A stretch of DNA of 64,000 nt from Escherichia phage JLBYU08. The stretch lies in the sequence record OK272482.1; one strand, given 5' to 3'. The notes beneath the pieces are model-generated. The model was not told the origin of the DNA and did not search any database. It was given only the letters and a program-made list of their open reading frames with translations. The position numbers and the translations under genes are program-made. Positions within the stretch are counted from its first letter, which is position 1; each line of letters begins with the position of its first letter. Shown here one piece after another: positions 1 through 64,000 of the stretch.

Positions 1-2
1 TG

Positions 3-74
3 CTGGCACGAGACGATAGTGAAGACCAGAAATTCCTGGTTATTGAACTGAACGGTATTTTTGTAGAACGTTAA
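3..74 (+). CDS. 3' end of an upstream gene (partial, runs off window start)
   Basis: Frame open from window edge to TAA at 72-74; next gene starts 103 with its own SD. Confidence 0.3.
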   Translation: MARDDSEDQKFLVIELNGIFVER

Positions 75-102
75 TTTAAAACAACATAAGGAGACTCTTA
101 CT

Positions 103-408
103 ATGGCTAAATCTAAAGTTGAACTGTTCACCTCTCTTCCTTCTGACACTGCAGAACGTGATCGCCTTCGCAAAACAATCGAAGAACTGGTGGAACTCCA
201 ACTTCAGATTAAAGATCTGAAAGATGCCATCAAGGATATCATTCTTGTTGAGAAGCAGGATCATCTGTATTCTCCTAAATTCATCAAATCTCTGGTGGCT
301 ACCGAGTTCGATATTCGATATGAGGCTGAAAAACGTCGAGCTAAAATCGAAGAAGAGGTTGAGCACATGTCCGAGGCAGACATTCTGTTCAAACGCTCTG
401 TAGAATAA
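103..408 (+). CDS. hypothetical protein, 101 aa, charged/coiled-coil-like
   Basis: ORF with AAGGAG about 9 nt upstream of ATG; followed by hairpin terminator. Confidence 0.6.
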   Translation: MAKSKVELFTSLPSDTAERDRLRKTIEELVELQLQIKDLKDAIKDIILVEKQDHLYSPKFIKSLVATEFDIRYEAEKRRAKIEEEVEHMSEADILFKRSVE

Positions 409-417
409 TGACAAAGA

Positions 418-441
418 GAGGGGCTTGGGCCCCTCTTTTTA
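418..441 (+). terminator. rho-independent terminator
   Basis: GAGGGGC-TTGG-GCCCCTC stem-loop followed by TTTTT. Confidence 0.7.
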
Positions 442-463
442 CTATCTATGAAGGAGATTTGAG

Positions 464-790
464 ATGGGTATACCGATCACTGTAAAAGAATTGAATGAAC
501 GTGATGCAGGCGGTCTATGGCCTGCACGAAAAATACGCTGTGTCTACATGAAAGAGAATCTTGAACATCTTGATCAACAGATCAAGGTCGGTGATATTTT
601 CGAGGTCTTCTATTCCAATCGTCGCAACTGGGAAACCATTCAACCTTCTGGTTTTGTTCTTGCCAAACTTGACACTGGAGAAGTGATTATCCCAGGGTTG
701 GATATTGTCTTCGAAATTATCCAGGAGTGGGATCCGGATAAGATTAGATACGAAGAGTTATTCGGTAAAGGTATTATCAAACCTGCGTGA
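464..790 (+). CDS. hypothetical protein, 108 aa
   Basis: ORF; GAAGGAG SD upstream of ATG. Confidence 0.6.
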   Translation: MGIPITVKELNERDAGGLWPARKIRCVYMKENLEHLDQQIKVGDIFEVFYSNRRNWETIQPSGFVLAKLDTGEVIIPGLDIVFEIIQEWDPDKIRYEELFGKGIIKPA

Positions 791-1098
791 GGTGGATTAT
801 GTCTACAAAGGCGGCTAAATACTCCTACATGCCATCAACCTCTGCAGAGGTAGACTTTAGTTTCGATGTGTTTCCACTGTTTGAGGTGGTTCTGGCATAC
901 CCAACAATACTATCTACTCCCGAATCACTTGTGCCTGTTAAGTTGCAGAACGCTATGCATTCTATGCACTACAACAATAAATGTAGGCACAGATGGTGTC
1001 AGGACGGGGAAAAAGATCTGGATAGTTTGAGAGATTTTGACAGTCACCTTTTGACACCTTTCAGCTACTCCAACCTTGATAAGCCCTCGTGGGTATAG
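787..1098 (+). CDS. hypothetical protein, 103 aa
   Basis: ORF overlapping stop of previous gene; GAGGTGG SD. Confidence 0.5.
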   Translation: MRWIMSTKAAKYSYMPSTSAEVDFSFDVFPLFEVVLAYPTILSTPESLVPVKLQNAMHSMHYNNKCRHRWCQDGEKDLDSLRDFDSHLLTPFSYSNLDKPSWV

Positions 1099-1122
1099 CA
1101 AAATATCAAATTTAAGACACCT

Positions 1123-1149
1123 AGGACGCTCTGTGGCGTCCTTTTCTTT
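1123..1149 (+). terminator. rho-independent terminator
   Basis: AGGACGC-TCTGTG-GCGTCCT stem-loop followed by TTTTCTTT. Confidence 0.6.
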
Positions 1150-1311
1150 ATCTAGTGCACGATTGCATACCTTGGACAGGTAATCTCATTACAGAGCGTT
1201 TAAGAGCTTTCTGCAAACAACTCCATATTTCGAGCGTAGCGAGAACGCACGTCCGTTTTGACCCAAATCACCATACGCTCGGATTTTAACCAAACCCTCG
1301 CGGCGTTTCTG

Positions 1312-1340
1312 TTGACACATTACCGCCCTCGTGATATTAT
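1312..1340 (+). promoter_or_regulatory. sigma70-like promoter (TTGACA-17-TATTAT)
   Basis: Consensus -35 hexamer and near-consensus -10 with 17-bp spacer, downstream of terminator and upstream of next ORFs. Confidence 0.5.
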
Positions 1341-1372
1341 CCACACATCGTTTAGAGAATATAGGATACACA

Positions 1373-1462
1373 ATGAGAACATTGTCCGAAGTTTTAGTGG
1401 TGATCCTGATGATCATTACGTCCATAGCGGCTGTTGCCGGAATACTCACGGGTGGAACATGA
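1373..1462 (+). CDS. small hydrophobic protein, 29 aa (MRTLSEVLVVILMIITSIAAVAGILTGGT)
   Basis: Short ORF below the ORF-track cutoff; AGGA SD; ATGA overlap with next gene. Confidence 0.35.
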   Translation: MRTLSEVLVVILMIITSIAAVAGILTGGT

Positions 1463-1671
1463 TCAACACACCTGTATCTGAAGAGACATTCAAAGAAGTG
1501 ACCATATGTCCCTTGGCTGAGCCAGGGAAAGAGGAAAACTTCGATTCTGAAGATTCTCCATCTTCGCTACAGGTAGATCCTGAGGCTGATGACCTGACGT
1601 GGGAGGACATCGTAGATATCTGGTTCTCTATTATGCCTGAGCACGAAGAGTTCAGGGGTGGTAGACTATGA
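1459..1671 (+). CDS. acidic hypothetical protein, 70 aa (start trimmed from ORF 1258..1671)
   Basis: In-frame ATG with GGTGGA SD, coupled to preceding small ORF; upstream part of the track ORF overlaps terminator and promoter. Confidence 0.5.
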   Translation: MINTPVSEETFKEVTICPLAEPGKEENFDSEDSPSSLQVDPEADDLTWEDIVDIWFSIMPEHEEFRGGRL

Positions 1672-1791
1672 AGCACCGAGCACACACAGGTTCCTCATGC
1701 TAAAGCATGGCCTGAAGAGGCAAACGTGCATAATTCCTGTGCATTGTGACGTATAAAACCCGTCCACACTCTCATTTTCAGAGGAGATTTC

Positions 1792-2007
1792 ATGAAGATA
1801 GAAATATTTGGTGGAGCTGACAACACTCGTGGCCTGATTTACCTTGAATTCGATGAATCATACCTGCCAGAGGTGTTAAATATAGACTCTGTTGCGGAGG
1901 CTTTGGGAGTAAACCCTAAAGAACTCCACTCTTGTGCTGAGATCGATGGTTGGGAAGAGACCATGAACATTGATTTCAGTGAAGTAGAGGATGAACCGCT
2001 GGACTGA
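1792..2007 (+). CDS. hypothetical protein, 71 aa
   Basis: ORF with GAGGAG SD. Confidence 0.5.
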   Translation: MKIEIFGGADNTRGLIYLEFDESYLPEVLNIDSVAEALGVNPKELHSCAEIDGWEETMNIDFSEVEDEPLD

Positions 2008-2772
2008 CACACAATTAGCTGCCCGGCTAAAGTGCTGGAAGCACCTATAACACATCTTTCAACTAAATTTCCTACAACCACAATCACTTACCTCCCACAC
2101 ATGACTGTTTGCTTGTTTAGTGAGCAGTCATGCCTTGACATTCTTGCCTATCCTGATAAAATTAAGTTCTTCTCTTTTCTTTTACCGAGTAATTCGGGTT
2201 TTCTGTTCTCTTCGGTTTGAAGGGGTATGGAGATACACCTGAGTGAACAGGGTGAACAACCGAACATTTGGCTATGGCATTAGCATGGCGAAGCGGACGG
2301 GTGACGAAAGAGGGGCCGGAGGACACCAGTCACTGCCATATGATATATGGGTGATAACCTGAAGAGTCTGAATAAGTGTTTAAGTACCAGTCAGAGGAAA
2401 AGGTGAATGGTAGCCGAAGGGGGAGGGGGGGTTTCTTGTATCTTTAATTTGTATATTATGTATACACTTGTAAACCAATCTCATTTGAATTTGTTTACCA
2501 CACAAAGGGGATAGAGACAAATATTATCTATTAAACTTGAATTATTTATAGAAAATACCACAACACCACTTAAGTCTTTGATTTTACACACAAATCCTAC
2601 AGATATTCACCCTCCATATTTAACATACCTGTAACATATTCCATACCCTACCTGTCTGATCAATTCACCCAACCACACCCTCCATATTTTCCCTGTCTGT
2701 ACCACCCCTGCCCCGCCGGGAGTCCCGTCATATCTGGCTTTCCAGCAAATATCACACCCACAAATATCATTG

Positions 2773-2900
2773 CCTGAAGAGGGTTTCATCCCATAATACC
2801 TGCCTTACCTGAAGAGCGCTTCATATACCCCGTAAATTTTTTTAATTGACCTCCTCCCCGCCGCCGGAGGGGTCGGCTTTTCCCACACAGGCCTGAAGAG
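2773..2900. repeat. three copies of the 9-mer CCTGAAGAG within 130 bp
   Basis: Exact 9-mer at 2773, 2808 and 2892 in a coding-poor region. Confidence 0.5.
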
Positions 2901-3537
2901 TCAGCCAGAAATATTTGAACAGGTCCAGTTATACCACGATTTTGACCTGACCGACAGGGAGGCCCGAAGGGTCTAGCTTTCAGCTAGAGTCCTTGCAGGA
3001 CCTACAGGAGCGCTGCCAGGCGGACGAAATGGGAATACTTCTCATTCTTATAACAATTCTCAAATATCAAGGCAGTGAGGCAAATTAATAGGTGAGGCCG
3101 TTCACATAGTGGCACAACATTTGCAATCTATTTTGTGTGGGGGAATGAGAATACATATCATTGTGAGAACCATTATCATTACGGGCAATTTAACATAATA
3201 CCCATTATACGCACCACTGACGATACATACAGGGATTGATAACATGGGTTACTGTTTACGCATATAACAATTATATTTCTTACTATTTGTGTGGGATATA
3301 GTTAGCAGCCGATAGATTAGATATTGACCTGCGGACTTCTGACCGTCTAGACGTCTAAACGCCCACACAACAAGGCTTATACATACATCGCTGAATGTAA
3401 ACAGGGCCGCAAAAATGCTACCATACCAGATTGTAAATTTTTCATGCAGCACTTGACAAAGAGGAGAAAAACTTGTCTGACACAATATGACATACTGGGC
3501 ACATTAAACACACTTTAGACTTAATTGACATGCCTGA

Positions 3538-3660
3538 CTGTTTACGCTGTCACTATTCACGCTATTACTATTCACTCCCTTTACTGTTCACGCTCTTACT
3601 GTTTACATGCTTAATGGTTTACATGCTTAATATACTGCATGTCTAATAGTTTACATAGCT
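3538..3660. repeat. iteron-like array of 7-8 short direct repeats (TGTTTAC / TATTCAC / TGTTCAC), 14-16 bp period
   Basis: Directly visible tandem degenerate repeats; no ORF. Confidence 0.6.
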
Positions 3661-3684
3661 AACTATTTATACAGATATGATAAG

Positions 3685-3901
3685 CCATGCCATTCGTTTG
3701 CATGTTAATAATTTATGACATAATATAAAAGCAGGGCAACTATTAGCAGATCTATAGTTGCCTTGCTTGTCATGTCATGATTAACTAAATACAAGGCAAC
3801 TATGATCTGATTAATAGTTTGCAGACAAACTATCACGGGGGTGATGGTTACTGCTTTTATATTATGTCGCGACTCCGTCGCGCCATGCCATTCGTTTGCA
3901 T
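3685..3901. repeat. palindromic element: 19-bp direct repeats flanking an 18-bp inverted repeat pair and inner hairpins
   Basis: CCATGCCATTCGTTTGCAT at 3685-3703 and 3883-3901; GACATAATATAAAAGCAG at 3717-3734 inverted at 3851-3868; inner GGCAACTAT/ATAGTTGCC hairpin around a BglII-like AGATCT centre. Confidence 0.6.
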
Positions 3902-4516
3902 AGTTGCCTTATTGTTACAGATAAAATAATTGTATTGTTAATTATTTCTTATCTTTCTCTTAGTCATCTAATGATTCCAGTTAGTATAGTAATGTACAGT
4001 AAACATTAGACGACTAAAGATTTATATGCTTATAATAACTTACAGTGACAATTTCGGACTGTTTACGAAAAATGTTGACACCTGAGCCGATTTATGTTAT
4101 GCAGTTTACACGAATAATTATTTTATGCAGGTATTGACTATTCCGTTATTCCATGGTTGGAATAAATACTTAGCAGTCTATAGAATGGTGACGCTACGTG
4201 AATTCTGGAATTTAGTGGCTATAGTTATACTCGATTTTTCACGTAGAACACGCTTTTGTTAGTGTGTAAGTGTATGACTTATAAAGATTTTTAGTTGTTG
4301 ACAAGATACTGAAGATATGCATCAGGTTAAATTTTGTGCAATAGCGGCATTACGTGCAATTTTGGGAGAGAAAACGGGCAAAAATGGCCTTGCTACCACA
4401 CAATGAAAAATTATGCAATAGTTATTTTCCATGTATATTTGTACAGTGTGTGGGATTAATGGCTAGTCAATTATTCCACTTGCCAGGTAGGGCCGTTTAT
4501 GGTAGGAGAAGAGCAG

Positions 4517-4543
4517 ACAAAAAGAAAGGGGCCTAAGCCCCTT
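4517..4543 (-). terminator. rho-independent terminator at end of leftward block
   Basis: On minus strand: AGGGGC-TTAG-GCCCCT hairpin followed by TTCTTTTT. Confidence 0.6.
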
Positions 4544-4561
4544 GATAATTCAGTTAAAAAA

Positions 4562-4981
4562 TTATAATGATTCGTATATTTCAAAAATCCGATTTGCCAG
4601 GTCGTTACGGTAGCGGAATTTTTCCTCACGTTTGATCATAAGATCTTTATAGCCGTACTCTTTAAGCACTTCATTAACTTTATGGCGGCATACTTTCATA
4701 TTATCCTGCGCGTCACCAATAAATCTGTTGCTATGGTGCATGGCTTTAATTTCTTCTTCCAGGACCAGGGCAACTATGCGGACCGGATCAAGCTGATAGG
4801 CGGTAACATCCATGCGGCATTGTAGACGGCTTTTAACGTCCGCCACCGGATATACTGCAACCTCTTCCCCGTCAACATTGACAATAATTAGTTTACCATC
4901 GATTTCGAATCCTTTCGCCGCCGGACCGTGACAAAAAGCGTTATCAAAGCTATATGCCGGATTATCAGATTTAATGTTCAT
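4562..4981 (-). CDS. hypothetical protein, 139 aa
   Basis: ORF with GAGAGG SD; terminator downstream. Confidence 0.6.
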   Translation of the reverse strand: MNIKSDNPAYSFDNAFCHGPAAKGFEIDGKLIIVNVDGEEVAVYPVADVKSRLQCRMDVTAYQLDPVRIVALVLEEEIKAMHHSNRFIGDAQDNMKVCRHKVNEVLKEYGYKDLMIKREEKFRYRNDLANRIFEIYESL

Positions 4982-5127
4982 GGTGTTTTTTTACCTCTCA
5001 GTTAATTTTCTTACAACTTCCCTTCAAAAAAGAATATAGCAAAACTGCCGATCCCTGTCAACCAAGGATAGCATAATTTTTATGTGATCAAGGGGCTTTA
5101 TTGCCCCTGACCATGTAACTTGTTGTA

Positions 5128-5391
5128 TTATTTGTTGCTCATCCAGTTTTCCCAAGCTGCCTGATAATCTGCCTCACTACGGCGGATCTCTTCTTGTTCT
5201 TCAAGTCGGATCTCTTCTTCCAGGTACCCCAAGATGTCAGCCTTTTTGGTCTGGCGTAGCATCCAGTCATCTTTTTTGCGGGTAAAGATCTTATAAGCTT
5301 TCTCGCAAACCTCTTTTTTGCTACCTTTCTGGACTTCCAGAACACGATAAGCCATATATTGAACTAGTTTGAGCTGGTCAAGACGTTTCAT
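5128..5391 (-). CDS. hypothetical protein, 87 aa, basic
   Basis: ORF with AAGAGGA SD. Confidence 0.6.
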   Translation of the reverse strand: MKRLDQLKLVQYMAYRVLEVQKGSKKEVCEKAYKIFTRKKDDWMLRQTKKADILGYLEEEIRLEEQEEIRRSEADYQAAWENWMSNK

Positions 5392-5453
5392 GATGTTTTT
5401 CCTCTTTATGTGGTTTTTGTTTAGTGGGCCTTTTGGCCCGTGTCATTATCTTA

Positions 5454-5726
5454 TTACTTACGGCGGCAGAATTCAAGCGTTTTTAATTGATAATCTTCCT
5501 CAGCCTGGAGTACAACCGCCTCGATCATTTCGTTGGCATTGTTGAAGCCATACCCTTTAGCGAACTCATCCGCACCACCTTCGTGATCATGTTCTGCGTT
5601 CATCGCTTCCACGAAATGGAATTCAAGATTATTGAGATAAGGGCTTGATGTTCCGTCCTCTTTTTCGATGAGATCCCAAATAGCATTAAAACGTGATTCG
5701 ACTTCTTGATTAATCCAGCTTGACAT
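5454..5726 (-). CDS. hypothetical protein, 90 aa, acidic
   Basis: ORF with AGAGGAAAA SD. Confidence 0.6.
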   Translation of the reverse strand: MSSWINQEVESRFNAIWDLIEKEDGTSSPYLNNLEFHFVEAMNAEHDHEGGADEFAKGYGFNNANEMIEAVVLQAEEDYQLKTLEFCRRK

Positions 5727-5945
5727 AATGTTTTCCTCTCTTCTGGTTGTTGTGTGGGCACTTTTGCCCCTTCAAGATAAATGTTACCCCACCACCTGGC
5801 AGATGTCAACGGTTTTTATAGTTCTTATATGACAGGCAGGCCCGGTGATTGTCTCCCCCTGTTCCCAAGTGCCGCCCGTTTAATAAGAATAGCAAAAGGG
5901 GCCGAACAAGTCAACCCCCAAAATCAGTACCAAAACACTTTTTAT

Positions 5946-6257
5946 TTATACGGTCCGATCATTGGCCTTTGTCCAGGACCTGGCGATCCGTTTCCCGGTC
6001 ACCTGGAACGGAGACTGCATTGTGTGTAAGGAGTCCAGCGTAAGGGAGGACCGTTTACGGCGTATCTTCAGGATCGCTAACGTATTGTCCATCTCACGGC
6101 CAGGCCCTGGGCGGTATGGTGTGCCTCCAGCGTTAAGGTTGATGATCTCATGTATTGAGATCCGGCGTTGTTTTGCTTCCGCATCTTTGAAGATAGCCAG
6201 CGGAGGAGCTATGCGTTGCCGATACCAATCTAAAACGGTTGGCGTAATAGCGATCAT
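5946..6257 (-). CDS. hypothetical protein, 103 aa
   Basis: ORF; ATGA overlap with upstream gene. Confidence 0.45.
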   Translation of the reverse strand: MIAITPTVLDWYRQRIAPPLAIFKDAEAKQRRISIHEIINLNAGGTPYRPGPGREMDNTLAILKIRRKRSSLTLDSLHTMQSPFQVTGKRIARSWTKANDRTV

Positions 6258-6445
6258 ATTTTACCCCCTATGTAGTCCGGTCGGTTTTTCTCTGTCATGC
6301 GCTTAAGCAATTCTTGCATATGGCTGATAGCTTGTAGCGTGTCTTCTTCCAGGCTTGAATCTACATAATCAGGATCGTCTATGACCTTTCTATGATTATG
6401 ATAACGCAGTACCGCCAATACCTTTCTAACTTGTTCAGTATTCAT
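6254..6445 (-). CDS. hypothetical protein, 63 aa
   Basis: ORF coupled (ATGA) to downstream gene. Confidence 0.5.
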   Translation of the reverse strand: MNTEQVRKVLAVLRYHNHRKVIDDPDYVDSSLEEDTLQAISHMQELLKRMTEKNRPDYIGGKI

Positions 6446-6461
6446 TTTACATCTCCCTTAC

Positions 6462-6752
6462 TTATTGTTGGCGGTTTACGTAAGCTTTACCGTTTACGGT
6501 GATGGGCAGATCTTCCAGGTCTGGATCTTCCTTAAGGTCGCGAGCAAGCTCACCGCACCGGATACCCTCAAATCCGTAGTACTCTGTTGTACCGTCATTA
6601 AAAGTTTTAGTGGCAAGGCATAAGCGATAAGTAACCCCGATTCGATTGACGGCATGAATATCCGTTAGATTAACCTCTTTTGCCAGCTCATTAGCCATTG
6701 CAGGCGCACTAAGTCCAACAACCAGGGCAACCACTGCGATCATCTTTTTCAT
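6462..6752 (-). CDS. secreted or periplasmic protein, 96 aa, N-terminal signal peptide
   Basis: MKKMIAVVALVVGLSAPAMA signal-like N-terminus; AAGAGGA SD. Confidence 0.65.
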   Translation of the reverse strand: MKKMIAVVALVVGLSAPAMANELAKEVNLTDIHAVNRIGVTYRLCLATKTFNDGTTEYYGFEGIRCGELARDLKEDPDLEDLPITVNGKAYVNRQQ

Positions 6753-6843
6753 TGTGTCTATCCTCTTTCTGCTACGTTTAAGGCGGCGGTAACCGCCTGT
6801 TTATGCTTTGTTGGTTAATTTTCGGGTATCGGTATAAATTAAA

Positions 6844-7059
6844 CTATGCTGTACGCTCAACTATAACAACGGTTTGGGGGATCTCCCCTTCCACCACTAG
6901 TAAGGCCTTTTTCTGCGTGATAGATATCTTTACCCGTTGCAGCGTGGCGGTGAAGTCTTTCATTTCGTCACGCGGTGTTTTAGTGCAGTACCAGATCTCA
7001 GGCTTGCCGATCTGTAAGTTGCGTAAAAATTCTGTTTTGCCTGTTTTGTTAGTGATCAT
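6844..7059 (-). CDS. hypothetical protein, 71 aa
   Basis: ORF with GGTGAGG SD. Confidence 0.5.
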   Translation of the reverse strand: MITNKTGKTEFLRNLQIGKPEIWYCTKTPRDEMKDFTATLQRVKISITQKKALLVVEGEIPQTVVIVERTA

Positions 7060-7062
7060 TTG

Positions 7063-7173
7063 CCAACCTCACCCGATACCGTTGGAAGACAAGATCATAT
7101 TAGACATGGTTGCAATCAGGCCAATACCCAGGGCAATAACCAAGATCACTGCATCGATTAATTTCTGTTTCAT
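7063..7173 (-). CDS. small membrane protein, 36 aa
   Basis: Hydrophobic short ORF below ORF-track cutoff, in intergenic gap. Confidence 0.3.
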
Positions 7174-7250
7174 AGTGTTTATTCTCTTCTGTTAGTAACC
7201 TTATTCATGGGGCCGCTACCACAGCCCCAGGGTAAGGCGGCTATGTGCTT

Positions 7251-7496
7251 TTAGTGTTTCATTCCAACCATCGCGGCACGGATCGCCGTAGTGCTGTACT
7301 TGAAGCCGTCCGGGGTCTTATCTTGTCCGGTTAGCTCCAGAAAAAGCATCATATCCCGCGCCGCATCATTACGATCAGCATTAGCGTTAATAAATCCTTG
7401 GGCCAACCGGTACAATGACTCATCGTTATTAATCCAAAGGCTTACATTCCAATGAGTTTTGTTTTTGTAACCGTTATAACCTTTATTGCTTTTCAT
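7251..7496 (-). CDS. hypothetical protein, 81 aa
   Basis: ORF with AAGAGG SD. Confidence 0.55.
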   Translation of the reverse strand: MKSNKGYNGYKNKTHWNVSLWINNDESLYRLAQGFINANADRNDAARDMMLFLELTGQDKTPDGFKYSTTAIRAAMVGMKH

Positions 7497-7587
7497 GGTG
7501 TTTACCTCTTCTTTGTTCCGGGTGGCGGATCATTCCACCACCTTATGTATTATGCTTTGTTAGATGGTTGTTTGTTGTCAAACTATT

Positions 7588-7767
7588 TTAACGATAATCA
7601 TCGTACGCTTTATTAACCTGGCGAATATAACATTCAAAAGCTAGATCAATAGATTCATATTCACGGATATACTCACCATAGGAAACCACATACATTTCTA
7701 TAACTTCCTCATATGCGAGGAGAATAGAATCTAAGCCTACGATCTCGGTCTTTGCAATAATAGCCAT
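7588..7767 (-). CDS. hypothetical protein, 59 aa
   Basis: Short ORF with AAGAGGA SD, not in ORF track. Confidence 0.45.
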   Translation of the reverse strand: MAIIAKTEIVGLDSILLAYEEVIEMYVVSYGEYIREYESIDLAFECYIRQVNKAYDDYR

Positions 7768-7843
7768 GATTTTTTATCCTCTTTGTGGTTGGTGGGGCTT
7801 GTTGCCCCCTTTGATTTATATACTACAGTTTTATATGGTCATG

Positions 7844-8077
7844 TCAACTATTTTCAAAAAATTTTTCTGCTGTAATATTTTTCCCGGTAGGGTTCGCTAC
7901 TTTCAAAATTTTATCATGCACTGGACGCCCAAAAGAATAAGCGCCGTACACAGTGCACCAATAATCGCCGTCAGGCTGTACTATTACAGCCGCATAGGGT
8001 ACGCCTTTTTCGTTTTTGCTGACAAAATAGATCACGTTGCCATTAATAGCCTCGGCGCGTTTAATTTGTTCCATCAT
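7844..8077 (-). CDS. hypothetical protein, 77 aa
   Basis: ORF with AAGAGAGG SD. Confidence 0.55.
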   Translation of the reverse strand: MMEQIKRAEAINGNVIYFVSKNEKGVPYAAVIVQPDGDYWCTVYGAYSFGRPVHDKILKVANPTGKNITAEKFFENS

Positions 8078-8132
8078 GATGATTTGCCTCTCTTTATTTT
8101 CATAATTGGGGGCCTTTTCGGCCCCGCCAGGT

Positions 8133-8417
8133 TTATTTATTGATAGCGTGCAGCGGGAAAGGTACGCCAGGTTGATAGATAACTTTTACAACCTCATCAG
8201 AGCAAAAGAAATTACAAAATTCACCCTGATAAGCCTCATCCTCTTTTAATTCTTCATCAACATACTGGAAAAAGTAGTCAATGCTTGGATAATCCTGACC
8301 GGGATTATATTCAACCATGGTTAATAACAATTCTTGATCATTCCGTATGATATGCATACCAGCTTTTAAGTATTTGGCTTCCATTTCTACTACATCGCCA
8401 ACGGTAACAATAGCCAT
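8133..8417 (-). CDS. hypothetical protein, 94 aa, acidic
   Basis: ORF with TAGGAG SD. Confidence 0.55.
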   Translation of the reverse strand: MAIVTVGDVVEMEAKYLKAGMHIIRNDQELLLTMVEYNPGQDYPSIDYFFQYVDEELKEDEAYQGEFCNFFCSDEVVKVIYQPGVPFPLHAINK

Positions 8418-8622
8418 GGTTTTAACTCCTATCTATCCGGTTAATGATTGGAGGCCTCACCGCCCCCGACACCCTTTATTATCCATATTGTAGGACTTGA
8501 TGCAAGTACTTCTTTAAAAATTTTTTAAGCGCCTTGGGGGCCGCTGTAACGCCAAAATAATAAAGGCTATGCAACCGCATAGCCTTTATGTGATTATATC
8601 GCTGCAGGCCCTGCCAGGGACC

Positions 8623-8973
8623 TTATTTTGCATTCTTTCCTATATTGCCGCTACGGTACCAGCGTTTACGGTGAAAATGGTAATAATCACCATCGGCATT
8701 GAACATCAGATGATTTTCAATAACCAGCTTACGAAGGTGGGCCGGATCTTGTTCCATTCTTGCCAGATTCTGGCGGCTGTTACGTAAGCGGATAAATTCT
8801 ATATTCAGGCCGTTGATTGCAGCATGGATGTCAAAGTAACCACCTTTGAGACGTTCACGCATGGCGTTAAGCTCAACACAATATACAGATTTCTCACAAA
8901 TCAAGGTATTAGCCAGGGCGCGGACCTGGGCAAGGGGGTTAAGCTCATTAAGGTAATATAGTTTTACTTTCAT
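8623..8973 (-). CDS. hypothetical protein, 116 aa
   Basis: ORF; weak SD. Confidence 0.5.
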   Translation of the reverse strand: MKVKLYYLNELNPLAQVRALANTLICEKSVYCVELNAMRERLKGGYFDIHAAINGLNIEFIRLRNSRQNLARMEQDPAHLRKLVIENHLMFNADGDYYHFHRKRWYRSGNIGKNAK

Positions 8974-8990
8974 AAAATCACCTGCTGAAA

Positions 8991-9290
8991 TTAGTTTGAG
9001 AAAACATCGTTCACAATAGCGATCACAATGCCGCCCACCTTGTCACGGTCAACAATGCACAAATCACCATAGATCATGTGGTAGTCTGGATGATCTTTGA
9101 CGGAATAGTCGATAAGTGTTTTCTTGTCATCCAGCTTACTAACTTCCATTCTCATAACGATATGAGAATCATCAAAGGCATTATTCCGAAAAGTCATAAC
9201 CTGACCGCCAGGGCACCCGGTGATTTCCACCTCCACGCCGTCTACGATCTGACCATCAAAGAAATAAAGATTATTAGCCTGGATAAACAT
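8991..9290 (-). CDS. hypothetical protein, about 100 aa (start moved to ATG after AAAGGAG)
   Basis: Track ORF starts at GTG; AAAGGAG SD sits in front of the in-frame ATGs. Confidence 0.55.
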   Translation of the reverse strand: MFIQANNLYFFDGQIVDGVEVEITGCPGGQVMTFRNNAFDDSHIVMRMEVSKLDDKKTLIDYSVKDHPDYHMIYGDLCIVDRDKVGGIVIAIVNDVFSN

Positions 9291-9332
9291 GATCATTACT
9301 CCTTTTTGCACTGATTATTTTAACAAGGTTTA

Positions 9333-9378
9333 AATTTACTTTATTGATGGCCCTGGAGTCAAGGCCATCTAAAAATAA
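9333..9378 (-). promoter_or_regulatory. repeated promoter-hairpin element copy 1 (TTGACT in hairpin loop, then TAAATT)
   Basis: One of three near-identical 44-bp elements; 7-bp stem GATGGCC/GGCCATC; lies upstream of gene 8991..9290. Confidence 0.5.
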
Positions 9379-9381
9379 ATT

Positions 9382-9582
9382 TTACAGGCCTACAATCTCT
9401 TTAATTCGTTTTACTGCTGCCTCAGCGCCTTGAGGGTAAAAATTATGGTAACCAATCACGCGAGTGATACTAATCGCCGTTTGATGATCTTCATAATCAC
9501 CTTTAAAGATTTCTTGACCGTCAATCAGCACGGCAATTTTTTCTTCTTTTTTGAAGTTAATAACGCGGATATTGTTGCTCAT
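9382..9582 (-). CDS. hypothetical protein, 66 aa
   Basis: ORF with AAAGGAGAA SD. Confidence 0.6.
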   Translation of the reverse strand: MSNNIRVINFKKEEKIAVLIDGQEIFKGDYEDHQTAISITRVIGYHNFYPQGAEAAVKRIKEIVGL

Positions 9583-9680
9583 TTTGTTTCTCCTTTTGGA
9601 ACTTTGTCTATGCGGTGGGGAGTGTCTCCCCGTTGATTGTTATTATCCATATTCTGGATCGGATTGCAACACTCAGGGAG

Positions 9681-9720
9681 AAAAAAATTTGAAAAGTTAG
9701 GCCCCCATGATCGGGGGGCC
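9681..9720 (-). terminator. rho-independent terminator
   Basis: On minus strand: GGCCCCC-loop-GGGGGCC hairpin followed by T-rich run. Confidence 0.55.
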
Positions 9721-9723
9721 GTT

Positions 9724-9843
9724 CTTAGTTACTTACAGCGATAAAGTACATCCCTACGCCTAGCAATATTTCAAGGGCGATAATCTCAAGCCATACCATA
9801 ACGCGGCGCACCTTATCGGTGCATGGCTTATCCTTGGTTGTCA
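9724..9843 (-). CDS. small membrane protein, 39 aa
   Basis: Hydrophobic short ORF not in ORF track. Confidence 0.3.
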
Positions 9844-9953
9844 TCGTCTCCCCCTTTCCTTCTGGTAGTAGTGACGCGATCTACAATGGCCCCCAGGAGT
9901 CCTATCCCGACACACACCACAAGAAAAATTATCTCCGCTGTTGTTCGATCCAT
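9828..9953 (-). CDS. small membrane protein, 41 aa
   Basis: In-frame ATG with GAGGAA SD inside track ORF 9828..10010; hydrophobic core. Confidence 0.3.
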   Translation of the reverse strand: MDRTTAEIIFLVVCVGIGLLGAIVDRVTTTRRKGGDDDNQG

Positions 9954-10063
9954 TGTTATAAAATTCCTCAAGATCAGGCCTGAAAATAAAGCGTTCGTTA
10001 TTGAATCCATCCCGCCAGGCGGCTGGCTTCAAATCTTCACTAAAGGGATTAATTAACGTGGCA

Positions 10064-10435
10064 TTATTTAAACGGCTGGTCCACATATTTTCTATTCCTC
10101 TCAAATAGGCGATCCGCCTCAGTTAAACAAATCTCATGGGCGTGATCTCTGGTTTTAGCTTCATCGAAAACCTGTTGTGCAAGGCTGCAACGTAGGGAGA
10201 CTGGAAGATCACTATAATAGGCGTTGACAAACGTTTGAGCGTCGTACAGGTCTGAAAATACTTTACCCTTTCTATTATTCCCCTTGTCAACAATTGCAAG
10301 GATAACCAATACAATAGTTGCAACCACCCCCAGGAAAATAGATATAATAAACCATAAAAAGGCGGATCTTCCCATCTTGCCAGCGATCCAGGCGTTAAAC
10401 AAGGCAACCAATACAGCCAAAATAATAAATTCCAT
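10064..10435 (-). CDS. membrane protein, about 123 aa (start at MEFIILAV)
   Basis: AAAAGAGG SD before internal ATG; two hydrophobic helices at N-terminus. Confidence 0.55.
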   Translation of the reverse strand: MEFIILAVLVALFNAWIAGKMGRSAFLWFIISIFLGVVATIVLVILAIVDKGNNRKGKVFSDLYDAQTFVNAYYSDLPVSLRCSLAQQVFDEAKTRDHAHEICLTEADRLFERNRKYVDQPFK

Positions 10436-10499
10436 TCTATGTACCTCTTTTACAGTTCTGATTAACAATAAGGCGGCAAATATGCCGCCTGCTACCTGA

Positions 10500-10880
10500 T
10501 TAAAAATTATCGCCGTAAATCTTTCCGCTTTCTACCCATACCACCACGCGAGGCATACTATCCCACACGTCTTGTTTTAGATTGAGCGCGTGCAATTCTT
10601 CGGTGGTGCTCATACCGGGCACGGGCTGATTGTATACTGCAAAACGACCGCCTGCATAATCATAGGCCAGGGTTAAATCACACTGGATCATCTTTTTGAT
10701 CATGGTATTAAGCATGGCGTTAGCCGCATATTGATCACGTTTTAAAGGCAACTCTTTGATTAGTTTGCGATAGTTTTCGATATGGTCGCACACTGTTTCA
10801 CGAGGAAGATCTTTCATATCTTCACGGAATGTAACCAGGTTAAACATAACGGTGTCAATAGCCTTGGTAGTGTTTTTCAT
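10500..10880 (-). CDS. hypothetical protein, 126 aa
   Basis: ORF with AAGAGGA SD; own promoter. Confidence 0.6.
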   Translation of the reverse strand: MKNTTKAIDTVMFNLVTFREDMKDLPRETVCDHIENYRKLIKELPLKRDQYAANAMLNTMIKKMIQCDLTLAYDYAGGRFAVYNQPVPGMSTTEELHALNLKQDVWDSMPRVVVWVESGKIYGDNF

Positions 10881-10934
10881 GATGTTATCCTCTTTGTTTT
10901 GTGTTGGGGCAAACGTCTTGCCCCCTTGAGTTTT

Positions 10935-10962
10935 AATATAGCAGGTTTTTAGGTTATTGCAA
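10935..10962 (-). promoter_or_regulatory. sigma70-like promoter (TTGCAA-16-TATATT)
   Basis: Hexamers read on minus strand, 16-bp spacer, upstream of gene 10500..10880. Confidence 0.45.
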
Positions 10963-10970
10963 CACTTTAT

Positions 10971-11594
10971 TTATGAAAAAGTCATCTCACCATATTCATC
11001 GACATCAAACCGCCAATCATTGGCCTCGATAAGGCCGATCAGGTTTTCTGCGGTGAACTGTTCTAGATAGGCCTCCTCCAGGTCTACGTAAACCTTGCGG
11101 GATAGCTCCCGTACCGTCTCGGTGATCAGTTCTTCCAGGTCTTCCACTTTGTTTTCTTGTTTGGCGGTCAGATCTAGCCAAGTGGTATCAATGTACCCGC
11201 TTACAGTGTTTTCATGGCTGTAATGGCTGTACTTGTCGCGTTCAACACTGGCTGATAACTCGCCATCGTGCATTGTGCCGAACAAGTGACGAATTGATCG
11301 GAACTTGGTCAGGGCCTTTACTTTACGCAAAAATTTTTCTAAATCCACGTTTTCAGCACTGATTGACGCGCCGTCACCCTGGCACCAAAAGCCTGACCAA
11401 TGTACTTCGGTATCTTCAAGGCCATACTCTGGAAAAACATATTCTTTATAGTATTCAATTACACTTTCTGCAAAAAAGTTATCCCCGCTGTGTTCTTCTC
11501 TTTCGCGGACCATTTCAACGGCTTTTTCTTTTTGTTCGTCGGTCAGCACGTCGAAAGATAAATTGTAACCTGCGGTAATGTTAACGGTGGTCAT
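10971..11594 (-). CDS. acidic hypothetical protein, 207 aa
   Basis: ORF with TAGGAGAA SD; own promoter. Confidence 0.65.
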   Translation of the reverse strand: MTTVNITAGYNLSFDVLTDEQKEKAVEMVREREEHSGDNFFAESVIEYYKEYVFPEYGLEDTEVHWSGFWCQGDGASISAENVDLEKFLRKVKALTKFRSIRHLFGTMHDGELSASVERDKYSHYSHENTVSGYIDTTWLDLTAKQENKVEDLEELITETVRELSRKVYVDLEEAYLEQFTAENLIGLIEANDWRFDVDEYGEMTFS

Positions 11595-11651
11595 GATATT
11601 TTCTCCTATTTTCTTTGTTAGTGGCGGGAAGTTTTCCCGCCTGTGTGTTTA

Positions 11652-11679
11652 AGTATACTTATTGAGGCTTACTTGTCAA
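11652..11679 (-). promoter_or_regulatory. sigma70-like promoter (TTGACA-16-TATACT)
   Basis: Consensus -35, near-consensus -10, 16-bp spacer; upstream of 10971..11594. Confidence 0.55.
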
Positions 11680-11929
11680 CACTATTTTTTAAATTATTGT
11701 GGCGCAAAATGTTTAAAATCTCCTCAACGTCATCAACACGGCGGCAATTTTTAAACGCTACCAATTGCCCCATGATTTTAATCACTGGGCGGCCTTGCCA
11801 GTGCCCTTGAATAAAGCGCGCCTTAACCTTATCGGTGGAACTATCCCGCCACCAAACGGCTTTATTATTGCAGTAGTAAAAATTATTTAGGACAACATCG
11901 ACTTTATCAAAATTTTTCAATTTACGCAT
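11669..11929 (-). CDS. hypothetical protein, 86 aa
   Basis: ORF with AAGGGGGG SD. Confidence 0.55.
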   Translation of the reverse strand: MRKLKNFDKVDVVLNNFYYCNNKAVWWRDSSTDKVKARFIQGHWQGRPVIKIMGQLVAFKNCRRVDDVEEILNILRHNNLKNSVDK

Positions 11930-11966
11930 GGCGTTTACCCCCCTTACTTCTCGCTTTGATGTGATT

Positions 11967-11994
11967 AGTATAGCTAACCTGTTGACGATGTCAA
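11967..11994 (-). promoter_or_regulatory. sigma70-like promoter (TTGACA-16-TATACT)
   Basis: Same architecture as the promoter at 11652; upstream of 11669..11929. Confidence 0.55.
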
Positions 11995-12152
11995 TGATAT
12001 TTTTAACGCCATGAAACGGCCCTGGGCGATGTTTTCAGGTTAAAGGGGGCGATTGCATAGGTGGGGGCCTTTTTGGCGCTTACAGGGCCAACCAGGGGCG
12101 CTATTCGTAGGATAGAAATAAAAAGCCCCGCACAATGGCGGGGCGTTGGTTG

Positions 12153-12350
12153 TTATTTGTCTTTATGGCGGTATCGTTCTGCCTGTCGTTCACGTTCCAA
12201 AAGTAGGCCGGGCAATTTACGATCATAATGATTACGCCAGATCTTCCCAAACCTTTTTGGCTTATTCAGTTTATTGTTACGCTGGCGGCGTTCTGGCAGC
12301 TCTTCGGAATCATGAGGGCGCTTTACAATTTTCTCGAAATTAATTTTCAT
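12153..12350 (-). CDS. highly basic small protein, about 65 aa
   Basis: Arg/Lys-rich ORF; AGGGGGG SD before internal ATG. Confidence 0.5.
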   Translation of the reverse strand: MKINFEKIVKRPHDSEELPERRQRNNKLNKPKRFGKIWRNHYDRKLPGLLLERERQAERYRHKDK

Positions 12351-12693
12351 ATATTCCCCCCTTGCTAACTTCAATATTGGCCTGAATAGCCCGGATACGG
12401 CGCTTTATAACTTCCTGATCTGTGTGGTCGTATCCCCAAAAGTCTACAATTTTTGCGCCCCCCGCCTCCAGGCGGTATAGTGTTTCCTGCATTTTGTAAG
12501 CCGGGATCGGTCGCGGTGTTACTTGGTCACCTTCTTTATTTTTATACTTTATAATATAATCTTCGTTATCGTTGAATGCCCAAAATGGATATTCTGCAAG
12601 GGCGGTACTTCCTCTTTCCTTTTTATCCTGGATCTTATTTACAATTAAAGCCGTAGCAATAGCGCCAATAATAAAACTTGCCCCGCTGATCAT
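12340..12693 (-). CDS. membrane-anchored protein, 117 aa
   Basis: N-terminal hydrophobic helix; AAAGGAGAAA SD. Confidence 0.6.
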   Translation of the reverse strand: MISGASFIIGAIATALIVNKIQDKKERGSTALAEYPFWAFNDNEDYIIKYKNKEGDQVTPRPIPAYKMQETLYRLEAGGAKIVDFWGYDHTDQEVIKRRIRAIQANIEVSKGGIYEN

Positions 12694-12767
12694 GTACTTT
12701 CTCCTTTCATGGTGTTAATAAATTATCTTTATAGATGGCCCTGCAACCAGGACCACCGAAAAAATAA

Positions 12768-13013
12768 CTATTTCACAATGCCTACAAAACAGATCCCGCC
12801 TTCACCTATATAAGCAATATCGGTCACTTTATAACTTGTCAAGATCTGCTTATTTAGTTCATTAATAAAATCGGTCATTGCGTTGGTGTAGTTGTCTTCC
12901 GTGTCTAAGGCATAATCCCAGGTGTACACCTTTTTACGTCCGAAGCCTTTTACCATGATACGGGCGCTTTTGGTGTTGGTAGGGGCATAATATTTGGTGA
13001 TTAGTGCTGCCAT
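12768..13013 (-). CDS. hypothetical protein, 81 aa
   Basis: ORF with TAGGAG SD; promoter-hairpin element upstream. Confidence 0.6.
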   Translation of the reverse strand: MAALITKYYAPTNTKSARIMVKGFGRKKVYTWDYALDTEDNYTNAMTDFINELNKQILTSYKVTDIAYIGEGGICFVGIVK

Positions 13014-13054
13014 GGTTTTAACTCCTATGCATTAGTTCAGTGTTAACAGTATAA

Positions 13055-13100
13055 AGTTTACTTTATTGATGGCCCTGGTGTCAAGGCCATCTAAAAATAA
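13055..13100 (-). promoter_or_regulatory. repeated promoter-hairpin element copy 2 (TTGACA in loop, then TAAACT)
   Basis: Near-identical to the copies at 9333 and 13676. Confidence 0.5.
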
Positions 13101-13102
13101 GC

Positions 13103-13444
13103 TTACTCGTTTTCTTCCAGCTCCGCAAGCTCTTCTTTTGCTTCTTCTAACTCTGTCTGTAATTCCTGGTATTCTTCATCGTCCTCAATATCCAGGCTGT
13201 CGATGTAGTCGCTAAATCCGCAGCGGTAAGCGATAGGATCTAGCTCCTTGAGGATACGCGACGGAAGAAAAGAAATGTTTCCGATCATAATTTCGCCGTA
13301 GATCTCGTCTAACCATTCATCATAGTTTTCGTCGTACTTGTCCTCGTCGATTTCAAAGTTATCGATCTTATTCTCAAGGTCTGCGATCTGTTTTTTCAGT
13401 TCAGCGATCTGCATAGCTTTTTCTGAGGCGGTCATAGTAGTCAT
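13103..13444 (-). CDS. acidic coiled-coil protein, 113 aa
   Basis: ORF with AAAGGAGAAAAA SD; consensus promoter upstream. Confidence 0.6.
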   Translation of the reverse strand: MTTMTASEKAMQIAELKKQIADLENKIDNFEIDEDKYDENYDEWLDEIYGEIMIGNISFLPSRILKELDPIAYRCGFSDYIDSLDIEDDEEYQELQTELEEAKEELAELEENE

Positions 13445-13495
13445 GGTGTTTTTCTCCTTTTGTGTGTTCTGGGAAGTTTTCCCGTTTATGTGCTT

Positions 13496-13523
13496 ATTAT
13501 ATCGATTTAAGTTAGCTTGTCAA
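13496..13523 (-). promoter_or_regulatory. sigma70 consensus promoter (TTGACA-16-TATAAT)
   Basis: Perfect -35 and -10 hexamers with 16-bp spacer on minus strand. Confidence 0.6.
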
Positions 13524-13643
13524 TTAAAAGTTTAAGAAAAATTTTGCGACACCGTTGGCGCTACCCATCAACATTTGCGCCAGGATGTACCCAATGATGC
13601 AAACGATGATGGTTACCTTTGTGTGCTGGCGTGTAGTGCTCAT
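13524..13643 (-). CDS. small membrane protein, 39 aa
   Basis: Short hydrophobic ORF with AAAGGAGG SD, not in ORF track. Confidence 0.4.
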   Translation of the reverse strand: MSTTRQHTKVTIIVCIIGYILAQMLMGSANGVAKFFLNF

Positions 13644-13675
13644 CTTTAAGCCTCCTTTTCCGCTCAACTGTGGTT

Positions 13676-13721
13676 AGTTTACTTTATTGATGGCCCTGGT
13701 GTCAAGGCCATCTAAAAATAA
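13676..13721 (-). promoter_or_regulatory. repeated promoter-hairpin element copy 3
   Basis: Near-identical 44-bp element upstream of small gene 13524..13643. Confidence 0.5.
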
Positions 13722-13723
13722 AC

Positions 13724-14119
13724 TCAATAAGTTTTTAGTACTTTCCCGTCCAATCTGTCAAGCTGGATCTCGATAGCTGCAGAAAACCTATTGTAAACCA
13801 CATCGCCCAGGGAGTCCAGCCAATCTATGACGTTATATACCTGCTCTTTATTCTTGCAAGTCCGGATCCGTTTCATTACGTAAGACGGATCAATATTAGC
13901 GCTCTCGTTGTTGTGGTCCTGCGCCTGGCCTGCTGCGCTAGTTATAGATTTTACAACCACCTGAAAGGGCTTTAAGGTGCCTTTTGCGTTCATCTCACGC
14001 GCTTTTGCGGCGCGGTTGTTATATGTTACACAACGGCGGCAAATGTTGACCAAATGCATATCAATAATTTTTTCATCGTTTGCCAGTTCGTTCATGATGC
14101 GGCGTACGTTCTTATTCAT
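13724..14119 (-). CDS. hypothetical protein, 131 aa
   Basis: ORF with AAAGGAAA SD. Confidence 0.6.
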   Translation of the reverse strand: MNKNVRRIMNELANDEKIIDMHLVNICRRCVTYNNRAAKAREMNAKGTLKPFQVVVKSITSAAGQAQDHNNESANIDPSYVMKRIRTCKNKEQVYNVIDWLDSLGDVVYNRFSAAIEIQLDRLDGKVLKTY

Positions 14120-14167
14120 GATCTTTTTCCTTTGTGCTGGCGGGAAACATTCCAGCCTTTTGTGTCT

Positions 14168-14195
14168 AGTTTACTTAAATTTTGCAGCGTGTCAA
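14168..14195 (-). promoter_or_regulatory. sigma70-like promoter (TTGACA-16-TAAACT)
   Basis: Hexamers on minus strand upstream of 13724..14119. Confidence 0.45.
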
Positions 14196-14201
14196 TGATT
14201 T

Positions 14202-14600
14202 TTATTCGTGGGCGCATGTTACAATGTGTTTTTTATAGCCCAGGTGGTCAGCAAGTGCCGACAAAAACTCTTCTTCGTAGATCCAGCCGTCGGCAGTGAT
14301 CCCCATAGCATTTAATGCGCTCTCAAGTGCTGCGTTAGCTTTATCGTAACCGTGACCGCTCGCCTTGCCGCCAGTATAACCGTACTTATTGTTCTTGTTG
14401 TCGTGAATCCAAAACACGCAGTAGTGAGTGTTCCCGCTGGCGGCGGCATAATACCGGATCTCAGCTACTTCGTGCAAATTATTGTCATCGTCCAGGCCCA
14501 CCAGATTATAAGCCTTGTAAAATCCACGATCACGGCGGCAGTTCTTGACATCAGAAAAAGAAAAGTCTGCATTATCAAAATTAAAGGTAGTGGTTTTCAT
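14202..14600 (-). CDS. hypothetical protein, 132 aa
   Basis: ORF with AAGAGGA SD. Confidence 0.6.
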   Translation of the reverse strand: MKTTTFNFDNADFSFSDVKNCRRDRGFYKAYNLVGLDDDNNLHEVAEIRYYAAASGNTHYCVFWIHDNKNNKYGYTGGKASGHGYDKANAALESALNAMGITADGWIYEEEFLSALADHLGYKKHIVTCAHE

Positions 14601-14664
14601 GATTTTATCCTCTTAGTGTCTTTTGTGCTTTTAGTGTATTTGGTGTCGGACTGTATGTCAATAC

Positions 14665-14862
14665 TTATTTTTTATTAAACCAGTGGTTGATCTGACCTTT
14701 TGTCAGGGCGCAACGATTAAGCTGTTGCAGGGTATAGCTATGACCGCGACGAAATTTATAAAGGCCTTGCCCGTTGTTGATGGTTACATCCACCCGGCAA
14801 ATCACTTGATTGGTGACCACCTGGCGAGTGTTGCGACGTACTTTGATCCCGTATGCGTTCAT
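14665..14862 (-). CDS. basic hypothetical protein, about 65 aa (start at MNAYGIKV)
   Basis: AAGAGGA SD before internal ATG; upstream part of track ORF overlaps a promoter. Confidence 0.5.
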   Translation of the reverse strand: MNAYGIKVRRNTRQVVTNQVICRVDVTINNGQGLYKFRRGHSYTLQQLNRCALTKGQINHWFNKK

Positions 14863-14912
14863 AAATTTATCCTCTTTACTGGTTAGTGCGGTGTTGTTCA
14901 CCTTGTAGGGTA

Positions 14913-14940
14913 ATAATACCATGATTAACCTTGTTGTCAA
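14913..14940 (-). promoter_or_regulatory. sigma70-like promoter (TTGACA-16-TATTAT)
   Basis: Hexamers on minus strand upstream of 14665..14862. Confidence 0.45.
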
Positions 14941-14948
14941 CGACTATT

Positions 14949-15110
14949 TTAAATTATTTTTATGATAGAATCCACCTGCCGTCCCCGCCAGGTTAACCAC
15001 CATTTTTCGTACTCTTCTTTATGTTCCAACGCTCCCGCCATAGCCTTTTCAACCAGGGCGATAGCCTCAGAGTCATTAATAGCTACATTTTCCAGGGGGG
15101 ATCATATCAT
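14949..15110 (-). pseudogene. small acidic ORF broken by a frame shift at a C6 run (G6 on plus strand, 15095-15100)
   Basis: Strong SD (GAAGAGGAGG) and ATG, then stop within 10 codons; a 50-codon frame resumes after the homopolymer. Confidence 0.3.
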
Positions 15111-15264
15111 TTTTGTACCTCCTCTTCAATTGTTACCTATCCTGTAGCATAGGCCCACCAGGTTTACAAGCCTTCATTCTCCCCTACCTGGTCAGTTAGG
15201 TCCTGCCAGGCTGGCCCCGCCAGGTGGCACAATATACCTATCGAAAGGACGGCAGGCACCGGTG

Positions 15265-15470
15265 ACGGGGGAGACAACCACCGGGGATGGGCGCTGCATA
15301 AAATGAGAACGGTTATCATTATCATTTAAAAATTTATGCAAAAAAAAAAATCCTTGCTTTCTTTGTCCTGTGTGATACTATAATAACAAGCCGGGGCAAC
15401 AGGGGCCGGGAGACAATCACCGGGCCTGCCCGTTATTCTGCAAACGAGAATGATTATCATTCAAAATTCT
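15265..15470. repeat. two imperfect direct repeats of about 65 bp (GGGAGACAA-CACCGGG ... ATGAGAAC ... TTATCATT)
   Basis: Visible by eye at about 15267-15330 and 15406-15467; A11 run at 15340-15350 between them. Confidence 0.5.
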
Positions 15471-15574
15471 AAATGAGAACTCCTCGCATTTAATAAATTT
15501 AATTAGCACGCTAATTACCCTCCGTAACAATTTACTATAAAATAGTATCCACTAAAATATTCCCATATAGAAAT

Positions 15575-15770
15575 TTTAAAAATCCATTTCTGAAAACGAA
15601 AAATCGATTTCGTCCCCAAAAATTTCAGGTTGAGAGCCGGAACGATTTCCAGAAAATCCGATTCAGAAAACGAAAAACAGATCGAGTACTGAGAAATTTA
15701 TCGAGAAAAATTTTCAGAAAATCCAAGCCCTGAAATGAAAAGTAGATCGAGTACCTGGAAAGCTGCACCG
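15575..15770. repeat. A-tract repeat cluster (TCAGAAAA, AAAATCC, AGATCGAGTAC motifs)
   Basis: Several copies of short motifs in a 900-bp non-coding gap. Confidence 0.5.
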
Positions 15771-16066
15771 CAACTTCAAGATAGCGGTTAGATTGTTACC
15801 ATAGAAGGTCAAGGGTAAGTGGAGGAAGTTCTAGTAGAGAGAGGTTAGCATGTGTGGGAAATCTATAATGGTGGCCTGGAATATGGTGCAAACGATAGGA
15901 TGAGTTATTCAGCTTGTCGCGCCTACTCTGAAAAATCCATTTTAGTTTTCGATCCATTTTCTGATTTTCTAAGAATTTTAAAATATCCAGCCCGGTGAAA
16001 TATCAAAAGGAGGAAATCCATTTTAGAAATCCCCCTTATACTTGATATGCCAGAAATTTTCAAGTA

Positions 16067-16396
16067 TCAGTTGTCTTTGTTTTTAGGTTTGTACATGCGC
16101 AGAGGTATGGTCTTTGTAACATTCCATTTCCTCAACCCTTCCCAGCTCCAGTTGTGGGCGTGGTATCCGGTTATGCATGCACTACTGGAGTGATCGTAAG
16201 CATAAGAGAACGCTAAGCGCACCAGGTGGGGCCAGTCCTTCCATGGTTGTGGACCGTAAGCTTTTCTCCAACACCGACACAAACTAAATGTCTCAAGGAT
16301 AGGAAGGATAACAAACCCATACACTGTCACCAAAATAGCCAGTGCAATGATTGTCAGGAATACATACCCTGCAGTTGAAATGATGATCTCTGTCAT
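16067..16396 (-). CDS. membrane protein, 109 aa
   Basis: N-terminal hydrophobic segment; AGGGGAGGA SD; ATGA coupling. Confidence 0.6.
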   Translation of the reverse strand: MTEIIISTAGYVFLTIIALAILVTVYGFVILPILETFSLCRCWRKAYGPQPWKDWPHLVRLAFSYAYDHSSSACITGYHAHNWSWEGLRKWNVTKTIPLRMYKPKNKDN

Positions 16397-16590
16397 TTGT
16401 CCTCCCCTTTCTTACGAATATAGATGTGAGATCCTGCCTGTATATAAATTTCTCGACCATCTTCTGCAAAGATATGAAATACACGATCACCTTCGTACTC
16501 GATACGAGATATTTTCATAATGGTCTTTCCACCTGGGATACGGATCTCGTCCCCCACAGCGATGTTCCATGCAGATTTAAGCTTAAACAT
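16393..16590 (-). CDS. hypothetical protein, about 65 aa
   Basis: AAGGAAGG SD before internal ATG of track ORF. Confidence 0.5.
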   Translation of the reverse strand: MFKLKSAWNIAVGDEIRIPGGKTIMKISRIEYEGDRVFHIFAEDGREIYIQAGSHIYIRKKGEDK

Positions 16591-16828
16591 CTGCACCTTC
16601 CTTTGGGAGCTCGAACTCTGGCATAGCCATATACGCCACAACAGGGTTGTAATCAAAGTAGAAATGACCGTTAATTATCCCAGTTTTGTGAGCATAGTCA
16701 CCAGATCCTGCAAGAACAACCTCGCAAACTCCGAAATCAACCTTGCCATTCTCATCTGCCATGGCTACAATATACTTTCCTAGAGGCATGTTTTTAACGC
16801 CGTCTACAAATGTCCACCCTTTGTTCAT
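16583..16828 (-). CDS. hypothetical protein, 81 aa
   Basis: ORF with GGAGA SD. Confidence 0.55.
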   Translation of the reverse strand: MNKGWTFVDGVKNMPLGKYIVAMADENGKVDFGVCEVVLAGSGDYAHKTGIINGHFYFDYNPVVAYMAMPEFELPKEGADV

Positions 16829-16849
16829 AACTTTATCTCCTGGACTTTC

Positions 16850-17182
16850 TTAAGGTAACCAGTAAACAATTTCGCCTTTCAGTTCCATGTCGTTACCGAC
16901 ATAGATTTTCCAGCCATCCATTTTAGCCACTGCAGGAGTGAAGTCCGAAGAACCACTAACCTCTTTCCAAGTCCCGTAGTCAGGTTGCCAGATATAGAAT
17001 CCACCTTCCTTGTCCCATGCTCCATATACCACATCGAGCAGGTTGCCCATTGCAACAATAGTAGGCCGTGGGAATAATACACCTACAGATGCACCACAAT
17101 TTCGGGTAGATTTTAAATTACAATCCCAAAAGATGTCTGCCAGTGTGGCGGCAATAGCTTTACGTCTTTCCAATGTTACCAT
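16850..17182 (-). CDS. hypothetical protein, 110 aa
   Basis: ORF; weak SD. Confidence 0.5.
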   Translation of the reverse strand: MVTLERRKAIAATLADIFWDCNLKSTRNCGASVGVLFPRPTIVAMGNLLDVVYGAWDKEGGFYIWQPDYGTWKEVSGSSDFTPAVAKMDGWKIYVGNDMELKGEIVYWLP

Positions 17183-17192
17183 GGCACGATAC

Positions 17193-17384
17193 TCACTTGT
17201 TGTTAAGAAGTTCTAAAACTTTCTGTTTTACTTTGTCAAGGTCTGTGGATTCAAAAACTGTACGATATCCCCAACTTTGCCCATAGGAGTGACTGCAATC
17301 CCCGTAGCACCATTGCTCAATTTGATAGTATTCAAGGAAGGGGTGCTGTCTAACTATGATACCATCCCGGTTAAAAATTACCAT
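17193..17384 (-). CDS. hypothetical protein, 63 aa
   Basis: ORF. Confidence 0.45.
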   Translation of the reverse strand: MVIFNRDGIIVRQHPFLEYYQIEQWCYGDCSHSYGQSWGYRTVFESTDLDKVKQKVLELLNNK

Positions 17385-17447
17385 AATACATCACTCTCTG
17401 TTAGTTTATGCATATATTATACACTGCAGTTTTCAGATGTCAATCTT

Positions 17448-17642
17448 TTACAGGTTACTCCAGTATAATCGGCATTTACATTTTGGGCAATGAGGTTCTT
17501 TTATGTAATAACCATCAGTCTTTGGAACACTTTTTGGTGCAGTTTTAAGATTGTACCTGGTAAAACATCGGAAGCAGGTTACCTCTCCCACCTGTTGATC
17601 GTTGATCCACTCACCAGAGTAAAGCTCTTTCTTGTTTCTCAT
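17448..17642 (-). CDS. zinc-ribbon-like small protein, about 64 aa (CxxC...CxxC)
   Basis: Two Cys pairs; GGGAGAG SD before internal ATG. Confidence 0.5.
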   Translation of the reverse strand: MRNKKELYSGEWINDQQVGEVTCFRCFTRYNLKTAPKSVPKTDGYYIKEPHCPKCKCRLYWSNL

Positions 17643-17668
17643 AATTCTCTCCCAAATCCTCTGCAATC

Positions 17669-17839
17669 TTATACCAAAATCTCCAGCCAGAAAGCACACG
17701 GGAACACCTTGAGGATTGAATCTTTACTTGGCTCGGAAGTTCTTTTTCCGTATGGTAGGTAGAAATACCCCCCTGCAGATTCGAATATAGCTCCTTCGGT
17801 TGTATCTACCACAGCAAGAATTAAGATTTTAGTCTCCAC
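17669..17839 (-). CDS. hypothetical small protein, about 56 aa, GTG start
   Basis: GAGAGGAGAG SD before GTG; not in ORF track. Confidence 0.35.
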   Translation of the reverse strand: METKILILAVVDTTEGAIFESAGGYFYLPYGKRTSEPSKDSILKVFPCAFWLEILV

Positions 17840-17893
17840 AGTGCTCTCCTCTCTTAGTTGTTGTGGAAACTATATCACCTCAGAAGATGGTCG

Positions 17894-18352
17894 TCAACAC
17901 TTTTTGTACTCTACTACAACCACATCAATATCTGTGGTTGCAAGATTAATTACATCTTCTACATGTTCCCACTTTAGACCGCCAATACCGCATCCAATTT
18001 TAGGAATGTAGAACGGCAATGACACACCTTTGAATACCTCGTTGACTCGCTCAAAACCTTTCATTATTGAGAAGTATTCAGCATTGGGCCCTGGGTAGAA
18101 CTGGGTATACAGGTTGATTCCATATACGACCCTGTTCTTGGCAAAATGCTCCCAACAAGAAAACATACCCAGCTTGTCCAGATTACCATAGGCAGTCTCT
18201 TTGTCGGCTGCCAGTGCTTGAGGGAACTCACGGGCAATATCTTTCGCTATGCCTGCACCCATTGTATGAAAGCAGTTACAACCGTGGATCAGGTGACCAG
18301 CACCGCTCTTAAAAAGGGAGATTAAATCTCCCGCTACAGTATCAATAATCAC
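17894..18352 (-). CDS. macro-domain protein (ADP-ribose binding/hydrolase-like), 152 aa
   Basis: GDL...HGCNC...MGAGIAKDI and IGCGIGG motifs match macro-domain signatures; GTG start coupled to upstream gene. Confidence 0.7.
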   Translation of the reverse strand: MIIDTVAGDLISLFKSGAGHLIHGCNCFHTMGAGIAKDIAREFPQALAADKETAYGNLDKLGMFSCWEHFAKNRVVYGINLYTQFYPGPNAEYFSIMKGFERVNEVFKGVSLPFYIPKIGCGIGGLKWEHVEDVINLATTDIDVVVVEYKKC

Positions 18353-18767
18353 GGTATGTTAGCTCCTCTTCCGCAATTTCAAAAAACTCATCCCAACCTT
18401 GTGGCATATTTGAGTTGCCGAAGTGGCTTTCATAGTAAAGGTTCTCACCACTTGGGAGATAGAAATCTGTTACCTCGTAGAATCCACAATCGTCGCACTC
18501 GCCTTCTTCAAACTTGGCCTCAACCTTAATACCTAGGAAGGTGAAAAGTTTATGGATATCTTCAGTTTCGAACTCCCAGAAGATATTGTTTTCCGCATCG
18601 GTGTAGAACTGGATCAGCAGACCATTATCCAGTTTACCAAAATATTCTGTGAAGTAACTACCTTCCCAGAAATCTTTATGACAAATAATATCCATGCGCT
18701 TGCCCATGATAAAGGTGTGGGCGTTTTGGGCATCGTCACGAATCAGTTTTGGCATTTCATAGATCAT
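18342..18767 (-). CDS. hypothetical protein, 141 aa, acidic; coupled to macro-domain gene
   Basis: ORF with GGAGAA SD; 11-nt overlap with macro-domain gene. Confidence 0.6.
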   Translation of the reverse strand: MIYEMPKLIRDDAQNAHTFIMGKRMDIICHKDFWEGSYFTEYFGKLDNGLLIQFYTDAENNIFWEFETEDIHKLFTFLGIKVEAKFEEGECDDCGFYEVTDFYLPSGENLYYESHFGNSNMPQGWDEFFEIAEEELTYRDY

Positions 18768-18835
18768 CTTAGTTCTCCGGGTTCAACAGGTGGGGGTGCT
18801 ACAGGAAGATCATAAAACATAGCTATCACAGTCTC

Positions 18836-19033
18836 TTACACAGGAATTGCTTCAAACAGGCCGTTATCTATACCGTCCTTCAGATAGAGATTATATTCTA
18901 TGTCGGTATCTGTATAAAGGGCAGCATCCAGCATTCTATCTGTGAGTCCATCCATTGGGTGGAGAAACCACCACCCACGCCAGTCAAAGTAACAGCCTGG
19001 TGCATCTTCTCTTACACGGATTCGATAAATCAT
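18836..19033 (-). CDS. hypothetical protein, 65 aa
   Basis: ORF with CAGGAGG SD. Confidence 0.6.
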   Translation of the reverse strand: MIYRIRVREDAPGCYFDWRGWWFLHPMDGLTDRMLDAALYTDTDIEYNLYLKDGIDNGLFEAIPV

Positions 19034-19129
19034 GGGCAGTGGCCTCCTGTTAGTTATACATCCCAGTTTTCTTCGTTCATCACGTCCTCCCGTTCTATGA
19101 AGTTATAATTGCACACCTTTCCACCTGTG

Positions 19130-19546
19130 TCAACAGAAAACTTCAACAAACTCTTCCACAGTTTTAATGTCGTGGGAAAAAGGTTTACGGCTATAACGGG
19201 CAATAGCACTATCAACCACCGCCCGGTACTCCAAATCTTCAGAATATTTCATGAAGCATTGCAGCGTCTCTGGGCAGATAGCTAAATAGCTCCACCACCC
19301 TTCTTCAGATTGGTAGTCGAATCCCATACTTTCCAACCATGAAGCATATACTCCTGCACCCTCAAGCCAGTGAGTATTTTCATCCAGAAACTTGTTAATA
19401 GACATGTGAGCTTCTAAGCATTTATCCAGCTCTTTTCCGTTAACCAGCCACGCACTGACCGTGGCGCATCCAAGGTCTACAGATTGAGTTGACAGGTTGT
19501 ATTGGTCATAGTTCTCAGGTTTAACAATGATATCTTCTAATGTCAT
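19130..19546 (-). CDS. hypothetical protein, 138 aa
   Basis: ORF with AAGGAG SD just after terminator. Confidence 0.65.
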   Translation of the reverse strand: MTLEDIIVKPENYDQYNLSTQSVDLGCATVSAWLVNGKELDKCLEAHMSINKFLDENTHWLEGAGVYASWLESMGFDYQSEEGWWSYLAICPETLQCFMKYSEDLEYRAVVDSAIARYSRKPFSHDIKTVEEFVEVFC

Positions 19547-19565
19547 TTTTTAGATCTCCTTATAC

Positions 19566-19593
19566 AAAAATGCCCCACCCTTTCGGGCAGGGC
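19566..19593 (-). terminator. rho-independent terminator (copy 1 of an identical hairpin)
   Basis: Minus strand: GCCCTGCCC-GAAA-GGGTGGGGC followed by ATTTTT; identical hairpin at 30031-30057. Confidence 0.7.
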
Positions 19594-19608
19594 TATGTTA
19601 ACTAAATG

Positions 19609-20835
19609 TTAAAATGGGATGTCATCATCAAAGACGTACTGTGCTGGATTCTGATCCATTGGGTCATCTTCCGCATCATTTACAGGAGGAGCGTCTACAG
19701 TGTTTTGCTGTGGAGCTGCTTCCTGTTTGGCAGCCTGAGGTTCTTGATGGTCAGTGGACTCAGCACCGTTCTTGATCCAATCGTACAACGGCTCAGCTAG
19801 ATTAGTCAAGACATCTTTTGCTTCTGCAGTAATTGCCACTGCAAAATCATCAACTTTCGTTTTCTTGTCAATACGGCGACAAGCGTTCAACACCGCATTA
19901 CCGACACTGGCACCTACTTCATCTTCAGTTCGGTTGGTGGCTTGAGCATACTCTTTCTTAAGCTCAATGGTGACTACGTGCAGTGTTTTAGCCACGCCCA
20001 GTGGGTCGTCTACCTTAAACCCGCGATCCAGGATGATCTGCAACGCATTGATGCTATGCCCCGTTTCCACACCGATAGGGTCGTAAGAGGATTTACGCTT
20101 GCCACCAGAGCCTTGAGTGCCGTTCTCTGCCTTAGGGGGATAGGCCTTGAAACCACTGATAATGTTTCCGGTGTCTTTGTCAACAATGGCTGCAACACGA
20201 CCACCTACCACCAGGTCTTTAAGCTGCTCATCAGTTACAACCATAGCACCTTCGCCAATCTTGTGGTCATTAACAGTAACCACGTTGCCAACAATCTGAG
20301 TCACATCACCATAGATGCGTAAAACGTCCTGATTGGCATTCTGCTGAGGTTTCTGCTTCTGGCCTTGTGATTGTGCACCTTGTTGCTGTTTTTGCTGCTG
20401 AGTCGCTGCTGGAGCCTCTCCTGCACCCAGCTTAACCATCTTAGCCAGTGAGCCCTTGTAATAGGTCTTACCGTTATGCTCGTTTGCCTTCAAAGGGATA
20501 TTTACGATCCATCCTGGCGTTACGGTTTCCCACTTGTCATCAATCTTAACAGAGACAGAGTCTTGATGACCTGGTTTAAGCAGCTTATCACCCATGCTGA
20601 TCCAGACTTCTTCACCACCTTGAAGCAGGTTATCAGAGGAATCCAGTTCAGAAATCAGTAAAGAGATGGTGTGGCTGGATTCAATTTTCTTACCTTGCCA
20701 CACAGTGGTTTTAATACCTGTTGTAGGATCAGCACCTTTGATAGGCTTAATGCTAACACGTTTAATCATGCCGTGAGCCAGTAAAACAGTTTCACGCGGA
20801 TTCATTGGGTTAGCGAATTGTTGAATAACGCTCAT
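19609..20835 (-). CDS. single-stranded DNA-binding protein-like, 408 aa, Gln-rich linker, C-terminus DDDIPF
   Basis: Last six residues identical to E. coli SSB tail; Q-rich linker; position beside replication genes; AAGGAG SD. Confidence 0.6.
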   Translation of the reverse strand: MSVIQQFANPMNPRETVLLAHGMIKRVSIKPIKGADPTTGIKTTVWQGKKIESSHTISLLISELDSSDNLLQGGEEVWISMGDKLLKPGHQDSVSVKIDDKWETVTPGWIVNIPLKANEHNGKTYYKGSLAKMVKLGAGEAPAATQQQKQQQGAQSQGQKQKPQQNANQDVLRIYGDVTQIVGNVVTVNDHKIGEGAMVVTDEQLKDLVVGGRVAAIVDKDTGNIISGFKAYPPKAENGTQGSGGKRKSSYDPIGVETGHSINALQIILDRGFKVDDPLGVAKTLHVVTIELKKEYAQATNRTEDEVGASVGNAVLNACRRIDKKTKVDDFAVAITAEAKDVLTNLAEPLYDWIKNGAESTDHQEPQAAKQEAAPQQNTVDAPPVNDAEDDPMDQNPAQYVFDDDIPF

Positions 20836-21200
20836 TATTTATCTCCTTGTTCTTCGTTAGTGTTTGCCGTGTGTGCAAACCCTGCTTGAATTAATTTGTC
20901 CTGAACTTGAGCCAACAGGCCCATTGCAAAACTTGTGGTCCCAGAGAGGGCCATTAGCATATCTCGTTGTTGAGCTACCCAACCTAAGGCATAGTCCAAA
21001 CGACGATATTTTTCTTCTTCGCGCAGAGCCTGAAATAATTGTTCAGCCTCCGGTTGTTGTGTGAGCTCCTGAAGTCTTCCCATGAAAGAAGAAAGCACTA
21101 GCAAAAGAGACACTTGATCTTTACTTAACCCTAAGAAAAATTCTTGAGGTTGTTCTTGCTCGTTCATCGCAACCGACTCTTGATCGTTCATTTGTTCCAT
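20835..21200 (-). CDS. hypothetical protein, 121 aa, acidic
   Basis: ORF with GGAGAT SD; TAATG coupling to SSB-like gene. Confidence 0.55.
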   Translation of the reverse strand: MEQMNDQESVAMNEQEQPQEFFLGLSKDQVSLLLVLSSFMGRLQELTQQPEAEQLFQALREEEKYRRLDYALGWVAQQRDMLMALSGTTSFAMGLLAQVQDKLIQAGFAHTANTNEEQGDK

Positions 21201-21283
21201 TATGGAATCTCCGATTTTATTTGAACAACATAGAAGGAGACACTATTTTAGCATCCCCTTCTGTAAATTACAATAGGTATTTG

Positions 21284-21529
21284 TTAGTCAATCACTTCAA
21301 AAGTTCCCCAATTCCCGTCCAGCAGGCAGGTGATCGGATCCCCATCGTCGTCAAAGATTTCAAAGTTCTCAGCATCCAGGATGTGGCCCTCGAACACAAT
21401 ACTTTCGTCGCCACCACCAGAAATAACAGCGTATTCCTTACCTTGAGTCAAGTTTTGACATCCTTTGCCACCAAAACCTACTTCAACACAACGTACTTTC
21501 TGTCCTGCGCGAGCAACTACTTCAGTCAT
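21284..21529 (-). CDS. hypothetical protein, 81 aa
   Basis: ORF with CAGGAGA SD. Confidence 0.6.
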   Translation of the reverse strand: MTEVVARAGQKVRCVEVGFGGKGCQNLTQGKEYAVISGGGDESIVFEGHILDAENFEIFDDDGDPITCLLDGNWGTFEVID

Positions 21530-21546
21530 CTTAAGGTCTCCTGATA

Positions 21547-21849
21547 TTAATCGTCAAGTTCAAAATAGATTTTAACAGCTTCATCAAAGATTGGAATCCC
21601 GATGTTGTTGATAAGCTGCCAAACTACCATATCTTTGCCTGGGTCTGGGAGAATGTCAACCTTTCTCCATGCGCTGTATATCCAGTTTGGACCACCTTCT
21701 GCACTAACTGGCAGATTTTCACCAGCCTCCTGCAGATACTTATACAGCAAAAGATATTCTGGATACTCTAGAACACTGTCCTCTGTAGTATATAGCAGTT
21801 CACGGTATACTTTTAAGAACCCTGCTGGGGTGATGTTTTCAGTCTTCAT
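21547..21849 (-). CDS. hypothetical protein, about 100 aa
   Basis: GGGAGAAG SD before second ATG. Confidence 0.55.
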   Translation of the reverse strand: MKTENITPAGFLKVYRELLYTTEDSVLEYPEYLLLYKYLQEAGENLPVSAEGGPNWIYSAWRKVDILPDPGKDMVVWQLINNIGIPIFDEAVKIYFELDD

Positions 21850-22231
21850 TTGCTGCTTCTCCCGCATTCATCAGATCTGCCATAGCGTCACCCACGAAGA
21901 GAACAACCACATCGTTTACCGCGTCAGCATCATCTTTGTTGACGTTGCTGAATTTAGGACACACAGCAATAATCATATAGACACCGTTACCAACCTGAAC
22001 TGTCCGTGTGGTGCACATCATGGTGGTATTTGTGCCTTCTTTGAAGGCGAAGCCTTGAAGACGCTCCTCTAAAGTGTTACCGGTAGATTTCAGAAGCGCC
22101 AGCTCGTCCAAGGCATAGATGATATCTCCGGAAGTTAGTGTTGCCTTGCCATCAGACACCATAATAACTCCATCAGCACCGTCAAGCTTAGAGGCTTCAA
22201 AGATATCAATATCCCAAATATTTTTCATCAC
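21839..22231 (-). CDS. hypothetical protein, 130 aa
   Basis: ORF with GAGGAAG SD. Confidence 0.55.
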   Translation of the reverse strand: MMKNIWDIDIFEASKLDGADGVIMVSDGKATLTSGDIIYALDELALLKSTGNTLEERLQGFAFKEGTNTTMMCTTRTVQVGNGVYMIIAVCPKFSNVNKDDADAVNDVVVLFVGDAMADLMNAGEAANED

Positions 22232-22488
22232 GCTTCCTCGTCGTCTAAAGAGTTGAAGATTTCACCGAAGTATTCTAAGACTTCTAGCTCCCGTGTGGTG
22301 CAGAAAACACAGTCACCGTTGTCATCCTCGATAACGGCCTCTTTACCCAGCACATCTACTTCAAGTTTATCGTTCAACAGGACAGCCCCTGTGTAAACTT
22401 TGTCGGCTGTGCAGTCCCGAAAAGCAGAGTCTTTCTCCAGATAGTCTGGCTTAACCTTGGCTTTAATTCGTTGGTATTGTTTGGTCAT
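22228..22488 (-). CDS. hypothetical protein, about 86 aa
   Basis: AAAGGGGA SD before internal ATG; track ORF begins at TTG. Confidence 0.45.
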   Translation of the reverse strand: MTKQYQRIKAKVKPDYLEKDSAFRDCTADKVYTGAVLLNDKLEVDVLGKEAVIEDDNGDCVFCTTRELEVLEYFGEIFNSLDDEEA

Positions 22489-22551
22489 TGCTGTGGTCCC
22501 CTTTCGTTTTGATAGGGCCATTATATTAGGCTCCATCACTGTTGTCAAGTA

Positions 22552-22773
22552 TTAATGTTCAGGTTTTACAAAAACTACTTCATTAACAGTGCACCAGACA
22601 GAGTCTCCTTCATCATCTTTAAAGGTAAGGCACTGTGCTGAGTTTTCCAGCTCATCGATCTCTTCTTGTGATAAAGGGGCCCCTTCTTCCAGGAGGGCTT
22701 TTACCAGGGGGGTTCTCACAAAACTCTGCTTCATAAATTGCACCGACTGTGCAATCTTTAAAAGCTCGGTCAT
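22552..22773 (-). CDS. hypothetical protein, about 73 aa
   Basis: ORF; no clear SD. Confidence 0.4.
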   Translation of the reverse strand: MTELLKIAQSVQFMKQSFVRTPLVKALLEEGAPLSQEEIDELENSAQCLTFKDDEGDSVWCTVNEVVFVKPEH

Positions 22774-22883
22774 TTGCAACGCATTCTGACTTCAAAGTAA
22801 TTTTCATCTTGGCAGTCTCCTTAGTTATTTAAAAATCAACGCTCTGTTTGTGTGAAACATCTTATATCTAATCTTACTTCTTG

Positions 22884-23255
22884 TCAATGACTATTTTCAA
22901 TCAGCCACACAGGGTCGAGGTAAATTTGTTGGCGTGTTGCCCAATGACAAACTTCATTGTACATCTGAACCTCTTTGTCTGTCAATTCACGAATAGGCTC
23001 ATCTATACCCTCATTTTTGTGGTAATCCCAGTCGGCATCGATTTCCCACAGCCATGACTTGTTGTCACCACGCTTACGCACACAGAAGTCACCAGGACGG
23101 CCTGCCAGTGCATTTAAGAACTCGTTCTCTGCTCGCTCCTGAAGAATGCTAAGGAGCAAAACGTTAGAACATGACCGTAGAATATGCTTCAGCTCACAAT
23201 CATCAATCTCAACTTCAATACGCTGTTTGACTGTGTGAGTACCTTTTACTAACAT
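22884..23255 (-). CDS. hypothetical protein, about 123 aa
   Basis: GGGGAGG SD before internal ATG. Confidence 0.55.
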   Translation of the reverse strand: MLVKGTHTVKQRIEVEIDDCELKHILRSCSNVLLLSILQERAENEFLNALAGRPGDFCVRKRGDNKSWLWEIDADWDYHKNEGIDEPIRELTDKEVQMYNEVCHWATRQQIYLDPVWLIENSH

Positions 23256-23265
23256 CCTGCCTCCC

Positions 23266-23460
23266 CTATACAAACTCTGCAAGTGTTGTGTTGTTCACTG
23301 CACCGCAGTAAATGGAGTATCCCAGCCCATTAAAGTGCAGAAACCACGGCGTGCCGGAATTATCTTTCACGTAGACATCGCCGTTGCTTGTAAAGGGCCA
23401 ATATTCTTCACCAAGGGTGAAATACCTACTCATACCCTCAGCCAGATACTTTACTTTCAT
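23266..23460 (-). CDS. small protein, 64 aa; member of a three-gene tandem paralogue set
   Basis: Shares pattern F..G..Y.V...D..G..W(F/Y) with the two upstream genes; ATGA coupling. Confidence 0.55.
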   Translation of the reverse strand: MKVKYLAEGMSRYFTLGEEYWPFTSNGDVYVKDNSGTPWFLHFNGLGYSIYCGAVNNTTLAEFV

Positions 23461-23684
23461 AGGCCCTCTTCAACAGCTACAAACTTGGCAAGCAGGGTGG
23501 TTCCGTAGATATGATACTCACCGTTTGCCAGATGGGAGATAAACCAGGCAATCCCTTCCTCGTCTTTAATCATCTTGTTTGCACGATTTTTATCGTAATA
23601 AACCTCGTAGGTCTTTCCTTCTTTAAAGAATGACAGGTCTGTCATCTTTTCTTCTACAAAGGTAGCTTTAACCAAAGTCGTCAT
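23457..23684 (-). CDS. small protein, 75 aa; tandem paralogue
   Basis: AAGGAG SD; ATGA coupling; shared motif. Confidence 0.6.
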   Translation of the reverse strand: MTTLVKATFVEEKMTDLSFFKEGKTYEVYYDKNRANKMIKDEEGIAWFISHLANGEYHIYGTTLLAKFVAVEEGL

Positions 23685-23965
23685 TGATCGGTCTCCTTCT
23701 TGTTAAGTCTGAATACTGCAATAATAGCATTCCCAAGGTGCAGTGTCAAGTCATTTCCAAGATACCACAGCATCCCACGGTCATCTTTAATGAAAGGGTA
23801 ACAATCTGGTGCCTTCCAGACATTGTACACTTTCCCAACCTGAAAGAAATCAGGCCCTGTTGGGATTTTGGTGCCAGGCCACACTTGAGATACCTGAACA
23901 CACTCCACCTGCATAATAACAGGAATGGTCATGGATGTAAATGTTTTTGTTGGCTCTACTACCAT
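23681..23965 (-). CDS. small protein, about 94 aa; tandem paralogue (start at MVVEPTK)
   Basis: AAAGAGGAGA SD before internal ATG; track ORF N-terminus would overlap polymerase exon 2. Confidence 0.55.
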   Translation of the reverse strand: MVVEPTKTFTSMTIPVIMQVECVQVSQVWPGTKIPTGPDFFQVGKVYNVWKAPDCYPFIKDDRGMLWYLGNDLTLHLGNAIIAVFRLNKKETDQ

Positions 23966-24014
23966 AAAAGTCTCCTCTTTGCTCAACAACACTTCCATGT
24001 GTTGATAGTTTACA

Positions 24015-24368
24015 TTAGTGACAATCACCCCAATTACGACCACACAAGTATTCACCTGTGATCTGGAACGGGACTCCCATCATTTTAGAAGCTTGCCAGA
24101 AGCAATGTACCACCATTTCGCCCACAGGACTCCAGATAAGTTCAAGCTTTCCGTCATCGTTCAAGATAGGATCGTACACCGTGTTTCCGTCTCTGTCAAC
24201 CACTTCGTTTCCGTTTTCATCCTTGCGTGCCTTTTTGTACTTATGACCGTCGAACACATGAAGTTTGGCCTCCTGCTCTGCCTTAAATGCTTCCAATTCT
24301 TCAATTGTGTCGAAGGTGTACACAGTCTTATACTTCGGTGTGTCAGGTACTTGAAGCTGATATTCATC
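24015..24368 (-). CDS. DNA polymerase (family A) exon 2: motif C (H|DEYQLQV) and C-terminal end ...NWGDCH
   Basis: Supplies the HDE motif and terminal His absent from the upstream 809-aa ORF; follows the omega-G of the intron. Confidence 0.75.
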   Translation of the reverse strand, partial: DEYQLQVPDTPKYKTVYTFDTIEELEAFKAEQEAKLHVFDGHKYKKARKDENGNEVVDRDGNTVYDPILNDDGKLELIWSPVGEMVVHCFWQASKMMGVPFQITGEYLCGRNWGDCH

Positions 24369-24697
24369 CATCTGTTCAGGTAGGTCGTTAAGCTACCCCG
24401 CACCATTACGTGCATAGCCATACAGTTTCCTGTATGGATCGGACTACCTCACTGCCTTGGTAACAAGGCACCTCCCATTTCGACCGCACTTGCTGGCCTA
24501 CTCTACTCGCTTCTTCACACCAACCTATGTTGGAGCTATGCTTTCGATAGTCTCTGAACGTTCATCCTCTCGGATGCTTCGCTGCGGATTAGCATATTGA
24601 GCTTTTACCATACTCAGGTGTAAAAGTCAACTTAGCTTTCCCGTCAATTAAAGAGGTTATTCGACATAGATCACTCTATGAAGCCACAATGTTATTT
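24369..24697 (-). mobile_element. group I self-splicing intron, 329 nt, no internal ORF
   Basis: AAUUGACGGGAAAG, GUUCAGAGACUA and GGUAGUCCGA elements; exon 1 ends in U, intron ends in G; in-frame TAA just inside intron. Confidence 0.8.
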
Positions 24698-27121
24698 ATG
24701 GTAATAGATAATACGACGGACACCTTCATCGTACCACCCACGCTTCACCATTTGGTGGTGCATGAGTATCCCAACTAAGTCACACAACGATGCACCACCA
24801 TTTTGTTGGTATGCATTAAGTAAAGAGTGTTTAGATCGGGTCCAGATGGCATGACCATCAAAAGAGTATATAAACTTCTTACCAGTTGCTTCCCAGAATT
24901 TCTCCAGATCCTCTTTACGCCCCTTAAGACCAGGGTTGGCATCCCAAAGCGCATCGATTACCCTTTGCCCCAACTCTGGAGAGATATCCAGCATGTCTGC
25001 AACTTTATCTTTTTGTGCCCCGTACATAACCCCATACGTGATAGGTTTACCGTCGTTACGGGACACCTCTCTGCCTGCTACTTTTGTATATGCCTCAGCA
25101 TTGTTTTGGTGTGCGTCCCCGTTACTTACAACATCATAATACAAGCCGTTGTCGAACTCAAAGGCACCCCAAGCCCCGATAAGCTGCTCTAAGTTGGACC
25201 CGTCAATACCGATCTCAAAGTATCCTGGAGGAACACCCCACAGACTACGCATCTCTTTACCCATAACCACTTTAGGAGATGGTTTAGGCATGTTTGCACA
25301 AATACTGTGTTTCTGTCGGGAAGTGTTTGTTAGCCCAGAACTTTTAGCAGGAAGCTTATGGTCAATCTTCAAACGTGGGTGATTAAGAAGACCAGTATCA
25401 ACCTTATCCTCCTTGATTGGATCAAGGACCGATCTGCGGTTTCGCAATGATAACCACAAGACGATATCTTTAGCCATCTCTCCGTTCAATTTTTCAAGAT
25501 TTGGGCATAGGTGTCCAAACGTATCTTTCAGCTGCGGAGAAGTAATAAGTGCTCTGGCTTTTCTACGTATTTTCCCGAATACTTCCTTTTTAATCCTTTC
25601 GGAGTTAGGAAAGCTTCGGAACTTGTGCACGGTTGTCTGAAACTTAGCATCAGTTTTGTTCCAGAAGTTGATAATCAGGTCACAATACTCTGACTCTAAA
25701 AGCTCGTCCATGTATGCATATACTCGTGCATCAACATCTGCATCAGGTAGAGCTTTCTTCTTGCTGTCTTTAGTTACATCCTTAGTTCTCCACATTGTCG
25801 GAAGCCAACCAGCACTGATCAGGTATCGCTTAATGTCGTCCTGATTGCTGATTTTCATAGGTATCTTGCAGTCCGGCATTCGCTTCTGCTGTAGATCACT
25901 TATTGCCTGATCCATCAGCTCTTTAGGTAAAGGTTGTGGTGTGGAAGTGCCCTTAATATAGCCTCTCAAGAAATCAGCCATCTTATCAGGGTCTTTGCAG
26001 CCCATCTCTTCACACCATTTTATCCCCATCTTGCTGACATCTCCTGTGGAGGTAAATGCTCGCTTAGGCGGGGCTTTGAACTCCAAAGCACTCATGTCCA
26101 CAGGATAGCCAAGCTTATCTTTTAACCATTTCCAACCATTGTTGGAGATTGTCCCATCTTGGTTAAACGGCTTTTCAGGGAACTTGGGCCGCTGAGACAT
26201 TGACAGCTCTTTTAAAGGAAGTTGAGGTTCAACACGATCAGCGATTTCTTTCATCCACGCATCGCAACGGTCACGTAAAGCAATAGCTCCATCTATGTCG
26301 AAGTATACACCCTGACGGGCCTGCAGCTCCATCAGGAAGTGCTGCAGCATGCCTCGACGTAGTGCGTTCTTCCAGGTGATCTTCTTGAACCCTTTCGGCT
26401 TCTCTTTGGCTGGATCGTACATAAAGTTCTGCATGTCAGATTTGCCGTAGAATACACCTTTTGATTCCGCTACCAGCTCTTTCCAGAGCAGCTCCTGGAT
26501 GATAACGTCCTCGAATACACGATCCACATACTTCCACAACGGAAGATCGCGCCAGTCATCAATTTGAACTTTCTGGTTACCAAGGGCGTAGCCCCATGCC
26601 ATAAGGCCGTGAGGACCAACAGGCTGCATTTTCTTAGTAACCGGGTTGAATACAGAGTCCGGACAACCTTTTGGTAAAGGGCGATCAGGCCACAAGATTC
26701 GGCTCATCGCCAACGTATCAAACAGGTTAACCTGGTGGTCGTTGATAGTCCCCATACATTTAGGATCACGGAACATATCAAAATGAATACCGGATAATCT
26801 CTCCATCAGCATAAAGTCATAACTGTAGCAGTTATGGCAGTTCAAAGCTGTTGGTGACCAGTCGGAATTGCCTGTAAGCCAACCCTCCAACTCTGAAAAA
26901 TCTGCTATGCGAACTTCAAAATCTTTATAAAAAGTTTTCTTTGCCAGAATAAAGTTCTTAGCCTTCTCTATATCCTCTTCGGAGTAGTGTGTGCGGTCAT
27001 TTAGAGGAAGGAACAGCATAAAACGGTTCTTATTCAGCTCTTTAAACAGGCCGCAGTGATAATAAAGATCTGGGTCTTCCAGCAAACCGGATGACTCAAA
27101 ATCGAACGACCACATGCTCAT
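24698..27121 (-). CDS. DNA polymerase (family A) exon 1: 3'-5' exonuclease and polymerase domains through motif B
   Basis: N-terminal WSFDFESSG exo motif; IGIDGSNLEQL (motif A-like); KPITYGVMYGAQ (motif B); AAGGAGAA SD. Confidence 0.9.
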
Positions 27122-27179
27122 ATACAGTTCTCCTTAAAGGGGAGGTGGTTGTACTACCCCTCCCACTCTTTGTTAAACA

Positions 27180-29258
27180 TTAAAAAGGTGTTTCATCATC
27201 CTCAAAACCAGGGACCGGATCAGAGGATGGATCATCGTATTGGAGGTCTTCCTGCGTGTCAATAGGCTTGACAGTGGGTGTTACAACCTTATCAGCCACA
27301 ACCTTGCCCATAGGTGTTTCTACAACTGCATGCTCCTGATCCTCAAACATAGCCTGAGGTCTCCAAACAACCTCCCCACCTTCTCCGTCTGTGAACATCT
27401 GCATTTCTTTGTCCCAGTACCAATTACTGGCATCATAGAACTTACCTGTATGCGGATCCATAACTAAAGTGTCAGCAATACCTAAAGTTTTTGCTGGACG
27501 GTTTTTAAGACCTACCAGACGGACACGTCCACGAGAACGATCCACCATTTCTTCGGCCTCGACACCTATGACTACCCAACTCAACTGTTCAAGCCCAGCC
27601 GATCCTCGCAAATTCTCTTTTCGCACAGGATACCAGAAAGGTAATGGGTTACCATCCTTGTCCTTAGGGGGCACAATCTCTGTACGTTTGAGGTGAGCGA
27701 TCACCAAGATAAACACGTTAAACTGCTTACAAAACGCAGCCAGTTGGGTCATAGCCATGTCCAGTTCTTTTCGCTCATCCTTAACATTAAGCCCTGAAAT
27801 TACCATGGACAGGTGATCCAGCACAATATAACGACAATGGTACAGGCAAACCATTTGCTTAAGCTTGGTAATCAACTCGTCCACTGGAATAGACCCGAAA
27901 TGTTTGAACACTTTGATTTTTCCAGCTTTTGCCCATGATTGGTGAATCTCTGCGTGTTCTTGATCAGTTAAAAACTGGCTAGGATCTTCAACAAACTCTT
28001 TAACATCAAACCCTAACTGGTTTGCATACAAGGAGTTAATTGCTTCCTCTGGGTCCTCCTCAAGATGAATCATGCATAGACGATCATCCTCTTCATAGTC
28101 ATCGGCCTTCGGGCATGTCGGGTCCATTAGGTATCTTGCAATACAGTGTTCCAGTTTTTTAGCCACGGTTGTTTTACCGCCGCCTGATGGACCTGTAAGC
28201 ATTACAAGTGTCCCTTTGTGCAAGCCTTTTAGCATTTTTTGCAGTTTTGGGAACTCTGCACTGATATCTACCCCGTTGGAAGTCTTTTTCCGCAAAGACT
28301 CGATAGAGAAGTCTTCTAAATCCGACACAGCATCAGGCACATATTTAACAGGGTGCCGGAACATGTTGACAATATCTTCCAGCTTTTTAGCCTTCAGCAT
28401 GTCTCGGATATCTTTTACACCGTCAGGGTCATTTACTTCACCAGGGTATTCTACGTGGTAAACGTTATCAGCCATCAAAAATGCTGCGATATTGTGCGTG
28501 GCCTCAACACCTTTAATGACGTGTTTTTGCTTCTCTACCTCGTTAGCTGCATCGTTATCCATTGCCAGCACAACTGTTCCATAGCTACGGATAAACTTCT
28601 CATTGTTTGCAAAAGTATCTACTGCGTTTGCACATCCACAGTTAATTCCAACAAAAGGCAGGCAGGGTTTTCCTGCCAGATCACCACCGTTGATAACTGC
28701 GTCGATCCCGTCCTGGACCTCTTTAGCCCACTGCTTCACCTTTGCCGGGGCTTTAGCGTTGGTGAGAATCCCTTTTACTTGTATCTGATATGCAGCCTGC
28801 CATGCTGCAATAACATCACCTTCTCCCTCACAAACGTTAATCTGCTTACGGTTGTTGGAAGATGCACACAGCTTTTGACCAAACATCTGGGAGTTGGCCT
28901 TTACGATACCAACAACGGAGAAATGGCCCCTTTGCTCTTTAGGAATAGTCCAGTCACGCTTTTTGAAACCAGACAGATTTCCGTAGCGGTCGTAATATGG
29001 GAAATATGTTGCAGTGACTGTCACACCGTCTTCTTGGGACAATGCTGATCGCACACCAAAATATTGTGCAGCCATCAGACCGATATTTTGTTGTGGGACA
29101 GGGACAATTTTAGTATTTTCTAAAACAGTCTCTACAGTTTCAACTTCTTTTTCATCACGATAGTCTCGTTTCACACTTCCCCCACTTTTATACTTAGTTT
29201 CTTTCGGGTTTGGCTCACCGAAACGGTTGTATGCAGATGCCATAAATTTACTTCCCAT
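27180..29258 (-). CDS. primase-helicase (T7 gp4-like: TOPRIM primase plus DnaB-like helicase), 692 aa, acidic tail ending in F
   Basis: VCEGEGD and LAMDNDAANE TOPRIM motifs; Walker A TGPSGGGKTT; Walker B IVLDHL; C-terminus EDDETPF; AAGGAG SD. Confidence 0.85.
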   Translation of the reverse strand: MGSKFMASAYNRFGEPNPKETKYKSGGSVKRDYRDEKEVETVETVLENTKIVPVPQQNIGLMAAQYFGVRSALSQEDGVTVTATYFPYYDRYGNLSGFKKRDWTIPKEQRGHFSVVGIVKANSQMFGQKLCASSNNRKQINVCEGEGDVIAAWQAAYQIQVKGILTNAKAPAKVKQWAKEVQDGIDAVINGGDLAGKPCLPFVGINCGCANAVDTFANNEKFIRSYGTVVLAMDNDAANEVEKQKHVIKGVEATHNIAAFLMADNVYHVEYPGEVNDPDGVKDIRDMLKAKKLEDIVNMFRHPVKYVPDAVSDLEDFSIESLRKKTSNGVDISAEFPKLQKMLKGLHKGTLVMLTGPSGGGKTTVAKKLEHCIARYLMDPTCPKADDYEEDDRLCMIHLEEDPEEAINSLYANQLGFDVKEFVEDPSQFLTDQEHAEIHQSWAKAGKIKVFKHFGSIPVDELITKLKQMVCLYHCRYIVLDHLSMVISGLNVKDERKELDMAMTQLAAFCKQFNVFILVIAHLKRTEIVPPKDKDGNPLPFWYPVRKENLRGSAGLEQLSWVVIGVEAEEMVDRSRGRVRLVGLKNRPAKTLGIADTLVMDPHTGKFYDASNWYWDKEMQMFTDGEGGEVVWRPQAMFEDQEHAVVETPMGKVVADKVVTPTVKPIDTQEDLQYDDPSSDPVPGFEDDETPF

Positions 29259-30012
29259 TAATTCTGCTCCTTACTGCAGGCTCGTTTGCTAAGAATACGG
29301 CTTTTGCCCAGCCACGTGGTGTGAGGCTTCGGATCATCTTCGTTCTTGCACTCTTTCCACCCAGCTTGGCGTGTTGCATGGAATACCCGCTAACCGCGTC
29401 AACTATTTGCTGGACAGGTTTTGTGGCCGGGATTATAAATCCATTACCTATCCAGCCGCAAGTTATTTTTGGATAGGCATCACGTGGAGCTATAAATTCA
29501 GGAAACCAGGGGTTTACATCATCCTCCGGTAAATACCCGCCATAGTCAGAAGGGTGAAAACGGTAATCAGGTTTGCGCCACAGTGTGGACATAACACCCA
29601 CAGGATTCTCTACATGCCACGGGCAATCGTAAATCTCTCCCAACTCTTCTGCAACCCGAGCATCCTTTACAGCATTAATCTGGATCAGCGGGTCCTTAGC
29701 CAGCTTCTTCTTAAAGTGTGCAGCACCTGACACCGCTAAGTGGGTGCACGGAGGAAATGCAAGAACAAAGTCCGGAGCTGGGTACATGCAGAAAGTTTCC
29801 TGAGGGAACCATGGATCAATCCAATAATCTACATAGTGAATATTTGGATGATCGGTGATCACCTCTGCATAACTGCCGTGGTCAGCACCTTCTGCGTTAA
29901 AGCACAGGCACAGATATCCAGCTTTTGCCCAGTCAATGACTGCACCGCCAGATCCGTCAAATAGACTCCACACAACACCTTTGTGGTAGTGTTCTTTATA
30001 GATAAATTTCAA
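29248..30012 (-). CDS. DNA (cytosine-5)-methyltransferase-like protein, about 254 aa, probable TTG start
   Basis: Motif I LFDGSGG, motif IV FPPCTHLAVSG, motif VI HVENPVG; AGGAGA SD before TTG; small and lacking an obvious target-recognition domain. Confidence 0.6.
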   Translation of the reverse strand: MKFIYKEHYHKGVVWSLFDGSGGAVIDWAKAGYLCLCFNAEGADHGSYAEVITDHPNIHYVDYWIDPWFPQETFCMYPAPDFVLAFPPCTHLAVSGAAHFKKKLAKDPLIQINAVKDARVAEELGEIYDCPWHVENPVGVMSTLWRKPDYRFHPSDYGGYLPEDDVNPWFPEFIAPRDAYPKITCGWIGNGFIIPATKPVQQIVDAVSGYSMQHAKLGGKSARTKMIRSLTPRGWAKAVFLANEPAVRSRINGK

Positions 30013-30030
30013 TTTGCTGTCTCCTAATGC

Positions 30031-30057
30031 AAAAAGCCCCACCCTTTCGGGCAGGGC
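30031..30057 (-). terminator. rho-independent terminator (copy 2 of identical hairpin)
   Basis: Minus strand: GCCCTGCCC-GAAA-GGGTGGGGC followed by TTTTT. Confidence 0.7.
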
Positions 30058-30063
30058 CTAGTG

Positions 30064-30546
30064 TTAAACCCGGATACCTATTGTATACTCGGTGGATACC
30101 AATGTCAAATCTAAATTTAAAATTTCTTGCATCTCATAGTATGCATCCAGGGTGAGATACATTTCCCCATCCTTTTCTACATACTTGTCAAGGTGTTTGA
30201 GGCACTTTGGATAACTATTAAGGGCAGCCTTTAGGCACTCAAACTCTGTGCTGTTGATGAATCCTTCCATCTTGGCTACCCGTTCTGGGGTAACGATAGC
30301 ACTGTAGTGAGATTTAGCTTCCTGAATGCAATGGGTCCAAGCATCAACTTTCTCTTCGAAAAGTCCGAAGAACTTCTTTTTGGTGAGCTTCAGATTCTTT
30401 AAGTGCTTAAGCACTCGGTTGCCGATCACAGATACATCACGAAACTTAAAGATCACTTTGTCAATATCCTCGCGGCCTATTTTTACAAAGCAAGCCTCGC
30501 ACATTTCAGGAGAGGCATAACCTACTTTCCACATAAAATCTGACAT
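30064..30546 (-). CDS. hypothetical protein, 160 aa
   Basis: ORF with AAGGAGAG SD. Confidence 0.6.
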   Translation of the reverse strand: MSDFMWKVGYASPEMCEACFVKIGREDIDKVIFKFRDVSVIGNRVLKHLKNLKLTKKKFFGLFEEKVDAWTHCIQEAKSHYSAIVTPERVAKMEGFINSTEFECLKAALNSYPKCLKHLDKYVEKDGEMYLTLDAYYEMQEILNLDLTLVSTEYTIGIRV

Positions 30547-30558
30547 AACACTCTCTCC

Positions 30559-30954
30559 TTATTCCTGAAAAGCAACGATATCATATGCACTTACCAATGA
30601 TTCCGGTGAAGAATGACTCCAGTCCAGGTTATCAGAGTATCCAGCGTGCTGTGCACCGCTACGTAGTTTGTATTTTACCCACTTACCTGGTGCAGGGTTT
30701 TCACCACCTTCCCATGCTTCCCAGTCTTCTGACAGGCCGTCCTGAGAGCAGTCATCCACTTCACTGATAATCTTAGGGTTTGGCACCAAGATCCCTGCAG
30801 GCTCCTCCTTCCGGATAAGTGTCCACACAGCGTAGGTGTCTGAGCAGGCGCATGATAGCAAAGTATATCCACTATTTAGAACTTCTGCAAGCTCTTTTTC
30901 AGCATCTTCCAATTTGGTTAAGTGGTATTGGATAATCTTCACACCTGTAATCAT
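30559..30954 (-). CDS. hypothetical protein, 131 aa, acidic
   Basis: ORF with GGGAGG SD; TGATG coupling. Confidence 0.6.
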   Translation of the reverse strand: MITGVKIIQYHLTKLEDAEKELAEVLNSGYTLLSCACSDTYAVWTLIRKEEPAGILVPNPKIISEVDDCSQDGLSEDWEAWEGGENPAPGKWVKYKLRSGAQHAGYSDNLDWSHSSPESLVSAYDIVAFQE

Positions 30955-31259
30955 CAGAAACCTCCCACTTCTTCAGCAAATGCAGCTGCTGTCGTCGCTG
31001 CATCCAGATAGGACTCTAGTTCACGAGCTGCACGTTTGTAAATTGAGTGGCGAATATCGTTTGGCAGTTGGTGGAAGTCCACCTCTTCACCGTTGCGGTA
31101 AACATGCACATCAGTGATCTGTCTAAATCCGTAATAGTCAACATCAGAATCACGGCACTCCGGGTCTGGCAACTGGACAACTGCCTGAGCTTCTACAGTG
31201 AACATATCGTCAAGTTCGAAATCGATTTCAAAAGTGTATGGTTTATAACGTTTCATCAT
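30954..31259 (-). CDS. hypothetical protein, about 101 aa
   Basis: AAAGAG SD before internal ATG. Confidence 0.55.
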   Translation of the reverse strand: MMKRYKPYTFEIDFELDDMFTVEAQAVVQLPDPECRDSDVDYYGFRQITDVHVYRNGEEVDFHQLPNDIRHSIYKRAARELESYLDAATTAAAFAEEVGGF

Positions 31260-31272
31260 TTGATTGTACTCT

Positions 31273-32598
31273 TTATTGATCAGACTTATCTTTCGCAATT
31301 AAGGTCGGGGCAAGTTTGTAATAACGGAAGCCACCACCACCTTGCCAGTTTACAGACTTAGAAATACCACCTTGATCTTCACCGTCGATCACTTTTTCCA
31401 AGCGCGGAATAATATGGGTATGACAATGATCACCTAGCTCGATTGAGATCCAACATCTTTTCATCTTGTGAGCTACAGCGGCGGTAGTTCCCGAACCACC
31501 GAATGAATCCAATACCAAATCACCTTCTCGCGTACACATTTCGAAAATCCGCTTCAAAAGCGCTTCCGGTTTTTTCCCATTTTTGAAACTAACGCCGCCT
31601 TCATTTGCTATTCCATTCCAACTAATGTCTGTCCAAACATCAGTTATCAGTTCCGCAGGTTGCATCTCACCATCAATTTCCAAAAGCCTGTTGGAGTAAA
31701 AGACCATTTGCCTACCATTTGCGATATAAAATCCTTCAACATCCTCATTTGGATGTACATAAACCTTATCTCTATCTTTCTTTGACTTCTCTATAGTTTC
31801 TTTTCTCTTTATTTTAGCACCACCACCAATTGCAACAGATTGAAATACACGTTCTGCATTATCAATTGCGAATTGTGCTAATTCATCATCGAATGTATTA
31901 GGCAGTTTTTTCTTGGCTTCTTTTGCATCTTTATAGCCATTGGCCTTTGCAAACGCATCGGCAATACCGCACCACGTCCAATTTTTATAATGGTCGTCCG
32001 GGTTTAATAAGTATTTGTTATACCCTGTATCATACCCTTTAGGTATATAGATTTTGTTAAGCGGTTTCTGGGTGCGATCTTTTGCATATACAAGCAAAAA
32101 GTTTGCTGTGGAGAAAACTGTAGCTCCTGTTGCCTTAAATCCTGAAGGGGAGTTTGTGGTCATCGATATGGTATTTAACTGATTTGCACGACCAAAAATC
32201 TCGTCCATCAAAACTTTTAAATACGCCATTTCGCAATCATCTAAGTGAACGAATATTACCCCATCATCACTTAGAAGATTACGAATTATTTCTAACCTAT
32301 CCCTCATTAAGCCCAGCCAAATGGAATGCTCCAGGCTATCATCGTAGTGCTCAAAAGCCCTTCCGGTATTGAATGGTGGGTCGATGTAAACACACTTCAC
32401 TTTGCCTGTATACTCTTGCTCTAGCGCCTTCAATGCTAATAAGTTATCTCCAAAAATCAGTTTATTATCAAAAATACCGTTTTCGGTCACTTTCTGGCTG
32501 CGGTAAGACTTGCTCGAATCTTCTAACAAAATGTGCGGCTCTAGCTTTTTGCGCTCGTTTTTACCTATCCAGGTAAGTTCTAATTTAGTTTTGCTCAT
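31273..32598 (-). CDS. DNA methyltransferase, beta-class amino-MTase (N6-adenine or N4-cytosine), 441 aa
   Basis: Motif IV DPPF near N-terminus and motif I DSFGGSGTT near C-terminus (beta-class order); AAGGAGAG SD. Confidence 0.8.
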   Translation of the reverse strand: MSKTKLELTWIGKNERKKLEPHILLEDSSKSYRSQKVTENGIFDNKLIFGDNLLALKALEQEYTGKVKCVYIDPPFNTGRAFEHYDDSLEHSIWLGLMRDRLEIIRNLLSDDGVIFVHLDDCEMAYLKVLMDEIFGRANQLNTISMTTNSPSGFKATGATVFSTANFLLVYAKDRTQKPLNKIYIPKGYDTGYNKYLLNPDDHYKNWTWCGIADAFAKANGYKDAKEAKKKLPNTFDDELAQFAIDNAERVFQSVAIGGGAKIKRKETIEKSKKDRDKVYVHPNEDVEGFYIANGRQMVFYSNRLLEIDGEMQPAELITDVWTDISWNGIANEGGVSFKNGKKPEALLKRIFEMCTREGDLVLDSFGGSGTTAAVAHKMKRCWISIELGDHCHTHIIPRLEKVIDGEDQGGISKSVNWQGGGGFRYYKLAPTLIAKDKSDQ

Positions 32599-32659
32599 CG
32601 TTTGGTGCTCTCCTTAGTTTTTGTGGGGAGGAGTGCCTCCCCTTTATACTCACATCTTA

Positions 32660-33001
32660 CTACTCAAGGTCTTCAGAGTCAAGCTCAAAAAGAATCAAAC
32701 TGTGCATGCCTGCAGAGAGATTAACACACCCTGCAACAATAAGGGTTTGATAGTAAGGTTCAGCACCCTCAATGTCTTCGTTAAAATCCACAACAAGGTA
32801 GTCACCTTTGTTAAAGGTGTATTTGTCCGATGTAAACGCAAAACCTGCCCAGTCCCCTACTGCAGGATCTTTATCAGTCACCTTTGTTAGCAGTAGATCT
32901 TTTTCACGAGATCTTTTAGTAAAATCGTGAATCACAACATCCTTCTCTTCAGGAGTCGAATTGCCACACACGTAGTTAACGATATTTCTCCACAAACTCA
33001 T
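32660..33001 (-). CDS. hypothetical protein, 113 aa
   Basis: ORF with GAAGAGGGGG SD; ATGA coupling to helicase gene. Confidence 0.6.
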   Translation of the reverse strand: MSLWRNIVNYVCGNSTPEEKDVVIHDFTKRSREKDLLLTKVTDKDPAVGDWAGFAFTSDKYTFNKGDYLVVDFNEDIEGAEPYYQTLIVAGCVNLSAGMHSLILFELDSEDLE

Positions 33002-34368
33002 ACGTCCCCCTCTTCTGCTCTGGTTTCAAAATCTTTCCTGACAATTTTGTCTAAGTCAGGGAATGTTGTATTGTAAAACTCTACTACTCGCGGGTCAACA
33101 ATAATGTCAACTTCTCTTAGGGGACGCAACAAGTTTATTCCTTGTATTGTCTTAACTCTACTCAAAGCGACATACGTCATCCCAGGGGAGAAAGCTCCGT
33201 TCTTTCCAAGGTCTAGGTTGTAACAATCTAGCGTAAGTCCTTGACTTTTATGAGATGTTACGGCGTACCCAGATTTCAGAGGAAGTTGCTTGTATGACCC
33301 AATCACTACCCTCTCTATAAACTTCTCCATCTTCCTTTCTGCAATGTTGTATCTCTGAGAGGGCTTATACTCGTTATTCTCCCACAACCTCTGCTCTATG
33401 TCAACCTGTGTTCCATCTTCAAGCTCTACCACCACCGCCTTGTTCTTAAATTTAACAATTGTGGCACGTGTTCCGTTAACATAATAAGGTACTTTGTGCG
33501 TCGGGTCAACATCGTTGGCGGTTATCATAACTTTCATGCCAATTTTCAACCTCATCTCCTGCTCAACTGGCAGGGTGGAGGGAAACTTACCCTTCATTTC
33601 ACCAGTGTATACCTTCTCTGGGGCGTTGATGGCATCATAGAACCTTCTGTTTACTTCCTCTGCTTGTTTGTTGGTGGCGCAAATTGTGAGAGCATCTGTT
33701 GGTACACCACCTTTGTAACAGCGAGCATTGAGTTCTGCTACAACCTCTTTTATGCGACGACCCTCACGAACACAGTTGAGCATTGTGGCAAATCGAATAG
33801 AATCCTGTCGGAACTGATCTATTAGGGCTATGTTGTGGAGGTCAAGCTCTTTCCAAGATTCGGTGTAGCAACACAGGTCCGTATGGTAGAAGTTGAAGTA
33901 GGCTTCCTTCTCCATAGAAGAGACAACAGGAGGTGCCTGGTAAAAATCGCCAAACAATATGACCTGTATGCCTCCGAAAGGTTTGTCATTTTTTCGAAGG
34001 AAGCGGAGTTTCCTATCCATCTCTATAAACTTATCAGCACGGATCATAGAGATTTCATCGATAATTAGGATGGTAAATGCCTTGCTTTTCAAAGGCTTCG
34101 CTGTTTTTGCCCTTATTGCGGTCCAGTCCGACTCCATGCTCACACCTGCTGCAAGATCGAATGTTCGGTGTGCTGTTGCTCCATTAACGTTTAAAGCGGC
34201 TACCCCTGTCGGGGCAACCGTTATGCAAGAGTCTCCATACATTGACTGGATCATGTTGATGAGATACGTCTTCCCACAACCTGCAGGTCCTGAAACGAAG
34301 ACATTCTCACCACTCATGATTGCAATGAGGGCAGCATCTGTGCCTACGTCATACTGCCCTTTTTCCAT
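32998..34368 (-). CDS. Dda/PIF1-like superfamily 1 DNA helicase, 456 aa
   Basis: Walker A GPAGCGKT, TGVAA motif, Walker B IIDEISM; GAGGAGG SD; TAATG coupling to rIIB. Confidence 0.8.
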   Translation of the reverse strand: MEKGQYDVGTDAALIAIMSGENVFVSGPAGCGKTYLINMIQSMYGDSCITVAPTGVAALNVNGATAHRTFDLAAGVSMESDWTAIRAKTAKPLKSKAFTILIIDEISMIRADKFIEMDRKLRFLRKNDKPFGGIQVILFGDFYQAPPVVSSMEKEAYFNFYHTDLCCYTESWKELDLHNIALIDQFRQDSIRFATMLNCVREGRRIKEVVAELNARCYKGGVPTDALTICATNKQAEEVNRRFYDAINAPEKVYTGEMKGKFPSTLPVEQEMRLKIGMKVMITANDVDPTHKVPYYVNGTRATIVKFKNKAVVVELEDGTQVDIEQRLWENNEYKPSQRYNIAERKMEKFIERVVIGSYKQLPLKSGYAVTSHKSQGLTLDCYNLDLGKNGAFSPGMTYVALSRVKTIQGINLLRPLREVDIIVDPRVVEFYNTTFPDLDKIVRKDFETRAEEGDV

Positions 34369-35573
34369 TACGCCTCCTCGTAGATAATGTCGATGATGTT
34401 ACCATCACGGTCAACTACGTATTCAATCGGATCGCCATCTTTGCGTGATTCCGGTGCTGCTACGATTTCGTAGCGGCATGCACGGCACTTAGCACTGTTG
34501 TGTTGGTATGGCACACTAACCACATCCGCAGGGTCAACCATAACCATCATTACAGTGCCATAGCCCGCTGCATACTCTTTGCTGGCGCAGTGCAGGCCAT
34601 AAGAACACGCAGCTTCCGGATCATCTTCTACAAAGTTACGAGGCATGGACACAAAAGCACCCTGGTATTGTGGAACTTTACCGCTGTGCCAATCCACCCA
34701 CCTGCTCCCGTTAAACTGAACCCCCTTATAGCAAATGATTCGACCATCTTCTGCAACCTGGATGTCATTAGCCTGCATGAAATCGTAGAGCATGTTCACA
34801 GATTTTGCAGACGGGTTGCGTAGCAGACGGACAAGGAATTTAACATATCGGTCGTCCAGTGTTCCATCTACATAATCTTCCTCAATTTTCTTTGCAATGG
34901 TGGATCGCATCTCTACACCGTAGTAGTAGAGCTTACCATCTTTCATGATCAGGTTGTCTGCAAGTGTGGTGAACTCATTCTTGCGTTCCAGCCAGACAAG
35001 GATTTCACCAATTGCCTCATCATATTCCTGAACAGAAATATGGTCGAAGACTTTCTGGTAAACTTCCTCACTTTCGCTGCGGCGAATTTCAAAAATGCCT
35101 TCGTTGCAGGTGATCTGGAGGAGTTCCCCGCAAATAACTACCAAAGGATCGATGCTTCGAGACTGTTGCTGAGACACACTGCTCACCACTTCCAGCACCG
35201 GATCTTTGACTTCTACTAAAGGTTCTTCTGACTTGATTGCTACCCCAGTGAACCCCACACCGTGAACAACACACAGTGGGTATACCACGCCCCAACGTTT
35301 AACGGAACCTTCACCTGAATCTAAGATCATGGCGTACTTACCGTTGTCTTCCAGTCCGTAGCGGAATAAACGGGCCTCTTCGCGGGTTTCAAAATCCTCA
35401 CGGGTATAGCAGACACTGTCTCGGTCAGGATCAAACAGCTCTGGGGCACCTACTGCCAGTGTCCATGTTGTAGTACCTTTCTCAATAGCACATGTGAAAC
35501 CCTTCTTCTCAAGTTCTGCACGGCGGTCGCGTGCTTCTTTACGAGTTTTGAAATGTTCGTAGATGAAAATCAT
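34368..35573 (-). CDS. rIIB: rIIB-like protein, 401 aa
   Basis: C-terminal region resembles T4 rIIB as recalled from memory (NDIQVAEDG..., MPRNFVEDD...SYGLHCASK, VDPADVVSVP...CRYEIV); directly downstream of rIIA-like gene; AAGGAGA SD. Confidence 0.65.
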   Translation of the reverse strand: MIFIYEHFKTRKEARDRRAELEKKGFTCAIEKGTTTWTLAVGAPELFDPDRDSVCYTREDFETREEARLFRYGLEDNGKYAMILDSGEGSVKRWGVVYPLCVVHGVGFTGVAIKSEEPLVEVKDPVLEVVSSVSQQQSRSIDPLVVICGELLQITCNEGIFEIRRSESEEVYQKVFDHISVQEYDEAIGEILVWLERKNEFTTLADNLIMKDGKLYYYGVEMRSTIAKKIEEDYVDGTLDDRYVKFLVRLLRNPSAKSVNMLYDFMQANDIQVAEDGRIICYKGVQFNGSRWVDWHSGKVPQYQGAFVSMPRNFVEDDPEAACSYGLHCASKEYAAGYGTVMMVMVDPADVVSVPYQHNSAKCRACRYEIVAAPESRKDGDPIEYVVDRDGNIIDIIYEEA

Positions 35574-35583
35574 AGCTGTCTCC

Positions 35584-37566
35584 TTATTTGGTGTTATTCT
35601 TTGCGTCGATCAGTTCACGGTATTCAATCATAGCAGGAGTGTCCCAATATTTCAAGCCCACATGCTTCAAAAGTGGATATTTCTTTTCCAATCTTGCAAT
35701 ATAGGCCTTCCCGCACTTGACTCGGTTGGCGATTAAGATTTTGGCACGATGATTTAGCTCACTGTGCTTCCACGCGGTGTTACCTTCCCACTTGTGGAAA
35801 TGTGGCCGATAATTTCCAAAATCTTGCATGGGGATAATTTTCCCTAATTGTCTATACAGGCTGTCATATGAAGTTTCATTTGCTGCGCGAGTCAGTAAGA
35901 ATTTCCAGGCGTCCTCTTTCAACAAATGTTCCACATTTTTCTCTGTAACATACTGGCAATCAGGATCAGTCCAAAGCAGACGAGATTCTGATACCAGGTA
36001 CAGATCTTCCCCTTCAGGAATCTGGAGTGCCGCACGCACACGGTCATAATTTTGCTGGTAGATGTTACTTAGCTGTCCCAGCCAACAACTTCCACGTTGG
36101 ATATCACCCTCATAAGGAATGCAGTGCTTAATCTTCTTGAACTCTGCCTTAGTAATACGCTCACGACGGAAGTAACCATCTTTCTCAAGTTTTTTAACCC
36201 AATACCCTGGCTCATAGTGAGTTTTTGTTTCACCTTTCTTTACAGGACGGCGAGGGAGCTCTGATAACAATTTGACCGTATCTGCAAAGAACGGGTGGTG
36301 TGCCGCTTCTTTAAACTCTTCCATCAGATCCGTGTTACGGCAATAGAAAACGTTGCGTCCGGTGATCTCGCTTAAGTAGTTACACTTATTTCGGTTATAT
36401 TTGCCGTCTCCGTCGTTAAATACAAGGTATACACCTCGTAAGAACTCCGACTTTCCGTAACGAGCATAGCCTATGCGGCCTTTATTTAAGCCGCCAGCGA
36501 AAATTTCACAATCGCCTAAGTCGCCAAGCCCTGTTTCTTCCCAACGGTTCCACATAAAGTTTTTGCCGAAGATGTGTCCGAACACTCCACTGTTCTTCAT
36601 CATCTCACGTGCTTCTGAGGATGTTTTTGCTGTCTCCAATTCCGCAACAACTTCTGCCCCACGAAGACGTATACCTTCTTTGACAAAGGCCTCCAGGCGA
36701 TCCTGGAATCCACCGTCGTCATGGCCCTCTATGGTCCATTCACGCCCAGGGTTAATATTGCAATCCCCAATAGGAATTTCCACGCAGATTGCAGGGTAAT
36801 CGGTCAATGTCTCCAGGAACTTAGAGCGGTAAGGTTGGTGACCCATCACAACACGGCTCTCATCAGAACTGGTATAACCTTTCAGGATAGTCATTTTCCA
36901 ACCATCTTTCTCGTAGCGATACTGCGCCTCAACCTTGTCACCTTCCAGCATCTTACTGGTCATAGGGTCGGTAACGGTAAACGGAAACTTTGCATAGCGT
37001 AGGCATGACGCAATAGCAGTGCGATATTTCAGAACATGCTCTTTCTTAACATGGAACTGAACTTTTACCCCGTTGTGCTCTTCAGTCTTCCGCTCGCGGA
37101 TCTTGGTAACGTTTGGGATACCCTGATCCAAGAACAATAGATATGTGCTTTCAACACCGTTGTGCACACTAATCACATCGAAAGTGTCCACCATGCTGAA
37201 CGGGGCCTTTGAACCTACACCTTTATTACCTACCAGAGCGTTGCTGTTGCGCTTGGTTGACTCCCCGAGGTTCATGAAAGTGTTGCGGACCATCTCTTCT
37301 GACATACCCAATCCAACGTCCTGCACAAAGAAGTATGGTTCAAGGTCTGTAGGGGAGTGAATGATGATCGGTACATCACCCCGTCCAGACTCAACATGGG
37401 AGTCCACAGCATTGAAGATTGGTTCACGGCAGCTTGCCAGCACCTTATCTTCGTAAATCCCTTTAATGATTAGCCCAAAAGTCTCTTTGTTCAGAGAAAT
37501 TGAGCCCCTGGTGACCTCCATATTTCCGGTTAGCACTGCTTTAGTTTCATTACTGTTTACAATCAT
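35584..37566 (-). CDS. rIIA: rIIA-like protein with N-terminal GHKL/histidine-kinase-like ATPase domain, 660 aa
   Basis: GHKL motifs (VQDVGLGM, GNKGVGSKAPF); size and pairing with rIIB-like gene; AAGGAG SD; ATGA coupling. Confidence 0.75.
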   Translation of the reverse strand: MIVNSNETKAVLTGNMEVTRGSISLNKETFGLIIKGIYEDKVLASCREPIFNAVDSHVESGRGDVPIIIHSPTDLEPYFFVQDVGLGMSEEMVRNTFMNLGESTKRNSNALVGNKGVGSKAPFSMVDTFDVISVHNGVESTYLLFLDQGIPNVTKIRERKTEEHNGVKVQFHVKKEHVLKYRTAIASCLRYAKFPFTVTDPMTSKMLEGDKVEAQYRYEKDGWKMTILKGYTSSDESRVVMGHQPYRSKFLETLTDYPAICVEIPIGDCNINPGREWTIEGHDDGGFQDRLEAFVKEGIRLRGAEVVAELETAKTSSEAREMMKNSGVFGHIFGKNFMWNRWEETGLGDLGDCEIFAGGLNKGRIGYARYGKSEFLRGVYLVFNDGDGKYNRNKCNYLSEITGRNVFYCRNTDLMEEFKEAAHHPFFADTVKLLSELPRRPVKKGETKTHYEPGYWVKKLEKDGYFRRERITKAEFKKIKHCIPYEGDIQRGSCWLGQLSNIYQQNYDRVRAALQIPEGEDLYLVSESRLLWTDPDCQYVTEKNVEHLLKEDAWKFLLTRAANETSYDSLYRQLGKIIPMQDFGNYRPHFHKWEGNTAWKHSELNHRAKILIANRVKCGKAYIARLEKKYPLLKHVGLKYWDTPAMIEYRELIDAKNNTK

Positions 37567-38063
37567 TTATTGCGCTCCTTGTAGTAGATATGACTCCCGA
37601 ATTGAGCTGTCCTCTGCATCTTTTTTGCCCATTTCGGTCGTACTTTGGTTGTATGGTAGTGTGTTGCTCCACCTGTTATGTCCATAGCCATGTATGCAAC
37701 ATGGTTGTTATTATAGACCTTTAGAAGCATCTTTGCAAGACTTTTAGCGTGATCCCATGAATCTTTTTCTGTCACCTTAAAAGTTTTGCCGTGGTTTGTC
37801 CACGAAAACTGGTTAGGTTGGTAGACAATCTTTCTTATAGTGTCTGGGTATTTGGGGTGAGATTTCCTGTTTAGTGTGGCAAACCCTGATGCCAGCATAC
37901 CCATCGTGCCATCCCCTCTAGCCTCCCTGTAGATATTGCATGCCAGAATGTTTTCCTTAGTATCTGATGGCTTGCAAGTATGATATACTTTTTGTTTTGG
38001 TGCTGCAACAACAGGCAGCGATAAAAGTGCGCTCAAAATAATAGCAAAGATCTTAATTTTCAC
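37563..38063 (-). CDS. secreted cell-wall hydrolase, SleB/Hydrolase_2-like, 166 aa, signal peptide, GTG start
   Basis: N-terminal signal peptide; NIYREARG...YQPNQFSW motif; GGAG SD; sits just after a terminator. Confidence 0.65.
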   Translation of the reverse strand: MKIKIFAIILSALLSLPVVAAPKQKVYHTCKPSDTKENILACNIYREARGDGTMGMLASGFATLNRKSHPKYPDTIRKIVYQPNQFSWTNHGKTFKVTEKDSWDHAKSLAKMLLKVYNNNHVAYMAMDITGGATHYHTTKVRPKWAKKMQRTAQFGSHIYYKERNK

Positions 38064-38070
38064 AATGACT

Positions 38071-38100
38071 CCAAATAGAAAATCCCCGCCGAAGCGGGGG
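38071..38100 (-). terminator. rho-independent terminator
   Basis: Minus strand: CCCCGC-TTCG-GCGGGG hairpin followed by ATTTTCTATTT. Confidence 0.6.
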
Positions 38101-38112
38101 AGGTCTTAGAAA

Positions 38113-38493
38113 TTAATCGTAGTGTGCCAAAATCTCTCCATCGTTGCAAGTTCCCTCTACAAAGTTATGAAGATTCATGCACTCATCTTGATAGAAGAAT
38201 TTACCGCTTTTCAGCCGTAGGCCAAACAACTCCGCATCTCCACGATGGCAAGCCTCTACAAGTTCATAGATTTCATACGGCAACTCTCCGTCGTCATGGA
38301 AGAATCCAGCCTTATCGTTGACATAAATGAAGAAATAATCACTGCTATCGCAAGCGTCCAATATTTTAAACCAGACTTCATCTACATCTTTTTCTCGGAT
38401 ATCGATCACGCAAGTGGAGCTGCATTCGTACTCCTTCTCCGGCTCCTCGGTCAATACCACCAGGTAGTTTCCCCGCTTACCTACTTTAGCCAT
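38113..38493 (-). CDS. hypothetical protein, about 126 aa, Cys-rich
   Basis: AAGGGGGG SD before internal ATG (MAKVGKRG). Confidence 0.55.
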   Translation of the reverse strand: MAKVGKRGNYLVVLTEEPEKEYECSSTCVIDIREKDVDEVWFKILDACDSSDYFFIYVNDKAGFFHDDGELPYEIYELVEACHRGDAELFGLRLKSGKFFYQDECMNLHNFVEGTCNDGEILAHYD

Positions 38494-38503
38494 ACAACCC
38501 CCC

Positions 38504-39688
38504 TTAAGCTTTAGCCAAAATGGCGCTAAACTCTTCACCAAACTCTTTTACAATCTTCATCAGGTTTGGGTATGCTTTGATCAGCTGAGCAACAATCTTG
38601 TCACGCCCTTTACCGATAAGCAAGGCATTTCCTAAGGCATTAGGTTTCATCATCGCCATAAAGACTGAGAATACAAAATCTCGGTTCTCGTCCTTGAAGT
38701 TTTCCCAAAGGAAATCGAGGAAGTTTGCCACGCAGCTGACAAGATCTTCGTCTGAGATACTTGCATTTTCCATCATATTACGAATAGCGATACAACCTTC
38801 AGATCCAAGAATCCACAAAATGTCTGGCTGCTTAGGACCTACGTATTCTTTGCAGCCACCTGCCATAATCCGACCGATTTCCGGTAAATTGCGTTTCTTG
38901 GTGTGGTATGTCCAGATCTCTACCGCTGCAGTGTGACCAATAGCACCTTGCAGAAGAACACGGGCCATAGCGTCAGAAATAATACCGCTGTCAAAATCGT
39001 GCAAGATGTCAGATGCAGCAACCCAAGATCGTGGTGTGGCAAAAGATGGACAATTAATCTCAGCCATAGCCTCATAATTATCAATAGCTGATGGAACTCT
39101 TTTCAGATACCCAATTACAGAGGAGTGAACCCCGTTGAGGAATGCGTAGTCCTCAATAAACACCTCTGCATTGCTTGTAACCTCTACAATGATAAAACGG
39201 TTAGCCAGAGGGGCTTCGAGCGCCGAAAGAACCGCACCATCTGTAGAACGGTTACCCGCAGCCACAAAAACAGAACCCTTAGGGAATGCATAGGTGCCGC
39301 ACTTGTGGTCAAGCATAATTTGCATTGCAACCTTTTGCAGGTAGTTATCTGCATGAGTGAGCTCATCCAGAAAGATAATTCCGCTCCAGTCAGGATCCGC
39401 AGGCCAAAATTCTGGAATTGCAAACACTGTACGTGTAGTTCCATCCGCTTCTACAGGGATAGGTAGCCCAGATAAGTCGGCAGGATCTTTATCTGACAGT
39501 CGCACGTCAACAAGGTTGTCATCTCGCTCACCGAACATATTATCAGCGATCTGCTTCATCACCTGGCTTTTACCCACACCCATTGGTCCCAAAATTAGGA
39601 CAGATCGGCTATGACGTTGGGCAAACTGAATAATAGCTGGCAACTCACGGACAGTGATTTGACCACTTTCGAATACGTTTCTTGACAT
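38504..39688 (-). CDS. MoxR-like AAA+ ATPase, 394 aa
   Basis: Walker A GPMGVGKS, Walker B IFLDEL, MoxR/AAA_5-like spacing; TAGAGGA SD. Confidence 0.8.
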   Translation of the reverse strand: MSRNVFESGQITVRELPAIIQFAQRHSRSVLILGPMGVGKSQVMKQIADNMFGERDDNLVDVRLSDKDPADLSGLPIPVEADGTTRTVFAIPEFWPADPDWSGIIFLDELTHADNYLQKVAMQIMLDHKCGTYAFPKGSVFVAAGNRSTDGAVLSALEAPLANRFIIVEVTSNAEVFIEDYAFLNGVHSSVIGYLKRVPSAIDNYEAMAEINCPSFATPRSWVAASDILHDFDSGIISDAMARVLLQGAIGHTAAVEIWTYHTKKRNLPEIGRIMAGGCKEYVGPKQPDILWILGSEGCIAIRNMMENASISDEDLVSCVANFLDFLWENFKDENRDFVFSVFMAMMKPNALGNALLIGKGRDKIVAQLIKAYPNLMKIVKEFGEEFSAILAKA

Positions 39689-39957
39689 TAGTAAAAGTCC
39701 TCTACTTGTGTGTAAGTGTTTTCAAAGTTTTCCAAAACAGATATCACATCGAATCTGTCAATATCATACGTGACTCTCCAGTTGTACGCAACCCTTTCTG
39801 CTGTTGCCTCTTCTGGCGCTAGTCGTCTGCTGGCATAAAAGAGTGTTGGAGTACACTTTCTTGCTTGCCCTCTAACTTTCCCATAATAATATCTGTGAAT
39901 ATCTTTGTCAAAATTTAACTCTTTTTCTGCACGAAGTTCATATTGCTGGTATAACAT
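39688..39957 (-). CDS. hypothetical protein, 89 aa
   Basis: ORF with AAGGAG SD. Confidence 0.6.
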   Translation of the reverse strand: MLYQQYELRAEKELNFDKDIHRYYYGKVRGQARKCTPTLFYASRRLAPEEATAERVAYNWRVTYDIDRFDVISVLENFENTYTQVEDFY

Positions 39958-40001
39958 CTCTACTACTCCTTAAGCAGCATCCTTGCCGCCATTCCTGCCC
40001 A

Positions 40002-40382
40002 CTAAAATGCAGTCCGAATCCAGACAAGGTTCTTATCTGCCCAATCATAGAGGCAAGTCATTGCACTATTGAATTGCTCACACGGAGGATAATCTTCTTC
40101 CATCTGGCGCATAGCAGAGCCTTGTGGGTAAAGCTCCCGTGCTGCAAACCACGCGTCGTAGTCATCAACGGTGTCGAAGTAGTATACAACATCCTCTAAC
40201 TCAGGATCGAACTTTGAACTATCAGGATCCAGTTGTTCAGGGAACTTGGAGCGTAACTTGCCAGCCACAATACTTGCCAACTCGCTAACATGCTTATTGT
40301 CCCACTCCACTAGCTTCCCGTCTTCAGTGATGCGTCCTAACCACTGATCATGAAGGTCAACTGTTGTCTTCCACTGAGCCAT
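40002..40382 (-). CDS. hypothetical protein, 126 aa, acidic
   Basis: ORF with GAGGTGGA SD. Confidence 0.6.
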   Translation of the reverse strand: MAQWKTTVDLHDQWLGRITEDGKLVEWDNKHVSELASIVAGKLRSKFPEQLDPDSSKFDPELEDVVYYFDTVDDYDAWFAARELYPQGSAMRQMEEDYPPCEQFNSAMTCLYDWADKNLVWIRTAF

Positions 40383-40384
40383 TA

Positions 40385-40642
40385 TCAGTCCACCTCTTCT
40401 TCTCGTTGTAGTTCAAGATACCCGTAGGTCTGGACATCTTGAAGGGTGTGGAACTCCCCCTCTGCCGCTAAGGCACGAACAACTTGGCACAAAACCTTAT
40501 GAGGAACTTCATCCAAACCTAGATTCAGTGCAGGAAACACCTTATCTAAGTCAACAAAATAAACGAACTGTAGCTCACCAGCTTCAAAAGGTGTATCTTC
40601 AATAAACATCTTCTCGGCATTAGTCAAGATCTGCACTTTCAT
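40385..40642 (-). CDS. hypothetical protein, 85 aa
   Basis: ORF with GAAGAGGGGG SD; TAATGA coupling. Confidence 0.6.
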   Translation of the reverse strand: MKVQILTNAEKMFIEDTPFEAGELQFVYFVDLDKVFPALNLGLDEVPHKVLCQVVRALAAEGEFHTLQDVQTYGYLELQREEEVD

Positions 40643-40998
40643 TATTCTACCCCCTCTTCTTTTTCTTCGGCATTAGTTTCATGGCTACCCCACTCGGGAG
40701 TTTCCACCTCGATAGTAAACTCACGCACTACACGGTAATTGCCCATGAAGCGCTCTACTTCGTCAAGGCTTATGGAGAGGCCATTGGCAACCAGGTCTGC
40801 AGCACCCTCTTCTACCAGGTAGTCCAGATTGGCTTCCAGAGCCTCAGGTTCAAACCCTGTCAATGCAATCAGATAACCTTCCCCTTCATCAGGGAGGACA
40901 ATACAGCCCAATTGATTTTCTTTAAAAAGGCAGTGACCATCATTATTGATTGGGTGTTCATTGCAGTAAATAGCTGCACGATAAGTAACTTTAGACAT
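40642..40998 (-). CDS. hypothetical acidic protein, about 118 aa, starting MSKVTYRA (start lies in the 29-bp inverted repeat)
   Basis: AAGGAG SD 9 nt before ATG; first 8 codons identical at nucleotide level to an internal restart of the rightward gene at 42842. Confidence 0.55.
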   Translation of the reverse strand: MSKVTYRAAIYCNEHPINNDGHCLFKENQLGCIVLPDEGEGYLIALTGFEPEALEANLDYLVEEGAADLVANGLSISLDEVERFMGNYRVVREFTIEVETPEWGSHETNAEEKEEGVE

Positions 40999-41003
40999 CG
41001 GTA
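40975..41003. repeat. 29-bp perfect inverted repeat, left copy (TACCGATGTCTAAAGTTACTTATCGTGCA read on minus strand)
   Basis: Exact reverse complement of 42837-42865. Confidence 0.85.
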
Positions 41004-41011
41004 AGGTCTCC

Positions 41012-41290
41012 TTAGGCAATTGTCATTTTACATTCTTGAAATTTTAACACAAGACGGTGATTGTGTCTAGTGTCTAAAAAGATTTTTTCAACCATCAGGC
41101 ACACGGTATAACCGTCCATCTTGTTGACAACAAAATCTCCAGGATGAGGGAGGATGTCTCCCGGATTGGGGAAACATAGTCCACTCAGAAAGGCATCGTC
41201 AGTGGTGGACTTAATAGATTTCCACACACTGTCTGCCTGAACATGTTCACCGACGTAATATACATTACCACATGCCTTCATCATAGTCAA
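41012..41290 (-). CDS. hypothetical protein, 92 aa
   Basis: ORF with GAGGG SD; inside the inverted-repeat-bounded segment. Confidence 0.5.
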   Translation of the reverse strand: MTMMKACGNVYYVGEHVQADSVWKSIKSTTDDAFLSGLCFPNPGDILPHPGDFVVNKMDGYTVCLMVEKIFLDTRHNHRLVLKFQECKMTIA

Positions 41291-42186
41291 ACCCTCGCAT
41301 AAATTAAACTTGTATCAGTATACTTCTTTAATGGGTAAATATCCTGTCCATAGATGCAATCATTAAACACCTCATCTACCCAAAGGCTACACTTATATCC
41401 CATCATTTCTAAAACACCCATCTCTTCTTCTGTAAACTTATCACCGCTCTTGCAAGATGTCAATACCTCATTCTGAACTCTTGCTACCTCGAAGCGGTTA
41501 TTGGCAATATCGCTATTGGCGATCAAATACTCACCTAGAGGGTGTGCGGCATTAAAGATGCACAGTGGACGGCTGACGTAATAGTCTCCGGGTGTATAAA
41601 AATTGTTGAGGTCTTTCACTAGAACATTCTTATCAGTCACTTCATTTATAACATCATGCATATCGCACATCTTTATATGTTTGAGGATTCCATCCCCCAT
41701 CACAAAATAAAAACTTGCTGAGACACTTTCGGCATAGATCTTACTAGATCCGTTGTAGTTGTATTTTACTCGGATGCTAACGGGGGTTTTTCCTGTCGCG
41801 TTAGCCATCATCCAAAGAAATGGCAGCTCATACTTCTCCTCTGAGGAAACAAAAGGTGAGGTAGCCAGAGATCGAAAACCTCCAGAGAAGTTGAAAGTTA
41901 CAGAACCGCTCCGGCGGTATGATACCGCGTATTCTACTTTTATATCGACGTACCCATTGGAATAGGTGTGTCCTTCATTATCTAAATATGTCCACTTATC
42001 AGACCCAGATACCAATCTACGCTCGATAACCTTCATCACTACAGGAATTAGTGGGTTGGTACAAACCGCTTTTGAAGTAGCTTTATCATCTAAAGCCTCG
42101 TAAATTGCAGAAAGGATGTCCCCAGCTGAAAGATTGGTTGTTATGTCCTGTTTCCACCGCGTACTAAAACTGTTAAGATTTGCCAT
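41287..42186 (-). CDS. hypothetical protein, 299 aa
   Basis: ORF with TAGGAGCA SD; inside the inverted-repeat-bounded segment. Confidence 0.6.
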   Translation of the reverse strand: MANLNSFSTRWKQDITTNLSAGDILSAIYEALDDKATSKAVCTNPLIPVVMKVIERRLVSGSDKWTYLDNEGHTYSNGYVDIKVEYAVSYRRSGSVTFNFSGGFRSLATSPFVSSEEKYELPFLWMMANATGKTPVSIRVKYNYNGSSKIYAESVSASFYFVMGDGILKHIKMCDMHDVINEVTDKNVLVKDLNNFYTPGDYYVSRPLCIFNAAHPLGEYLIANSDIANNRFEVARVQNEVLTSCKSGDKFTEEEMGVLEMMGYKCSLWVDEVFNDCIYGQDIYPLKKYTDTSLIYARV

Positions 42187-42265
42187 AAGTAAGTGCTCCT
42201 ATGTTAGTTTTCTTTCGAATGGGTGCACTATATTGTGGAGTTAGAGTAAAGTCAACACGTTTTTG

Positions 42266-43306
42266 ATGTTGACATCTGTTGAGACAATTGATACGATTTC
42301 TTCACTTACAGAGCACGAGAGACGACTCATGAATCTTGAAAAATATTATACACCAGAAGAGTTAGAGCGCTTGCTCAAAAAATATAGACGCAAACAGAAT
42401 AACGCACGGAAACGAGATATAGAGTTCGACCTGTCATGGGAAGAATACCTCCTATTTGGTAAAAAACTTTTAGGAGATGGAGTATGCGACTATACCCTTA
42501 TACCTTTTGACATGCACACAGATGAAAACGGGCTGGGAAATCCTTTCTACCCATCTCTGGAGCGGATAGATGATGAAGGTCCTTATGCGGTTGATAACTG
42601 TTGTGTGGTGGGATTGAGATGCAACTCTCTAAAGGACTGTCTGGTAGATAAAAAGACTGCAGTCTTGATTAAAGACGAAACTGATCGAAAAATTGTCCAG
42701 CAGATGATGCTCCACCTGAGCGAAGAGCGTATGGAGAAATTGAAAGGTGATTATACTTTTGAAGATTTCATCTTACAATATGGAACGGAAGAGGATAAAC
42801 TAGCACTCTTTGACGAAGAAGAGGAGGAAGATATGCTACCGATGTCTAAAGTTACTTATCGTGCACCCAAGAAGCACATTTCCGACATTGTAAACGAGCC
42901 TATCACAGAAGAGATTGAAGAAATGACGCAACAGGTGCATGAAGAGGAAAAAGAGACTCAGGAGGTCGAAGAGGAGCTTACAGAAGAGGTTCCTGCACTA
43001 CCTGATGATGTTGAGATTGCCAAAGCTTACACTTTCTATTGTCAAACGTTCTACGATGTAGGTATGAAAGTTGATCTGTCGTTCAGCCAATTTAAGAGTT
43101 CGTATATTCGCAAATGCTGTGCTTTAACTGGTGAACGTCTTGGAGCTGGACTTAAACCTCTGTTGGTGACCGACTGGAATAAAGGTTTCACTAAAGGAAA
43201 CTTTATGGTAGTATCTCCAATTATGGAGAAAGCTATGACAGATCTTATGAAGACCACCCGCATGACAATGACCGAGTTGGCAGGTATTTTCAAACACGTT
43301 AAATAA
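42266..43306 (+). CDS. ORF with two tandem copies of a Cys/Asp-rich domain, 346 aa; possibly two in-frame genes, second starting at MSKVTYRA (42842)
   Basis: Both halves carry C-x-(Y/A)-T...(R/T)(I/D)D...G(Y/F)..GN(c/f).V motif; GAGGAGG SD before internal ATGs; no clear SD at annotated start. Confidence 0.5.
   Translation: MLTSVETIDTISSLTEHERRLMNLEKYYTPEELERLLKKYRRKQNNARKRDIEFDLSWEEYLLFGKKLLGDGVCDYTLIPFDMHTDENGLGNPFYPSLERIDDEGPYAVDNCCVVGLRCNSLKDCLVDKKTAVLIKDETDRKIVQQMMLHLSEERMEKLKGDYTFEDFILQYGTEEDKLALFDEEEEEDMLPMSKVTYRAPKKHISDIVNEPITEEIEEMTQQVHEEEKETQEVEEELTEEVPALPDDVEIAKAYTFYCQTFYDVGMKVDLSFSQFKSSYIRKCCALTGERLGAGLKPLLVTDWNKGFTKGNFMVVSPIMEKAMTDLMKTTRMTMTELAGIFKHVK
42837..42865. repeat. 29-bp perfect inverted repeat, right copy
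   Basis: TACCGATGTCTAAAGTTACTTATCGTGCA on plus strand. Confidence 0.85.
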
Positions 43307-43310
43307 TAAC

Positions 43311-43335
43311 AGGGGCCAATGGCCCCTTCTGGAGT
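43311..43335 (+). terminator. possible weak terminator hairpin
   Basis: GGGGCC-AAT-GGCCCC followed by TTCTGGAGTTTT; short loop and interrupted T-run. Confidence 0.35.
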
Positions 43336-43339
43336 TTTA

Positions 43340-44800
43340 ATGGATAGCAGAAGTTCAGAAATCATTGCCTCGCAGAAAGATGATGCCCTGAGAATGTTGC
43401 AGGCTGCACGTATGTATCTCCTTGAAAAGCTGCCGTTCTATGGCACACTACTGTCAGGGTTGCAGTTCGTAGAAAACCACACATGGTGCTCCACCATGGC
43501 AACCGACCATAAACGCATCTATTACAGTCCTGAGTTCATTATGGGATTGGCTGATGAACGCAAGGCTATTCTTAAGGCTTCTCTAACTGACGAGCAGTTT
43601 GAGATGGCTGAAGTTTTCTATTCCCCAAAATCTGTGAAAGAGGTGGCCTTCCTTCTGTCACATGAGGTGGGGCATATTATCTGTGATCACCTAGTCCGTG
43701 GTAAAAGCTTTGAGCCGGAACTGTTCAATATTGCTTGTGATCACGTTATCAACACAGGCCTTGTGGTTGACTTTAGCAAACCTCCTTGTGTTTTCTTCCC
43801 GAAGGGGAAAAGCACTACGTTCGTGAAAGGTAAGCCTTTTGGCTTCTTAGCCAGCTGCTACTGCGACATGAAGTTTCATGGATGGATTGCTGAGAACGTT
43901 TATGCAGTTCTTGATAAGCAAAGAGATCAGAATAACGGTAAAAGTAAGAACGGTAAAGGTGAGAACTCTCAAAGTGATAAGCGACAAACCGATGATCACA
44001 TGAGTGGGAACGGTGGCACCAGTGATAATCTTGGAAAGGCTATGGGGTATGATCAGCCACAACCTGTAATCAGCCAATCTGATAAAGATCAGGCCATGCA
44101 GGACTCTGGTGATATGCTGGAGGCAGCAATGCAAGCGTCCGGAGGCCGTTGCCCTGAGGCGGTGCGTGAGTTTGTCAAGAACAGAGGTAAACCTGTAATC
44201 AACTATATAGACATCATTAAGCAACGCATGTTGTCTAAAAGAAAGGCCGAACTGACCTACAGAAAACCTGGTCGCCGATCTGGGTCTTTGACCAGCACAA
44301 TGCGAAAAGTTGGGGCTATAAACAAGAACCAGCACGTTATTGTTCCTGGTCGTAATCCGGAAAACACTATAGATATTGTGGTGGCTTTAGACGTTTCTGG
44401 CTCGATCTCTCAAAGAACTTTAAAGAAAATGTTCAATGAAATCACCGGATTGTGCAATCTGTATAAAGAGTTTAAGGTTACAATGTTCTGTTGGTCAACT
44501 GAGGTTGGAGAGGTTAAAGTATACACTCGCGGCAACATAGACGAGATGATCAACTATGAGGTCCACTCAACATGGGGCACAACAGCTGCTTGCGTGTTCG
44601 AGCATCTGGATGCCAACATACCTAATGCAAAAGATGTCATCGTCCTGACCGACCTATACTTTGAGCATAACTTTGAACAAAAGGTTGTTGACAACAAGTG
44701 GAAAAAGTACGATACTCTATGGGTCCTCACTGAGGGGTATAATAAAAATTATATCCCGAGCTTTGGGAAAACTGTGGAATTAATCGAGTACGCTAAGTAA
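43340..44800 (+). CDS. putative metallopeptidase (HExxH) plus von Willebrand A domain protein, DUF2201-like, about 486 aa
   Basis: HEVGHIICDH zinc-binding motif in N-terminal half; MIDAS-like VALDVSGSIS in C-terminal half; GGAG SD before internal ATG. Confidence 0.7.
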   Translation: MDSRSSEIIASQKDDALRMLQAARMYLLEKLPFYGTLLSGLQFVENHTWCSTMATDHKRIYYSPEFIMGLADERKAILKASLTDEQFEMAEVFYSPKSVKEVAFLLSHEVGHIICDHLVRGKSFEPELFNIACDHVINTGLVVDFSKPPCVFFPKGKSTTFVKGKPFGFLASCYCDMKFHGWIAENVYAVLDKQRDQNNGKSKNGKGENSQSDKRQTDDHMSGNGGTSDNLGKAMGYDQPQPVISQSDKDQAMQDSGDMLEAAMQASGGRCPEAVREFVKNRGKPVINYIDIIKQRMLSKRKAELTYRKPGRRSGSLTSTMRKVGAINKNQHVIVPGRNPENTIDIVVALDVSGSISQRTLKKMFNEITGLCNLYKEFKVTMFCWSTEVGEVKVYTRGNIDEMINYEVHSTWGTTAACVFEHLDANIPNAKDVIVLTDLYFEHNFEQKVVDNKWKKYDTLWVLTEGYNKNYIPSFGKTVELIEYAK

Positions 44801-44815
44801 GAGAGGAGGTTATTT

Positions 44816-45079
44816 ATGGCAACAGAGTTAAAATTTGCATCAAACCGTAAAACTAAGAAGTATCTGTCCTCAGTAGCTCCAGGCACTGTGGTGATGTTTG
44901 TTGATGAACTTGGGGATGTGAATACAGCACTTGTTGTAAAATCACATCCTGCAAACATATATGTTGGGGTATTTGACCTGTTCAGAAAGGTGTTTGTAGA
45001 ACTACCTCACAGTTTGGTTGTTACAGAAATGGATGCCTGCATAGAAATTCTTGGCGAAGTTATGGTGGAGGAACAATAA
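44816..45079 (+). CDS. small protein, 87 aa; paralogue 1 of a four-gene tandem array
   Basis: Shared pattern MAT..kF.s..k.K.....GtVV...D.......mvvk...fdl...L...kVtE.d..I.iLGE; GAGGAGG SD. Confidence 0.6.
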   Translation: MATELKFASNRKTKKYLSSVAPGTVVMFVDELGDVNTALVVKSHPANIYVGVFDLFRKVFVELPHSLVVTEMDACIEILGEVMVEEQ

Positions 45080-45342
45080 TGGCTACCAGCATTGTATTCA
45101 ATTCTAAGGTGAAGAACAAAAAGCGTGCAGACAGCTTTCCGTGTGGGACCGTGGTAAGTTGCGACGGAGACGGCATTCAAAACATAGTTATGATTGTCAA
45201 AACAGGAGAACATTGTGTGTGGGGGTTCGATTTAGAAAATAATGAGTTGTACGATCTGCCACCAAACATGAAAGTTACAGAGCTTGACACCAAAATTACC
45301 ATCCTTGGAGAGACAAGCTATTCAAAAGAAGGAGGAGAATAA
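45079..45342 (+). CDS. small protein, 87 aa; paralogue 2
   Basis: TAATG coupling; same length and motif pattern. Confidence 0.6.
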   Translation: MATSIVFNSKVKNKKRADSFPCGTVVSCDGDGIQNIVMIVKTGEHCVWGFDLENNELYDLPPNMKVTELDTKITILGETSYSKEGGE

Positions 45343-45605
45343 TGACCACAAAAATCACTATCGCAGAACCGAAAGCTAACACTCAACCTATCGAAAAGTT
45401 TAAGTGCGGTGAGGTGGTAACATTCACACCAGATAATGAAGATGCTAAGATTTTCGCAATGGTCACAGCTGAGTGGATGTGTGACAACACCACACAGGTT
45501 CTGCGTTTTGACACCTATCTTACCGATGAAATCAGGAACGACAAGATTGTGACTGGTGTGGATACTGAGATTGTTTTCTACAAGAGCTTTTTAGAGGGTT
45601 TCTGA
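45342..45605 (+). CDS. small protein, 87 aa; paralogue 3
   Basis: TAATG coupling; same length and motif pattern. Confidence 0.6.
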   Translation: MTTKITIAEPKANTQPIEKFKCGEVVTFTPDNEDAKIFAMVTAEWMCDNTTQVLRFDTYLTDEIRNDKIVTGVDTEIVFYKSFLEGF

Positions 45606-45606
45606 T

Positions 45607-45840
45607 ATGGCAAAAATTCGTAAATTATCTAGCAATCAGGTTGTGAAAGACTTTGAATCTGGAGAGATTCTTTATGTTCGTGATGCAGATGACGAAGGTG
45701 AAGATCTCGTTATGTTGGTGGGGCACGCTGAGGACGGATGCATCCAAGCTGTTTTTCTTGAAACAGCTATGGTGCACTGGATAGAGCTGGACCTGAAAGC
45801 ACGAAAACCTAAAGCAGAAATCCTGATTTACGAAGATTAA
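45607..45840 (+). CDS. small protein, 77 aa; divergent paralogue 4
   Basis: Coupled start; similar size; weaker motif match. Confidence 0.5.
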   Translation: MAKIRKLSSNQVVKDFESGEILYVRDADDEGEDLVMLVGHAEDGCIQAVFLETAMVHWIELDLKARKPKAEILIYED

Positions 45841-45855
45841 TAAAAGGAGAGAGCC

Positions 45856-46305
45856 GTGTTGAGCAAACGTGAATGCGACAGCATTAGCCTGAATTCTTAT
45901 AAGAAACAATGGTTTGGGGTAGAAGTTTGCCGACTGCGGCTAGGCTCCTACCTGAACTTCGTTTATTATGAGAGTGACAGTCGTATCGTTTCTTATGAAG
46001 TGTTCTACACTAAGAACACCTTCGAACTGCGCCGTAAAGTGGATGGCGGGAGAACTACCGCCCAGAATAATTGGGAAACTATTCTGCCTCCAGATGTTAT
46101 AGGAAGCCCCCTGAATGTATCTGAAGATGAAAATCTTATGGTTCATGCTATGATGGGACTTGACAGCTTAGAGCTGGCGATCTATGATATGTCCATAGAA
46201 GCAGTTAAGCTGGACTACATCGAAAACACTTTAGAGGAAGGTATCAAGAAGTTTCTCAGTGAGAAATTAAAAGACCACTTTCATAAGGAGCTATATCTGT
46301 TATGA
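45856..46305 (+). CDS. hypothetical protein, 149 aa, GTG start
   Basis: AAAGGAGAGAG SD before GTG. Confidence 0.55.
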   Translation: MLSKRECDSISLNSYKKQWFGVEVCRLRLGSYLNFVYYESDSRIVSYEVFYTKNTFELRRKVDGGRTTAQNNWETILPPDVIGSPLNVSEDENLMVHAMMGLDSLELAIYDMSIEAVKLDYIENTLEEGIKKFLSEKLKDHFHKELYLL

Positions 46306-46547
46306 AGACCCGTAAAGAACGTAACAAAATTTTACCTGGAGCTCTCGAACACCTGATGAAGTGCAGATCTATTTGGCACTCTGCCAAGGAAGGGCAGAAG
46401 GTGGTTGTGGTTAGTGACAATACCAACCCGTTTGGAGATTATACCACCATGATGGCCCCATATGTCCGTGATGGCGTTGTAGAAGTGGTCCCTTACAACG
46501 GTTTGCATGAACGGCACTTTGAAAGCACTTTGCTAGTGGAGCTATAG
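46302..46547 (+). CDS. hypothetical protein, 81 aa
   Basis: ATGA coupling. Confidence 0.55.
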   Translation: MKTRKERNKILPGALEHLMKCRSIWHSAKEGQKVVVVSDNTNPFGDYTTMMAPYVRDGVVEVVPYNGLHERHFESTLLVEL

Positions 46548-46549
46548 TC

Positions 46550-47116
46550 ATGGCGGTCAATGTGGCTTACAACACAGGAAAGCTTGACAGAGACATTGGG
46601 TGTCTTGTCCTTTCAGATACAGAAGAGTATTGGGGTTATGGGTTGCTGTCAGACCCACACCCGAGCAACCTTGTATCAACAGTGCTATACCGCTACGACC
46701 CTGTGCCAACGGTACACGACAAAGACATTCACGACCTTCGGATCAAGTGTCTGGAAGATCTGCTGAACAATGGTTGCAACGATCTGCGGGTAGCCAAGGA
46801 GAAGCTTACAAACATTCACAAAGAGGAAGTGATGAGTACCCTCAGTAAAAGATCAGTGCACAAAAAGACGATGCTGAACTTTGCAATGGGTATCTACATG
46901 GATGGGTATAAGGGAGGGGATCCGATCCTCAAGCTTCGCTGCCCGACACTGTGGGAAAGAGTGGTTGACAGTAAGGACGGTACTGCCCTGCTCGAACTCC
47001 ACACTGCAGGTTGGATTTGGAGGTATGTAGACGGATACCCTCTGTGGGCATGTGGACCTGGGGAATTTGTTGACAGACCTAGCGCTGTGGTGGACTTACT
47101 ATTGCAGTTTGAATAA
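46550..47116 (+). CDS. hypothetical protein, 188 aa
   Basis: ORF with GGAGCT SD. Confidence 0.6.
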   Translation: MAVNVAYNTGKLDRDIGCLVLSDTEEYWGYGLLSDPHPSNLVSTVLYRYDPVPTVHDKDIHDLRIKCLEDLLNNGCNDLRVAKEKLTNIHKEEVMSTLSKRSVHKKTMLNFAMGIYMDGYKGGDPILKLRCPTLWERVVDSKDGTALLELHTAGWIWRYVDGYPLWACGPGEFVDRPSAVVDLLLQFE

Positions 47117-47173
47117 AAAGGTGAGTTATAAGGTATTCATACACCTACCAACAATACAACAGGAGAGACTAAG

Positions 47174-47449
47174 ATGACGAAAGAAGAGGCCGACGTATTA
47201 GATTTTGCACTAGAGGCTACGCAGGAGGCTTTGGTGTTAGCTTGGAAAATGAACCAGCGTGCTGCAGAATGCAACCGCCGCATCAATGAGATCTTGGGCA
47301 TGTCTATGTATGATTTCACCATGCATGCCGGAGAGATTCCTGAATTAACTGCCGAGATGAATGATCTTGACGATAAAATTAATATCATTCTGAAGACAGC
47401 AGAAACAACTCACCAAACCGCCCGTAAATTTATCAACGAGAAGGTGTGA
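47174..47449 (+). CDS. hypothetical protein, 91 aa
   Basis: ORF with GGAGAGA SD. Confidence 0.55.
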   Translation: MTKEEADVLDFALEATQEALVLAWKMNQRAAECNRRINEILGMSMYDFTMHAGEIPELTAEMNDLDDKINIILKTAETTHQTARKFINEKV

Positions 47450-47918
47450 ATATGGACTACAGCTACTGCGGGGAAGAAGTCCCTTTTAATTACAGCAATC
47501 TTACCACGAGCAATCCATATGAGACTCGCCACGGCACGCACATCATTGCCATCGACTTTGATGGAACGTTTAATGCGAGCCCTTTCATCTTCTCCCGCCT
47601 GATCAGGGATCTGAAGAAGGAGGGGGGTGGACAGTCTACCTTGTGACTTTCCGATTCATTACTCAAGACAATGTAGACATTGAGTATTGGCGCAAGGAGC
47701 TCGATGTTGGTGTGTTCTACACAGGTGGTGTTCAGAAGGCAGCCTACCTGGCGCAGTTTGATATCTACCCAGATATCTGGATTGATGATTCTCCGGCATG
47801 TATTCCGGCTAAGAATCAGTTAGAGTTTGCAATGAAGGAGATTGAGTATAAGTCTGAGGCTAAGCGGAACGGATGGCCCTTTATTATTGAAGATTACCCA
47901 GATCCTGAACCGGAGTAA
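47446..47918 (+). pseudogene. HAD-like phosphatase/nucleotidase gene split into two frames at a G6 run (47622-47627)
   Basis: N-terminal ORF carries HAD motif I (IAIDFDGT); downstream -1 frame carries K and DD motifs (DIWIDDSP); the two frames overlap only across the homopolymer. Confidence 0.5.
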
Positions 47919-47923
47919 GAGCC

Positions 47924-48094
47924 ATGAGGCGAAGATATCATTACCTGATGTGGAAGTTATATCAAAATGCTGCCAAAGCCTATCATACCATGTTTGGCAA
48001 TGACGATCACTACATCATGTTACATCTCACCGCTATTGAGCATCACAATGAGTGGATTCATGCAATCGTGGCAGGTGATAAAGACTTTAAGTAA
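47924..48094 (+). CDS. hypothetical small protein, 56 aa, His-rich
   Basis: ORF below track cutoff with GGAGTAAGAG SD. Confidence 0.35.
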   Translation: MRRRYHYLMWKLYQNAAKAYHTMFGNDDHYIMLHLTAIEHHNEWIHAIVAGDKDFK

Positions 48095-48144
48095 AGTATA
48101 CCTCAAAAACGTATAGTGCGGCTTTCTAGACGGAGACTGATTAA

Positions 48145-48525
48145 ATGTGCAAGTGTAAATCCTATAATTGGAAAGTGAAAGGTGCCAAGCATCCAAATGT
48201 TATCGTTGATGTGCCTAAAAATCTTCGTGACGGCAAAAAACGTGTGTGCCTTGATAAGTGTATGGCTAAGCCTATCATGAGTTTGTGGGCAGCAGGTTTG
48301 AAAACGCTAAACTGCTGCTGTGGTCATAACAAAGATATTCCAAGCATCATTATCCCAGAAGATGCAGATCCTAAAGCTTATGCCAAAATACTGACCCGCT
48401 ATCCCAGCACCTTCCTGATCGGAAAATGGTGTCACGATGAACTCCAATGGTGGATAGCCTATGGTAGTATAGGCACTACTTTTGGCTTCCCAGCTTTGTC
48501 AGAGCGCTATGTCAAAGTGTCATAA
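48145..48525 (+). CDS. Cys-rich hypothetical protein, 126 aa
   Basis: ORF with GGAGA SD. Confidence 0.55.
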   Translation: MCKCKSYNWKVKGAKHPNVIVDVPKNLRDGKKRVCLDKCMAKPIMSLWAAGLKTLNCCCGHNKDIPSIIIPEDADPKAYAKILTRYPSTFLIGKWCHDELQWWIAYGSIGTTFGFPALSERYVKVS

Positions 48526-48686
48526 TAGAATTTAAGGCCTCAAACGAGGCCTGTGCCTTCATAAATTTCCCCACCCTGTGCGATTGCCTTCCTGAATAAA
48601 ATACCCTCTCAGATCTCTTAAAATTAAGCTTGACACCACCACCAGATCTATATATAGTTCTCACCAACCAAACAGAGGAGATCGTC

Positions 48687-49094
48687 ATGGATAATCTTGC
48701 AGATGTAAATGTCGAAATTGTTAAACTAAAGTTCTTGGGCTTTCGAGACCCTTATTCTTTAACAGCCATACTAATGGATACTCACTTCACACCAGGTAAA
48801 GAGTACACTGCCTTCCGTTATATTTGCGGAGATCACGAATCAGCTTACAGTGTGAATACAAACCTCGGCGAGGGATATTTCATCAGAGATATCACAGATC
48901 ACTTGTGGGGTATGTGGGAGTTGGTGGAGGAAGAGAATAAATCCCTTCCTAAAGAGATTTGGGTGCACACCTTCCACACAGGTAAGTTTGGAGGTACGGA
49001 ACATAAGTCTATCCACTATGATGAAGAAAGTGCCATCAAACAACAAGCTGTGCTTGGTGGATCTATAGAAAAATTTGTTAAATGCGAGGACTGA
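48687..49094 (+). CDS. hypothetical protein, about 135 aa (start at MDNLADV)
   Basis: GAGGAG SD before internal ATG. Confidence 0.55.
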   Translation: MDNLADVNVEIVKLKFLGFRDPYSLTAILMDTHFTPGKEYTAFRYICGDHESAYSVNTNLGEGYFIRDITDHLWGMWELVEEENKSLPKEIWVHTFHTGKFGGTEHKSIHYDEESAIKQQAVLGGSIEKFVKCED

Positions 49095-49097
49095 GAA

Positions 49098-49298
49098 ATG
49101 GCTGATTTTTGTAAAGATTGCTCTGAAGAGTTGTTTGGCTTTGACTGCAAAGATTTGGAAGGTCTGATCACTGAGGATCAGTGGAAGGAAGGCTATGCAG
49201 CACCTGTTATTTGTGAAGGTTGTGGCTATACCTATGTTGACCATAAAGGTAAGCGCGTCAAGCCGTCTGAAGATGGGGCATGTTGGGAGTATTACTAA
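49098..49298 (+). CDS. small Cys-rich (zinc-ribbon-like) protein, 66 aa
   Basis: CxxC ... CxxC; GAGGA SD. Confidence 0.55.
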   Translation: MADFCKDCSEELFGFDCKDLEGLITEDQWKEGYAAPVICEGCGYTYVDHKGKRVKPSEDGACWEYY

Positions 49299-49302
49299 CT
49301 AT

Positions 49303-49333
49303 AAAAAGAAAGGGGCCGTTTGGCCCCTTTTTA
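49303..49333. terminator. bidirectional rho-independent terminator between convergent blocks
   Basis: GGGGCC-GTTT-GGCCCC hairpin flanked by an A-run upstream and a T-run downstream. Confidence 0.75.
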
Positions 49334-49345
49334 TTTACCCCCTTG

Positions 49346-52300
49346 TTAACGAGAAAAGGTTGCGTAGGCTTCTAGACGATACTGCTGGTCACCAGGGAAC
49401 ATAACACCTATAGAGGCTGTCCCTAGAATCCTGCCTTCCTTTCCAGACTCCATTCTGAACCCTACCCATCCTGAACTCCTTGCAGCCTCGATGTTGTCGC
49501 TATACCCGAAAGTGGCAAGATCGTCAACACCAGCCCCAAACAGCAACTGAAGCTGACTTCTCGGAAGACCTATAATTTCAGGAATATACGCACCAAAGTA
49601 CACCATCTGCCCTACCTTAGGACCGCTGCCGTACTCCATCGGTTTGCTTGTAGAGAAAGTCTTCATACCAGAAGTACCTGCCGGATTAGGGTATGCCCCG
49701 TTTGTTGCTGTACCTATCCACATTCTCCACTGTGGTGCCATCTGTTTGACAGTAAAAGATGTTGAAGACGTTTTGCGCCCTGCATCATCTGTAACTACAA
49801 ACTTTATGGTGACATTCCCAGTAGCTTTAAATGTTACCAGTCCTGTGGTGGCATCCACTGTTGCAATGTTGGTATTACTACTTTCCCAAGTCTTTCTAAT
49901 CCCGGATACGTTGGAAGGGGTAATAGAAGGTTCCTGCATCTGCAGTTTACCACCAACAATCCCTATGCCGTTGCCCGGATTATACAGCGCACCAACCTCG
50001 TCTATAATGTTCCCTGCTTTGAGACTATACTTCCTTGAGAAGTTGTAGGTTCCGTTATAAGTGTGTGTCCCTGAGAAGGTGACATCTGCCTTCCCGTAAG
50101 AGATGCAAACCAAAGCATACTTCCTGTCAGGCAACGTTGCTCCAGTCTCCGGGTGAGTTTTACCCACCTGAAACACACTCGGGTCAGTGGAGTCGTGGCT
50201 ATCACTAACGGAGCTTGGACCACCCATCAGTTGTGACAAGCAATTCCTTACCCATGTCCAGTTATTATCGCTGGAGAAGTCCACAGTCAAATCAAACACA
50301 ACCCACTCATTTGGCTTCCACACAGGTGTTGTAATGGACTTGCCTACACCACCTCCTTGGAGTGTTGCCGACTGTTCGGTGATCAGGGCCGCATAGGCCA
50401 GAGTTCCTAAACTCAGAGTCTGGCTTGCTGTCCTCACTACCTTAGAATCAGCATCTGTGAAGTTGTTGATGATTTGGAATGTGCCATAAGTGTTTTTACA
50501 GGTAATTCTGGCGTTCAGCGTGTCAATCTTCCTCACATCTGCCATAGCAGTGTTAGACACAGAGAAGTCAGAAGCTTTAGCTGAGTTTGCCGCAACAGCA
50601 GGATCAACGTTAAGAGTTGCGTTGAACTGACAGGCAGGGGTAACCAGCAGCTTGTTATCACCTATTTGCTTCCATGAAATACTTTGGACAGGTAGATTCC
50701 ATTTAATACCTGAGAAAACTTTAGCAACCCTTGGCCCCAAAGCTCCAGTCCTGTTGTCTTTACAGCACATAGACATGGTGATCGTTGACGGAGTTGCCTG
50801 ACCAAATAATTGCTGTGCTTTTGCAGAGGACATAGTGTAGAAATTGTCCTTAACAAACTCATCAGCGGCTAAAGATCCGTCAGCCCTCCACCATTGAACC
50901 TGATACCCTGTTTTGTCCCAACCACCGACCTGCTTCAGGTCTTCCCAGGAGATTTCCAGATCCCCAGTGGTAGGGTTGATTGCAGCAGTTCCCGGTGTTC
51001 CTGGTGACCACAATGGAATATCGAACCACGCTGGTTTAACCGACTGCACTGCGCTGGGACCTATTGCGGCAGCAAGTTGCTGGCCCATCAATACGCGAGC
51101 ATCTTTCACCAGACCCCACTCGATCATAGACCCAGAGTAACCTTCTTTCTTGTAGGCTGAGGATCCGTTCAAATGGATGAGTCGGCTTGTGCCAAAGTTA
51201 TGTGCTCCACCACCGTTATCGTCTGCAAAATTGGTTATGATTCTATCCCTGATATTTTTCCATGCCCTGCCCCCAATCTCATAGTCATGGTCATAACATC
51301 TTTGCAGTGTTGTCCAGCAAATGATCGCCATCCTTCTACCATCGCTGAATCCAAAGGCCTGATCGTTAAGCTCTCTCCACAAGTAGCAGTTAGTGGTCCA
51401 CATGGCCCTATGAATGTTAAACCAGTTTATAGATTTGGCTGAGTTGTCCCACTGAGTCCCAGGTAATTCAGGCCATACTGCATTAACCAGCATGTCTTCT
51501 GTTCCTGCATCAACCAAGAACCCTCTTACCTTCTTACCCATGCCTACCCTATCTTTTGCAATCCAGCTGCCAAACAATCTCAGTTTTGGACCGTAGACAA
51601 CATCTTCCGGATGCTCAAAAGAAACATATTTTAGGTATATTGTAGGGTCACCATAGGTGCCATCACAAACAGCTTTGTGCATGTTCTCGCCAAGGTCTAG
51701 ACGAAGTCCTGTTACAACTTTAGACGTGTCGGTGAATTTGTCTGTTAAATCAAACTCATACCACCACCAACCTGCACCCAACAATACTTTCTTACAACGC
51801 TGTGCGTCTGTATCAGATATTCTCTTATCCCCTGCAAAAGGTGAGTCAGCAAACTGATAGTGCAGAGCGATCTCAAAAGGATGTGTGGATGTCCCGTTTT
51901 CTGCAAGAACTTGTTTACCTATCAGGTCGCACTTAATGATCATCACAACACGTTTGTATCCGTTTGTTACCGGAATTTGCATGGACATGGGTGTCCCATC
52001 CATGTTTGATCTCAGTGCAGTCATGATGATATAAGGGTCAACTGCATTGCCCAAAGTCTCAGGACCGGGGATTATCTTATACTTCTTGACCTGCCCCATG
52101 ATGTAGTCACTTGCGTAAGTTGCCTCATTCAAGCAAGATCCCCCACCAGGTAACTCACCAGGTCCCCAGAAAAATGCGCCGTAACAGTTGTAGAACCACT
52201 TGTTAGGATCGTATTTATTCTTGAAGGTCTGAACCTCGTTGGCCTGTTTTGTCAAGAAAACCTGCGTGTCTGTGAAGATTGCAGGGTTTACTCTCGCCTG

Positions 52301-54982
52301 TCTTGGAGGGTAACCTGTAGTTTGGTTAAACCACAAATTACAAGAGTAATCCCTCATATAGTCATAATCAGAGTATTTGTTTACATCTTCGTTCCAACAC
52401 ATGTTTAGGTTGGTACCGCCCATGCATACAATATATTCTGCGACATACTTATCACTTCTGGTAGGAATACCTATGAACCATCTGTTAACAGGCTCATCCC
52501 AAGCTGTGCGCTCATCTTTAACGCAGATAGCAATCCAGTCATGTGTTCCTGTTTTCTTGCACACATCTCGCTTCATACCATAGTAGAACTCTTTAGTATT
52601 CGGCTCAGGTGCATTTATCAGGTAACTCCATGCCTGATTTGCATAAGTTCCATTGGTGCGAGGATCATGGTCAAAGGCATACATGATGATCCTTTCTCCA
52701 CCAAGATGTTCACCGAGGGTAACTTTGATGTTTACATCACCGTAACCGTTACGAACTATATCCATATTGTCAATAGAGATGCCTCTAGGGGTGTAGGCAA
52801 TTTTCAGAGAACTATCTTCACTGGTACCACCCAGAGTAATACCTATATTGTTTGTTGTTCCATCAACATATTTTACTGTAGCTTCCCAACGTATCCCGAA
52901 ATACCCTGCGTTGTGGCTAACAACTTTCAGTGTGCGAGCACCTGGGTGAGGCTTACCAGGATCAGGCCATGGATCAGCATGCTCGTGCACTGTTAACGAT
53001 GTTCCGTTCTGCTCGTTAACCTGCAGCATCTTCCCGCCTTTGCCGTTAGGGTTGAACTCCCACAAGGCTTGTGTTTTCACAATATTGTCATACGTGGCGC
53101 GTCTTTGATCGTAGATCTCTTGGGTCACATCATAAGTGACTGATCCAGCATCCATTCTGTGGAGTCTGACCATATACGATGTATCCCCTTCTACTGCAGG
53201 CTGGGTCCCATTCAGCCCAAAGTATACAGTATCGTTAACATGGAACTGCTTGTTTCTACCAACGGTATGCCACTTGCCGTTGGACGGATACGCAGGAACT
53301 ATGGTGTTCCAGTTCAAAGTCCTTGTCGTGTGAGTTCTGCCTGTGCCATGCTTGTCATGATAGGTTATTTTTACAGAGTACAGGCCACGTCTGTTAACAT
53401 TTCTGTTATACTGGGTAACAACAACTTCGTTGGCCCCGCCGTGGTTCCAGTTGGTGGAGAATTGGTAATTTGCATCTGTAACAACCGTACCTGCAGCATT
53501 CACCAGTTCAATCTTGTCAATGATGAACGTAGCTCCCTCTGGCTGAGGCTTCAATTTCATCTTGACCGTGTCACCAATGTAGATATTGCTAACACTGCTA
53601 ACACCATTAACGTCGAAAATATCATCAACGCCCCAACTGTCTACTGGGACATTTTTATACCAATTCTCAGGAACCTCTGTGAACCCCTGACTATTAAGTC
53701 TGCCGCCAAACAGGTTATTAGAGCCTGTAAAACTTCCCCTTGGGATACCTGACCACCAAAGTTTACCATTAACAACAGTAAAGGTCCCTAAGAAACCTTC
53801 TCTGTGGATGCCTTGGAAATAAACACTCTCTGTCCAGCTGACTGGCAGGCGTTGCTCAACATATTTAGCTGTAGCAAGAGCTTGATAGTGGATAAAATCG
53901 GCCCTAGGACTATTGTTTGCAGATTGTGCACCAATATCATTACATAAGTTGCGAGAGAACCCACGATACTGCTTAGTGCCATTATTGAAGAAAATGCCAC
54001 TTGTGCCGTACCCACGAGCCATCATTACCTCATGGGTGTAGGTGATATTCAGTTCCCGCCATGTATCATCTCCCCAAATGTTTTGACCATAAAATACGTT
54101 AACAAGCTGCTGGTCATCGGGTCTATGCATCCTCTGTGTAGCAATTACTGCCCCGTTAGGACCACACATAAACCCTTTCCACTCCTCATCTGCAGGAATG
54201 CCCCTCAAATCGTTACGAGTAATCTGCACAGGAGGCCAAACAAGGTCGTTTCTACTGTTATTTCTCAGAAAGTCGTATCCAGCAATCCAGAAACCCCTAG
54301 GACCACCGAAAATAACAGAGTTGTCATGCACCTCACAGTTGATGCTTGGGTTTTTCCAAGGGCCTGTTTCAGGATTTTCCGATGTCTCACCAATCTTTAC
54401 AGGGGTTGCATGCTGATTTTTATCTACATGCAAAGATCCGTAGGTGTTGTTACCAGATCCATACAGGTTAAGTATGCCAGTACCTTCTGCCTCTGCAATA
54501 ACCCAGACAGTGTTGTTAATACCGCCCATCACCTCAATAAGGCGTTCTGGGTGGGTGTCAAGGTGCAATCCTTTAACAATCTGCTCTGGGAGTGGTGTCC
54601 ACTCGTTTACGCAAACATCATTACCGCCTGCCGCAGTGGATCCGATAAGACCTGCAGTGCAGCCGATGTAGAAAAACTGGTTATCAAAAGTCCGGATCAC
54701 AAACGCGCGGTCTGCTCTCCACACATGATCAACATTCCAGGCTGTTTCGCTCGGATAGTTTATAGGGCTACGATCCCCAGTGCGGCACTCTCCGAACTTG
54801 TTATAGCCAGTAATATTAAGCTGACCATCATCAAAAAGTATAGCTAAGCTATTTACATAGGATACTGTGTTGCTTGTACCATCACTGTTGTCTATTGGGT
54901 ATGACAGAACAGCAAGTTCCTTAATTCCACCCCTCTTATCGAGGAAATGACGACCAAGTTTTAGCAAAGGGATTGGAAGCAT
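49346..54982 (-). CDS. large tail fibre or adhesin-like structural protein, 1878 aa, with an Ig-like (Big_2-like) segment
   Basis: Single uninterrupted 5.6-kb ORF in the tail module; Gly/Asn/Thr-rich beta-type composition; Ig-like stretch near C-terminus. Confidence 0.75.
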   Translation of the reverse strand: MLPIPLLKLGRHFLDKRGGIKELAVLSYPIDNSDGTSNTVSYVNSLAILFDDGQLNITGYNKFGECRTGDRSPINYPSETAWNVDHVWRADRAFVIRTFDNQFFYIGCTAGLIGSTAAGGNDVCVNEWTPLPEQIVKGLHLDTHPERLIEVMGGINNTVWVIAEAEGTGILNLYGSGNNTYGSLHVDKNQHATPVKIGETSENPETGPWKNPSINCEVHDNSVIFGGPRGFWIAGYDFLRNNSRNDLVWPPVQITRNDLRGIPADEEWKGFMCGPNGAVIATQRMHRPDDQQLVNVFYGQNIWGDDTWRELNITYTHEVMMARGYGTSGIFFNNGTKQYRGFSRNLCNDIGAQSANNSPRADFIHYQALATAKYVEQRLPVSWTESVYFQGIHREGFLGTFTVVNGKLWWSGIPRGSFTGSNNLFGGRLNSQGFTEVPENWYKNVPVDSWGVDDIFDVNGVSSVSNIYIGDTVKMKLKPQPEGATFIIDKIELVNAAGTVVTDANYQFSTNWNHGGANEVVVTQYNRNVNRRGLYSVKITYHDKHGTGRTHTTRTLNWNTIVPAYPSNGKWHTVGRNKQFHVNDTVYFGLNGTQPAVEGDTSYMVRLHRMDAGSVTYDVTQEIYDQRRATYDNIVKTQALWEFNPNGKGGKMLQVNEQNGTSLTVHEHADPWPDPGKPHPGARTLKVVSHNAGYFGIRWEATVKYVDGTTNNIGITLGGTSEDSSLKIAYTPRGISIDNMDIVRNGYGDVNIKVTLGEHLGGERIIMYAFDHDPRTNGTYANQAWSYLINAPEPNTKEFYYGMKRDVCKKTGTHDWIAICVKDERTAWDEPVNRWFIGIPTRSDKYVAEYIVCMGGTNLNMCWNEDVNKYSDYDYMRDYSCNLWFNQTTGYPPRQARVNPAIFTDTQVFLTKQANEVQTFKNKYDPNKWFYNCYGAFFWGPGELPGGGSCLNEATYASDYIMGQVKKYKIIPGPETLGNAVDPYIIMTALRSNMDGTPMSMQIPVTNGYKRVVMIIKCDLIGKQVLAENGTSTHPFEIALHYQFADSPFAGDKRISDTDAQRCKKVLLGAGWWWYEFDLTDKFTDTSKVVTGLRLDLGENMHKAVCDGTYGDPTIYLKYVSFEHPEDVVYGPKLRLFGSWIAKDRVGMGKKVRGFLVDAGTEDMLVNAVWPELPGTQWDNSAKSINWFNIHRAMWTTNCYLWRELNDQAFGFSDGRRMAIICWTTLQRCYDHDYEIGGRAWKNIRDRIITNFADDNGGGAHNFGTSRLIHLNGSSAYKKEGYSGSMIEWGLVKDARVLMGQQLAAAIGPSAVQSVKPAWFDIPLWSPGTPGTAAINPTTGDLEISWEDLKQVGGWDKTGYQVQWWRADGSLAADEFVKDNFYTMSSAKAQQLFGQATPSTITMSMCCKDNRTGALGPRVAKVFSGIKWNLPVQSISWKQIGDNKLLVTPACQFNATLNVDPAVAANSAKASDFSVSNTAMADVRKIDTLNARITCKNTYGTFQIINNFTDADSKVVRTASQTLSLGTLAYAALITEQSATLQGGGVGKSITTPVWKPNEWVVFDLTVDFSSDNNWTWVRNCLSQLMGGPSSVSDSHDSTDPSVFQVGKTHPETGATLPDRKYALVCISYGKADVTFSGTHTYNGTYNFSRKYSLKAGNIIDEVGALYNPGNGIGIVGGKLQMQEPSITPSNVSGIRKTWESSNTNIATVDATTGLVTFKATGNVTIKFVVTDDAGRKTSSTSFTVKQMAPQWRMWIGTATNGAYPNPAGTSGMKTFSTSKPMEYGSGPKVGQMVYFGAYIPEIIGLPRSQLQLLFGAGVDDLATFGYSDNIEAARSSGWVGFRMESGKEGRILGTASIGVMFPGDQQYRLEAYATFSR

Positions 54983-55030
54983 TGTGTTCTCCAGATAAGA
55001 AAACCGCCCCGTCAGGAGCGGTTAGATATA

Positions 55031-56776
55031 TTAACGTTGTGCAATTACTACGTCTACGATATCACCAACACCACAATACGTTAATTGCAGCAAGGTAACA
55101 CTGTTAGCCTTGTTGTTAATAACAGGTGTTGCCGACAGGATAGCATACTTATCGTGCAAAGTCACGTTGTGACCTACAGCATCCTGAATTACATAGATAA
55201 CCGCAGTGAATGGATAAGGTTTATCTTCCGCTGATGTCCCAGGCCACTGTCCTATTGTAAAATCCCCTTTCGCGTGAACAACATACATACTGGCCTGCCC
55301 GTTAGGTGTCCATGTCCCACTGGACGCGTCAACCTCCTCTAAATCAAAATCTACCTTTCCTGCGTGGAAAGTAGGGGCAGTAATGGTTTTACCCGCCTCA
55401 ATTTCTTGAGAGGTGGTTATCTTGCCACTGGAGTTAATGCCATTACAGACAAAGTTGACATTAGAGAAGTCAGGCAACCACCCAGTCACCGTGCCGGATA
55501 TTTCAAGGTTGTGAACAGAGGTGGTGCCAGTCCCTGCTGCGTTTAAACTGACATCTCCATTTACCTGCAAGTTGCGGGTAACGTTGCAGTTTTCAGAGTT
55601 TGCAGTTGTTGCAGTTAAAGTGGTTGTTGTCAGCTCGGTAATTACACCTTTGTTGGCTGTAAGCCCTTCTCCTTCAAAAGTTGCACGCTCATTGACTCTT
55701 AAGGTATTCAGAGCTATGTTTTGGATAGAGGCCGTACCTCGAATAACTACAGACCCGCCAACCTCCAAATCGCCATTTATCAATGCATCACCAGTGCTTT
55801 CAATATAGCTAGGGTAGATCATGGTGCCATCGACAGAGTATGTTATCCCTGTAACGGTACCTGTCACCTCAAGGTTCTTAACCCTGGTGGTCCCATCTAC
55901 CTGCAATGTCGGTTCGGTTGCTGCCTTCATGGCATTACCACGAATGTACACGTAGTCAAAAAAGTTATTACCCAGACCATCAAAATGCACATCGTTATTA
56001 TTAGCCACTGGTTTCCCAGAAGTTATAGTGTCAGCTATAACCCTGTGGGTGGACACTTCATGAGGTTGCAGCTCTGTACTTCTCCAGTCTGCATGCTTAG
56101 GATCGCTCCACGCAAAAGTAAGTGTAGAAGTATTTGCCGTGAGGATTAGATTCCTAAAGCGTGCAGTAGAATCTGCCCCATTAACAGGTCCATGTAAGGT
56201 AAGGGTGCCACCAACTATAGTGTTAGCGAGTTCTGTAAGACCTTTTACCACCAAAGACCCTACAGTAACTTTCATCCCCTCCATGGCTTTAAATATGCTA
56301 TCAACATAGTCAACAACAAACTCTGTGTTTGCTATGGACTCTGACTTATCGTCCATTGGAGGTGTAGGTACTCGTGGGTCACCTTCGAACCTCGGGCTGT
56401 TAAGTTTTGCGTAGTATTTTGCCATTACTGCAGAGTCGGTATATAATCTCCAGTTTGGAGATTGTGAAGGATCTGCTGGCATTCTAACCGGGTTAGATTT
56501 TGATGCTGCGGGAGCGTACCACCACTGAGGGCCTGTGTCCCCTTTAAACTCGTACAGCTGGTTAAAAACTGTTGTGGATGCACCATACGCCCAAGGGATC
56601 GGTGGCGTTTTAAAATAAAGGTTGTCAAGCATGGCTTTTCGTACCGTAGGGATGGTGGTCCCATCCTCTACGACAACTTCATCCACAGCGTTACCGTTGA
56701 CAACCAAGTGCAAACGTTCAGAATCAACAATTACTTGATCTACCGCCTGCTCAAAGCTTGTCATGTCTTGCGCCAT
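55031..56776 (-). CDS. tail fibre or tail spike-like protein, 581 aa
   Basis: Thr/Gly/Asn-rich repetitive beta-type composition; position in tail module. Confidence 0.6.
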   Translation of the reverse strand: MAQDMTSFEQAVDQVIVDSERLHLVVNGNAVDEVVVEDGTTIPTVRKAMLDNLYFKTPPIPWAYGASTTVFNQLYEFKGDTGPQWWYAPAASKSNPVRMPADPSQSPNWRLYTDSAVMAKYYAKLNSPRFEGDPRVPTPPMDDKSESIANTEFVVDYVDSIFKAMEGMKVTVGSLVVKGLTELANTIVGGTLTLHGPVNGADSTARFRNLILTANTSTLTFAWSDPKHADWRSTELQPHEVSTHRVIADTITSGKPVANNNDVHFDGLGNNFFDYVYIRGNAMKAATEPTLQVDGTTRVKNLEVTGTVTGITYSVDGTMIYPSYIESTGDALINGDLEVGGSVVIRGTASIQNIALNTLRVNERATFEGEGLTANKGVITELTTTTLTATTANSENCNVTRNLQVNGDVSLNAAGTGTTSVHNLEISGTVTGWLPDFSNVNFVCNGINSSGKITTSQEIEAGKTITAPTFHAGKVDFDLEEVDASSGTWTPNGQASMYVVHAKGDFTIGQWPGTSAEDKPYPFTAVIYVIQDAVGHNVTLHDKYAILSATPVINNKANSVTLLQLTYCGVGDIVDVVIAQR

Positions 56777-56785
56777 GATTTCTCC

Positions 56786-57052
56786 TTAAGCTTTTTGCTC
56801 TTCGTTTTTAACGTGGTCAGGGTGCTGGCAACCCCATCGGAGCGAGATGAATTTGCTAATAAGCTGGGGGCAAGCTACTGAAGGCGCGTATATCCACGCA
56901 TACCATTCAGGAAGCGTATCATTATACCCCATATGAATAAACACCCCAGTCATCACCGCCATGCCTATGTTCGACCATAGCTTATTTTGGGACACTTTCG
57001 TAGGGTCATCAGATGCCGCAACCAGTCCCCATAAAAACTGAGTTAGTTTCAT
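56786..57052 (-). CDS. small membrane protein, 88 aa (holin-like features: hydrophobic core, charged C-terminus)
   Basis: Hydrophobic segments and charged tail; function not established. Confidence 0.45.
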   Translation of the reverse strand: MKLTQFLWGLVAASDDPTKVSQNKLWSNIGMAVMTGVFIHMGYNDTLPEWYAWIYAPSVACPQLISKFISLRWGCQHPDHVKNEEQKA

Positions 57053-57063
57053 TTACCCTCTTT

Positions 57064-58110
57064 TTAAGCATAAGATATAGTGATCCATTGACCATTTACA
57101 AGTTTTTGGATAGCACCTGTCCAGTAATCACCTTGATAAGGGTGTTTATAAGCGTAGTTACCAGAGCACATCACATGTCCAGGGTAGACTCTTGACTCTC
57201 TGTAGGTGGTTTTGAAACGGTTTGCTATCCTTACATCATCAACCCCTCTGCTGGGCATAGGGATAGTAAGGTTACCACTACTGTCTGCGCCGTTACCATT
57301 TACCCTGCGGACCACGTTTCTTCCGCCAACTGTTGCATATTGACCCCTGACTGTTTCATCGTTACAATCAACTCTTCCACCTATTTGAGCGCTTCCGCAG
57401 GATTGTTGTCCGTTAACAGTGGCTCTTGGTATCGTGACCGCATTGGCATTTGCAGAGTAACTTTTTGCATCGTTGCATTCAAGATTTCCTTGGATAGCCA
57501 GTCTTGCACGGTTGGCAGTTATAGCATTGAGCTTCATAGCCGAAAACACAGGCTGCCCACCAGAAGGTTGAAATCTCCAACGGAACCCGTCTATTTGGTG
57601 AGAAGGATCATCAAGGTCTGTGCCGTCAGCACCACCGATGTTGTCCATAATCCAGAAGTCCATCGTCGTCTTGTCTGGAGTTATGGTGGTATATATTGCC
57701 GCATTGTCTGTTGACGCAGATGCAAACTCGATTCTTTGAATGCCTAAAGTTTGAGTCTGAGTCATTATGTCTCCAGACTTGTCAACATACAGATCGTCCA
57801 TTTCTTCAGGCGAGTATACATTGAGAACTTGACGTGCAGCAGCTTTGTCTGGAACGTCTGCTAGATTATTAGTGACCCTTAAGAATCTATTATCCCATCC
57901 TGGGACAACATCTTCTGTTAAATGCTTTAACCACGCAGAAAGCATGTGAAGTTCAAAGTTAACAACTTCACATGCCACTCTTTGTGTCATATCCCAACCT
58001 TTCAATCTCTCTTCTTTTTTTGGTTGAGACTTATTCAACTCTCCCGTATTTTCAAGCACAACATCCTGATTGGCCCAAATATCAAGAGGGATAACTGGTT
58101 TAGTCATCAC
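57064..58110 (-). CDS. tail fibre / receptor-binding protein, paralogue B, 348 aa
   Basis: N-terminus (PLDIWANQDVVLENT) and C-terminus (QKLVNGQWITISYA) shared with 59122..60162; central part divergent. Confidence 0.7.
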   Translation of the reverse strand: MMTKPVIPLDIWANQDVVLENTGELNKSQPKKEERLKGWDMTQRVACEVVNFELHMLSAWLKHLTEDVVPGWDNRFLRVTNNLADVPDKAAARQVLNVYSPEEMDDLYVDKSGDIMTQTQTLGIQRIEFASASTDNAAIYTTITPDKTTMDFWIMDNIGGADGTDLDDPSHQIDGFRWRFQPSGGQPVFSAMKLNAITANRARLAIQGNLECNDAKSYSANANAVTIPRATVNGQQSCGSAQIGGRVDCNDETVRGQYATVGGRNVVRRVNGNGADSSGNLTIPMPSRGVDDVRIANRFKTTYRESRVYPGHVMCSGNYAYKHPYQGDYWTGAIQKLVNGQWITISYA

Positions 58111-58196
58111 GTTCTCCTGAGAAAATTCCTTAGGACTATTTTAACACTTTAGGGAACAAAATGCAAGAACGGAGTCCTTTCCGTTCTGACCTTTGT

Positions 58197-58511
58197 TTAC
58201 CTTTTACTATGCTCTACGAGCATGTGCAAAATCTTTTGTACATCGGCTCTGATGCCGGAGACATCTGTCCTGACATCCTGCTTAAGGTCGTTAATATCGG
58301 CCTCTAGCTTGCTTAACCGGGTCTCTATAACGGAATCAAGTTTATCTTTTGTAACCATACTGTTTTTCACTAAGATGAGGTCTTTCTCCAGCTCTTCCAA
58401 CCTCTTGGAAATGCCTTTCCATTTGGTGTGCCACTGGTTGAAAGCCCATACACAGATCGGGACAACGGTACCCATGCAGATACCGTACAATGCCGCCAAA
58501 TCCAACTCCAC
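58197..58511 (-). CDS. membrane-anchored coiled-coil protein, 104 aa
   Basis: N-terminal hydrophobic helix followed by heptad-like charged region. Confidence 0.5.
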   Translation of the reverse strand: MELDLAALYGICMGTVVPICVWAFNQWHTKWKGISKRLEELEKDLILVKNSMVTKDKLDSVIETRLSKLEADINDLKQDVRTDVSGIRADVQKILHMLVEHSKR

Positions 58512-58522
58512 AACACCTCCTC

Positions 58523-59107
58523 TTAGAGGGTAGGTCGCTCCGGGAAGAAAATGTCAGGGGCTTTAGATGTATCTATTTCAAGAAGTTTTACCCTGTACAT
58601 TTTCAAATCTCTGATGTTACGTTTCTGGTCATCAGTAAGATCATATTCAAGGTCAATCATGTCTTGATAGGCACCAATTCTAGCAGTAGCCCAAGCAAGT
58701 TCTGTCTCTATGACACCCTCTGCCTGTTGAACAAAGAATTCATTGTCTGTGACAAATTCATCACCAACTAAACGCAAAGCGTCGTGGTGAAGCATAATGT
58801 TTTCTGGTACCTCTTCTTTTTTGGCGATAACCACACGAAGACCTGGAGCAGGCCATAAGGCATCAGGTTCTTCTGTAGATGTCTTAAGAATTCCCTTCTC
58901 GTCAACAAGTAGGAAGATACACCCTGGATTTTCTTGTCGTAATGTTCGTGACTGCACATACCAATCACCATCATCATTACGTAAAAAATACCCAGTGTAT
59001 GCGGTGTAATCCTCGACCTCTTGAGGGGTCAGCTCCTTGGTTTCCTTGTTGGAGTGGTATTCGCCAGATCCCGGTTGGTAAAGTTTAAACTCTTGAAGTA
59101 TTTTCAT
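58523..59107 (-). CDS. tail fibre assembly chaperone (Tfa-like), 194 aa
   Basis: C-terminal ...YRVKLLEIDTSKAPDIFFPERP resembles the conserved Tfa C-terminal motif; immediately downstream of a fibre gene. Confidence 0.6.
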   Translation of the reverse strand: MKILQEFKLYQPGSGEYHSNKETKELTPQEVEDYTAYTGYFLRNDDGDWYVQSRTLRQENPGCIFLLVDEKGILKTSTEEPDALWPAPGLRVVIAKKEEVPENIMLHHDALRLVGDEFVTDNEFFVQQAEGVIETELAWATARIGAYQDMIDLEYDLTDDQKRNIRDLKMYRVKLLEIDTSKAPDIFFPERPTL

Positions 59108-59121
59108 GCTAGTCCTCCGAT

Positions 59122-60162
59122 CTATGCATAATTAACAGTGATCCATTGACCATTTACAAGTTTTTGTAAAGGTCCTGCCCAGTAGGTTGAACCACGCATC
59201 TCTTTTTTGTCACCGAAACGCCAGCCTGTGACAACGTATCCGTTGCGGATTGGAGATTCAGAAACGCCGTCCACAAGTCTTGCACCGATTCTGATGTCTT
59301 GCACACCTGTCTGCGGGATAGTGATCGTTACATCACCGTTACCGTTAGCCGTCACTCCATTCACGGAGCGCACCACATTTCTGTTACCGACAACACAGTG
59401 CTGGCTTCTTACAACCATACTGTCACAACTTGCACCACCATTAACATATACTGACCCAGCCGTCAACTGACTGGCCACATTACAGTTGGTGAATGTTGCT
59501 GTATTGCTGATAGTAAGGTTATTGCACCTCATGTTATCGACAACTTCAACATTGCCTACCACTTTCAACAGCGCACGATTAGCCGTGATCGCGTTAAGGT
59601 ACATCAAAGTGAACTCTGGATTAATATCCGGCTGAGTTGGCTGGAATCTCCAACGAAACGCATCTACTGTAGATGTACCACCATCATCAAACGACCCGGT
59701 ATTATCACTTAACCCAAAGTCGAGGGTTGTCTTATCTGGGCCAATAGTTGTCTCTATCCAAGCCTTATCTGTCTCGGCAGCTTTAAAGTTGATACGTTGC
59801 AACCCCAAGGGGCCTGTCATTGTATCACCTGTAACTTTTACATACCTGGCGTCTGCCTCTTCCTTAGTGATAATCCCAAGGTTTCTACGGGCAACAGGAA
59901 TGTTCAAAAGATCGCTCAAGTTATTATCACGTACCAGATAACGGCCTTCTTGAGCTGGGATCTGCTCGTCAGCAATGTATTTTGCCCAAGTCCCGAGCAT
60001 ATTGAAAATATAGTTAAGTTCTTCACATGAGGGCTTTTGACCAAGATCCCAACCTTTTCTCCACAAATCATCAATCGGGCGTAGCCTGTTCTGTCTGTGG
60101 GTGTTAGGCAGAACCTGATCCTCCTCTGCCCAAATCTCTAATGGAAAACTAGGTTTTGACAT
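59122..60162 (-). CDS. tail fibre / receptor-binding protein, paralogue A, 346 aa
   Basis: Shared termini with 57064..58110 (ends QKLVNGQWITVNYA). Confidence 0.7.
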   Translation of the reverse strand: MSKPSFPLEIWAEEDQVLPNTHRQNRLRPIDDLWRKGWDLGQKPSCEELNYIFNMLGTWAKYIADEQIPAQEGRYLVRDNNLSDLLNIPVARRNLGIITKEEADARYVKVTGDTMTGPLGLQRINFKAAETDKAWIETTIGPDKTTLDFGLSDNTGSFDDGGTSTVDAFRWRFQPTQPDINPEFTLMYLNAITANRALLKVVGNVEVVDNMRCNNLTISNTATFTNCNVASQLTAGSVYVNGGASCDSMVVRSQHCVVGNRNVVRSVNGVTANGNGDVTITIPQTGVQDIRIGARLVDGVSESPIRNGYVVTGWRFGDKKEMRGSTYWAGPLQKLVNGQWITVNYA

Positions 60163-60174
60163 TTTATCTCCTGA

Positions 60175-62247
60175 TTATGAGAAGTCTGGCGGGACAACAT
60201 CTTCTACATACCCTTTCAGAGCAACCTGCCCCATATGAAGCACGGTAGAATCTCTAGCGGTAACAGTGATGCTGTCAGACATTACTTGCGGGTATGCCCA
60301 CACATACTGTTTTACCTCAGGATATCTATACTCTATAGTTGCCATGTTTCCGCAAATACATCTCCATAAAAATTCTTGGTAATTCCTGGTTGGGTCGTAA
60401 CCATATACCGGAGCAAGCTCTTTACTAGGAACGAACCCTGCAAGGTATTGTATTTCAGACGGTTGCCAACCTAACTTAACGATAGGTATGTTTACAGACT
60501 CTTTTGCCTTTTCAATACCTCCCTGCATCACCCAATCGTAGCACTCGGTGCAGAAGAAATCAAGAGCACCTGCTTCCTTTTTATATTGGTCAGCAAGGTT
60601 AAGCTTTTGCGTAAGCTCGGTTTCCATAATGGTTGGGAAAAACAGCAGAGCTGTCATCTGAGCTGATGCAGCGTGTGCCTTTATTGCCTTTGAAATAGCC
60701 GCAATACGAGCGCCAAGCTTACCACGACAAAATGCTACATACTTATCGTAAACACCGCCAGTTTTAGGATCGTCAATAGTCCCAATATCTAATGCATACT
60801 CGCCTGTCTCATCATAAAACGCCTGTTTTGTAGGGTAATCATAAATACAAGGTCTACGAGTATCGGTATTGTACCACCACCACGGTTCACCAACCTGCAT
60901 AATCACTGGCAGGTTGTTTCTCATAGCGGCTGATGCAAAATTCTTAAATACTGCAGTAAGGAAATTCATACCCTCTTCAATGGTTGGAGACAGGAGGTAG
61001 CTACAAGGTGTATACCCTGTTTTAGCGTAGTTATCGTTCCAGTCTCTTTGGGTCCATTCCAACGGGCAGGCATCGCTGAAAAGCTCAAAACTTACAGATT
61101 GCATAACGTCGAAGTTATGTCGTTTGGCATTGTACATAAAATCATCATGCCATTTATAAGCTGCAGCGTTTAGCGCTCCTGTTCTGTTTATAGACCATTG
61201 GGTTCCTGACCATGTGTAGTCATAATAATGACTCATACCAACATAATGGTTTATGGTTCCGGTATAGCCCAGACGCTTGATATTGTTCAACACCCTTAAA
61301 GGAGACACGTTCCACATATCGTCATATGCGGTGCAGATCCCAACATCGTGCTCTCTCACCTGGATATTGTTAAGTTGCATCATTTTCCAGCCTGTGTCTG
61401 GCTGAAGCAGATCTAGGCGCAACTCACACTCTACATTTTCCGTTCTCGGGTCTGTGCTATTACTTACCCAGTCTTTAGGCATAAGCGGTATTAAAATCCT
61501 TCTCACCTGCCGAGGATCAACACCCATCATGTTGTTGTTCTGGTCCATCCCGACGCAGTCCTCAAAATCAATATGAATTTCTGCAACATTCTTATCCTCT
61601 GAGATGCTGACAGCATATTGAGCTAAAGGAACATAGATGATTGTGCCATCAACAAGGTCTACAGTCATAATCATCTTTTCAGGAGTGGAGAAGTTGCTGG
61701 CGTTGGTTATTGACATTCTGAACCAAAGCTTGGTGTTTCTCATCTCATAGTGATCATCAAACCCAATACCGAAATGGTCATACTTGTCAACTGTTTCCCA
61801 AATGCACCCAGCCATACCTCCATATGTTCTTGACACTAAACGGTTAATACAACAGTTGTTATCTGCAACAATACAGGTACTTTCAGTCTGCTGAGTGGTT
61901 GTAACCCAATATCTTGGGTGAAACATTCTCTCCTCAACAGTATCCCAAGATATCCTGTCAAGATTCTCATCTGAAACTATTGTACATTTCGCCCTTTGTG
62001 TTCCAATCATCACCCCTTGAGATTTTGATGAAAACTCCATAAAGAAGCTTCTTGGCAACCTGTTGGGTAATTTGTCAACAATTTCCACGGGGATCTCAAT
62101 ACTGGTTGCCCCAACTGGGATAGTTACATCGCCCTCAACATGATCATAATCCCTACCAGGAACGGCAGTATCCTGAACTGTTCGGTAATGAAACCGTGCA
62201 GCCATTGTAGAGTAATCACGGTAAGGTTTAAAAACAGCTGTTGCCAT
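60175..62247 (-). CDS. tail or baseplate structural protein, 690 aa
   Basis: Large ORF in the tail module; TAATG-style coupling to upstream gene. Confidence 0.65.
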   Translation of the reverse strand: MATAVFKPYRDYSTMAARFHYRTVQDTAVPGRDYDHVEGDVTIPVGATSIEIPVEIVDKLPNRLPRSFFMEFSSKSQGVMIGTQRAKCTIVSDENLDRISWDTVEERMFHPRYWVTTTQQTESTCIVADNNCCINRLVSRTYGGMAGCIWETVDKYDHFGIGFDDHYEMRNTKLWFRMSITNASNFSTPEKMIMTVDLVDGTIIYVPLAQYAVSISEDKNVAEIHIDFEDCVGMDQNNNMMGVDPRQVRRILIPLMPKDWVSNSTDPRTENVECELRLDLLQPDTGWKMMQLNNIQVREHDVGICTAYDDMWNVSPLRVLNNIKRLGYTGTINHYVGMSHYYDYTWSGTQWSINRTGALNAAAYKWHDDFMYNAKRHNFDVMQSVSFELFSDACPLEWTQRDWNDNYAKTGYTPCSYLLSPTIEEGMNFLTAVFKNFASAAMRNNLPVIMQVGEPWWWYNTDTRRPCIYDYPTKQAFYDETGEYALDIGTIDDPKTGGVYDKYVAFCRGKLGARIAAISKAIKAHAASAQMTALLFFPTIMETELTQKLNLADQYKKEAGALDFFCTECYDWVMQGGIEKAKESVNIPIVKLGWQPSEIQYLAGFVPSKELAPVYGYDPTRNYQEFLWRCICGNMATIEYRYPEVKQYVWAYPQVMSDSITVTARDSTVLHMGQVALKGYVEDVVPPDFS

Positions 62248-62933
62248 TAACCCTCCTGTCTAGTTGCGTTTACTGTAATACTTTCACAATAAATGGTTGT
62301 GGTGTCCCAATCAGGTCTTACGTCAGGAACATACAGCAAAGTAGCCAGCCCACCAACTCCAAACTGGTTTTCTTCCCATACTGATCCGAAGCCAAGAGCT
62401 GTAGAGTCCCCTTCAAAACCAAAAGCTTGCCCTTGCGATTCTGTAAGACGCAAATGACAAGGCAATGGTAGCATATCTAAGATCTGATCGATAGACTGCA
62501 ATATGTCAAAGCAAGTTTTTCTAATATTTATGTCAAACCTGAAGTTGTCTCCTTTCCACGTATCGAAATTGTCTCTTCCGAACAATTGTCGCAAGGTGGA
62601 GATGACATCTTCGCGAGTCCCGCCCCTTGATGCTGCGGCCTGCTGAATAATTAGTGTGGCACGAAAATCAGCATCTGAAAGTCCATTCCTAAGAATACCA
62701 AGTTGATTACCAACTTCGTCAAGGTATCTTCCGCTGGCATTGTTAAGCAATCTTCCTTCAGCCAAACCTACCAGCATCTTATCAACATCCTCCAACCTTT
62801 TAAGGTATACGGTTAAGAATGTGACTAAATTAACCTTCTCAGCCAGAAAATCTCCAGGCAGGTAGTCAAGACCTCCCTGAACAAAATCTGGCAGAGTGTG
62901 GATGTGGTTAACATCCGACTTAATCTCTGCCAT
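62247..62933 (-). CDS. putative baseplate component, 228 aa
   Basis: Position between the baseplate-like gene and tail proteins; coupled start. Confidence 0.5.
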   Translation of the reverse strand: MAEIKSDVNHIHTLPDFVQGGLDYLPGDFLAEKVNLVTFLTVYLKRLEDVDKMLVGLAEGRLLNNASGRYLDEVGNQLGILRNGLSDADFRATLIIQQAAASRGGTREDVISTLRQLFGRDNFDTWKGDNFRFDINIRKTCFDILQSIDQILDMLPLPCHLRLTESQGQAFGFEGDSTALGFGSVWEENQFGVGGLATLLYVPDVRPDWDTTTIYCESITVNATRQEG

Positions 62934-62944
62934 ATCTTGCCGCC

Positions 62945-64000
62945 TTAAATAGTTTGTTGGAAAGTTATATTACTTTCGTCGAGGTCAAACACCTCGGTCA
63001 TGTTCGCAACAATATCGTTTGTAGTGTAAGCTTCATCAGAAGCTCCTACGGATTTAACTTGAATTACCAGCCTATTAAATCTGCCTATTGACACAGCAGC
63101 AGATGCAGCACCTACCAATTGGATATTATACAACGTATCTGCAACATCCAGTCCGTTAACAACCTGCAAAAGAGCCTCTATAATGGCATCTTTTTCGGTT
63201 GTAGAAAGCGCAGCACCGGAGTAGGTAATTCTTACATCTAGGCGGTAGGTGTTTGCCTTGGAGTAATAAATTCTTTCAGTTTGACCGTCAGATGTAGTCA
63301 CATCGTAGAAAATATTACCATAAGTCCTGTTCGTACAGGCTATAGTTTGGTAAAGTGCTTGGCAAATGTCTTCCGTTGCACCACCAAACACAACCACTTG
63401 GAACTTGTAAGGAGGTATACCTTTAGCATCAGTTTTATCGGTGTTGTTGGAGAACACTCTCACTTTCTCAACACCTTTCACCTCGCTTACAGCGCTAAGG
63501 ATTGCAGGACGGGTAGTCTTAGATGTTAACTGTTTTGTGCTGGAAGCTCTTAAGCGATACTCTGAGTCTTTCTCAACATCCCTGCCCTCATTGAATCTTT
63601 CTCGGTTGGTAAGCTTGATAAATCCACTAGGAGTAGGTGACATTGTTGTCACGGTTTCTGCTTCTCTTGACAGCTCACCAGCCTCGTTAGCGATAACATC
63701 CAGTGTGATAGTTCTTTCCCCTACAATCGGGGATACTCTGAAATCTACCCTACTGTTAAGTCCAACTTGATCAAGATTCGAATTGTACCCTATCCACAAC
63801 GTTCCTGTCAACATATCGATCTGAATCAAATCGTCGTTCAACAGGGTTGTATTATCGACAATGAATTGCTTAATCTCTCCGTAAAAGCTTGGCAAATCAG
63901 AAGAGTCCAGAGATTTATCTGTTAAAACTAGGCTTTTTGTTTTGATACTTCCATCTGTCTGGTTGGTAATTTGGAAGTTGTATTTCCCAATCCTTAGGTC
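62945..64000 (-). CDS. putative baseplate protein (possibly Baseplate_J-like), 5' end beyond window
   Basis: Reading frame stays open from the track TTG start (63895) up to the window edge with no stop and no SD at the TTG, so the gene probably begins upstream of the window. Confidence 0.55.
   Translation of the reverse strand, partial: DLRIGKYNFQITNQTDGSIKTKSLVLTDKSLDSSDLPSFYGEIKQFIVDNTTLLNDDLIQIDMLTGTLWIGYNSNLDQVGLNSRVDFRVSPIVGERTITLDVIANEAGELSREAETVTTMSPTPSGFIKLTNRERFNEGRDVEKDSEYRLRASSTKQLTSKTTRPAILSAVSEVKGVEKVRVFSNNTDKTDAKGIPPYKFQVVVFGGATEDICQALYQTIACTNRTYGNIFYDVTTSDGQTERIYYSKANTYRLDVRITYSGAALSTTEKDAIIEALLQVVNGLDVADTLYNIQLVGAASAAVSIGRFNRLVIQVKSVGASDEAYTTNDIVANMTEVFDLDESNITFQQTI

What the first reader, a model, noticed from the sequence alone, without database searches (positions are those of the whole stretch)
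17894..18767. Stand-alone macro-domain protein translationally coupled to an unknown acidic protein
The 152-aa product has macro-domain signatures (GDL...HGCNCFHTMGAGIAKDI...IGCGIGG), which implies ADP-ribose binding or removal. Its GTG start overlaps the end of an upstream 141-aa gene of unknown function by 11 nt. Phage macro domains are candidates for reversing ADP-ribosylation imposed by host defences or toxins; the coupled partner could be a regulator or a second component.
Basis: partly seen in the sequence, partly recalled or inferred. Interest (0 to 1): 0.6.

Follow-up and report, generated by a model that had tools for sequence, protein, structure and literature searches.

The report
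Phage Tk.4-type macrodomain counter-defence gene
This is the rV5-like coliphage copy of a widespread phage macrodomain enzyme whose T4 relative was recently shown to protect T4 from the DNA-ADP-ribosylating DarTG2 defence; the overlapping acidic upstream gene looks like an unrelated neighbour, so the finding is real but largely already explained.

Summary
On the minus strand, a 152-aa ORF (17894-18352, GTG start) overlaps a 141-aa acidic ORF (18342-18767; pI 4.2, net charge -21) by 11 nt. The window is a Vequintavirus, 99% identical to phage Murica, where the gene is already annotated 'phosphatase, contains Macro domain'.

The 152-aa protein has a confident macro fold (pLDDT 94). It is a full-length homologue of T4 Tk.4 (39% identity, E 1e-43) and RB49 Tk.4 (69%). 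A 2025 preprint shows that deleting T4 tk.4 ('AdfM') sensitises T4 to DarTG2. The family has Gln84/Asn26 where DarG/TARG1 have a catalytic Lys, as in SCO6735, which removes ADP-ribose from thymidine in DNA.

The same family also contains Vibrio-phage Adpp, a proven ADPR-1''-phosphate phosphatase (34% identity, identical invariant residues). That is a live rival, although this phage lacks the NARP1 genes Adpp works with.

The partner is a narrowly distributed ORFan. In Krischvirus its homologue lies 9 kb from tk.4, next to dam, and 29% of neighbouring gene pairs here overlap. Functional coupling is therefore not supported.

Verdict: new member of a known kind, of modest interest.

The parts
17894..18352 (-). 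152-aa stand-alone macrodomain protein, Tk.4/AdfM family (phrog_335). Key residues are H23, N26, T30, D50, K60, N80, Y82, Q84 and the P117-x-x-G120-x-G122 loop.
   Evidence: ORF. Pfam PF01661 E 1e-5. phrog_335 E 1.4e-59. 39% identity, E 1e-43 to T4 Tk.4. 69% identity to RB49 Tk.4. AF2 pLDDT 94.4. Foldseek hits Poa1p, TARG1 and DarG at E 1e-9 to 1e-8. 13 invariant columns across 95 homologues.
18342..18767 (-). 141-aa strongly acidic protein of unknown function (phrog_8157). It has a conserved C-terminal module of about 55 aa: EGECDDCGxYxVxDxxLPSGxxxYxExHFGNxNxPxxWxEFF.
   Evidence: ORF. phrog_8157 E 5.6e-81, no Pfam match. pI 4.21, net charge -21. Only about 10 real relatives among 1.84 billion representatives. 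Alignment A4. AF2 model unusable, pLDDT 45.5.
18342..18352 (-). 11-nt overlap. The macro GTG start (18350-18352) lies inside the last codons of the upstream gene, whose TGA stop is at 18342-18344.
   Evidence: Read directly from the sequence. The same arrangement is annotated in Murica, A51.2, MaxBurger and EdH4.
18363..18368 (-). GAGGAG Shine-Dalgarno sequence for the macro gene, 10 nt upstream of the GTG, inside the upstream ORF.
   Evidence: Sequence. Murica annotates a ribosome-binding site at the equivalent place.
18775..18778 (-). GGAG ribosome-binding site of the 141-aa gene.
   Evidence: Sequence. It corresponds to the ribosome-binding site annotated for Murica gp090.
18316..18332 (-). 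Terminator-like hairpin GGGAGAT-TTA-ATCTCCC followed by TTTTT, 18 nt inside the macro ORF. It is probably a by-product of the codons for GDLISLFK.
   Evidence: Consensus scan. Annotated as 'terminator' in Murica. Fold -12.2 kcal/mol, z-score only -1.7. Only partly conserved in A51.2 and MaxBurger.

Best explanation
The 152-aa gene is the Vequintavirus member of the phage Tk.4 macrodomain family, which a 2025 preprint named AdfM in T4. It is a small stand-alone enzyme that binds ADP-ribose and cleaves the bond at the ribose C1'' position.

The most likely role is counter-defence. When a DarT2-type toxin ADP-ribosylates thymidines in single-stranded phage DNA during replication, the enzyme would remove the ADP-ribose so that replication can continue. 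In effect it would be an orphan antitoxin.

Catalysis is inferred to follow the SCO6735 type. Gln84, held in place by Asn26, positions the distal ribose, and there is no catalytic Lys or Asp. The gene lies in a block of small, dispensable, probably early genes downstream of the DNA polymerase and is exchanged between phages as a cassette.

The upstream 141-aa acidic gene is most likely an independent accessory gene that merely abuts it.

What is shown: gene structure, macro fold, family membership, residue conservation, distribution and dispensability. What is inferred: the substrate (DarT2-modified DNA) and the counter-defence role in this particular phage.
For: Family membership:
- Full-length homology to T4 Tk.4 (39% identity, 128 bits, E 1e-43) and to the syntenic RB49 Tk.4 (69%).
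- T4 and RB49 Tk.4 are themselves only 44% identical, so the window protein sits inside the Tk.4 spread.
- An NJ tree groups the window protein with T4 Tk.4, excluding Adpp, in 70 of 100 bootstraps.

Functional evidence from relatives:
- In T4, tk.4 was the single hit when a transposon library was challenged with DarTG2, and a clean knockout sensitised T4 (bioRxiv 10.1101/2025.11.20.689424, read).
- DarG models match the macro protein: PADLOC DarG E 1.4e-13 and NCBIfam antitoxin_DarG E 1.7e-12 over the macro part.
- The best single-sequence PDB hit is the M. tuberculosis DarG macrodomain.

Active site:
- Q84 and N26 are invariant in 95 of 95 homologues.
- They align with SCO6735 Q85 and N27. 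Those residues are required for removing thymidine-linked ADP-ribose from DNA, and SCO6735 rescues cells from DarT (PMC9411070).

Structure: AF2 model pLDDT 94.4; Foldseek TM 0.69-0.77 to Poa1p, TARG1 and DarG.

Genomic setting:
- Like T4, this phage has no NARP1 genes (tblastn best E 0.24 and 0.95), so a stand-alone role like T4's fits.
- Accessory character: the ortholog bas54_0092 is non-essential (31 of 31 TA sites hit). A natural deletion variant exists. A mosaic allele is confined to the ORF.
Against: - No experiment exists on any Vequintavirus protein. The Bas54 library was not challenged with DarTG2.
- The T4 evidence is genetic, from a preprint, and no enzymology was shown for Tk.4.
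- Identity to T4 Tk.4 is only 39%.
- The family also contains Adpp, a proven ADPR-1''-phosphate phosphatase with the same 13 invariant residues. Sequence therefore cannot say which substrate is used.
- The SCO6735 DNA-binding lysines K34 and K89 correspond to A33 and G88 here, and Val25 corresponds to G24. The protein is mildly acidic (net charge -3), which is not what one expects of a DNA-binding surface.
- Tree support for grouping with T4 Tk.4 is only moderate (70%).
Confidence: 0.55

Rival explanations
1. It is an ADPR-1''-phosphate phosphatase of the Adpp/Poa1p type. It would convert the ADPR-1''-phosphate made by RES-domain NAD+ phosphorylases (the aRES defence) back to ADP-ribose, or otherwise clear ADPR-1''-phosphate. 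This could be its main activity or a second one alongside DNA de-ADP-ribosylation.
For: - Vibrio phage Gary Adpp (KNV71_gp137) was shown by LC-MS to dephosphorylate ADPR-1''-phosphate and is needed to overcome aRES (bioRxiv 10.64898/2026.01.28.702374).
- It is a homologue of the window protein (34% identity, E 8e-19) and shares all 13 family-invariant residues.
- Searching with the near-identical Ceto orthologue of Adpp recovers a similarly large set of phage records with a closely matching taxonomic make-up (2,715 against 2,830).
- Poa1p is the top Foldseek hit (E 7.6e-10).
- Poa1p H23 and S30, the residues mutated in PDB entries 6LFS and 6LFT, align with H23 and T30 here.
- GenBank annotates the gene as 'phosphatase' or 'Poa1p-like'.
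Against: - Adpp works inside an Adps-Adpp-Namat operon. Neither Adps nor Namat has any homologue in the window or in the complete genome of the close relative A51.2, so ADP-ribose could not be rebuilt into NAD+ by the phage.
- The window protein scores twice as high against T4 Tk.4 as against Adpp (128 against 65 bits). It shares the short YTQF-PGPN loop of Tk.4, whereas Adpp has a 7-residue insertion there.
- Bootstrap support for grouping with Adpp rather than T4 Tk.4 is 11 of 100.
Confidence: 0.2
2. It acts on another ADP-ribose conjugate. Candidates are ADP-ribosylated protein or RNA (for example from host ADP-ribosyltransferase toxins such as the mRNA-modifying CmdTAC), or O-acetyl-ADP-ribose produced by the phage's own SIR2-family enzyme.
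For: - TARG1/OARD1 and SCO6735, which are close structural and profile relatives, hydrolyse protein-linked ADP-ribose; SCO6735 does both protein and DNA.
- JGI names homologues 'O-acetyl-ADP-ribose deacetylase'.
- The close relative A51.2 is annotated with a SIR2-family protein, A512_178.
Against: - The TARG1 catalytic pair K84/D125 is absent; the equivalent residues are Q84 and G124.
- The SIR2-like gene is about 50 kb away, outside this window, and not linked to the macro gene.
- No ADP-ribosyltransferase was found among the 70 window ORFs scanned with Pfam.
- There is no experimental link of this family to those substrates.
Confidence: 0.12
3. The two overlapping genes form a two-component unit. 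The acidic 141-aa protein would regulate the macrodomain, or would bind and block the ADP-ribosyltransferase, as the DNA-mimicking C-terminal domain of DarG does.
For: - The 11-nt overlap with an internal Shine-Dalgarno sequence is conserved in every Vequintavirus examined.
- The partner is extremely acidic, net charge -21, as DNA mimics are.
- DarG neutralises DarT both enzymatically and by binding (papers read).
Against: - The partner is absent from almost all of the roughly 2,800 phage records that carry the macro family.
- In RB49 its homologue (36% identity, E 1e-25) is 9 kb from tk.4 and overlaps dam by 1 nt.
- The Seunavirus macro gene has a different upstream gene.
- The partner does not match the PADLOC or NCBIfam DarG models at E up to 0.1.
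- The divergent macro allele in EdH4 is centred on the macro ORF; the partner stays at 91-96% nucleotide identity, dipping only at its 3' end.
- Several neighbouring genes are also acidic, and 29% of local gene pairs overlap.
Confidence: 0.05

Closest known systems
T4 Tk.4 = AdfM (anti-DarT factor Macrodomain; bioRxiv 10.1101/2025.11.20.689424)
   Same: Both are stand-alone proteins of about 150 aa. They are 39% identical over the full length (E 1e-43) and share all 13 family-invariant residues, including N26 and Q84, and the same short YTQF-PGPN loop. Both are non-essential in the laboratory, and both phages lack NARP1.
   Different: The genomic setting differs: T4 has vs-tk.4-tk, whereas here the gene sits in a small-gene block downstream of the DNA polymerase. 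The identity is only 39%. The Vequintavirus protein has never been tested, and the T4 enzyme's chemistry has not been shown.
Vibrio phage Gary Adpp (ADPR-1''-phosphate phosphatase of NARP1-AP; bioRxiv 10.64898/2026.01.28.702374)
   Same: It belongs to the same family, with 34% identity (E 8e-19) and identical invariant residues. Poa1p is the nearest characterised structure for both.
   Different: Adpp sits between Adps and Namat and needs them; this phage has neither. Adpp has a 7-residue longer loop after the conserved Gln.
Streptomyces coelicolor SCO6735 and Bacteroides BT1257 (Gln-type ALC1-like macrodomains; PDB 5E3B, 2FG1)
   Same: They have Gln at the position of the DarG/TARG1 catalytic Lys and the supporting Asn (Q84/N26 against Q85/N27). 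They are among the best profile-to-PDB hits, E about 1e-14. SCO6735 is a stand-alone enzyme that removes thymidine-linked ADP-ribose and protects against DarT.
   Different: Val25, Lys34 and Lys89 of SCO6735 are Gly24, Ala33 and Gly88 here. The loop after the Gln is shorter. These are bacterial chromosomal genes, not phage genes.
DarG2 antitoxin macrodomain (PDB 5M31, 5M3E, 5M3I) and chimallivirus AdfM (PhiKZ gp104; PMC13309987)
   Same: They have the same fold (TM 0.74) and match the PADLOC and NCBIfam DarG models. PhiKZ AdfM is a phage-borne orphan macrodomain that removes DarT2 marks from DNA.
   Different: They use a catalytic Lys (K80, or K78 in the FPTKDNW motif), which is Gln here. DarG has a C-terminal DarT-binding domain that is absent here. 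PhiKZ AdfM is only 22-25% identical. The name AdfM now covers two different clades.
Human TARG1/OARD1 and yeast Poa1p
   Same: They are in the same structural class (Foldseek E about 1e-9, TM 0.69-0.77). The Poa1p H23-x-C-N-C motif and numbering match exactly.
   Different: The TARG1 K84/D125 pair is absent. These are eukaryotic housekeeping enzymes with roughly 23-25% identity to the window protein.

Membership tests
Macro domain superfamily (Pfam PF01661) | Match to the family HMM above the curated threshold | tested here: met
   25.9 bits against a cutoff of 22, E 1e-5; only residues 22-53 align. A profile of 95 homologues hits 28 PDB macrodomains, the best at E 1.5e-14.
Macro domain superfamily (Pfam PF01661) | Three-layer alpha/beta/alpha macro fold | tested here: met
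   AF2 pLDDT 94.4, pTM 0.90. Foldseek TM 0.69-0.77 to Poa1p, TARG1, DarG, BT1257 and SCO6735.
Macro domain superfamily (Pfam PF01661) | Binds or hydrolyses ADP-ribose derivatives | not testable with these tools
   The glycine-rich loops MGAGIA and IGCGIGG are present and conserved. There is no biochemistry.
Phage Tk.4 / AdfM family (phrog_335) | Full-length homology to T4 Tk.4 | tested here: met
   39% identity, 128 bits, E 1e-43, residues 1-150. phrog_335 E 1.4e-59. 69% identity to RB49 Tk.4.
Phage Tk.4 / AdfM family (phrog_335) | Family-invariant residues: G24 N26 C27 M31 G34 A36 D50 N80 Y82 Q84 P117 G120 G122 | tested here: met
   All 13 are present in the window protein, T4 Tk.4 and RB49 Tk.4.
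Phage Tk.4 / AdfM family (phrog_335) | Groups with T4 Tk.4 rather than with Adpp | tested here: inconclusive
   NJ bootstrap 70 of 100 for, 11 of 100 for the alternative. Bit scores are 128 against 65.
Phage Tk.4 / AdfM family (phrog_335) | Loss of the gene sensitises the phage to DarTG2 | not testable with these tools
   Shown only for T4. Bas54 was not challenged with DarTG2.
DarG antitoxin (NCBIfam NF048014, PADLOC DarG) | Score above the equivalog cutoff | tested here: not met
   47.3 bits against a cutoff of 250. Only model positions 4-144 of 338 are matched.
DarG antitoxin (NCBIfam NF048014, PADLOC DarG) | C-terminal DarT-binding domain | tested here: not met
   The protein is 152 aa and consists of the macrodomain only. 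The neighbouring 141-aa protein has no match to either DarG model.
DarG antitoxin (NCBIfam NF048014, PADLOC DarG) | Catalytic Lys (T. aquaticus K80) | tested here: not met
   The aligned residue is Q84, invariant in the family.
DarG antitoxin (NCBIfam NF048014, PADLOC DarG) | Adjacent darT toxin gene | tested here: not met
   The neighbours are small phage genes. A bacterial stand-alone homologue also lacks a DarT neighbour.
SCO6735-type (Gln-type) ALC1-like macrodomains | Gln at the Lys position plus the supporting Asn (Q85/N27) | tested here: met
   Q84 and N26 are invariant in 95 of 95 homologues and align to SCO6735 and BT1257. The roles of these residues are from PMC9411070.
SCO6735-type (Gln-type) ALC1-like macrodomains | Val/Ile25 and the DNA-binding Lys34 and Lys89 | tested here: not met
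   By the alignment they correspond to G24, A33 and G88.
Adpp of the NARP1-AP pathway | Homology to Vibrio phage Gary Adpp | tested here: met
   34% identity, E 8e-19, with the same invariant residues.
Adpp of the NARP1-AP pathway | Encoded within or next to an Adps-Namat (NARP1) operon | tested here: not met
   There is no Adps or Namat homologue in the window or in the whole A51.2 genome (best E 0.24 and 0.95). Pfam found no such domains in 70 window ORFs.
Adpp of the NARP1-AP pathway | ADPR-1''-phosphate phosphatase activity | not testable with these tools
   Shown only for the Gary protein.
TARG1/OARD1 | Catalytic Lys84/Asp125 pair | tested here: not met
   The equivalent residues are Q84 and G124.
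Two-gene functional module (macro plus acidic partner) | Conserved linkage of the two families across lineages | tested here: not met
   They are linked only in Vequintavirus. They are unlinked in Krischvirus RB49, and the partner is absent from Seunavirus and most other carriers of the macro family.

The most novel reading that the evidence does not exclude
The acidic 141-aa protein is a lineage-specific second component. It would be a DNA-mimic-like binder that blocks DarT2 (or another ADP-ribosyltransferase) directly while the macrodomain erases the marks. The overlapping pair would then reproduce, as two polypeptides, the two neutralising activities that DarG combines in one.

A milder variant is that Tk.4-family enzymes are bifunctional, acting both as a thymidine-ADP-ribose glycohydrolase and as an ADPR-1''-phosphate phosphatase, and so counter both DarTG2 and RES-type NAD+ phosphorylases. 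I put that variant at about 0.25.
Probability: 0.05. Interest if true: 0.6.

Novelty: new member of a known kind. Interest (0 to 1): 0.3.

Why it matters
If the assignment holds, rV5-like coliphages, a group used in phage-therapy cocktails against E. coli O157 and other strains, carry a ready-made countermeasure to DarTG2. That would help explain their broad host range and help predict which defence systems will not stop them.

The analysis also shows that two recently named counter-defence proteins belong to one very large phage family, present in about 5% of sequenced phage genomes, and share identical conserved residues. These are T4 AdfM (anti-DarTG2, genetic evidence) and Vibrio-phage Adpp (anti-aRES, enzymatic evidence). 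So substrate specificity in this family, or bifunctionality, is an open question that can be tested cheaply.

The name AdfM is also being used for a second, non-orthologous Lys-type clade in jumbo phages.

Tried and rejected
1. The partner as the DarG C-terminal domain. Both DarG profile models were scanned with the partner and gave no hit at E up to 0.1.

2. Partner fold.
- A PDB profile search found nothing at E up to 10.
- The AF2 model from 4 sequences reached only pLDDT 45.5.
- The Foldseek search against viral structures gave only noise, best E 0.022 and TM 0.21. I draw no conclusion about the fold.

3. Distant partner relatives. An exhaustive HMM search of 1.84 billion representatives gave 13 hits. 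Three are large multidomain proteins matched only over short stretches; one is clearly eukaryotic, with VWD/TIL repeats. I treat these three as compositional false positives.

4. Linkage of bacterial homologues to DarT. The Pelagimonas chromosomal homologue has housekeeping neighbours. The hit labelled 'A. baumannii' is actually on a T4-like phage contig.

5. A phage-encoded ADP-ribosyltransferase, NADAR or NAD+ salvage gene in the window. None was found among 70 ORFs scanned with Pfam.

6. The internal terminator-like hairpin as a regulatory element. The fold z-score is only -1.7 and the hairpin is only partly conserved. I record it only in passing.

Full report
**Observation**

The first is 17894-18352, 152 aa, with a GTG start. 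The second is 18342-18767, 141 aa, with an ATG start. They overlap by exactly 11 nt. The quoted motifs are present.

A GAGGAG Shine-Dalgarno sequence lies 10 nt upstream of the GTG, inside the upstream gene. The GTG start is conserved in five Vequintavirus genomes. In phage RB49 the homologue starts with ATG at the same codon and has the same MIIDTV N-terminus.

The upstream protein is indeed very acidic: pI 4.21 and net charge -21. Both genes are under purifying selection, with dN/dS of 0.05-0.22.

**Origin of the window**

The region is 99% identical to Escherichia phage Murica and 90-99% identical to 111 of the 121 matching records, which are rV5-like phages of the genus Vequintavirus. In Murica the macro gene is gp091, annotated 'phosphatase, contains Macro domain'. 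Other records call it 'macro domain protein' or 'Poa1p-like', and the upstream gene gp090 is 'hypothetical'. One record notes the conserved domain 'tk.4 PHA02595'. At the level of annotation the feature is therefore already known.

**The macro protein: fold**

- Pfam Macro is matched just above threshold, 25.9 bits.
- PHROG 335 is matched at E 1e-59.
- An alignment of 95 homologues, used as a profile, hits PDB macrodomains over the full length. The hits are BT1257 (1.5e-14), M. tuberculosis DarG (3e-14), SCO6735 (3.4e-14), TARG1 (2e-13) and Poa1p (3e-12).
- The AlphaFold2 model is confident, with pLDDT 94.4 and pTM 0.90.
- The model matches Poa1p, TARG1, the DarG macrodomains, BT1257 and SCO6735 at E 1e-7 to 1e-10 and TM 0.69-0.77.

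**The macro protein: which family**

The protein is a full-length homologue of T4 Tk.4 (39% identity, E 1e-43). It is 69% identical to RB49 Tk.4, which sits in the T4-like vs-tk.4-tk position. T4 and RB49 Tk.4 are themselves only 44% identical.

The family is found in 2,830 of 50,697 phage records.

Thirteen columns are invariant across the 95 homologues: G24, N26, C27, M31, G34, A36, D50, N80, Y82, Q84, P117, G120 and G122. Q84 occupies the position of the catalytic Lys of DarG (K80) and TARG1 (K84). The TARG1 Asp125 position is Gly.

This is the SCO6735/BT1257 arrangement. In SCO6735, Q85A and N27S abolish removal of thymidine-linked ADP-ribose from DNA, and the enzyme protects against DarT (PMC9411070).

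**What is known experimentally about the family**

1. A November 2025 preprint (10.1101/2025.11.20.689424) challenged a T4 transposon library with DarTG2. It found tk.4 as the single hit, and a clean knockout sensitised T4. The authors named the gene adfM. Enzyme activity was inferred, not shown.

2. A January 2026 preprint (10.64898/2026.01.28.702374) showed that a macrodomain protein between Adps and Namat in Vibrio phage Gary, named Adpp, dephosphorylates ADPR-1''-phosphate. This lets NARP1 overcome the RES-domain defence aRES.

I fetched Gary Adpp and compared it directly. It is 34% identical to the window protein (E 8e-19) and 35% identical to T4 Tk.4. It carries all 13 invariant residues. 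Searching with its near-identical Ceto orthologue gives a similarly large set of phage records, 2,715, with a closely matching taxonomic make-up. AdfM and Adpp are therefore members of one family, and sequence alone cannot separate their chemistries.

3. A 2026 Cell Reports paper (PMC13309987) gives the name AdfM to PhiKZ gp104, which removes DarT2 marks from DNA in vitro. That protein is of the DarG-like Lys type (FPTKDNW motif) and only 22-25% identical to the Tk.4 family. It belongs to a different clade.

**Choosing between the two functions**

Several observations favour the T4-like role:
- The window protein scores 128 bits against T4 Tk.4 and 65 bits against Adpp.
- It shares the short YTQF-PGPN loop of Tk.4, whereas Adpp has a 7-residue insertion there.
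- It groups with T4 Tk.4 to the exclusion of Adpp in 70 of 100 bootstraps, against 11 of 100 for the alternative.
- Adpp needs Adps and Namat. Neither has a homologue in the window or in the complete genome of the close relative A51.2 (best E 0.24 and 0.95), and none appears in 70 window ORFs scanned with Pfam. T4, where the DarTG2 phenotype was seen, also carries tk.4 as a stand-alone gene.

Several observations count against over-confidence:
- No Vequintavirus protein has been tested.
- The Bas54 library in the preprint was not challenged with DarTG2.
- The DNA-binding lysines of SCO6735 are not conserved.
- The T4 evidence is genetic only.

I put the anti-DarT2 DNA de-ADP-ribosylase reading at about 0.55 and the ADPR-1''-phosphate phosphatase reading at about 0.2. 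The two may not be mutually exclusive.

**Accessory character of the macro gene**

- In Bas54 (= MaxBurger), both bas54_0092 (macro) and bas54_0091 (partner) were scored non-essential, with 31 of 31 and 21 of 23 TA sites hit.
- One 135.5-kb assembly carries a natural in-frame deletion between 10-nt repeats (CCAGTTCTAC). It fuses the first ~56 residues of the partner to the C-terminal ~68 residues (from about position 85) of the macrodomain.
- Between this window and phage EdH4, nucleotide identity is 96-100% in the flanks. It falls to 66-80% only inside the macro ORF and returns to 99% exactly at its stop codon. dS is 1.03 for the macro gene against 0.36 for the partner. This is the pattern of an exchanged cassette.

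**The partner**

- It has no Pfam, NCBIfam, PADLOC or PDB match.
- A word-index search of 5.8 billion proteins found four clusters.
- An exhaustive profile search of 1.84 billion representatives found about ten real relatives.
- tblastn finds it in 176 phage records. These are the Vequintaviruses at 90% identity or more, Krischvirus at about 36% identity, and a C-terminal fragment in a few other T4-like phages.
- A C-terminal module of about 55 aa is conserved.
- The AF2 model is unusable, pLDDT 45.5.

In RB49 the homologue ORF064c (E 1e-25) lies 9 kb and about 27 genes from tk.4 and overlaps dam by 1 nt. In the sister genus Seunavirus the macro gene follows a different 70-aa gene. Ten of 34 adjacent gene pairs in the homologous Murica stretch overlap, one of them also by 11 nt. 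Several neighbouring genes are also acidic.

The overlap is thus ordinary phage gene packing and not evidence of a shared function. The 'second component' idea is not excluded, but I give it about 0.05.

**Verdict**

The gene is a new, untested member of a known and recently characterised kind of phage counter-defence enzyme. The main added value is the finding that AdfM and Adpp belong to one family, which leaves substrate specificity open. Interest is 0.3.

Noticed in passing
window 19609-20835 (-): A 408-aa protein (phrog_4477, function unknown) ends in ...VFDDDIPF. From my own knowledge this matches the C-terminal tip of E. coli SSB (DFDDDIPF). The protein also has a Gln-rich linker. Its Bas54 ortholog bas54_0087 was scored 'Essential' in HIDEN-SEQ. 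It may be the phage SSB or a mimic of the SSB tail.
   Followed up: no
window 17901-18300 compared with L010 (phage EdH4): Nucleotide identity to EdH4 is 96-100% in the flanks, drops to 66-80% only inside the macro ORF, and returns to 99% exactly at its stop codon. This is a mosaic allele. In tblastn, 73 phage records carry a macro allele only 80-90% identical in amino acids, whereas the partner is at least 90% identical in every Vequintavirus record.
   Followed up: partly
L016:2501-2866 (Logan ERR11560567, 135.5-kb contig): A natural deletion variant exists. A single 121-aa ORF fuses about the first 56 residues of the partner to about the last 68 residues of the macrodomain at a shared QFY / 10-nt CCAGTTCTAC repeat, in an otherwise syntenic genome.
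   Followed up: partly
window 18316-18332 (-): A terminator-like hairpin plus T-run lies 18 nt inside the macro ORF and is annotated 'terminator' in Murica. The fold is weak (z-score -1.7) and the hairpin is only partly conserved in other Vequintaviruses.
   Followed up: partly
L007:10735-11166 (RB49 ORF064c) and L007:9923-10735 (dam): The Krischvirus homologue of the acidic partner sits immediately upstream of the dam methylase gene and overlaps it by 1 nt.
   Followed up: partly
literature; L003:4423-4890 (T4 tk.4), L011:7518-8006 (PhiKZ gp104), L021:1173-1649 (Gary Adpp): The name AdfM is used for two non-orthologous macrodomain clades, the T4 Tk.4 Gln type and the PhiKZ gp104 Lys type. T4 AdfM and Vibrio-phage Adpp belong to one family and share identical invariant residues.
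   Followed up: yes
window 17448-17699 (-): An 83-aa protein matches Pfam PF23903, a phage zinc-binding domain (E 1.6e-22). It lies two genes downstream of the macro gene.
   Followed up: no
between window 19546 and 19609; L004:2809-3432 (MaxBurger bas54_0088): A homing-endonuclease or endonuclease VII gene of about 620-640 bp is present in some Vequintaviruses and absent from this window and from Murica.
   Followed up: no
L018:17056-17817 and 15786-16700 (phage A51.2, outside this window): The close relative A51.2 is annotated with a SIR2-family 'NAD-dependent protein deacetylase', an RNA ligase and a phosphoesterase about 50 kb from the macro gene. These are other NAD/ADP-ribose-related and RNA-repair functions in this phage group.
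   Followed up: no
public records MG065654-MG065677: Sixteen unannotated GenBank records named 'Campylobacter phage' are about 97% identical to E. coli Vequintaviruses over this locus. This suggests mislabelled or contaminating phage genomes.
   Followed up: no

What the first reader, a model, noticed from the sequence alone, without database searches (positions are those of the whole stretch)
19609..29258. SSB-like protein and primase-helicase both end in acidic tails with a terminal phenylalanine
The 408-aa SSB-like protein ends ...FDDDIPF, identical in its last six residues to the E. coli SSB tip that recruits host replication and repair proteins. The primase-helicase ends ...GFEDDETPF. In T7, acidic F-terminal tails of gp2.5 and gp4 mediate replisome contacts, so this phage may use the same logic and the SSB tail could also bind host SSB-interacting proteins.
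Basis: partly seen in the sequence, partly recalled or inferred. Interest (0 to 1): 0.5.

Follow-up and report, generated by a model that had tools for sequence, protein, structure and literature searches.

The report
Phage SSB and helicase share tails
In this rV5-like E. coli phage, an unannotated protein predicted to bind single-stranded DNA carries the exact tail tip of the host's own SSB, and the T7-type primase-helicase carries a related tip; most of the first point was already published in a 2026 preprint, so this is solid but mostly ordinary.

Summary
ORF 19609-20835(-) ends FDDDIPF, the same last seven residues as E. coli SSB. The primase-helicase 27180-29258(-) ends FEDDETPF. They are the only two of 299 six-frame ORFs that end in PF.

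It is 99% identical to Bas52_0087. An April 2026 preprint already describes that protein as SSB-like with an FDDDIPF tip and as the trigger of the DRT10 defence, which is modulated by host ExoI.

New here:
- The tip is a family hallmark: 113 of 150 cluster representatives end in PF.
- The helicase tip is conserved just as well but is systematically different. Position -3 is S/T/E/C, against I/V/L in the SSB-like family.
- The closest solved relatives of the helicase and the polymerase are T7 gp4 and gp5.

The T7-style 'tails as tethers' reading is therefore plausible but untested.

One complication: about 40% of Vequintavirus genomes, rV5 included, carry a homing-endonuclease cassette that extends the protein by a conserved 15-residue cap, so the Phe is no longer terminal.

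The parts
19609..20835 (-). Gene for the 408-aa SSB-like protein (ortholog of Bas52_0087; phrog_4477). Its ATG overlaps the stop codon of the upstream 121-aa ORF.
   Evidence: 403/408 identical to QXV84166.1.
20419..20835 (-). Residues 1-139: N-terminal beta domain, predicted SSB-like OB fold with long hairpins. Holds the family motif E-x-NGKTYY.
20128..20328 (-). Residues 170-236: compact second OB fold (b1-b2-b3-short helix-b4-b5), preceded by a Q-rich disordered linker (residues 140-169). It is absent from the 270-300-aa short-form homologues.
19768..20085 (-). Residues 251-356: four-helix bundle, the most conserved part of the family (G255, G259, H260, N263, G312, L316 invariant). It holds D252 and Y351, the DRT10-escape positions. 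Probably an oligomerisation or partner surface.
   Evidence: (pLDDT 93-97). There is no convincing fold match for the helices.
19612..19749 (-). Residues 363-408: disordered acidic tail. The tip FDDDIPF lies at 19612-19632 and is identical to the last 7 residues of E. coli SSB.
   Evidence: (pLDDT below 50 for residues 363-402).
19566..19593 (-). GC-rich hairpin plus T-run (terminator-like), 15 nt after the TAA. In relatives, homing-endonuclease cassettes sit between the Phe codon and this hairpin.
   Evidence: Sequences.
27180..29258 (-). T7 gp4-type primase-helicase, 692 aa: TOPRIM-like motifs (VCEGEGD, AMDNDAANE) plus a DnaB_C/RecA-type helicase. There is no N-terminal zinc ribbon.
   Evidence: phrog_239; T7 gp4, E 4.5e-16.
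27183..27341 (-). Acidic C-terminal tail of the primase-helicase (about residues 640-692; the tail start is read by eye from the sequence, not measured). The tip FEDDETPF lies at 27183-27206.
   Evidence: D-x-D-[STEC]-P-F in 114/120 homologues.
24015..27121 (-). T7-like family A DNA polymerase, the candidate receptor of the tails. Exon 1 is 24698-27121, a group I intron is 24369-24697, and exon 2 is 24015-24368. The splice falls inside motif C (YYH|DEY).
   Evidence: (RF00028, 72.5 bits).

Best explanation
The 408-aa protein is the phage's own single-stranded-DNA-binding protein. It has a non-canonical build: an SSB-like OB fold, a second small OB fold, a four-helix bundle that probably makes the oligomer, and a disordered acidic tail. 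The tail's last seven residues copy the host SSB tip. It works with a T7-type replisome, made of a gp4-like primase-helicase and a gp5-like Pol A polymerase.

Both the SSB and the primase-helicase end in flexible acidic tails that present a ...D-x-P-F carboxy-terminus. I infer that these tips dock into basic or hydrophobic pockets of partner proteins. The helicase tip ([S/T/E/C]-P-F) would most likely dock on the phage polymerase, as gp4's DTDF does in T7. The SSB tip ([I/V/L]-P-F, host-identical) would dock on pockets that normally accept host SSB, such as ExoI/SbcB, and possibly also on phage replisome proteins.

Shown: the sequences, their conservation, the predicted folds, the gene context, the homology to T7 gp4 and gp5, and (from the literature) the role of this protein as a DRT10 trigger modulated by ExoI. 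Inferred: ssDNA binding, oligomerisation, and every tail-partner contact.
For: - Tails and their rarity in the window.
- Tip identical to E. coli SSB.
- Family-wide conservation of the tips, each with its own signature at position -3.
- No other SSB-type OB among the window's ORFs.
- Conserved synteny of primase-helicase, Pol A and the SSB-like gene, even in distant contigs.
- T7 gp4 and gp5 are the best solved relatives.
- In T7, the tails of gp2.5 and gp4 bind the polymerase's basic patch (PDB 6P7E holds the DTDF peptide): PMC12339929.
- A phage SSB tail ending in PPF is needed to recruit its cognate phage partner Sak4: PMC5928155.
- Bas52_0087, 99% identical, is required for DRT10 activation; SbcB dosage modulates that response; escape mutations fall in the helical domain: bioRxiv 10.64898/2026.04.29.721553.
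Against: - There is no binding or ssDNA-binding data.
- T7's front basic patch KWKRRWIKGLDGRK aligns to GKKFIYSFDGHA, so only two basic residues are kept.
- In distant relatives the helicase ends ...NKDF or ...EGSY rather than PF.
- 52 of about 127 Vequintavirus records, rV5 included, encode a 15-aa extension after the Phe. A free carboxy-terminal Phe therefore cannot be strictly required for viability, unless the cap is removed or is itself functional.
- Expression of the protein alone is not toxic.
Confidence: 0.6

Rival explanations
1. The SSB tip is mainly an anti-host or host-hijacking device. By copying the host SSB tip it competes for, or recruits, host SSB-interacting proteins (ExoI, RecQ, PriA, chi and others). 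It has no role in phage replisome contacts, and the helicase tail is unrelated in function. This reading is not exclusive of the best explanation.
For: The tip is identical to E. coli SSB over 7 residues, and over 12 (EPPMDFDDDIPF) in some relatives. [I/V/L]PF, the bacterial consensus, is kept in 162 of 169 family members from many hosts. SbcB overexpression weakens the DRT10 response that this protein triggers.
Against: Expression of the protein alone does not affect E. coli viability. Many natural alleles cap the tip. In HK620, a comparable phage SSB tail serves a phage partner.
Confidence: 0.35
2. The acidic tails act chiefly in cis. They fold back on the protein's own DNA-binding surface (the OB groove, or the helicase or primase surface) as DNA mimics that tune ssDNA affinity, as described for T7 gp2.5, T4 gp32 and E. 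coli SSB. The terminal Phe anchors this self-contact.
For: Both tails carry a net acidic excess of about 6-7 in their last 25 residues. Both are predicted to be disordered. The Sak4 paper cites literature on a weak SSB-tail/OB contact and discusses it.
Against: This does not explain why the SSB tip is letter-for-letter that of the host, or why the helicase and SSB tips keep different -3 residues. In the known cases the cis and trans roles coexist.
Confidence: 0.2
3. The 408-aa protein is not the replicative SSB but another OB-fold DNA-metabolism factor that merely carries an SSB-type tip, for example a recombination mediator, an annealing protein or a helicase loader.
Confidence: 0.15
4. The likeness of the two tails is a by-product of mobile DNA. 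The same homing-endonuclease family inserts right after the PF codon in SSB, SSB-like and primase-helicase genes, and co-conversion spread a tail-coding segment between genes. On this reading the tips are largely dispensable.
For: The same cap and related endonuclease genes follow the PF codon in all three gene classes. Capped alleles are common.
Against: Each family keeps its own -3 residue, even in capped alleles (DDDTPF-APIG... in primase-helicases, DDDIPF-APIG... in SSBs). PF stays invariant across deep divergence. This points to selection on the tips rather than recent copying.
Confidence: 0.07

Closest known systems
Bas52_0087 (QXV84166.1) of Escherichia phage RudolfGeigy, the 'SSB-like' trigger of the DRT10/UG17 reverse-transcriptase defence (bioRxiv 10.64898/2026.04.29.721553)
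   Same: 99% identical (403/408). It has the same length, the same FDDDIPF tip, and D252 and Y351 at the same positions. The preprint's AlphaFold reading (two OB folds plus a disordered C-terminus) agrees.
   Different: Nothing material; it is the same protein. The preprint does not mention the primase-helicase tail ('primase' occurs 0 times). In the passages read, it also does not cover the family-wide survey or the capped alleles.
E. coli SSB (PF00436 OB domain, intrinsically disordered linker, SSB-Ct tip DDDIPF)
   Same: The overall logic is the same: an OB fold, a low-complexity linker and an acidic tip. The last 7 residues are identical. The predicted N-domain superposes on bacterial SSB OB domains over 79-97 residues.
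   Different: There is no detectable sequence homology in the body. The phage protein has an extra second OB fold and a conserved four-helix bundle, and its oligomeric state is unknown.
Bacteriophage T7 replisome: gp2.5 SSB, gp4 primase-helicase, gp5 polymerase
   Same: The helicase and polymerase are homologous to gp4 and gp5. Both the SSB and the helicase carry acidic tails that end in Phe, as in T7, where both tails bind the polymerase's basic patches.
   Different: The SSB is unrelated in sequence to gp2.5; the only link is a weak Foldseek hit to a DUF2815 protein. The tips here end in P-F, not D-F, and the SSB tip copies the host's. The front basic patch is only partly conserved. The primase part has no zinc ribbon.
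Phage HK620 SSB and its cognate recombinase Sak4 (PMC5928155)
   Same: This is a phage SSB whose last six residues (NDYPPF, also ending in PF) are required to recruit a phage-encoded partner to SSB-coated ssDNA.
   Different: HK620 SSB is a canonical-type tetrameric SSB from a recombination module, not from a T7-type replication module.

Membership tests
phrog_4477 / Bas52_0087 family (phage 'SSB-like' proteins) | Full-length sequence similarity to the family profile | tested here: met
   phrog_4477 E 7.5e-173 over residues 1-408; 99% identity to Bas52_0087; 241 clusters at 50% identity with E <= 1e-3.
Bacterial-type SSB (Pfam PF00436) | OB domain recognisable by the SSB profile | tested here: not met
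   No Pfam hit for the full protein. 28 N-domains scanned at E <= 5 give no PF00436 hit, and a single member hits Phage_SSB at E 0.062. phmmer with SSB OB domains finds nothing in the window.
Bacterial-type SSB (Pfam PF00436) | OB fold of the ssDNA-binding type | tested here: inconclusive
Bacterial-type SSB (Pfam PF00436) | Disordered linker followed by an acidic tip ending D-D-D-[IL]-P-F | tested here: met
Bacterial-type SSB (Pfam PF00436) | Binds ssDNA; homotetramer | not testable with these tools
   Needs EMSA and SEC-MALS.
T7 gp2.5-type SSB (DUF2815 / phage ssDNA-binding domain) | Sequence or fold similarity to gp2.5-like proteins | tested here: not met
T7 gp2.5-type SSB (DUF2815 / phage ssDNA-binding domain) | Acidic C-terminal tail with a terminal Phe | tested here: met
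T7 gp4-type primase-helicase | TOPRIM primase domain fused to a DnaB/RecA-type hexameric helicase domain | tested here: met
   DnaB_C 2.2e-13 and AAA_25 2e-15; phrog_239 'DNA primase/helicase' 7.5e-160; T7 gp4 is the best PDB hit at 4.5e-16; homologues carry Toprim_2.
T7 gp4-type primase-helicase | N-terminal Cys4 zinc-binding domain (full-length gp4A form) | tested here: not met
   The first 130 residues contain no Cys pair (sequence).
T7 gp4-type primase-helicase | Acidic C-terminal tail with a terminal aromatic residue that binds the polymerase | tested here: inconclusive
   The tail and the terminal Phe are present and conserved. Binding is not testable here, and the polymerase's front basic patch is only partly conserved.

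The most novel reading that the evidence does not exclude
The conserved 15-residue cap (A-P-[IV]-G-L-Q-Y-x4-I-[YH]-x-[LI]) follows the ...PF tip in many phage SSBs, SSB-like proteins and primase-helicases. It usually arrives with a small Zn-finger/HNH homing-endonuclease gene that starts inside it.

On the novel reading, the cap is not a read-through accident but a mobile module that switches SSB-type tips off or re-targets them. Tip availability would then be polymorphic in natural phage populations. So would host-factor recruitment and recognition by SSB-sensing defences such as DRT10. The endonuclease family would home on the DNA that encodes the tip.
Probability: 0.2. Interest if true: 0.7.

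Novelty: new member of a known kind. Interest (0 to 1): 0.4.

Why it matters
It gives a function to a gene labelled 'hypothetical' in every Vequintavirus record examined here (four annotated relatives inspected, plus the feature names listed). It also shows that these 137-kb myoviruses run a T7-style minimal replisome.

The SSB-like protein is already known, from a preprint, to trigger a reverse-transcriptase defence that host ExoI modulates. Two facts here therefore point directly at experiments on how phage replication proteins plug into the host SSB interaction network and how defences sense them:
- Its tip is a family-wide, host-identical SSB-Ct.
- A related but distinct tip sits on the helicase.

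The capped alleles provide natural 'tip-masked' variants for such tests.

Tried and rejected
- **Sequence searches on the 408-aa protein.** Pfam, PHROGs (function) and PDB sequence searches gave nothing except the tail.
- **Weak-hit survey of N-domains.** 28 diverse N-domains scanned against Pfam and PDB gave only noise.
- **hhalign of the N-domain profile against the T1-like phage ECH1 SSB**, which shares an 'E-x-NGK-x-Y' motif: probability 7%, so rejected as evidence of homology.
- **Foldseek against AFDB50** was not available.
- **Foldseek against BFVD** returned only uncharacterised homologues and weak SSB, DUF2815 and LEF-3 hits.
- **Fold of the four-helix bundle.** I looked for a match and found nothing convincing.
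- **The cap as an accidental read-through.** I considered this and set it aside. The APIGLQY codons differ at synonymous sites among three loci, and HK75 and phi92 keep a cap with no endonuclease next to it. Part of the conservation (G, Q-Y) could still reflect the endonuclease's ribosome-binding site and its ATG, which lies within CAA-TAT-G.
- **The cap as a group I intron reading frame.** I found no support: the splice-site logic does not restore IPF-stop.
- **Literature.** A search for the cap peptide strings found no paper.
Full report
**1. What is there**

The window is an rV5-like myovirus (genus Vequintavirus). The 9.6-kb region is 96-98% identical to phages C12, I29, FFH2, rV5_ev146 and several BASEL phages. 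ORF 19609..20835(-) encodes 408 aa ending ...YVFDDDIPF. ORF 27180..29258(-) encodes 692 aa ending ...PGFEDDETPF. Among 299 six-frame ORFs of at least 50 aa, these are the only two that end in PF and the only two that contain an acidic-x-PF motif at all. The match to E. coli SSB is seven residues (FDDDIPF). When the family profile is run against all PDB sequences, the only hits are the tails of bacterial SSBs (...EPPMDFDDDIPF).

**2. What the 408-aa protein is**

Sequence methods give nothing for the body of the protein:
- no Pfam family;
- phrog_4477 'unknown function';
- no PDB relative;
- 'hypothetical protein' in the GenBank, RefSeq and BASEL records that were examined.

An AlphaFold2 model built from 30 homologues has five parts:
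- a beta-rich domain (residues 1-139, pLDDT 80-93);
- a Q-rich disordered linker (140-169);
- a small five-stranded beta domain with a short helix between strands 3 and 4 (170-236);
- a four-helix bundle (251-356);
- a disordered acidic tail (363-402) before the tip.

No canonical SSB OB domain is detectable in any ORF of the window.

**3. This part is already in the literature**

A bioRxiv preprint of April 2026 (10.64898/2026.04.29.721553) reports the following:
- Escape mutants of BASEL phage Bas52 against the DRT10 (UG17) reverse-transcriptase defence map to Bas52_0087 (D252V, Y351C).
- The protein carries an FDDDIPF motif like the E. coli SSB tip.
- Overexpressing host SbcB (ExoI, a known SSB-tip-binding enzyme) weakens the defence.
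- Expressing the protein alone is neither toxic nor sufficient to trigger the system.

The window's protein is 403/408 identical to Bas52_0087 and has D252 and Y351. Both residues lie in the four-helix bundle of my model. The preprint contains the word 'primase' zero times.

**4. What is added here**

(a) *The tip is a hallmark of the whole family.* An exhaustive profile search finds 241 clusters at 50% identity. Of the 150 listed, 113 end in PF and 4 have PF plus an extension. Several have one extra residue or end in PW or xF, and most of the rest are fragments. Two architectures exist. The long form, about 380-415 aa, has both OB folds. The short form, about 270-300 aa, lacks the middle OB.

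(b) *The primase-helicase tip is as well conserved as the SSB tip.* 114 of 120 homologues, down to about 42% identity and including Vibrio phages, carry the PF tip (112 end in it, two are capped).

(c) *The two tips are related but not interchangeable by sequence.* Position -3 is I/V/L in 162 of 169 SSB-like tails and S/T/E/C in 111 of 114 helicase tails. Both have D at -4 and -6 and a net acidic excess of 6-7 in the last 25 residues. Each family keeps its own -3 residue even in capped alleles. This argues for selection on two distinct specificities.

(d) *The replisome is T7-type.* The only solved relatives found by sequence are T7 gp4 (and, weakly, Twinkle) for the helicase (E 4.5e-16) and T7 gp5 for the polymerase (E 9e-15). 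The gene order primase-helicase, Pol A, SSB-like is kept in two distant metagenomic contigs.

**5. How it most likely works**

By established knowledge of T7, the acidic Phe-terminal tails of gp2.5 and gp4 dock on basic patches of gp5. PDB 6P7E holds the gp4 peptide DTDF, and the front patch consists of K587, K589, R590 and R591 (PMC12339929). In HK620, a PF-terminal phage SSB tail recruits the phage's own Sak4 (PMC5928155). The SSB-Ct peptide of E. coli SSB is the docking element for ExoI, RecQ, PriA, chi and others; this is textbook knowledge and is also cited.

On that basis I infer that the helicase tail tethers the polymerase. I infer that the host-identical SSB tip gives access to pockets built for host SSB, and perhaps also to phage partners. 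This is inference; no contact was tested.

Caveats:
- T7's KWKRRWIKGLDGRK aligns to GKKFIYSFDGHA, so only the two residues matching R590/R591 stay basic.
- In the distant contigs the helicases end ...NKDF and ...EGSY. A terminal aromatic residue persists, but PF does not.
- The protein alone is harmless to E. coli.

**6. An unexpected complication: capped tips**

Many homologues do not stop at Phe. They continue with a 15-residue extension, for example ...DDIPF-APVGLQYGKSRIHAL.

In phage EmilHeitz the extension overlaps the start of a 207-aa 'homing endonuclease' gene. That gene is inserted exactly between the Phe codon and the terminator hairpin that follows the stop codon in the window. This cassette is present in 52 of about 127 Vequintavirus records, including the type phage rV5.

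The same cap, usually with a related small endonuclease, follows the PF codon of three gene classes:
- primase-helicases (Seunavirus KE23; P0069 and P0078);
- canonical or T1-type SSBs (ECH1);
- the SSB-like family.

The endonucleases share the N-terminus K-x-C-x-KCG...FYKH..M.DG..NKCKEC. A tblastn search with tip plus cap finds 232 phage records, and 212 of them cover most of the query. HK75 SSB and phi92 gp156 carry a cap with no endonuclease beside them. The APIGLQY codons differ at synonymous positions between loci, which suggests constraint at the peptide level. The endonuclease's ribosome-binding site and its ATG (inside CAA-TAT-G) may explain part of that conservation. No paper holds these peptide strings.

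The consequence for the finding is this. A free terminal Phe is not indispensable for these phages, or the cap is removed, or the cap has its own function. PF remains invariant in capped alleles, so the tip seems to stay under selection. The window itself carries the uncapped allele.

**7. Verdict**

In novelty, this is a new member of known kinds: an SSB with an SSB-Ct tip and a gp4-like helicase with an aromatic acidic tail. The most novel thread is the mobile cap on SSB-type tips.

Noticed in passing
Window 19609-19614 (insertion point); L001 2357-3000; L004 1540-1969; L005 1520-2005; L003 1520-1572; L006 2501-2572: A conserved 15-aa cap (A-P-[IV]-G-L-Q-Y-x4-I-[YH]-x-[LI]) follows the ...PF tip in many phage SSBs, SSB-like proteins and primase-helicases. 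A small Zn-finger/HNH 'endonuclease VII' gene usually starts inside it in another frame. The cassette is in 52 of about 127 Vequintavirus records, rV5 included, and tip plus cap is found in 232 phage records. HK75 and phi92 have the cap without the endonuclease. Its function is unknown, and no literature was found.
   Followed up: partly
Window 24369-24697 (-): The Pol A gene is split inside motif C (YYH|DEY) by a group I intron (Rfam RF00028, 72.5 bits, E 2e-18). The intron carries no endonuclease ORF here. Relatives such as FFH2, EmilHeitz and rV5_ev146 carry an HNH gene in the same intron, and BASEL records annotate the polymerase as a join.
   Followed up: yes
L010 586-1164 and L011 586-1164 (phages WalterGehring, HeinrichReichert): A different 'putative homing endonuclease' (192 aa) sits 8 nt downstream of an intact 408-aa gene and leaves the Phe terminal. 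The same intergenic spot therefore hosts at least two kinds of endonuclease cassette.
   Followed up: no
L001 13148-13819; L007 29825-30559; L007 26757-27263: The replication module is a hot spot for homing endonucleases. An HNH_3+AP2 gene lies between the Dcm methylase and the primase-helicase in EmilHeitz. An HNH gene lies between the primase-helicase and the polymerase in FFH2, and another lies in the polymerase intron. The window lacks all of them.
   Followed up: no
L009 8878-9534: In a distant 143-kb contig, a 218-aa protein encoded between Pol A and the SSB-like gene also ends in an acidic tail with a terminal Phe (...SLDDAWDDKF). It may be a third tail-bearing replisome component in that lineage.
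   Followed up: no
Window 27180-29258 (-), residues 1-130: The primase-helicase has TOPRIM-like motifs but no N-terminal Cys4 zinc ribbon, unlike full-length T7 gp4. How primer sites are recognised is unclear.
   Followed up: no
Window 20835-21200 (-): A 121-aa ORF (phrog_7310, unknown function) ends where the SSB-like gene starts, with an ATGA overlap. It is conserved next to that gene in all the Vequintavirus relatives examined, so it may be translationally coupled and a functional partner.
   Followed up: no

Follow-up and report, generated by a model that had tools for sequence, protein, structure and literature searches.

Three adjacent minus-strand genes of Escherichia phage JLBYU08, here called A, B and C, are on sequence evidence real and presumably expressed paralogues of ancient duplication. 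They lie beside the DNA polymerase gene in the 64,000-nt stretch that we analysed (OK272482.1; the window), and the core of each encoded protein is predicted to be a beta-barrel of six strands in which the beta1-beta2 loop is long, the rare fold of Gp54 of Escherichia phage Bas11 (JohannLBurckhardt). The slot that holds them, between the polymerase gene and the phrog_6273 gene, appears to be exchangeable and accessory, with the family having grown and shrunk there by tandem duplication. As to function, we tentatively favour, by analogy, small protein-binding modules for host or defence proteins, with a different partner for each paralogue.

Gene layout and kinship of A, B and C

A first-pass annotation of this DNA had described three consecutive coupled genes of 64, 75 and about 94 aa next to the polymerase. 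Its coordinates and lengths were correct (Table 1), and to these we add the strand (minus), which it had not given. Both junctions (C stop/B start and B stop/A start) are ATGA overlaps, so the three genes should indeed be translationally coupled, and the polymerase is an immediate neighbour, with only 49 nt, on the same strand, between its 3' exon and the C start. No terminator-like site was seen in this interval. The longest ORF of C extends to 24055; the start of the 94-aa protein (ATG at 23965) was chosen from the phrog_12922 profile, the Mangalyan annotation and the GAGGAG 6 nt upstream. Together A, B and C open a long minus-strand run of small genes, which comes after a block of rIIA/rIIB, helicase, methylase, primase-helicase and polymerase.

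Table 1. Coordinates of the three genes, their start signals and the boundaries of the slot (window positions).
Feature	Position	Strand	Description and basis
Gene A	23266..23460	-	64 aa; phrog_12802; FFH2 ORF201
Gene B	23457..23684	-	75 aa; phrog_12623; FFH2 ORF202; central member of the three
Gene C	23681..23965	-	94 aa; phrog_12922; FFH2 ORF203 / rV5 gp219 position
Shine-Dalgarno of C	23972..23977	-	GAGGAG, 6 nt upstream of the C ATG; sequence, RBS annotated in Mangalyan
Shine-Dalgarno of B	23693..23698	-	AAGGAG upstream of the B ATG, within the C 3' end; sequence
Shine-Dalgarno-like site of A	23464..23468	-	GAGGG upstream of the A ATG, within the B 3' end; sequence
Sigma-70-like promoter match (lead only)	23721..23749	-	In C, upstream of B; TTGACA, 17 nt, TATTAT, with TG; consensus scan 11/12
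Upstream slot boundary	24015..24368	-	DNA polymerase 3' exon; phrog_8888 DNA polymerase, 1.6e-58; exon edge from alignment with intron-less ECP32
Downstream slot boundary	22884..23255	-	Conserved 123-aa gene; phrog_6273, rV5 gp216; also in PVP-SE1 and GAP31

The hexamers of the sigma-70-like match within C are kept in ECP32, FV3 and FFH2 and not in a divergent seven-copy relative described below, and coding constraint on C may equally account for this retention. The same consensus scan gave 19 sites where 11.6 were expected, with several 10-11/12 matches on the minus strand, and a perfect sigma-70 consensus (TTGACA, 17 nt, TATAAT) was found at 22520..22548 (-), just upstream of the gene ending at 22228.

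Some observations concern the neighbouring genes. A group I intron (RF00028, 72.5 bits, E 1.9e-16; Rfam match 24419..24707) interrupts the DNA polymerase gene. Alignment with the intron-less polymerase gene of ECP32 places the intron at 24369..24697 (-), with the junction ...TACCAT / GATGAATATCAG; it is thus 329 nt long, the 809-aa "polymerase" ORF being exon 1 plus read-through and the 118-aa ORF being exon 2. Here it carries no homing endonuclease gene; the intron of FFH2, Mangalyan, FV3 and isim holds a 507-nt HNH ORF, and PVP-SE1 has a LAGLIDADG ORF in the same place. On the other side, the adjacent minus-strand genes at 22228..22548 (phrog_11936) and 22552..22807 (phrog_12544) are mutual paralogues (cross-match E 8.9e-5) that share AFRDCT.G.VY ... 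DD.GD..(W/F)CT, and this pair is probably the "first paralogue set" that the first-pass annotation implied. Relative to FFH2 and Mangalyan, the second of these has an extra C in a six-C run (~22708..22713), which splits an 84-aa gene (FFH2 ORF199) into overlapping 51-aa and 75-aa frames; it is either a pseudogene or a homopolymer sequencing error.

The motif previously reported for the three proteins was found in all of them, and their alignment is fully conserved at the columns F, G, Y, K, D, G, W, G, A and F. Formal alignment, on which the proposed paralogy could have failed, gave significant similarity for A-B and B-C by BLASTP (2e-5 and 2e-6), by Smith-Waterman comparison with 5000 shuffles (z 8.1 and 9.6, 0/5000 each) and by hhalign (4e-4 and 1.6e-5). 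The A-C similarity taken alone was marginal (BLASTP 0.007; z 3.4, with 37/5000 shuffles reaching the observed score; hhalign 0.014), so the kinship of these two depends on transitivity via B, the hub of the family. When the orthologue-family HMMs were run against the 893 ORFs of the window, the best non-self match was always another of the three (A to B, E 0.0039; B to C, 0.00055; C to B, 0.00014). The marginal A-C values (E 0.007-0.014, 37/5000 shuffles) might be taken to mean that the likeness reflects chance or composition, or that these ORFs are not genes. That reading is already refuted by the shuffles, the family HMMs and dN/dS: A-B and B-C beat all 5000 shuffles, the HMMs pick each other among 893 ORFs and dN/dS is far below 1. 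Against it, too, each gene has a separate PHROG family (E 1e-47 to 1e-67).

At the DNA level, short remnants of duplication lie in register at the conserved motifs (23551-23570 versus 23772-23791 and 23269-23283 versus 23478-23492). Protein identity between the paralogues is 24-37%, and each has an orthologue family of its own, whose members share at least 77% identity throughout the genus. Considering this low identity, the separate orthologue families and the presence of only two short DNA remnants, the duplication is old rather than recent. No fourth copy was found in the window with a joint A/B/C profile. Local duplication, as had been suggested at first pass, is the best reading of these sequences, supported by adjacency on one strand, coupling, significant similarity, the DNA remnants and a relative with seven copies.

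Conservation, copy number and relatives of the module

In this region JLBYU08 shares 97.5% identity with Escherichia phage FFH2 and 94-97% with many further Vequintavirus (rV5-like) genomes. The region is present at a coverage of at least 80% in 113 phage records, where all three genes are kept together, and B was matched by tblastn in ~115 records. Annotated relatives call the products "hypothetical proteins" (FFH2 ORF201-203, Mangalyan 226-228). In comparisons with FFH2, Mangalyan, FV3 and ECP32, dN/dS was 0.06-0.14 for A, 0.08-0.30 for B and 0.00-0.03 for C, which differs from its ECP32 counterpart by 33 synonymous and 0 non-synonymous changes (dS ~0.95). These low ratios indicate that all three genes are protein-coding and constrained, C extremely so. 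Full-length PHROG HMM matches were obtained for each (phrog_12802 for A, 1.6e-47; phrog_12623 for B, 3.8e-53; phrog_12922 for C, 2.8e-67), with weak cross-matches among these three PHROGs, all of unknown function. Scans of A, B and C with Pfam, NCBIfam and PADLOC gave no match, and word-indexed protein searches, whether started from B or from the alignment of the three, returned only Vequintavirus orthologues of 74-100% identity plus frameshifted fragments.

The B orthologue of WalterGehring (MZ501111, L010 1801..2026) has one additional G in a G-run (GAAGGGGG versus GAAGGG); the record of this viable isolate lists it as a truncated protein of 55 aa. Frameshifted versions of C occur in other records (P0051, P0052). 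On the sequences at hand, these frameshifts may be true losses or sequencing errors. Separately, 16-20 unannotated GenBank "Campylobacter phage" records (MG0656xx; host Campylobacter jejuni) are 95-99% identical to window positions 22800..24700, and their host label looks doubtful.

Copy number in the slot varies from 3 here to 7 in a divergent lineage and 0 in sister genera. The seven-copy case (L011; GCA_012894635.1, contig AATLQU010000010.1, 3930..6319) is a divergent Vequintavirus-like sequence whose polymerase gene is ~80% identical at the nucleotide level. The same interval, from the polymerase 3' exon to the phrog_6273 gene, contains C-like, B-like and A-like copies and four more of 75, 71, 67 and 65 aa; behind the C-like copy, an Ead/Ea22-like gene (PF13935) and a 63-aa gene have been inserted. 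Two of the seven copies are uncalled in the source record (a 75-aa one at 5280..5504 and a 65-aa one with its start at 6125), and the 71-aa extra paralogue had no match among cultured phage records. A metagenomic contig (L012) carries an array like that of L011, with at least six copies. In the sister genera the slot has other contents: unrelated genes (phrog_4474 and phrog_3261) in Seunavirus PVP-SE1, a DUF551 gene in GAP31 and, just downstream of the polymerase gene, unrelated genes in Certrevirus PcCB7V. No family member was found within 6 kb of the slot in these three phages.

When 1.84 billion representatives were searched exhaustively with a profile, only 18 matches came back. Small stand-alone relatives (P0054, P0058, P0064) and fused relatives (P0056, P0061, P0063 and P0066; phrog_3523) were recognised among them, each of the latter with 2-4 tandem repeats of the module found in A, B and C. 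Six long candidates were rejected (P0053, P0055, P0057, P0060, P0062 and P0065): in these repetitive proteins the score builds up from many partial matches, each of them weak. P0053 evidently arose by translation of a DNA tandem repeat; P0055 is a beta-helix protein and P0065 a propeller (Vgb-lyase-like) protein. The phrog_3523-type repeats match PHROGs 12802, 12623 and 12922 of our three genes, and also 3249, 4927, 9122, 10169, 16833 and 17857. A, B and C thus share a profile-detectable module with the phrog_3523-type superfamily and belong to it. Relatives of P0063 were found by tblastn in ~76 Enterococcus phage records, sometimes beside primase/helicase genes, and P0056 comes from a phage-like contig, near a Prim-Pol gene. 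The module, together with the modelled fold, is thus widespread among phages and nowhere characterised.

A further gene of the window, of 81 aa (21284..21529 (-); phrog_4927, with a weak DUF7244 match), has an N-terminal half-module VKC...(L/F)T.GK.Y.V as in this superfamily. Its family was aligned to the superfamily by hhalign (A11 versus A14) at E 1.6e-5 and 79% probability, and P0063 holds both repeat types (phrog_4927 type and the type of A, B and C) in one protein.

Predicted fold and candidate functions

Structure models cover B and C and were both built from one shared alignment, so they are not independent. They predict the small six-stranded barrel with its long beta1-beta2 loop that is seen in Gp54 (PDB 9AXB), in C with an N-terminal extension of ~15 aa. 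Gp54 has 66 aa, is non-essential in the laboratory and has no known function (PMC11578894). By binding the antitoxin domain of CapRelSJ46, a fused toxin-antitoxin, it switches this sensor on directly and itself unfolds in part; its close homologues from Bas5, Bas8, Bas10 and SECphi27 do not trigger CapRelSJ46 (PMC11578894). Its authors call the fold very rare and suggest that the normal role of the protein may be inhibition of another defence (PMC11578894). In databases it appears as PF25180 ("Phage antiviral trigger protein Gp54"), phrog_7421 and the PDB entry given above. In the literature searched, Gp54 of Bas11 is mentioned only in the CapRel paper and its preprint, and the EVADES anti-defence catalogue mentions neither Gp54 nor SH3 nor beta-barrel. 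A PhageMaP gene-essentiality study of "Bas63" was discarded as a source of knock-outs, since Bas63 is a Felixounavirus.

By sequence, A, B and C fall outside PF25180: its HMM (gathering score 27 bits) gave no match to them even at E up to 10 versus 116 bits for Gp54 itself, whose sequence was extracted from MZ501085. With hhalign, the alignment of the three against the Gp54 family alignment gave E 0.12 (probability < 4%), and the more diverse expanded family gave E 0.011 (3.9% probability, not significant), with the Gp54 profile aligned in the expected register (F..G on F..G, G..W on G..W). Profile sequence searches of the PDB returned noise only and did not recover Gp54. As sequence similarity is not significant, homology to Gp54 is unproven; the link is the predicted fold, and convergence is possible. 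We also considered whether phrog_3249, a weak match of A and B, is the Gp54 family, and it is not (Gp54 is phrog_7421). In Bas11 itself, bas11_0048 (L003 12579..12944, phrog_2684, 121 aa), which lies 2 kb from gp54, is a weak match to the superfamily profile (E 0.0018-0.026), unlike Gp54, which that profile does not match.

A Foldseek search of BFVD with the B model found many uncharacterised proteins of 60-80 aa from Drexlerviridae and other enterobacterial phages (TM 0.7-0.8), and outside the Gp54 group the best structural match was the SH3 domain of RecD. Among the BFVD neighbours, one from Vequintavirus isim bears the label "putative minor capsid protein" and a second "tailspike sialidase" (70-78 aa, unverified labels), which would fit minor virion or decoration proteins. 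We regard this as very improbable, given that the annotations of BFVD neighbours are uncurated and that the three genes belong to the replication/early block, whereas the structural module is distant (after ~49 kb in the window).

As a working explanation, the three genes very probably share transcription with the polymerase/replication block, and their translation is linked through the ATGA overlaps. Each barrel could then be a small protein-binding module for a host protein, possibly a host-defence protein, in early to mid infection, with the paralogues having diverged towards different partners. Like Gp54, the proteins could also be targets that host immune sensors detect. Protein binding is favoured by the exchangeable slot, the varying copy number and the fold shared with a sensor-recognised accessory protein. 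The proteins are of 7-11 kDa, soluble and without a predicted membrane segment, and their small size, solubility and acidic to neutral character (pI 5.0, 5.3 and 6.5) make nucleic-acid binding unlikely. It is an inference that the proteins bind other proteins in the cytoplasm, that these are host or defence proteins and that expression is early to mid; the functional part of this explanation is an analogy. Counting against an anti-defence role, the three genes are genus-wide and C is extremely constrained (0 non-synonymous versus 33 synonymous changes), unlike fast-evolving, patchy anti-defence genes, so that a housekeeping partner fits better.

The main rival to host or defence protein binding is a role as replisome accessory subunits, in which the barrels would tune replication by contacting the phage DNA polymerase, the primase-helicase or a host replication protein. 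The site after the polymerase gene and the Enterococcus relatives near primase/helicase genes fit a replication role equally well, and such a role would account for the placing and co-translation of the genes right behind the polymerase gene. C follows the polymerase 3' exon by 49 nt on the same strand with no intervening terminator-like site and is as conserved as the polymerase (dN/dS ~0). Fused-repeat relatives adjoin primase/helicase or Prim-Pol genes (Enterococcus phages; L009), and the resemblance to the RecD SH3 domain points the same way. However, sister genera with the same polymerase have no family members, and copy number varies; on balance we think this role unlikely.

Whether the targets are host or defence proteins or the replisome, A, B and C may act jointly as a hetero-oligomer, since other phages fuse 2-4 copies of the module in one polypeptide. 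In a stronger form, they would be obligate partners in one complex, a split version of the phrog_3523 proteins, rather than independent binders. ATGA-coupled translation favours equimolar synthesis, the module occurs as 2-4 fused repeats in single polypeptides of other phages, and the three genes are retained jointly in 113 phage records; yet selection on them is strongly unequal (dN/dS ~0 for C, up to 0.30 for B), B alone is disrupted in WalterGehring and seven-copy arrays exist. We think the obligate complex unlikely; it is compatible with either functional hypothesis.

Significance and comparison with known systems

What is already known of A, B and C is their existence as hypothetical proteins in three unconnected PHROGs. 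The demonstration of their paralogy, the predicted Gp54 fold, the array of 3 to 7 copies and the fused-repeat relatives appear to be new. The three form a new family of a recently described kind and not a new kind. The practical gain at present is that three "hypothetical" PHROGs are linked to each other and, through the predicted fold, to a solved structure. Gp54 has so far been an orphan, known only via its detection by a bacterial toxin-antitoxin sensor, and A, B and C are tractable candidates for learning function and recognition by sensors other than CapRel. With the seven-copy relative and the Enterococcus repeat proteins, the array suggests a broad unrecognised family of small phage binders, and rV5-like phages are widely used in biocontrol and therapy cocktails.

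More speculatively, the three genes could be one state of an expandable "accordion" array (3-7 copies) of Gp54-fold binders, diversified by tandem duplication in Vequintaviruses to neutralise or escape various host immune sensors. We consider this rather unlikely as a whole. If true, the Gp54 fold would mark a widespread phage superfamily in spite of its published description as very rare. Stand-alone genes, tandem arrays and fused repeats would all fall within this superfamily, whether the host is Gram-negative or Gram-positive, and so would the Pfam Gp54 family, more than 10 PHROGs and part of the DUF7244-like proteins.

Tandem families of small accessory genes, with duplication, divergence, copy-number variation and variable slots, are known in large lytic phages. 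A, B and C resemble these in evolutionary pattern only, and no specific named family fits. SH3-like small beta-barrels (the RecD SH3 domain, 5LD2, and FeoA) are among the nearest known systems; the three proteins have neither the five-stranded SH3 topology nor an SH3-family sequence match. With respect to Gp54, C has the N-terminal extension and a longer loop, and the genomic settings differ: Gp54 is single-copy in a Drexlerviridae siphovirus, whereas the present family belongs to a myovirus and has 3-7 copies in tandem.

The phrog_3523-type proteins, from phages of Enterococcus (a Gram-positive host) and metagenomic phages, are encoded in early/replication regions. Their 2-4 repeats are fused into a single chain of 180-360 aa that ends in a helical tail, whereas A, B and C are three separate genes. 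Both share the motif (F/Y/W)(F/W/L)T.GK.Y.V ... (I/V).D(D/E).G..W(F/Y), with per-repeat E values down to 1e-7 to 1e-9.
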